Assembly (NCBI GenBank): GCA_034722955.1
Contig: JAYEOM010000025.1
Span: 1-22,255, forward strand
Reading direction: 5' to 3'
Length of the DNA stretch: 22,255 nucleotides
Origin: Campylobacterota bacterium
Lineage (GTDB): Bacteria; Campylobacterota; Campylobacteria; Campylobacterales; Sulfurovaceae
The notes beneath the pieces were generated by a model, which was not told the DNA's origin, ran no database searches, and saw nothing but the letters and a program-made list of their open reading frames with translations. Shown here one piece after another: positions 1 to 22,255 of the stretch (positions are counted from its first letter, which is position 1; the number at the start of each line of letters is the position of its first letter). The position numbers and the translations under genes were made by a program.

Positions 1-160
1 AGTAGTTATGGATAGTGATAGCCAAACTTTGAGCATAAAAGCACATCAACTCTTCAAAATATTTGTAATCTTCTGCTTCATTGAAAACAACTCTTTGTTC
101 TACACCTCTATTGATGATATGATAATATCCTGCTATCTCTATGCGTGGTTTTCTTGGCAT
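1..160 (-). CDS. REP-associated tyrosine transposase (RAYT/TnpA-REP, IS200-like Y1 HUH family), 5' part; runs off the window
   Basis: Manual translation from ATG at 160 gives MPRKPRIEIAGYYHIINRGVEQRVVFNEAEDYKYFEELMCFYAQSLAITIHNY..., the typical RAYT N-terminus (MPRxxR..YH(I/V)xNRG..IF...D). AAGGA RBS just upstream. The HUH motif would lie outside the window. Confidence 0.85.
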   Translation of the reverse strand, partial: MPRKPRIEIAGYYHIINRGVEQRVVFNEAEDYKYFEELMCFYAQSLAITIHNY

Positions 161-193
161 CGGCTAATCCTTTGTGAGGATTGTGGTGTAGTT

Positions 194-274
194 TAGATTA
201 TAGTAGCATTAGCATCACCTGACCCCTCTACCTATAGATTATAGTAGCATTGGCATCACCTGACCCCTCTACCT
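194..274. repeat. Tandem direct repeat, two 40-bp copies with a 41-bp period
   Basis: TAGATTATAGTAGCATT(A/G)GCATCACCTGACCCCTCTACCT at 194-233 and 235-274, one mismatch. Confidence 0.95.
197..202 (-). promoter_or_regulatory. Putative -10 box for the RAYT gene (duplicated at 238-243)
   Basis: TATAAT on the minus strand ~37 nt upstream of the RAYT ATG, present in both repeat copies. Confidence 0.45.
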
Positions 275-601
275 CAAGAGGTAGAGCAAAATCATAAAAT
301 TGCACTCTCTAGCATCGTAGTTTCAGAACTGCTTTATGGTGCAACTAAAAAAGATAATCCAAAACTGATGAGAGTTATTTCTGCTTTTGTAGATAACTTT
401 ATTATTTATGATTACTCTAAAATTTCAGCACAATCTTATGCCAATGTTCGTACAGATTTAGAGAAAAAAGGGAAGATTATAGAAGCTAATGATTTACTGA
501 TTGCTTCTCATGCTTTGAGCCTTGGTGCTGTTTTAGTTACAAATAACAGAAGAGAGTTTGAGCGAGTAGAGAAGTTGGTTTCAGAAGACTGGAGTCTTTA
601 A
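275..601 (+). pseudogene. vapC: VapC/PIN-domain toxin, N-terminally truncated
   Basis: The frame of ORF 368-601 extends upstream as QEVEQNHKIALSSIVVSELLYGA... and contains PIN motifs (SEL.YG, NDLLIASHA, LVTNN.REF, EDW). An in-frame TAG at 245-247 and no proper start mean the N-terminal LDTN catalytic motif is missing. No vapB seen. Confidence 0.85.
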
Positions 602-654
602 GTTATTGGTTTCCAGCTCCTTAAAATACTCTACCTCCCAACTAAAAATTAGAC

Positions 655-694
655 AAAAAAAGGTGTTCAGAGCAATAGCCCTAAACACCTTTTT
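655..694. terminator. Intrinsic terminator-like hairpin, potentially bidirectional
   Basis: A7-GGTGTTCAGAGC-AATA-GCCCTAAACACC-T5: imperfect stem with an A-tract and a T-tract, between convergent vapC and the FxLYD gene. Confidence 0.7.
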
Positions 695-751
695 ATCCTA
701 GCAAAGCTTGGTAATCAGTCAAGCTCTATAAAGGAAGTTTACTTGAAACCT
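655..751 (-). ncRNA. Candidate small RNA (~97 nt)
   Basis: Minus-strand extended -10 TGCTATAGT (766-758), an A at 751 at typical TSS spacing, internal hairpin AGCTTG/CAAGCT (705-725) and a terminator ending in U7. Confidence 0.4.
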
Positions 752-770
752 GAATGTACTATAGCAGAAA

Positions 771-1376
771 TCACTTATTATTTTTCTTAGTAATTGCATC
801 TGCTATTTTGGACAATTCACCATTTTGTTTTTTTATCAATTCCACTTGACTGTCCATTAAGTTGATGAGTCTCTCTTGTCCTGAACCCTTCCCTTGGTAC
901 TTTCTCATAAGGAAAATAAATATGGCAAAAAAGATGATAATAGGCAACATCATACCTATAAGTTCACTTATAAATCCACTTTTTTCTTTGGGGTCTCTTT
1001 TGTTGCAAGGTTTATCCTGTTTGGCATCTAAAATACGAACTTTTTGTGAAGCATACAACTCTTTTTCATGTGCAGCTAAAGTTTGTACTTTGAATACAGC
1101 TTTCTCTTTAGGAGCGATTGTTGTTCCATATAAAAATTTATTAGCTACATCAATAACTTCTCCATTCTTATTAAAAAACTGAACTTCGATTGTGACATTT
1201 TCAAGTGAATACTCTCCATTATTTTGAACATGTCCTATTGTGAAAAGATAAGATGAATCAGAATAAGAGCGATAATTATATTTTGCATCTACAATCTCCC
1301 CACCATAACTATCTGCAAAAAGAGAACCCGACATAAAGAGTAAACAAAACAGTATAAATGTACGCAACATTTTCAT
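771..1376 (-). CDS. FxLYD-domain membrane protein (signal peptide, FxLYD Ig-like domain, FtsH-TM2-like helix, short coiled-coil tail)
   Basis: GGAGG RBS precedes ATG at 1376 (the ORF-track start at 1388 is a TTG overlapping the RBS). Signal peptide MKMLRTFILFCLLFMSGSLFA; G.V.N.G...LENVTIEVQFFNKNGEVID...IAPKEKAVF matches the FxLYD pattern; C-terminal hydrophobic helix followed by RKYQ. Confidence 0.8.
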   Translation of the reverse strand: MKMLRTFILFCLLFMSGSLFADSYGGEIVDAKYNYRSYSDSSYLFTIGHVQNNGEYSLENVTIEVQFFNKNGEVIDVANKFLYGTTIAPKEKAVFKVQTLAAHEKELYASQKVRILDAKQDKPCNKRDPKEKSGFISELIGMMLPIIIFFAIFIFLMRKYQGKGSGQERLINLMDSQVELIKKQNGELSKIADAITKKNNK

Positions 1377-1465
1377 AACTTCCTCCAATTAAATATATAT
1401 TATCAATTACAACACCTTAGCCAAAAAAACCCCAGCTAAAGCGAAGCTGTAGTAATCTTCCAGTT

Positions 1466-1486
1466 AGGCTACCCCAATGAAATAAA
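1466..1486. mobile_element. Solo terminal-inverted-repeat remnant of the MITE family at 21921-22095
   Basis: AGGCTACCCCAATGAAATAAA is 21/21 identical to the reverse complement of the outer part of the right TIR (22075-22095). Confidence 0.75.
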
Positions 1487-1633
1487 ACTACATAAAATAA
1501 TAACCAAACTCAATATAATCATAGATAAAATACCCTCAAACAATTAGAGTCAATCTCAACAGCAATATTGAGCATGGAAGGGAGAAGCAGTAGAGCAGTA
1601 GGGGTCAGTAACAACTACAACTAATAAGTTTGC

Positions 1634-1662
1634 TAGTTCCCACCATCTTGGTGGGAATTCAT
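1634..1662. repeat. REP-like palindrome
   Basis: TTCCCACCA-TCT-TGGTGGGAA (1637-1657), a perfect 9-bp stem in a GTTCCCAC...GTGGGAAT context, ~60 bp downstream of the ftsH stop. Confidence 0.55.
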
Positions 1663-1720
1663 ATGAGATATGCAATTGCAAAATGAGGTATGCTTCCTTA
1701 AAGTTAAAGGGGAAAATCCA

Positions 1721-3676
1721 TTAACTCTTTTTCTCTTTCTCTTCACTCTCAACTTTGTCTGTATGTGCTAAACGGCTAGGCATTCCCATCTTCTCTTCAT
1801 AGGCTTGTATGATACTGCGAACTTTTGTACCTTCGATCACTTCAGTCTCAAGAAGACTCTGTGTCATATCTTCGATAGCTCCATTATACTCTTTGAGAGT
1901 ATTTTTGACATGTATATAGTGCTCTTCAAGTTGACTTTTGACTTCATTGTCGATCTGCTCTGCCATCTTTTCACTATAGTCTTTTTGCGACATACCGCCA
2001 CCCAAGAAGCTATTTTGTGACTTTTCAAGAACCATCAATCCTGCTACATCACTCATACCATACATAGTGATCATATCTTTCAAGATAGCAGTTGCTCTCT
2101 GGAGATCATTGCCGGCACCTGTAGATATCTCTCCCAAGAAGACCTCTTCGGCAGCTCTACCACCCAGCAGTACATCGATCTCTGCTAAAAGCTCATGCTT
2201 CTGTTTGAGAAAACGGTTCTCTTCATCTGGGAGGTGAAGTGTGTAACCCAATGCACCAAGCCCACGAGGGATGATCGATACTTTGGTGACGCGTGTGGCA
2301 CCCTTGGTGAGCTCTGCCATGAGAGCATGACCACTCTCATGATATGAGACGATCTTCTTCTCTAGCTCATTGATCTTGCGATTTTTCTTCTCTAAACCGA
2401 CAAATGCTCTCTCTATAGACTCCATCATATCTGACTGATCTATCTCTTTTTTGTTTTGGCGACCTGCCAAAAGGGCTGCCTCATTGATGATATTGGCTAG
2501 ATCAGCTCCTGCAAGTCCAGCAGTTGATTTGGCTATGATAGCCATATCTACCTTGTCTGATAGCTTGACATCTGTACTGTGAACTTTCAAAATCTCCAGT
2601 CTACCCTCATAATCAGGCTTGTCTACTAGTACTTGACGGTCAAATCGACCGGCACGCAGAAGTGCTGCATCAAGAATCTCAGGTCTATTGGTAGCAGCCA
2701 ATACGATGACTGGTGTATCAGTTCCGAAGCCATCCATCTCAGCTAGAAGTTGATTGAGTGTCTGTTCTCTCTCATCATTTCCTCCCATATTGGCTCCTGA
2801 TGCACGGCTCTTACCGATAGCATCTATCTCATCGATAAATATAATAGCTGGTGCCTCTTTTTTGGCTTGTTCAAACAGATCTCTTACACGGCTCGCACCA
2901 ACACCGACAAACATCTCGATGAAGCTTGATCCGTTGACTGAGAAGAATGGTACTGAGGCTTCTCCTGCTACTGCTTTGGCAAGTAGTGTTTTGCCTGTAC
3001 CTGGAGGACCTACTAGAAGTACACCTTTTGGTATCTTCGCACCAAGCTCTATATACCTCTCTGGATATTTGAGAAAATCTACGATCTCCTTGACTTCATC
3101 TTTTGCCTCTTCTACCCCGGCTACATTTGAAAATCTTGTTTCAGGTTTCTCTGAGTTGATCAGTTTGCCAGCTTTTCCTACTCCAAGGATACCACCTCCC
3201 ATGCCTTTTTGCATGCGTTTTGCCAAAAATATCCAAATCGCAAAAAAGATCAATATCGGCAACATCATTCCGACCAGCTCTGAGAGCCAGCCAGCACCTA
3301 TCATCCCCTCATATTTGATATTTTTCTCTTCCAAGAGAGGTATCAAATCCTTATCGATAGCAGGGATATTCTGGGCTACATAACGAACTTTTTGTCCACT
3401 ATCGCTACTGATCGCTTCGATAGAAGATGAAGTTAGTTTGACTGTCGTTATCTTACCCTCTCTGATGAGTTTTTTGATATCAGAGTAGGCTACCTGTTTA
3501 GTTCTTGATACTTGTTTGTTATCATCGACCATACTGCCCAAACCTTCACCATCACCTACTACAGCTTTGAAGATGAGTATAATGATGATGGAAAAAAGTG
3601 CAAAGGCGAGCAGCGGATTGTTGTTGAAAAAATTGTTATTGTCGTTGTTGTTGTTCTGGTTGTTCTGGTTACTCAT
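1721..3676 (-). CDS. ftsH: ATP-dependent zinc metalloprotease FtsH
   Basis: Two N-terminal TM helices, Walker A GPPGTGKT, Walker [37 protein letters not shown] zinc motif HESGH. Likely start is ATG at 3676 after AAGGA, overlapping the prmA stop. Confidence 0.98.
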
Positions 3677-4499
3677 TGGTTTCCTTATGATAGACGAGAG
3701 TGATCCACTCATCTTTCTGTTTTTGTTCGATTAGTGTTAGCTCTGCAAACGAGGGGAGAACTAAAGGTAGTTTTGTATCTAAAATTCCCGAAAGTATCAA
3801 AGTGCCTCCCGATTTAGTTGCATTTTTTAAGTCAGATGCAATAAAACGAAGTACATCAGCTATGATATTGGCGATGACTATATCATATCCACCATTGGCT
3901 TTGTTGGCTGAACCCTCCCAGAGTTTGCTATAGTATACATCATTTAGGATGAAGTTCTCATCACAGCTTGTCACCGAGAGAGGATCAGTGTCACAGAGTT
4001 CAACCGTAGCTCCTAGTTTGGTGCAGGCGAGTCCGAGTATACCGCTACCGCAGCCTACATCCAAAATCCGTTCATGGCCTTTGACTATATCACCAATCAC
4101 CTCTAGGCATGTGTGTGTCGTAGCGTGATGCCCTGAGCCAAAAGCCAATGCTGGGTCTATTTTGATATTGATCTTATCCACTTTGGGTTCAAACCAACTG
4201 GGGTATATGTAAAACTCTCCCGCCTCTATAGGCTGTATAGAGTCTTGATACTGCTTGATCCAATCTCTGTTTTCCATCTCTTCAAGTAAGAAGTCTATCT
4301 CTATACTATTGCCCAAAGTAGCAATAAGTGCTTCAACGGACTCCTTGACACGAACAAGACTGTTTTCACTTCTGAGGATGATCTTATCCTTCCCAATCTC
4401 TAGTGTATCATCAAAAATATTGGCAACAAAATCTGCAATGAAGTCAACATATTGCTCTTCAAGTGATATGGTGAGTTCCTGATAAGTCTCTTGCATCAT
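3669..4499 (-). CDS. prmA: Ribosomal protein L11 methyltransferase
   Basis: [18 protein letters not shown] motif [23 protein letters not shown]; adjacent to ftsH as in other Campylobacterota. Confidence 0.95.
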
Positions 4500-5209
4500 C
4501 TCCCCCCCGCTACTCTAAATGCCTCTTTGAGATCCAGAGTACCCTCATAAAAGGCTTTACCTACGATGGTGCCGTAGGCATCAGCATCTATGAGTTTATG
4601 GATATCCTCTATATCTTTGACTCCTCCGCTAGCGATAGTATCCAAGCCGCTTGCTTTGGCAATCTCTAGAGTAAAGTCAACATTGACACCACTGAGCATC
4701 CCATCTCGACCTACATCAGTGCAGATGATAGCTTCTACACCGGCATCGGCAAACTCTCTAGCAAGATCTGTAGCTTTCATCTCGCTCACCTCTGCCCAGC
4801 CCTCTACAGCAACCATCCCATCGATAGCATCAATACCCACTACTATAGGGTACTTGACAGCCATAGCTTTGACAAACTCTGGATCTTTGACTGCCACAGA
4901 CCCCAATATAAGTCTATCCACGCCAAGATCAAGATACATTTTGATCGTCTCCTCATCGCGAATACCACCACCTAACTCCATCTGGAGATTGCAGTTTTCT
5001 CTGATCTTCCTGATCTGATCCAAGTTTTCAGGCTTCCCTGCAAATGCTCCATTGAGGTCTACTAGATGAAGCCACTCACTCCCCAACTCTTCAAATCTCT
5101 TGGCAACTTGCCACGGCTCATCACTGTATATCTTGGCAGACTCCATTATCCCCTTGCTTAACCTTACGGCTTTGCCGTCTTTGAGGTCTATTGCTGGTAG
5201 TATTGTCAT
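4496..5209 (-). CDS. hisA: ProFAR isomerase HisA
   Basis: [58 protein letters not shown]. Confidence 0.97.
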
Positions 5210-5770
5210 TTATTCATCTCCTTTGAATAGGTTTTTTAGTTTTTGTTTTAATTCGTTGAAGTTTTGGTGTTCAAAAGCATAAGGCTTATCAGGTTTTGTC
5301 AAATTATGAAGTTCTGTTAAGATATTTTTATCAACAGCCTTAGAATTAAGTTCTGAACACTCTCTAAAGCCCTCATAACACTTTTTGATCTTATCATCTA
5401 CAGTAGAGAGTAGTAGGGATTCAAAAGAACCCTTTTTTGTAATTGGATCACAAGCGAGATAATAGTCGCTTATAGTTTCTATATTAAGTTCTTTTTGTAG
5501 TGTTTTAATCTTCTCAACTGTATTTTCTATGCCACATAGGGATTGATCATTCTTGGAGTCATCTACATCAACAACAAAAAGAACTTGTTGTACAAATCCA
5601 TCCTCGATTTTTTTTAATAAAATAGTATACTGCTCTATGTCCTTATTGACCAAAAAACTTTTACCACCTGTTGATATAAAACCTTCATCTATAAATGATA
5701 TTTCTAAAAAAGTGAGTAATTTTTTGATATTTTTAACATCAGTTACACCTTCACAAACTATCTTTACCAT
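5210..5770 (-). CDS. TOPRIM-like protein (DUF3226/DUF4276-like), partner of the upstream ATPase
   Basis: N-terminal IVCEGVTD and LFVVDVD match the TOPRIM E...DxD pattern; GSFESLL resembles the G.LE motif of OLD-type TOPRIMs; AT-rich; start overlaps the ATPase stop. Confidence 0.65.
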   Translation of the reverse strand: MVKIVCEGVTDVKNIKKLLTFLEISFIDEGFISTGGKSFLVNKDIEQYTILLKKIEDGFVQQVLFVVDVDDSKNDQSLCGIENTVEKIKTLQKELNIETISDYYLACDPITKKGSFESLLLSTVDDKIKKCYEGFRECSELNSKAVDKNILTELHNLTKPDKPYAFEHQNFNELKQKLKNLFKGDE

Positions 5771-6738
5771 CCTCTGACCTCGTGGTTTTGTTCTAGTTCA
5801 CTCAAAAACTGTTTTTGATTCCAAACAAGTGCCTTGAGTTTATTTTTTGGATTTCTTGCCATTGTAATCATGGCTATCTCCTCATCCTTCAACCTCTTAG
5901 CAACTCTAGCATAAGACTCTATACACTCTTTAGAGTGTGTAGTGGCGAAGAGTTGAACATTTTGTTGTTTTGAAATAGTGAGAATGATTTCCCATAGTTT
6001 ATCTAGGTTTGTGTAGTGGATACCGTTTTCGATTTCGTCTATAAAAACATAAGAATCACTACAGGCATATAGTGCTGATATAATACTTATGTAGTTTCTC
6101 AAACCATCACCGAATTCACTTAATCTTAGATAATCTTTCTTATCTTTTGTTTTACACTCTGGGCTATCATTAAATATTTTAAATTTTTCAATACTACTGT
6201 CAAAGCTATTAAGATACTTATTCAATAGTTCTTCTTTGTCTCGCCTTTGAACCTCTATATATATTTTTTTTAGATGTTTGTTTGTAAAGCCTTTTCCATC
6301 TACAAACAATATAGAAGTTGTCAGTTCTCTTCTGTAGGGGAAATCATCAACACTAATTATACTTTCATCTTTATTGATATTGAATTTGTACTCTTTTTTT
6401 CTACCATCTTGATCTATTAATTTATATTGAATATTATTAATGTTCGTTTTTACAGAATAATTTTTAATATTCTCGAAAAAAACTATATCATCTTTCAAGC
6501 TAAATAGCTTATTTATATATTCTAATTTTTCTCTGACATAGGTTACATACATCAAAGTAGTATATAGTGTATCTATATTTTTTGTATATATATTTGTGCA
6601 GCACGCCTCCATAAAAGCTGTCTTCCCTACATTATTTTTCCCACCAATCAAATTAACCCGACCAAATCCCTCTGCACTAAAATTTTCAAAACATTTGAAG
6701 TTTTTGATTTCTATATTTTTGATGAAATGGTCGTTCAT
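5764..6738 (-). CDS. ABC-type ATPase (AAA_15/AAA_21-like)
   Basis: IEIKNFKCF start, Walker A GKNNVGKT, signature-like FGDG, Walker B/D-loop VFIDEIENGIH, H-loop ATTHS; AAGGAG RBS. Confidence 0.85.
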   Translation of the reverse strand: MNDHFIKNIEIKNFKCFENFSAEGFGRVNLIGGKNNVGKTAFMEACCTNIYTKNIDTLYTTLMYVTYVREKLEYINKLFSLKDDIVFFENIKNYSVKTNINNIQYKLIDQDGRKKEYKFNINKDESIISVDDFPYRRELTTSILFVDGKGFTNKHLKKIYIEVQRRDKEELLNKYLNSFDSSIEKFKIFNDSPECKTKDKKDYLRLSEFGDGLRNYISIISALYACSDSYVFIDEIENGIHYTNLDKLWEIILTISKQQNVQLFATTHSKECIESYARVAKRLKDEEIAMITMARNPKNKLKALVWNQKQFLSELEQNHEVRGW

Positions 6739-6778
6739 TTGGTCTCCTTTTGGATGATGGTGTTCGATAAAATTGAAC

Positions 6779-7390
6779 CTACAGGTTTACGAAATTTTCT
6801 ATGATTTTCAAGCCATTCTTATGGCTTTTTTCTGGGTGGGGTTGGATGCCGTAGATGTTGTTATGGTTGACTGCACTTACGAACTCATAGCCGTAGTAGC
6901 TCTTACCTATGGCGTATCTGTCATCACATACCGCGTGAAATGAGTGGACAAAGTAGAGATAGAACTCTTTCTCCAATCCCTTAAATAGTGGAGAGTCATT
7001 CTGTTTAAACATCTCATTCCAGCCCATATGAGGCACTTTGAGCGGGTGGTCAAACTTCTCTTCATCGAAAGCCACTACTCTGCCCTCTATCACTCCTAGC
7101 CCCTCACTATTGCCAAACTCTTCACTGTTATCAAAGAGTAGCTGCATACCCAAGCATATTCCTAGTAGGGGTTTGCCGCTAGATGCAAACTCTCTGACTG
7201 CCCTATCCATACCTCTCTCTCGCAGATGCTCCATAGCATCACCGAAGGCACCCACTCCTGGAAGGATGAGCTTGTCATACTCTTGGAGTCTGTCAGGGTC
7301 ACTCTCTACACGAGTGTCGGCTCCCACTTTTGCAAAGGCATTGATAACAGAAGCGAGGTTTCCCATATTGTAGTCAACGATACCGATCAT
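6779..7390 (-). CDS. hisH: Imidazole glycerol phosphate synthase glutaminase subunit
   Basis: VDYNMGNL, LPGVGAF, LGICLGMQ (catalytic Cys), PHMGWN, YFVHSF, QPHPEKS. Confidence 0.97.
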   Translation of the reverse strand: MIGIVDYNMGNLASVINAFAKVGADTRVESDPDRLQEYDKLILPGVGAFGDAMEHLRERGMDRAVREFASSGKPLLGICLGMQLLFDNSEEFGNSEGLGVIEGRVVAFDEEKFDHPLKVPHMGWNEMFKQNDSPLFKGLEKEFYLYFVHSFHAVCDDRYAIGKSYYGYEFVSAVNHNNIYGIQPHPEKSHKNGLKIIENFVNL

Positions 7391-7432
7391 TGTAAAATTT
7401 CCTTTTCTGCTTTATGAGGCTAAATTAATGTG

Positions 7433-7441
7433 ATTATATCA
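7433..7441 (-). promoter_or_regulatory. Putative extended -10 promoter of hisH
   Basis: TGATATAAT on the minus strand ~43 nt upstream of the hisH ATG. Confidence 0.55.
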
Positions 7442-7449
7442 AATAAAGC

Positions 7450-8235
7450 TTACTTTTCCAGCTCTTTATCTATAGCATCTACAAAGACTTTATGATATCC
7501 AAGCTCGGGCAGTCTCTCTCGCATCGTTTGCAGATATCGATAGTAGTTCTCTATGGTGAGTGTACCTTTTAAGAGTTCGTATTTTAGATAGAGCCAGTAT
7601 GTGTTGAGTACATCAGATTGACAATATTCTCTGATCTTATCTATATCGCCTTGATAGAAGAGCTCAAAGACTTGATCGCCTGAGACATCATATTTGCCTG
7701 GGATGCCCGCCATAGTACAGAGAGTATCGAGCTTGAGATTGCGAACGGCACCGAAACTTCCTAGAGAATCGAGCAGATCAGTATGGAAATGTTCAGCATA
7801 TCGCTGTCTATAGTTTTCCCATTTACTTTTGTTGAGCTGGGGATTGCTCTGATCGAAGTAGGCAGGGATAGAGAGATTGTACTTCATCGCTCGTATCAGC
7901 AACATAGGCATATCAAAGCCTCGACCATTAAAAGAGACTAGTTTGGGATTTTTATCTTCGATGAAACTAAAAAAATGGCGAATGATCTTCTCCTCGTCAT
8001 CTGTCTCATATCCGAAATTTCCTACTTTGATGAAGTTGCCAAACTCATCAGCGATAACAGCTGATAGTGCTACGACACGATGATAAGCTAGAGGGAGAAA
8101 AGTCGTATTTTTACTCTCTGCATAGATCTCTTGTGCTTTGATGATAGCTTCGTACTCCTCTAGCCCTTCAACATCAAATGTTTTCTTGATAAGTCTATAA
8201 TCAGGGATTGTTTCGCAGTCAAAAATAGAGATCAT
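7450..8235 (-). CDS. DEDD 3'-5' exonuclease, PolB-exonuclease-like (WlaX/Cj1132c-like)
   Basis: ExoI FDCET, ExoII FNGRGFD, ExoIII YCQSD; divergent from waaC as in Campylobacter. Confidence 0.85.
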   Translation of the reverse strand: MISIFDCETIPDYRLIKKTFDVEGLEEYEAIIKAQEIYAESKNTTFLPLAYHRVVALSAVIADEFGNFIKVGNFGYETDDEEKIIRHFFSFIEDKNPKLVSFNGRGFDMPMLLIRAMKYNLSIPAYFDQSNPQLNKSKWENYRQRYAEHFHTDLLDSLGSFGAVRNLKLDTLCTMAGIPGKYDVSGDQVFELFYQGDIDKIREYCQSDVLNTYWLYLKYELLKGTLTIENYYRYLQTMRERLPELGYHKVFVDAIDKELEK

Positions 8236-8257
8236 GTGGAAGCCTTTTAGAGTATTT

Positions 8258-8273
8258 GGATAAAATTATAGCA
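8258..8273. promoter_or_regulatory. Overlapping divergent -10 boxes
   Basis: Minus-strand TGCTATAAT (8273-8265) toward the exonuclease and plus-strand TAAAAT (8261-8266) toward waaC, in a 64-bp intergenic gap. Confidence 0.5.
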
Positions 8274-8299
8274 AATATAGAGAAAAATAAAGGGGAATT

Positions 8300-9328
8300 G
8301 TGAAGATTGCAATCATAAAGCTTTCAGCAATGGGTGATATTGTGCATGCTATGGTAGCTTTACAATATATGAAAAGATCACTGACAGATATCAATATAGA
8401 CTGGATCGTAGAGCATAGCTTTGTTGGTCTCTTGGAGCATAGTCCCCATATAGATAGAGTACTCTCTGTCAATCTAAAAAAACTCAAACAAGATCGATCG
8501 ATACTTTTTGAGGAGATAAAACGCATCAAATCCTATGCAGAGCATGAGTATGATATGGTTATTGATATGCAGGGGTTGGTAAAGTCAGCACTCGTATCTC
8601 GCCTGCTTGGCTATAGTGTAGGATTCGACAGAAGCTCTATACGCGAAAAAGCAGCCTCCCTTTTCTACAAAAAATCCTTTGCTATCCCGTATGAAGAGAA
8701 TGTTATATATAGGAATGTGAAACTTGCCTGTACTGCATTGGATATAGATTTTGACAAAAAAGTTTTATCAGATAAAGATCCTTTTCTATTTTTTACTGAG
8801 GATGAGAGTCGAAAAACAGTTGGCTACTTAACAAAGAGTAAAAAAAATATTATCTATATACTAGGGTCGAGTTGGGATAGCAAGATCTATCCCAAAGAGA
8901 AGTTTGTTGAGGTCATCAATGCTTTGGGTGAAAATGCACTATTGGTATGGGGAGACAAGAGAGAGTATTATGATGCCAAATATGTCTCAGAACATACTAA
9001 AGCAGTACTGCTCCCCCATTTGACGCTAGGAGAGCTGAAGGCATTGATCTCAAATGCAGATCTAGTTATAGGCGGAGATAGTGGACCTACCCATTTTGCC
9101 TGGGCATTGAATCGACCTAGTATTACACTATTTGGTCCTACACCGGGGGATAGAAATACATTTGAGACACCATACAATAGAGTTATATGTTCTGATTCAG
9201 AGGTTGATCCTTTGCGATTGAATCGAGAAGATTTTAGTATTCAAGAGATCGATCCAAACATGATCGTAGATACAGCACTAGATATATTGAATAGATTTAC
9301 TATCGGAGACGAGGAGTATCGTCTGTGA
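8300..9328 (+). CDS. waaC: LPS heptosyltransferase I (GT9)
   Basis: KIAIIKLSAMGDIVH, IDMQGLVKSA, GGDSGPTHFAWA, LFGPT. Confidence 0.93.
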   Translation: MKIAIIKLSAMGDIVHAMVALQYMKRSLTDINIDWIVEHSFVGLLEHSPHIDRVLSVNLKKLKQDRSILFEEIKRIKSYAEHEYDMVIDMQGLVKSALVSRLLGYSVGFDRSSIREKAASLFYKKSFAIPYEENVIYRNVKLACTALDIDFDKKVLSDKDPFLFFTEDESRKTVGYLTKSKKNIIYILGSSWDSKIYPKEKFVEVINALGENALLVWGDKREYYDAKYVSEHTKAVLLPHLTLGELKALISNADLVIGGDSGPTHFAWALNRPSITLFGPTPGDRNTFETPYNRVICSDSEVDPLRLNREDFSIQEIDPNMIVDTALDILNRFTIGDEEYRL

Positions 9329-10227
9329 AGAGCAAGTTTGCCACCTATGCAGAGTATTATGGGGTAAAGAGTATCATAGGTTTAGCTATGTTCTTGCCAC
9401 GCAGATGGCTATATCTATTTATGAGAACTATCTCACTGCTCTTTTATAGTCTCAGCAAACGAAGACGAAACATCACCATAGACAACTTGGCACAAGCTTT
9501 TCCAGATATGGATAGGAGTAGTGCCGAGAGGCTCTCTAGGGAGGTTTATATCGAACTCTCCAAGACTCTCTCAGATATCTTATTGATGCTTGCAGGGCGT
9601 TTGGATATAGATGATATAGTGACAAATCGCGAAGAGGCGATAGAGAAGCTAAAGAGTTTAAAAGAGAAACACCACAACGGATTTATATTTATGGGGGCTC
9701 ATTTTTCCAATTGGGAGTTGCCACCCCTGTTCGCTTCAAAGTATGGTTTTCCTATGGTAGTGATAGGGCGAGAGGGGGATAACAGACTGATAGATCAGAA
9801 GATCATTATCCCCTTCAGAACAGAGTATGGCAATAGAGCTGTTTACAAAAAGAGGGCTGGTATCTCCATGATACGAGAGCTCAAAAAAGGCGGAGCCGTA
9901 GGCGTATTGATAGATCAAAAGGTCAATAAAGAGAATGGCTTTTTAGTCCCTTTTTTTGGACGAGAGGCTTTTACGACAAACTCTATAGCGATGATGAAGC
10001 TCAAATTGAACCCTCTCATTATCCCTATCAGTATGCCTCGTATATCAGAGGGTAGATATAGACTAGAGATAGGAGACCCCATATATTACAGGGCTGACGA
10101 AGCCGATGATGAGACTCTCAAGCTCCTAAAGATGACAGAGAAGTATAACCAGTCACTAGAAGAGATCATCAAAAAGTATCCTACTCAGTGGTTTTGGATG
10201 CATGATAGATGGAACAAGAGAGTATAG
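9325..10227 (+). CDS. htrB: Lipid A late acyltransferase (LpxL/HtrB family)
   Basis: AHFSNWE (HX4E), LIDQ, VPFFG, PTQWFWMHDRW. Confidence 0.88.
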   Translation: MKSKFATYAEYYGVKSIIGLAMFLPRRWLYLFMRTISLLFYSLSKRRRNITIDNLAQAFPDMDRSSAERLSREVYIELSKTLSDILLMLAGRLDIDDIVTNREEAIEKLKSLKEKHHNGFIFMGAHFSNWELPPLFASKYGFPMVVIGREGDNRLIDQKIIIPFRTEYGNRAVYKKRAGISMIRELKKGGAVGVLIDQKVNKENGFLVPFFGREAFTTNSIAMMKLKLNPLIIPISMPRISEGRYRLEIGDPIYYRADEADDETLKLLKMTEKYNQSLEEIIKKYPTQWFWMHDRWNKRV

Positions 10228-10229
10228 AT

Positions 10230-11477
10230 ATGAAGCAAAAGTTTGATCTGTCATTGGTGCTAAATTCTCTCTTTGTACTCTACGCTTTTGTGCTGCCACT
10301 CTCACGGGCTAGTGTTGGGATCGCTACACTATTGATCATAATACTCTTTCTGTTCTCTCGAAATATTAAAGTGTCACTGAAGAAAATATGGAAAAATCCT
10401 GCATCTCGCTCTATAGTGATATTTGTACTCTTCTATTTTCTTACACTGCTTTGGCTTCCTCTATCACAACTCAAAGAGGGGTTTCGCTATCTGGTTCCAT
10501 ATCTCTATCTCTTGCCGGCAGTCATCATGTATGTATCGGTAAAAAAGAGTTATATCCCTAGGATTCTCTCTGCTCTGATCTTGGGAATGGTTGTGAGCGA
10601 AGTCATATCCTATGGTATATATCTTGAGTGGTGGGAGAGAGAGGGTGTTTTTGTCATCAATCCATCTCCTTTTATGCACCATATACAGTATAGTACATTT
10701 TTGGCATTTACTGCATTGGTGATTTTGTATAGGGTTCTAAATGAGAAGATTTTATACTATAGAGCAGCTTATGGTTTTTTCTTTATAGCACTAACAGGTA
10801 CACTTTTTCTGACCAATGGTCGCACAGGACAACTCGCCTTTTTGATCGGTCTTTTTCTATTGGGGTTTATGCACTTCCCAAATAAACTCAAAGCGTTGTG
10901 GGTATCTCTACTCTTGAGTGCAGCTGTTCTCTTTAGTGCGTATCAACTCAGTGATACATTCAAGGAGCGTATCTCTATGACACAGAGCGATATGAACAAT
11001 ATGATAGAGAAAGAGAACTTTGGTACATCACTAGGGTATCGTACCGGAGTGACTATACTATCTATCCCGCTTATCCAACAGCACCCTATTTTGGGCAATG
11101 GAGTAGTAGATACGATGCCTCTCATCAGAGAGGAAGCAGAGCGTCGTTTTCCTGATGACTACTGGCTCAAGAGAGCAAATCACCTGCAAAATCAGTACCT
11201 GCAAGTAGTAGTTGAAGTAGGTGTAGTAGGTCTATCTATTCTCATGATGATGCTCTATCAGATAGGGCGTATCCCGCTTCGTGCAGATAGCTATCGTACA
11301 ATTAAGAGTATCCTATTGATAGTTTTTTTTATCACCATGCTCTTTGATATCCAGCTGCATATACAGTTTACGGCAGGACTATTTGCACTGATGAGCGGTC
11401 TGATCCTGGCACAGTCGAGAGTAGAACATGAAGAGATGAGCCGGAGTATCAAAGAGCCAAGGCTAAAAGATGCCTAA
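10230..11477 (+). CDS. waaL: O-antigen ligase family protein (WaaL-like)
   Basis: Many TM helices; TNGRTG, TSLGYR, HPILGNG and HLQNQY (His of the Wzy_C-type periplasmic loop). ATG at 10230 follows the htrB stop. Confidence 0.8.
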   Translation: MKQKFDLSLVLNSLFVLYAFVLPLSRASVGIATLLIIILFLFSRNIKVSLKKIWKNPASRSIVIFVLFYFLTLLWLPLSQLKEGFRYLVPYLYLLPAVIMYVSVKKSYIPRILSALILGMVVSEVISYGIYLEWWEREGVFVINPSPFMHHIQYSTFLAFTALVILYRVLNEKILYYRAAYGFFFIALTGTLFLTNGRTGQLAFLIGLFLLGFMHFPNKLKALWVSLLLSAAVLFSAYQLSDTFKERISMTQSDMNNMIEKENFGTSLGYRTGVTILSIPLIQQHPILGNGVVDTMPLIREEAERRFPDDYWLKRANHLQNQYLQVVVEVGVVGLSILMMMLYQIGRIPLRADSYRTIKSILLIVFFITMLFDIQLHIQFTAGLFALMSGLILAQSRVEHEEMSRSIKEPRLKDA

Positions 11478-12246
11478 CAGTATAAGTGTTACTATGATCA
11501 CAAGAGATGCTTCACGCTTCATCGTTGAATCGCTGCAAGCTTTGGATAGATTTGATGAAGTGATACTGCTGGACAATGGATCTACAGATGATACTATAGC
11601 ACTGGCAAGATCTTTTGATAATGTCACCATACATACGAGTACTTTTATCGGTTTTGGTCCTCTAAAAAATTTGGCTGTGAGTTATGCAAAAAATGAGTGG
11701 ATACTCTCTGTTGATAGCGATGAGGTACTTTCGGAGGCACTGGTTGATGAGATACTCTCGCTCAGTTTGAGTAGTAGAGAAGTTTATACTATTTTGCGTG
11801 ACAACTACTATGATCAGAGAGTTATGCGGTGTTGCGGATGGGAAAATGACTATGTACTTAGGCTGTTCAACAGAGAGAAGCTCTCTTTCAACCAAAACCA
11901 GGTTCATGAGAGTTTGGTAGTGCCGCCTGATGTCAAAACCATAAGATTGCATCATACTATGAAACACTATACTTATCAAAACAGTGAACAGCTCATCGCT
12001 AAAATGCAATACTACTCAACACTATGGGCTATTGATCATCAAGGCAAAAAGAGATCATCTCCACTCAAGGCAGTGATACGATCTATTTTTGCTTTTGTGA
12101 AGTTCTATCTATTCAAAAAGGGATTTATGAGTGGTTATGAGGGGCTGTTGATCTGCGTAACCAATACAAATGCAGTCTTTTATAAATATATGAAACTCTA
12201 TGAGTTAAACAAAAAAGAGAAGGATTTAGATGCGGATAGTTATTGA
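11470..12246 (+). CDS. Family 2 glycosyltransferase (LPS core, KdtX/WaaE-like)
   Basis: LDNGSTDDT, GFGPLKNLA, WILSVDSDE (DxD), VHES. Confidence 0.88.
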   Translation: MPNSISVTMITRDASRFIVESLQALDRFDEVILLDNGSTDDTIALARSFDNVTIHTSTFIGFGPLKNLAVSYAKNEWILSVDSDEVLSEALVDEILSLSLSSREVYTILRDNYYDQRVMRCCGWENDYVLRLFNREKLSFNQNQVHESLVVPPDVKTIRLHHTMKHYTYQNSEQLIAKMQYYSTLWAIDHQGKKRSSPLKAVIRSIFAFVKFYLFKKGFMSGYEGLLICVTNTNAVFYKYMKLYELNKKEKDLDADSY

Positions 12247-13159
12247 GCTGCCTAGTTGGCTAGGAGATGCAGTTATGGCGACTCCATCTATAGAAAATCT
12301 CCTAGAGTTGTACCCAGATGCCAAGCTGACACTAGTAGGCTCACATCTCTCTACCCAAGCACTCAAGAGTCATCCTCGAGTGGTAGAGAGTGTAGTTTTG
12401 GATAAACGATTTCGCCAGCTATATCGTACTGCCAAGCGTCTGGGCTCTTTTGATATGGCTATATCCTTTAGGAGTTCATTTCGATCCGGATTGTTTCTAT
12501 TTTTTATAGATGCAAAAGAGAGATATCAATTTCCAAAGAGTTATAGCGGTATGCATCAGGTAGAGAAGTATGCACTTTTTATAGAAGAGTCTCTAGGTAT
12601 CAGAACCAAACCAGAGAGATTGAAACTATATGAGAGAGTATACTCATATCCGCGACCTACACTAGGTATCAATCCGGGAGCTAGTTATGGTTCTGCCAAG
12701 CGTTGGTATCCTGAGTCATTTGCAGATGTGGCTATATCACTGGCAAGCAGATATGATATCGTCATCTTTGGCGGGCCAGGCGAGGAGGAGATAGCTAGAG
12801 ATATAGAGGAGATGATACGCAAATCTGATATCGACAATGTAGAAAACTTGGCAGGAGAGTTGACTATACCAGAGCTGATCTCTCGCATCGCCGGTCTATC
12901 GTGGCTTGTCACCAATGACAGCGGTCCTATGCATGTGGCAGCAGCATATCAGATCCCCACTGTAGCACTCTTTGGTCCTACAAAATATAGAGAAACCAAT
13001 CAATGGCAAAATCCAAAAGGCTACCTCATCAGAAAAGAGATGGAGTGCTCTCCATGTATGAAGCGAAGTTGTCCCCTGAAGCATCATAACTGCATGAGAG
13101 AGATCTTGGCAGATGATGTATTGGAAGTGATCAACAGAGTAGATGAGGTAGAGCAGTGA
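12230..13159 (+). CDS. waaF: LPS heptosyltransferase II (GT9)
   Basis: PSWLGDAVM, INPGASYGSAKRW, NDSGPMHVAAA, LFGPT, CSPCMKRSCP. Confidence 0.93.
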   Translation: MRIVIELPSWLGDAVMATPSIENLLELYPDAKLTLVGSHLSTQALKSHPRVVESVVLDKRFRQLYRTAKRLGSFDMAISFRSSFRSGLFLFFIDAKERYQFPKSYSGMHQVEKYALFIEESLGIRTKPERLKLYERVYSYPRPTLGINPGASYGSAKRWYPESFADVAISLASRYDIVIFGGPGEEEIARDIEEMIRKSDIDNVENLAGELTIPELISRIAGLSWLVTNDSGPMHVAAAYQIPTVALFGPTKYRETNQWQNPKGYLIRKEMECSPCMKRSCPLKHHNCMREILADDVLEVINRVDEVEQ

Positions 13160-14859
13160 GAGAGTTATTGAAATATTTTCTCCCATATATGATGGGGTAT
13201 AAAAAAGAGTTTATTTTTGCTATTTTGGGTATGATCGCAGTAGCAGTAGGCACAACACTCACTGCACATATCCTCAAGCCTGTACTAGATGATCTCTTTA
13301 TCAGCAAAGATAGAGAAGTACTCAGCTACCTCCCCTTTGCTATCATCGCAGTATTTATGCTCAAATCTGTAGGTCGCTTTGTCCAGACATACTATACGGT
13401 TTATATTGGCGATGATATAGTCAGAAAACTTAGAGATAAGCTCTCTTTACATCTGATGAATCAAGATATGGCATACCTCAACCAGATGCGTAGCGGAGAG
13501 CTGCTCAGCAGGATCACAAATGATCTCAATCGTATCCAGCAGGTCGTCTCATCCATGATCCCAAAAATGATGGTCAATATCATGCTGATCATCGCCTTGA
13601 CATCTTATGTTATATATCAGAGTCCCAAGCTCGCTTTTTACTTCTTAGTGATAATGCCTTTGGCACTACTGCCTCTTCAGATATTAGCACGAAGGATGAA
13701 GCGATATGCTAGAAGATCACAAGAGAGCAATGCAGACCTGACATCCAGACTCACAGAAATTTTTAACAATATAGAGGTGATCAAATCCAACTCTTCTCAG
13801 CAGTTTGAGTACCTGAAGTTTGCCAAAGAGAATATGAACTTTTTCAAACTTACTATCAAACAAAATATGATCAATGCACTAGTGGGTCCGACACTAGAGG
13901 TGTTTGGCTCTATCGCTGTAGCTATAGCTATATATGTGGGGGCTCTTCAAGTGATAAATGGAGAGATCACTGTGGGAACATTTTTTGCTTTTGTTACAGC
14001 TCTTTTTATGCTCTATGGACCGATCAAAGTACTCTCCAATATCCACAACCAACTCCAAGATGCAGCAGCTGCGACAGAGAGGATGAGCGAACTATTTGAA
14101 AATAAACCTATGATCATCTCAGGCAGTGAGATACTAGATGAGGTAGAGAGTGTAGATTTCAATACTGTATCTCTATCTTATGATGATAAAAAGGCACTAA
14201 GAGATATAACTCTAAAAGCAAAAAAAGGAAGTGTATATGCTCTAGTGGGAGATAGCGGTGCAGGAAAGAGTAGTTTTGTCAATCTACTAGTGCGTTTTTA
14301 TGATATCTCTAGCGGTGAACTGTTGATAAACGATCGAAATATCAAAGAGTACTCTCTAGAGTCACTCCACGAAAAGATAGCTTATGTAACCCAGCGTATC
14401 TATATCTTTCAAGATACTATACTTGCCAATGTAGCATACGGAAGCACTCCTGATGAGAGTAGAGCCATAGAAGCCCTAAAAAAAGCCTACGCATGGGAGT
14501 TTGTAGATGAGATGGAGGATGGGATAGATACGATACTTGATGAGTTTGGGGTCAATCTCAGTGGCGGACAGAGACAACGCATAGCATTGGCAAGAGCACT
14601 CTATAAGTCACCTCACATACTCATACTAGATGAAGCAACCTCCGCACTAGATAACAGAAGTGAAAAAGCGATACAAAAAGCCCTAGAGAGCCTCAAACAT
14701 GAGATGATCACTTTTGTAGTGGCTCATCGTCTCACTACAGTAGAAGAGGCGGACTGTATCCTTCTCTTTGAATCGGGAGAGATCATAAGCAGAGGAGATT
14801 ATGCAGAGTTGATGGATAGCTCTAAAGCATTTAGAAAGCTTGCCAACCAAAATAGATAG
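13156..14859 (+). CDS. msbA: MsbA-like ABC exporter (fused TMD and NBD)
   Basis: N-terminal TM domain; GDSGAGKS, LSGGQRQR, ILDEATSALD, VAHRL; lies within the LPS cluster. Confidence 0.8.
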   Translation: MRELLKYFLPYMMGYKKEFIFAILGMIAVAVGTTLTAHILKPVLDDLFISKDREVLSYLPFAIIAVFMLKSVGRFVQTYYTVYIGDDIVRKLRDKLSLHLMNQDMAYLNQMRSGELLSRITNDLNRIQQVVSSMIPKMMVNIMLIIALTSYVIYQSPKLAFYFLVIMPLALLPLQILARRMKRYARRSQESNADLTSRLTEIFNNIEVIKSNSSQQFEYLKFAKENMNFFKLTIKQNMINALVGPTLEVFGSIAVAIAIYVGALQVINGEITVGTFFAFVTALFMLYGPIKVLSNIHNQLQDAAAATERMSELFENKPMIISGSEILDEVESVDFNTVSLSYDDKKALRDITLKAKKGSVYALVGDSGAGKSSFVNLLVRFYDISSGELLINDRNIKEYSLESLHEKIAYVTQRIYIFQDTILANVAYGSTPDESRAIEALKKAYAWEFVDEMEDGIDTILDEFGVNLSGGQRQRIALARALYKSPHILILDEATSALDNRSEKAIQKALESLKHEMITFVVAHRLTTVEEADCILLFESGEIISRGDYAELMDSSKAFRKLANQNR

Positions 14860-14890
14860 CTCCACATCTATGAAATGAGGGAAGTTCCGC

Positions 14891-14896
14891 TATAAT
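14891..14896 (+). promoter_or_regulatory. Putative -10 box of trpS
   Basis: gcTATAAT ~24 nt before the ATG, with an AGGA RBS. Confidence 0.5.
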
Positions 14897-14919
14897 ATCA
14901 AAAAACTTCAGGACAGACT

Positions 14920-15882
14920 ATGCGTGTACTTACAGGAATCCAAGCTTCGGGCAAACTGCATATAGGAAACTATTTTGGTGCGATGAAGCCTATGATAGAA
15001 CTCCAAGAGAAAAATGAACTCTTTACTTTTATAGCAAATTATCACTCACTAACCACATCAAAAGATGCTCAAGCACTTCGCCAATATACGATAGATGCAG
15101 CCATTGATTATCTCTCTATGGGACTTGACCCTCACAAAACAACATTTTGGATACAGAGTGATATGCCACAAGTGTTAGAACTCTACTGGATACTATCCAA
15201 GTTTACACCTATGGGGCTGCTAGAGAGAGGTCACAGCTACAAAGATAAAGTAGCCAAAGGAGTCACAGCAAACCATGCACTCTTTAGCTACCCTGTGTTG
15301 ATGGCAGCAGATATACTGATACTAGATACCCAAAAGGTACCCGTAGGGAAGGATCAGATCCAACATGTCGAAATGACACGGGATATTGCGATCAAATTCA
15401 ACAACGAATATGGAGAGATCTTTACCATCCCGGAGTATATAGTATCAGAGGAGTTGGCTACGGTTCCAGGCATTGATGGCGAAAAGATGAGCAAGAGCTA
15501 TGGCAATACTATCGAACTATTTATGGAGGAGAAACCCTTACAGAAACGCTGCAACAAAATAGTCACAAGCTCTACCCCGCTAGGGGAACCACTAGATCCG
15601 GATGGATGCAATGTCTTTGCACTGGCTTCACTCTTTTTAGATCAAGAGAGCAGAGCAGAGTTGGGCGAACGATATAAAAGTGGCAAAGAGGGGTATGGTC
15701 ACTTCAAAAAATACCTCAAAGAGCTGATCTGGGCAGAGTTTGCCCAAGCACGGGAGAGACGCGCGTATTATCTAGATCACATGGATGAAGTGAGAGAGAT
15801 ACTTGATCACGGTGCAAAAAAAGCACAAACGATAGCTGATACAAAGATGAGAGAAGTAAAAGAGGCTGTTGGTTTACTCTAA
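14920..15882 (+). CDS. trpS: Tryptophan--tRNA ligase
   Basis: TGIQASGKLHIGNY (HIGH), YPVLMAADIL, PVGKDQ, KMSKS. Confidence 0.97.
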   Translation: MRVLTGIQASGKLHIGNYFGAMKPMIELQEKNELFTFIANYHSLTTSKDAQALRQYTIDAAIDYLSMGLDPHKTTFWIQSDMPQVLELYWILSKFTPMGLLERGHSYKDKVAKGVTANHALFSYPVLMAADILILDTQKVPVGKDQIQHVEMTRDIAIKFNNEYGEIFTIPEYIVSEELATVPGIDGEKMSKSYGNTIELFMEEKPLQKRCNKIVTSSTPLGEPLDPDGCNVFALASLFLDQESRAELGERYKSGKEGYGHFKKYLKELIWAEFAQARERRAYYLDHMDEVREILDHGAKKAQTIADTKMREVKEAVGLL

Positions 15883-16006
15883 AAAGAGACGGTAGATATT
15901 TCAAGATTATTTTTCAAATTTGGCTCTCTTTTATGATTATTATTGTATTTTACGCTATCAATACCAAACAAGTCGTAAACAGGACAATAACAAAGGAAAT
16001 ACTATT

Positions 16007-17257
16007 ATGAGTTATGCTATAGAGTCATTTGACCCGGAGATCTATGAAGCGATCAAAAATGAGTTGGAGAGAGAGAGTGATCATCTAGAGATGATCGCTA
16101 GTGAAAACTTCACTTTTCCATCGGTGATGGAGGCGATGGGTTCGGTCTTTACCAACAAGTATGCAGAGGGGTACCCATACAAGCGATACTATGGCGGATG
16201 TGAATATGCAGATATAGTAGAGCAGCTTGCTATCGATAGAGCGTGTGAACTCTTTGGATGCAACTACGCCAATGTACAGCCGCACTCAGGCAGTCAAGCC
16301 AATGGTGCCGTCTATGCTGCTCTCATCAAAGCGGGTGACAAGATCCTCGGAATGGATCTCAGCCATGGAGGTCACTTGACTCATGGTTCAAAGCCTAGCT
16401 TCTCAGGCAAGAACTACCAGAGCTTTACCTATGGGGTTGAGCTCGATGGTCGTATCAACTATGATAGAGTGATGAATATAGCCCAGACGGTACAGCCCAA
16501 GATCATCGTCTGCGGTGCCTCTGCTTATGCTAGAGAGATCGACTTCAAGAAGTTCAGAGAGATAGCCGATGAGGTTGGTGCGATACTCTTTGCAGATGTT
16601 GCACATGTGGCTGGTTTGGTTGTTGCGGGGGAGCATCCCGATCCATTCCCTTATGCTGATGTCGTGACTACTACTACACACAAGACACTAGCGGGACCAA
16701 GAGGCGGTATGATCTTGACAAATGATGAGAGTATCGCCAAAAAGATCAACTCTGCTATCTTCCCCGGACTACAGGGAGGACCACTTGTTCATGTCATAGC
16801 TGCTAAAGCAGTCGGATTCAAACATAACCTATCTGATGAGTGGAAAGTATATGCCAAGCAGGTCAAGCTCAACGCATCCAAGCTCGCTGAAGTACTCATA
16901 TCAAGAGGGTATGATATAGTATCGGGAGGTACAGACAATCATCTGGTTCTACTCTCTTTCCTTGACAAAGAGTTCTCTGGCAAAGACGCAGATGCAGCAC
17001 TTGGTGCAGCAGGTATCACAGTCAACAAAAACACCGTACCCGGAGAGACTAGAAGTCCTTTTGTCACTTCAGGTATCCGTATAGGATCACCGGCACTCAC
17101 CCGTAGAGGGATGGGTGAGGGAGAGTTCGAGATCATCGCAAATAAGATCGCTGATGTCTTGGATAGTATCAACGATACTGCACTGCATGCAGCGATCAAG
17201 GATGAGATGAGAGATTTGGCACGACACTTTATCATTTATGATAAAGCGATCTACTAA
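16007..17257 (+). CDS. glyA: Serine hydroxymethyltransferase
   Basis: [27 protein letters not shown]-lysine motif [14 protein letters not shown]. Start ATG 16007 follows AAGGA; the ORF-track 5' extension is likely non-coding. Confidence 0.98.
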
Positions 17258-17768
17258 GGAGTGCAGTATCACTCCCCTCTCTCTGAACCTCAATAGAGCA
17301 TACTATTATGTCAAACGCCGTTCGATTGTCGAGAGGGTCTCATTCAACAATCGAACCTTTTATGCCAAGTTTGAACGGGTAGATGAACCTCTCAGTGATA
17401 TGGTCATCTCTCAACACTTGAGCCATCAATATATCATAGCTGCACCACTGCTAGAGAATAACCAAACCAACTACCTCATCATCGAATATAGAGGTGTAGA
17501 GACGCTTCGTTTTTATCATATGAGTAGACATCTGTTGAAACTATTGGAGATCTCTGATTATCACTATTATGAGGGGAAGAGAAAAAACTATCTTCAGCTC
17601 TTTATCCCTGTAGATAGACTCTCCCTCGAAGATGCTGATGAGATGGTACATAAGATCTCAGATGATCTCGGAGAGAGATTGATCAAGGATTGGAAGTGTT
17701 TTCCTGACAAATCACTGCCTGAGTCTTACAATATCATCACACTGCCATATAGGGATTATAAAATTTAA
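17238..17768 (+). CDS. DUF1882-like protein (Campylobacterota, typically downstream of glyA)
   Basis: YYYVKR...[14 protein letters not shown] and [20 protein letters not shown] resemble this family; position after glyA. Start uncertain (17238 ATG or 17268 ATC). Confidence 0.7.
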
Positions 17769-17794
17769 TGGTTTTAGTGTAATATGGATTGCAG

Positions 17795-17800
17795 TATAAT
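17795..17800 (+). promoter_or_regulatory. Putative -10 box of the malic enzyme gene
   Basis: TATAAT ~30 nt upstream of the GTG start; AAGGA RBS. Confidence 0.45.
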
Positions 17801-17829
17801 GATAACAACTTATTAAAAAAGGATAGATA

Positions 17830-19104
17830 GTGAGTATAGATATAGAAGAGGCGGTATTGAAGTACCATATAGGCGGAAAGATAGGTATAGAGACAACCAA
17901 ACCTTGTGATACACAAAAAGATCTATCTAAGGCATATACCCCAGGTGTAGCGATCCCTTGTCTAGAGATAGAGAGAGATGAGGAGTTAGCTTATAAATAT
18001 ACCAACAAAGGAAATCTCATAGCTGTCATCACAGATGGTACAGCTGTTCTTGGATTGGGTGATATCGGTGCTATCGCAGGCAAGCCGGTTATGGAGGGTA
18101 AATCTGTCCTTTTGAAGAAATTTGCCAATGTAGATGCCTTCGATATTGAACTGGATGTTCACTCTGTAGATGAGATCATCGCTACTTGCAAAGCTATAGC
18201 ACCTACATTTGGAGGTATCAACCTCGAAGATATCAAGGCACCTAAGTGTTTTGAGATTGAGACACGACTACAGGAGATGTTAGATATCCCAATTTTTCAT
18301 GATGATCAGCATGGTACAGCTATTATAACCTCCGCAGGATTGATGAATGCTCTGGAGTTAACCGGTAAAAAGATAGATGAGATCAAAGTAGTCGTCAATG
18401 GTGCAGGTGCGGCAGGGATCTCATGTGCCAAGATGTATAGGGCTTTGGGTGTAAAAAATCTATACATGTGTGATAGAGCAGGTGTGATCACGACAGATAG
18501 AGGAGATTTGAATCCACACAAAGAGCAGTTTGCTATGCAGACAGATGCAAAAACACTCTCGGATATCATAGATGGTGCTGATATGTTTTTGGGATTGAGC
18601 GGTCCAAGAGCTTTGACCAAAGAGATGGTTGCCAAGATGGCACCTGAGCCGATCATATTTGCCCTTGCCAATCCAGTACCCGAGATACTGCCCCAAGAGG
18701 TGCTAGAGGTGAGAGATGATGCCATCATGGGTACAGGTCGAAGTGACTATCCAAATCAAGTCAACAATGTACTTGGATTTCCATTTATCTTTCGTGGTGC
18801 ACTGGATGTCCGAGCCAAAAAGGTGACAGAGGGGATGAAGCTAGCAGCAGCTAAAGCTTTGGCAGAGTTGGCAAAACAGCCTGTTCCATACTATGTCAAA
18901 GCAGCCTATCACAATGAAGATCTTGCATTTGGAAAAGATCATATCATCCCACTCCCCTTTAACAAAGAGGTGTTGATATGGGTCGCTTCAGCAGTAGCCC
19001 AAGCAGCAGTCCAAGAGGGAGTAGCTAGAGTGACTGACTATGACCATGAAGCCTATAGGAAAAAGTTGAGATCTATGATATATGGTCATCAGGAAGGTAG
19101 TTAA
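17830..19104 (+). CDS. NAD(P)-dependent malic enzyme (MaeB-type catalytic part, no PTA domain)
   Basis: [48 protein letters not shown]. Confidence 0.93.
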
Positions 19105-19123
19105 AATTGAAATATGAGTAACT

Positions 19124-20524
19124 ATGTCAAAAATAGATAAAAGTCTTAAAACCTACATAGATCTCTATGGATTGATGCAGCTAGAGAGTAGCAGACGCGA
19201 AGATCATCGTCAGTTTGGACTGACGCATGAGTCACTGCTGAAGAGACCGGTAACTCTACTCTCTCGTTGGGTAGATGAGCATAGACACCTCCTAGGCAGA
19301 CCACTGTTGAGCGATAGACTCTTAGGAGTTGTATACTCAGCAACAGTGATACTCTTGGTCATTGCATTTTTTCTTGGTATCTTTGCTGGTATAGGGTTAC
19401 TCCGTTACAGTGGGGAAGAACCGGTCAATCTACTCTATTTTCTAGCGGCTGTTTTTCTCCTCCCTCTAGTCACTATGACGATGACACTCTTGGCGATGTT
19501 GAGAGCCAACCGATCAGAGAGTTTGCTAGTCAACATCTCACCGGCATACTGGATGGAGAGGATACTGCTGCTGCTTCCTGCAAAAAACCGTGAGATGATG
19601 GAAGATATTCAGATCAATCCTCTGATAGGAAACCACATAGTGATCAGGCGTTCTCAGGAGTTGGCACTCACCTTTTCTATAGGGCTATTTTTTGCTCTGA
19701 TCGGAGTAGTGGCGAGTGAAGATATCGCCTTTGGATGGAGTACAACGCTTCAGATCACTCCAGAGGAGTTTCACTCTTTTCTCTCTTGGGTTGCTCTGCC
19801 TTGGCGTGACTATCTTCCTGGGGCATTGCCATCATTAGAGCTGATAGAGAAGAGCCACTACTTTAGGTTGGGTGGAGAGCTGAGCCGTGAGATGATCAGT
19901 TCTGCTACTCTGCTAGGAGAGTGGTGGAAGTTTTTGGCTATGACTACACTCTGTTATGCACTACTCTTGAGATGGTTTATCTTTTTGTTGGCTAGCAGAG
20001 CTCTAAGGCATGCTATAGAGCGTGCAACCCTTTCTATGGATGGCGTAAGAGATATGCTCCGTGAGATGCAAGAGCCTCTCATCACTACAGAGGCAACTGT
20101 GCCGGAGCCACTCTTTGAGGAGAGTGATGATCTTGATATTGTTATTGATGGATCTATGAAAGAGCATTATGACTCTGTGATCGGCTGGGCACTTGATAGA
20201 GAGATGATCGTGATATTCAATGAGCTTAACGGGATAGATGTCGGAGTGATATATGAAGCAGGCGGATTGAACACTCTCGATGATGACCAGAAGGTGATCG
20301 ATGCTCTTGATGGAGATATCCTCTTTTATCTCAAAGCATGGGAGCCTCCTACTATGGACTTCATCGACTTCTTGACTGCACTTAGTGAAGATGAGAGTAG
20401 ATCAGTCACACTATACCCAGTCGGTACGACAGAGCAGGGTTATCGTGTCAAAGATGATGCTTTTGATATATGGGCAGAGAAGGTAGACAAGCTCAAATCT
20501 GCCAATATCAGGATGAAGAGATGA
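19124..20524 (+). CDS. DUF2868-like multi-pass membrane protein
   Basis: Four hydrophobic segments with LL.YSG..PVN, DIAFGWSTTL, LPW, WW.FL and a C-terminal AWEPPTMDF motif; coupled to the downstream GTPase. Confidence 0.7.
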   Translation: MSKIDKSLKTYIDLYGLMQLESSRREDHRQFGLTHESLLKRPVTLLSRWVDEHRHLLGRPLLSDRLLGVVYSATVILLVIAFFLGIFAGIGLLRYSGEEPVNLLYFLAAVFLLPLVTMTMTLLAMLRANRSESLLVNISPAYWMERILLLLPAKNREMMEDIQINPLIGNHIVIRRSQELALTFSIGLFFALIGVVASEDIAFGWSTTLQITPEEFHSFLSWVALPWRDYLPGALPSLELIEKSHYFRLGGELSREMISSATLLGEWWKFLAMTTLCYALLLRWFIFLLASRALRHAIERATLSMDGVRDMLREMQEPLITTEATVPEPLFEESDDLDIVIDGSMKEHYDSVIGWALDREMIVIFNELNGIDVGVIYEAGGLNTLDDDQKVIDALDGDILFYLKAWEPPTMDFIDFLTALSEDESRSVTLYPVGTTEQGYRVKDDAFDIWAEKVDKLKSANIRMKR

Positions 20525-21921
20525 GTGGTAGTTATCCCAAGTTTGCTGTAGTAGGACACCCCAACAAAGGCAAGAGCAGTATAGTATCTACGCTAGCACA
20601 TGATGAGAGTGTACAGATATCCAATACCCCAGGTACTACGACAATACAACGATCTTTCCCTCTCAAGATAGATGGAGAGATCATCTATGAACTCTTTGAT
20701 ACGCCGGGATTTCAAAGAGCTCGTGCTCTTTTGGCATGGCTCAACCAAGAGGAGGTGCCGGCAGACCAGAAAGCAGATAGAGTTAGACGCTTTGTCTATG
20801 AGCATAGCGATGATCCTCGTTTTCAAGATGAGGTAGAGTTGCTCAAGCCGATACTAGATGGAGCAGGGATCATCTATGTAGTCGATGGATCCAAGCCTTA
20901 TGGTGTAGAGTATGAAGCGGAGATGGAGATATTGCGTTGGACAGGAGAGCCATCTATGGCACTGATCAATCTGATCGATGATACAGACTATGTTCTTGAG
21001 TGGAGGAGGGCGTTGGAGCACTATTTTCGTATGGTTAGACTCTTCAACCCTATGGAAGCCAACTTTTCACAGCATATTGCACTACTAGATAGCATGTCAC
21101 AACTCAGAGAGGAGTGGACATCCTCTGTGAAGTCTTCTATAGAGATATTTGTACGCTATCAGAAGCAGAAGATCAATGACTCATCGGTTCTGATAACTGA
21201 GCTTATCATAGATTCACTCTCTTATGTATCTTCACTGCCCATAGCAGGAGAGGAGGCAACTCAGGAGGAGAGAGAGCTAGTATTAGAGATATACAAATCA
21301 CACTTGCGTCACTTAGAAGAGAGGAGTCAGAGAAAGATCGCTAAAGTATGGCACCATAGTCAACTCAAAAAAGAGATTGCAATACCGCTTTTTCAAGAGA
21401 TGGATCTCTTTTCAAAAGAGAGTGCTTCACTGTTCGGGCTGAGTAAAAAAGAGATGATATTTACTGGTGCAGCCGGAGGTGCCTTGAGTGGCTCTGGTGT
21501 TGATCTTATGTTTGGCGGAACCAGTTTTATGATGGGTACAGCTATCGGAGCGTTAGTTGGCGGAGCGGGTGCTATGTTTGGATTTCAAGAGATTGCCCAG
21601 ATGAAACTGTTGGGGCAAAAGCTAGGGAGCAGAAGAGTCGAAGCCGGTCCAATGCAAAATAGAAATTTCCCTTATATTCTGTTGCGTCGAATACTCTACT
21701 ATACACAAGAGGTTGCTACACGCCCCCATGCAGATAGAGCCAAGATTTCGATAGATGGTGAGGCACTGCTAGAGAGGAAGTGGATCGATGATAGTCGCAA
21801 AAAAGAGATGGAGAAACTGCATCAAGATTTTCGCAGTGCAACTACCATCAAAGAGAAGCAGTTTGATCTATATGAAGAGTTGATACGATCTATACTTCTA
21901 CAGGGTATTGAGTCTAACTAA
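20521..21921 (+). CDS. TRAFAC GTPase with DUF3482-like C-terminal domain
   Basis: G1 GHPNKGKS, G2 PGTT, G3 DTPG, G4-like NLID; Gly-rich hydrophobic hairpin GAAGGALSGSGVD...GTAIGALVGGAGA. ATG 20521 overlaps the upstream TGA (ATGA). Confidence 0.8.
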   Translation: MSGSYPKFAVVGHPNKGKSSIVSTLAHDESVQISNTPGTTTIQRSFPLKIDGEIIYELFDTPGFQRARALLAWLNQEEVPADQKADRVRRFVYEHSDDPRFQDEVELLKPILDGAGIIYVVDGSKPYGVEYEAEMEILRWTGEPSMALINLIDDTDYVLEWRRALEHYFRMVRLFNPMEANFSQHIALLDSMSQLREEWTSSVKSSIEIFVRYQKQKINDSSVLITELIIDSLSYVSSLPIAGEEATQEERELVLEIYKSHLRHLEERSQRKIAKVWHHSQLKKEIAIPLFQEMDLFSKESASLFGLSKKEMIFTGAAGGALSGSGVDLMFGGTSFMMGTAIGALVGGAGAMFGFQEIAQMKLLGQKLGSRRVEAGPMQNRNFPYILLRRILYYTQEVATRPHADRAKISIDGEALLERKWIDDSRKKEMEKLHQDFRSATTIKEKQFDLYEELIRSILLQGIESN

Positions 21922-22095
21922 GGCTACCCCAAGGAGATAAACACACAAATAGCTTCCCATATACGGCGTTAATCGTTTTTGTACCCCAAGGGCATTTCCT
22001 ACGGGCAATTAGCTAAGGCTAGTCCTGCAAACGATTACCTTGTCTATGAAAAACCTCATAAAGCTATTTGGGTGTTTATTTCATTGGGGTAGCCT
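21921..22095. mobile_element. MITE-like element, 175 bp
   Basis: 35-bp TIRs at 21921-21955 and 22061-22095 match 32/35; flanked by TA at 21919-21920 and 22096-22097; internal inverted repeat TAATCGTTT/AAACGATTA; too short to encode a transposase. Confidence 0.85.
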
Positions 22096-22098
22096 TAT

Positions 22099-22255
22099 CT
22101 ATTGTCCACTCCCAAGTAGTTGTTCAACACCCCAGAGTAGTGTAATAGTCAAAAATCCACCGGCAAATCCTGCCAGTACAGATGACCCTATCATACCTAA
22201 TCCCCCTTTGACATTGTTGCGGATCCATCCTATGGTAGATGGCTTCCAGCTGTCA
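22099..22255 (-). CDS. Phosphatidylglycerophosphatase A (PgpA)-like protein, 3' end only
   Basis: Manual translation gives ...DSWKPSTIGWIRNNVKGGLGMIGSSVLAGFAGGFLTITLLWGVEQLLGSGQ*, matching the PgpA C-terminal pattern D(I)WKP..IG.ID..VKGGLG.M.DD.LAG except for the acidic residues. Confidence 0.65.
   Translation of the reverse strand, partial: DSWKPSTIGWIRNNVKGGLGMIGSSVLAGFAGGFLTITLLWGVEQLLGSGQ

Follow-up and report, generated by a model that had tools for sequence, protein, structure and literature searches.

The window analysed here, the whole of contig JAYEOM010000025.1 (GCA_034722955.1; 22,255 nt) from a Campylobacterota bacterium of the Sulfurovaceae, carries a small gene whose product, as sequence comparisons show, belongs to a large unnamed family of ~200-residue proteins in which a transmembrane (TM) helix and ~8 flanking residues copy the second TM helix (TM2) of the protease FtsH. 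No AAA+ protease of E. coli other than FtsH is essential, and in bacteria and organelles FtsH is the chief protease in the quality control of membrane proteins. Judging from the sequence evidence below, we put at roughly 0.5 the probability that the helix is kept FtsH-like by packing on FtsH and that the protein joins the FtsH assembly as a partner subunit.

The FxLYD gene and its locus

The gene for this FxLYD-domain single-pass membrane protein lies at 771–1376 on the reverse strand (stop codon 771–773) and specifies 201 residues from an ATG at 1376. The mechanical open reading frame (771–1388, reverse strand) starts at a TTG at 1388; the ATG, with GGAGGA five bases earlier, is the likely start codon. 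On the same strand, ftsH, encoding the AAA+ zinc metalloprotease, occupies 1721–3712 (TIGR01241, 751 bits; Peptidase_M41, AAA and FtsH_ext domains present). Both reading frames are as the preliminary description of this DNA had them. A consensus scan places a hairpin with a trailing T run, resembling a terminator, at 1433–1449 (reverse strand), in the gap that separates the stop codon of ftsH from the small gene. This suggests that transcription of the small gene does not simply run on from ftsH. An Rfam search of positions 600–1900 gave no match near a gathering score.

The location beside ftsH, which had been singled out earlier, is real in this genome (G000) but unique to it: the adjacency is not conserved, and at two related loci the neighbour of the small gene is purB instead. 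Mobile-element remnants lie on both flanks of the gene in G000. An assembly artefact or chimera is ruled out, as the same architecture occurs in a second genome, G001, and on an independent metagenome contig.

Layout of the protein

The AF2 model of the protein (pLDDT 91) comprises an N-terminal helix, a β-sandwich at residues 24–119, a TM helix at 132–159 and a C-terminal helix at 164–198. The hydrophobic N-terminal leader read from the sequence, MKMLRTFILFCLLFMSGSLFA (1314–1376, reverse strand; helix 2–13 in the model), is likely a Sec signal peptide and presumably cleaved. The periplasmic sandwich (1014–1301, reverse strand; strands with pLDDT 94–98) is an FxLYD-like domain: model NF038353 (FxLYD_dom) scores 28.6 bits on the protein, against a cut-off of 23, over residues 52–104, and 30.8 bits in the genome search. 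Foldseek returned only weak, generic sandwich matches for it, e.g. ApaG, DUF1425, TRAP subunits and the Wzt CBD. The remaining parts, also on the reverse strand, are the 28-residue FtsH-TM2-like segment GFISELIGMMLPIIIFFAIFIFLMRKYQ (894–977; core 909–968), the family-specific juxtamembrane motif MRKYQGKGSGQ (876–908; family consensus RKY.GK.SPQ) and a cytoplasmic C-terminal helix (777–881), possibly a coiled coil, for which a profile search found only weak matches of the leucine-zipper type.

Resemblance of the TM helix to FtsH TM2

The preliminary description had reported that the helix SELIGMMLPIIIFFAIFIFL (968–909) is identical at 17 of 20 positions to TM2 of the FtsH encoded in the same window (segment 3209–3292, core 3224–3283, reverse strand), and this match is confirmed; over the 28-residue segment, 19 residues are identical. 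BLASTP against the same FtsH aligns 29 residues with 19 identities (E 2e-11), and a six-frame search of the whole 2.5-Mb genome (E ≤ 10) gives, apart from the gene itself, no match but FtsH TM2 (E 3.5e-8). The Sulfurovum members of the family have Phe at the position of FtsH's invariant Trp.

At the DNA level, the helix core and ftsH TM2 are identical at 40 of 60 nucleotides. Only 4 of the 15 identical non-Met residues share a codon (Ser, for example, is AGT in one and TCA in the other), exactly as counted before, and 5.6 ± 1.8 shared codons are expected from the codon usage of the genome. The earlier conclusion that no recent DNA duplication is involved is thus borne out: synonymous codons are randomised between the helix and ftsH. 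With 17 of 20 residues kept at saturated synonymous sites, the proposal that the match is held at the protein level also stands.

The resemblance ends at ~35 residues. An hhalign comparison matches the family to FtsH N-termini over 35 columns (E 1e-6), and comparisons of the separate parts (N-terminal parts, E 0.21; C-terminal tails, E 0.34 and 0.064) agree with the original statement that the rest of the protein is unlike FtsH. A wider homology to FtsH was considered and rejected: a 67-column hhalign match vanishes once the helix is removed.

Whole-gene dN/dS against two orthologues is 0.22–0.26. In three pairs, the helix with its flanks gives 0.07–0.14 vs 0.26–0.35 for the sandwich, making it more constrained than any other part of the protein, although a low dN/dS of a TM helix could stem from hydrophobicity alone. 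The dS between orthologues is only 0.37–0.69, while the synonymous sites of the helix are random with respect to ftsH.

Size and distribution of the family

A phmmer search yielded 360 representative relatives at E ≤ 0.001 and 99 at E ≤ 1e-10, most of them ~200–215 residues long with the layout of our protein. The alignment with relative P0006 is full-length (residues 10–203 with 6–204, E 5.7e-42) and contains all four parts of the proposed family, i.e. the sandwich, the TM2-like helix, the RKY.GK.SPQ motif and the C-terminal helix; the family profile scores 221.8 bits against G000 over positions 1–209. Of ten family clusters looked up, two are named, both as 'hypothetical protein'. In the literature, we found neither a description of an FtsH-TM2-like FxLYD family nor a paper using the name NF038353 or FxLYD_dom.

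For model searches and helix comparisons, 103 full-length members were aligned. FxLYD_dom matches 83 of them, NF008004 (E. coli-type FtsH) 57 and TIGR01241 55. For the remaining 46, NF008004 gives no match at E ≤ 0.01, and three of these (P0024, P0067 and P0077) lack the conserved Pro. That residue, Pro143, occurs in 93 of 99 sequences, and 75 of the 99 have Trp141. Among 177,635 PDB sequences, the only ones that the family profile finds at E ≤ 0.001 are those of FtsH, three of them distinct (E. coli 7vhp/7wi4, E 3.2e-9; T. maritima 7tdo, E 2.3e-5). In a six-frame search of E. coli K-12, it finds FtsH TM2 (E 3.2e-10) and otherwise only YebO (E 1.7e-4). The check on homologous helices proposed at the outset had an affirmative outcome, the consensus of distant homologues, iswgPmllligvwiffmr, being identical at 17 of 18 positions to E. 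coli FtsH ISWFPMLLLIGVWIFFMR.

A profile scan of genome contigs retrieved only the FtsH of a Sulfurovum MAG, and a scan of metagenomes retrieved one locus. Carriage by phages or plasmids is not supported: neither 50,697 phage records nor 72,556 plasmid records gave a tblastn match to P0011, a canonical member.

Exchange of the helix core in Sulfurovum-type members

The FtsH proteins of E. coli and G000 have only 8 of 28 residues in common in the TM2 segment. Five Sulfurovum-type members share 11–19 of 28 residues with the Sulfurovaceae (G000) FtsH and 5–7 with that of E. coli, and 7–10 of 28 with the family consensus. The other 98 members average 6.1 of 28 to the G000 protein and 11.1 to the E. 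coli protein; 90 of them are closer to E. coli FtsH, three are closer to G000 FtsH, and five tie.

The change is limited to the helix core. Between our protein and its nearest canonical relatives, P0006–P0008, 38–42 of 101 residues are identical in the sandwich and 5–8 of 11 in the juxtamembrane motif, vs 1–4 of 20 in the helix core. Comparison with distant members gives the same picture (5–9 of 11 in the motif, while the core retains 1–6 of 20); the core of the canonical member P0011 agrees with those of eight others at 9–15 of 20 positions. With the core matching the host FtsH and the flanking family motifs retained, the gene is a host-matched mosaic with sharp boundaries. These sequence comparisons show that the old helix core of Sulfurovum-type members has given way to one of the Sulfurovaceae FtsH type, both flanks still being of the family's own type.

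The clade consensus agrees with FtsH TM2 in order of relatedness, at 18.2 of 28 positions for FtsH proteins of the same genus (n = 13), 15.8 for those of the remaining Sulfurovaceae genera (n = 22) and 13.0 for those of other Campylobacterota families (n = 6). On a finer scale, where a host FtsH could be paired with its own family member in two genomes only, the evidence for tracking is mixed: by hand count, the G000 helix matches its own FtsH at 17 of 20 positions and that of G001 at 14, and the G001 helix matches its own at 14 and that of G000 at 15. For P0021 and P0030, two members whose helices deviate, a word-based search for a longer protein with a similar helix, run with no positive control, gave six and three candidates, respectively, and none of these scored; this counts only weakly against host matching.

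Such a mosaic might have arisen neutrally. The helix would then be a mere membrane anchor, and a short stretch of ftsH would have replaced the old anchor in a Sulfurovum ancestor by illegitimate recombination, with little drift since. The sharp boundaries, the mobile-element remnants flanking the gene and the patchy occurrence of the family, which is all but missing from Campylobacterota (2 of 401 genomes, one of them with a sandwich-only match) and found in 2 of 14 genomes of its own genus, fit this reading. However, the anchor is FtsH-like throughout the family and not only in Sulfurovum, the helix with its flanks is under the strongest constraint in the protein, and its residues have outlasted the saturation of the synonymous sites. 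We therefore regard a neutral origin as quite improbable.

The helix could also serve the family itself. Derived from an ancient FtsH fragment, a TM2-type helix might self-assemble into hexamers, as it does in FtsH, and so build the family's own rings with no contact to FtsH. This would agree with the conservation of the helix across members that are only ~25% identical elsewhere, with the possible coiled coil formed by the cytoplasmic helix after the TM segment, and with a published AlphaFold3 model (PMC13039401), in which TM2 forms the central hexameric core of the FtsH membrane domain with TM1 around it. Self-assembly leaves unexplained, however, why in Sulfurovum 16–19 of the 20 core residues (relative to P0006–P0008) were swapped to the variant of the host FtsH while the protein's own flanks were kept, and it requires a chance exchange of segments between DNAs of low similarity. 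We consider it unlikely, though less so than a neutral origin.

A possible role at FtsH

The comparisons above suggest that the family proteins dock onto FtsH. Under this preferred reading, the helix would stay FtsH-like through packing against the FtsH membrane domain, at whose centre the AlphaFold3 model puts six TM2 helices, and the small protein would attach to, or take a place in, the FtsH assembly. Docking would couple the periplasmic domain and the cytoplasmic helix to FtsH, and the protein may, as a partner subunit, tune or poison the protease, with either direction of effect conceivable. A more far-reaching version, which we offer as a tentative idea, is that the family members are widespread 'pseudo-subunits' that slot a copy of TM2 into the FtsH core and are re-matched to the host after horizontal transfer, the periplasmic sensor and the cytoplasmic coiled coil allowing FtsH to be controlled from outside the cytoplasm; YebO may be a stripped-down relative.

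Alternatively, FtsH TM2 and the family helix may both have been shaped by the same membrane component, e.g. an SPFH/HflKC-type scaffold, YidC or a lipid feature. FtsH cooperates with HflKC and YidC, three genes of G000 encode SPFH domains, and the YajC helix of the same genome is somewhat similar to that of the FxLYD protein (8–9 of 13 residues). Nevertheless, none of the SPFH genes of G000 reaches the HflK cut-off (best score 84 bits vs 159), and no candidate partner gene is linked to the FxLYD gene at any of the three loci examined, which makes a shared third partner very doubtful.

The least probable of the explanations that we weighed is that the protein is a dedicated substrate of FtsH, the helix being a recognition tag that delivers it, with its 45-residue cytoplasmic tail, for regulated degradation. 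FtsH starts on cytoplasmic tails of ~20 residues or more. According to PMC13039401, the TM domain of FtsH is needed for recognising substrates, and recognition can take place inside the membrane; there, however, recognition is tied to exposed polar residues, which the FxLYD helix does not have.

If the family proteins do dock onto FtsH, they would bear on the least understood part of the protease, its membrane domain, of which structures give only a poor view (PMC13039401; PMC8943139). A family that copies just TM2 and is re-matched to a divergent host FtsH would mark TM2 as a specific interaction surface, and this sizeable family (360 representative clusters), with no assigned function, may offer a natural tool for probing the assembly and regulation of FtsH in the membrane. 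Since the canonical members carry an E. coli-type helix, the idea is directly testable in E. coli.

Comparison with known systems

The ~35 residues of FtsH TM2 that match the family helix (in E. coli 7vhp/7wi4, T. maritima 7tdo and the Sulfurovaceae protein) share with it the periplasmic boundary, a kinking Pro, a Trp, the hydrophobic core, a basic cytoplasmic boundary and the out-to-in orientation. In contrast to FtsH, the FxLYD protein has no AAA+, M41 or FtsH_ext domain, and the sequences on both sides of the helix are unrelated: it gave no match to AAA, Peptidase_M41 or PF06480, and TIGR01241 scored 30.6 bits against a cut-off of 600, on residues 96–191 only. As an FxLYD protein, it has a sandwich above the NF038353 cut-off; that domain model, which has no assigned function, leaves out the helix, the motif and the tail.

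E. coli YebO (PF13974), an uncharacterised protein of 95 residues, aligns through its TM and cytoplasmic helices with positions 153–209 of the family profile (E 1.7e-4), but it differs in having no periplasmic domain, no Pro and no SW.P boundary. PF13974 matches 3 of the 103 members (E down to 0.0037, all below the Pfam cut-off) and not our protein, and we found no function or FtsH link for YebO in the literature. An identity with YajC was rejected: PF02699 matches the TM segment only and below its cut-off (E 0.17; 12.2 bits vs 28.2), and TIGR00739 matches one of the 103 members (E 0.0089).

HflK/HflC, YccA, LapB, MgtR, phage lambda CIII and SpoVM are membrane-associated partners or modulators of FtsH, and tuning FtsH is the role proposed here for the FxLYD protein. 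Their models are absent from the Pfam and NCBIfam matches listed for our protein and from those most frequent in the 103 members, and our protein had no SPFH/band-7 match in either search. To our knowledge, none of these regulators copies FtsH's own helix. The family also resembles the microProtein-type regulators described in plants, truncated paralogues reduced to an oligomerisation interface: it, too, keeps only the assembly-core piece of a larger oligomeric enzyme. Unlike in microProteins, the piece is a TM helix grafted between unrelated domains, in bacteria, and its effect on the enzyme is putative.

A small membrane protein encoded beside ftsH

In the window, ftsH (1721–3712, minus strand; TIGR01241, 751 bits, with the AAA, Peptidase_M41 and FtsH_ext domains present) adjoins a 205-codon open reading frame on the same strand (771–1388), whose probable start, as read from the sequence, is the ATG at 1376, with GGAGGA five bases before it. 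The spacer between the two genes (1389–1720, minus strand, 330 bases) has no Rfam match; it contains a promoter-like site (1539–1512) and then a terminator-like hairpin (1449–1433), which could bound a short transcript.

The AF2 model of the small protein (mean pLDDT 91.3) consists of a short N-terminal helix, a six-strand β-sandwich (residues 24–119), a long helix with a hydrophobic span (residues 132–159) and a second helix (residues 164–198). The sandwich matches the NCBIfam FxLYD domain model with 28.6 bits (cut-off 23), and the protein is a member of this domain class. Foldseek retrieved generic sandwiches alone (ApaG, DUF1425, TRAP subunits and the Wzt carbohydrate-binding domain), with TM-scores of ~0.3 on query length. 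Searches with Pfam and NCBIfam models ruled out that the protein is itself FtsH, YajC or an SPFH protein.

The transmembrane helix of the small protein (968–909, minus strand) is identical to TM2 of the FtsH encoded next to it (3283–3224, minus strand) at 17 of 20 positions. This match, noted in the preliminary description, was confirmed by BLASTP (19 identities over 29 residues, E = 2e-11). When the complete 2.5-Mb genome was searched in all six frames at E ≤ 10, FtsH TM2 (E = 3.5e-8) was the sole match apart from the gene itself. The same codon is used at 4 of the 15 identical non-Met residues, compared with 5.6 ± 1.8 expected under random choice with the codon usage of this genome. With codon sharing at the random-choice level, the helix did not arise by recent copying of ftsH DNA, in agreement with the preliminary description. 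An artefact confined to this genome, which the same description had considered, is likewise ruled out: the architecture recurs in a second genome of the genus, G001 (80% identical), and on a metagenome contig of separate origin, L037, so that an assembly chimera is not the source of the match.

The TM helix of YajC (FLPLVILFAIFYFLIIRPQQK) in the window genome (G000; contig C38, ~7900–8198) and its relatives (L034:1491–1880; L035:1273–1533) also resembles FtsH TM2 and the small protein helix, with 8 and 9 of 13 core residues alike by hand count. This likeness may be due to chance or to a shared helix type.

Genomic distribution and context

Four close relatives of the small protein (72–100% identity) emerged from a word-based search covering 5.8 billion proteins. 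Some match at E ≤ 0.01 was present in 43 of 61 genomes from the same order, but the gene itself was found only in G000 and G001, that is, in 2 of the 14 genomes of the genus. The other matching frames inspected were FtsH TM2 (open frames of ~615–700 aa) or, in G026 and G041, YajC; the weak small-frame matches of this search turned out to be YajC.

The position beside ftsH, noted earlier, is peculiar to this genome. The gene is flanked by purB and a dGTPase-like gene in G001, and by an acyltransferase gene and purB in L037. The G000 copies of the purB, acyltransferase and dGTPase genes are together on another contig that lacks the small gene. The latter is instead located beside two elements of the left contig end (2–601), a PIN-domain gene remnant (C-terminal, E = 2.4e-5) and a cut-off ORF without a Pfam match; we take this ORF to be a fragment resembling a REP-associated tyrosine transposase. 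Given the purB linkage elsewhere and the remnants flanking the gene here, the ftsH-adjacent position is derived and unique to this genome. Compared with G001, the stretch downstream of ftsH has been rearranged.

Elsewhere in the window, upstream of hisA, an overlapping gene pair (5210–6738, minus strand) encodes an AAA_15/AAA_21 ATPase (324 aa) and a small DUF3226-like protein (186 aa). The pair occupies the same place in G001, where it is followed by the end of hisH. Its layout resembles that of an ATPase module of the defence or abortive-infection type that has entered the his cluster.

The helix across the wider family

When phmmer was run exhaustively against 1.84 billion representative proteins, 360 of them matched at E ≤ 0.001, of which 99 reached ≤ 1e-10 and 3 reached ≤ 1e-30; among the best 150 of the 360, most are 190–230 aa long and align end to end. 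For the family profile (A2), we used all 103 proteins of 185–235 aa ranked within the first 126 (identifiers up to P0126, including P0001–P0004), leaving out fragments and multi-domain proteins. No Pfam family covers the protein; of the 103 members, 83 match FxLYD_dom. For the two nearest ESM Atlas clusters, the annotation is 'hypothetical protein', and Pseudomonadota is the most frequent label in the small number of members with a record. Look-ups of ten clusters yielded no accession and two names, both 'hypothetical protein'. No relatives of the canonical member P0011 were found in phage or plasmid records. Among 401 Campylobacterota genomes, A2 at E ≤ 1e-5 matched two, G000 and one with a sandwich-only frame; the family is almost absent from this phylum.

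When A2 was compared with all PDB sequences, FtsH alone was matched at E ≤ 0.001 (E. coli, 3.2e-9; T. maritima, 2.3e-5); further matches (E = 0.08–0.95) were MAX leucine zippers aligned to the tail. In line with the test proposed in the preliminary description, the helix of distant homologues is E. coli-FtsH-like: the family consensus (iswgPmllligvwiffmr) is identical to E. coli FtsH (ISWFPMLLLIGVWIFFMR) at 17 of 18 positions. The E. coli-type FtsH model NF008004 matched 57 of the 103 members at E ≤ 0.01 (best, 1.5e-10) and was without a match in the remaining 46; TIGR01241 matched 55. The conserved Pro is missing in three members. Two word-based searches, run without a positive control, returned no FtsH proteins matching the deviant helices of two other members (P0021 and P0030).

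Comparison of A2 with 41 Campylobacterota FtsH N-termini by hhalign aligned ~35 columns (E = 1e-6). With the helix cut out, no relation to FtsH was detected for the N-terminal parts (E = 0.21) or the tails (E = 0.34 and 0.064). The resemblance is thus confined to these ~35 columns, in agreement with the earlier statement that the rest of the protein is unlike FtsH.

On the E. coli K-12 chromosome, the profile matched FtsH TM2 (3.2e-10) and otherwise YebO alone, an uncharacterised 95-aa membrane protein (NC_000913.3, 1908261–1908548, minus strand; L059:2262–2549; six-frame whole-chromosome search), through its TM and cytoplasmic helix (E = 1.7e-4). Pfam YebO matched 3 of the 103 members, and the module of helix and tail may have a minimal relative in YebO.

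Host matching and selection

In a 28-residue window (GFIS...KYQ), FtsH TM2 of the Sulfurovaceae type and that of E. coli are strongly different, with 8 residues in common. The Sulfurovum-type members P0001–P0005 share 19, 17, 17, 11 and 16 of 28 residues with G000 FtsH, 5–7 with E. coli FtsH and 7–10 with the family consensus. For the other 98 members, the respective means are 6.1 (maximum 11), 11.1 (maximum 19) and 13.1; 90 are nearer to E. coli FtsH, 3 are nearer to G000 FtsH and 5 are tied. Relative to P0006–P0008, the canonical members nearest to it, the window protein retains 38–42 of 101 sandwich residues and 5–8 of 11 in the juxtamembrane motif RKY.GK.SPQ, but 1–4 of 20 in the helix core; canonical P0011 shares 9–15 of 20 core residues with eight others at similar distances. 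On these alignments, the gene is a mosaic.

The clade consensus agrees with FtsH TM2 at a mean of 18.2 of 28 positions within its own genus (n = 13), 15.8 in other genera of the bacterial family (n = 22) and 13.0 in other Campylobacterota families (n = 6), one insertion column of FGW-type sequences being dropped. At L004, a locus from the genus, FtsH has 18 of 20 residues in common with the window helix (hand count). At the finest scale, the evidence for host matching is mixed: paired residues are MM in both G000 proteins and ML in both G001 proteins, and the G001 helix matches its own FtsH at 14 of 20 positions and that of G000 at 15 (hand count). A ring built autonomously by the family with the same helix appears unlikely, as host matching speaks against it.

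In L041–L048 (six other Campylobacterota families and genus g7), FtsH TM2 is longer by one residue and contains an FGW motif (SELIFGWIIPIF...), whereas the Sulfurovaceae core is SELI[GS]M.LPI...; these are therefore lineage-specific variants that make tests of host matching possible.

For the three available DNA sequences, dN/dS is 0.22–0.26 for the whole gene, 0.26–0.35 for the sandwich and, consistent with the selection on the helix suggested earlier, 0.07–0.14 for the helix with its flanks (34 codons). Across the family, mean pairwise identity is 0.32 for the helix, 0.36 for the juxtamembrane motif and 0.30 for the globular domain, so that the helix and motif are at least as conserved as the latter; of 99 sequences, 93 have Pro143 and 75 have Trp141. 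Conservation throughout the family, together with the low dN/dS, speaks against a neutral mosaic anchor, which we regard as improbable. With dS of 0.37–0.69 between orthologues and chance-level codon sharing between helix and ftsH, the exchange is far older than the clade.

Possible function and relation to known systems

Judged from the sequences compared, the family as a whole carries a specific copy of FtsH TM2, which is host-matched in one clade. A 2026 paper reports an AlphaFold3 model with a central hexameric TM2 surrounded by TM1, and a dependence of substrate recognition on the FtsH TM domain (PMC13039401); this domain is poorly resolved in structures (PMC13039401, PMC8943139). A single-pass protein whose TM2-type helix shares the FtsH orientation would presumably take up a TM2 packing site, either next to the membrane core of FtsH or within it. 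We hypothesize, with a probability of roughly 50%, that the small protein is a partner or pseudo-subunit of FtsH. A third partner common to both proteins is hardly probable, given that none of the three SPFH genes in G000 reaches the HflK cut-off, and a role as a dedicated FtsH substrate is very improbable.

The literature searched, in which broader FtsH papers were judged by title and the start of the abstract, yielded neither the name FxLYD nor a description of such a family or of an FtsH TM2 helix copy. FtsH is modulated by HflKC, YccA, LapB, MgtR, lambda CIII and SpoVM, none of which has a family model in common with the small protein; to our knowledge, none copies the helix of FtsH itself. 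The nearest concept is that of the microProtein, a small protein that retains nothing of a larger enzyme but its assembly interface. The known kinds nearest to the small protein are membrane partners of FtsH and interface-only mimics.
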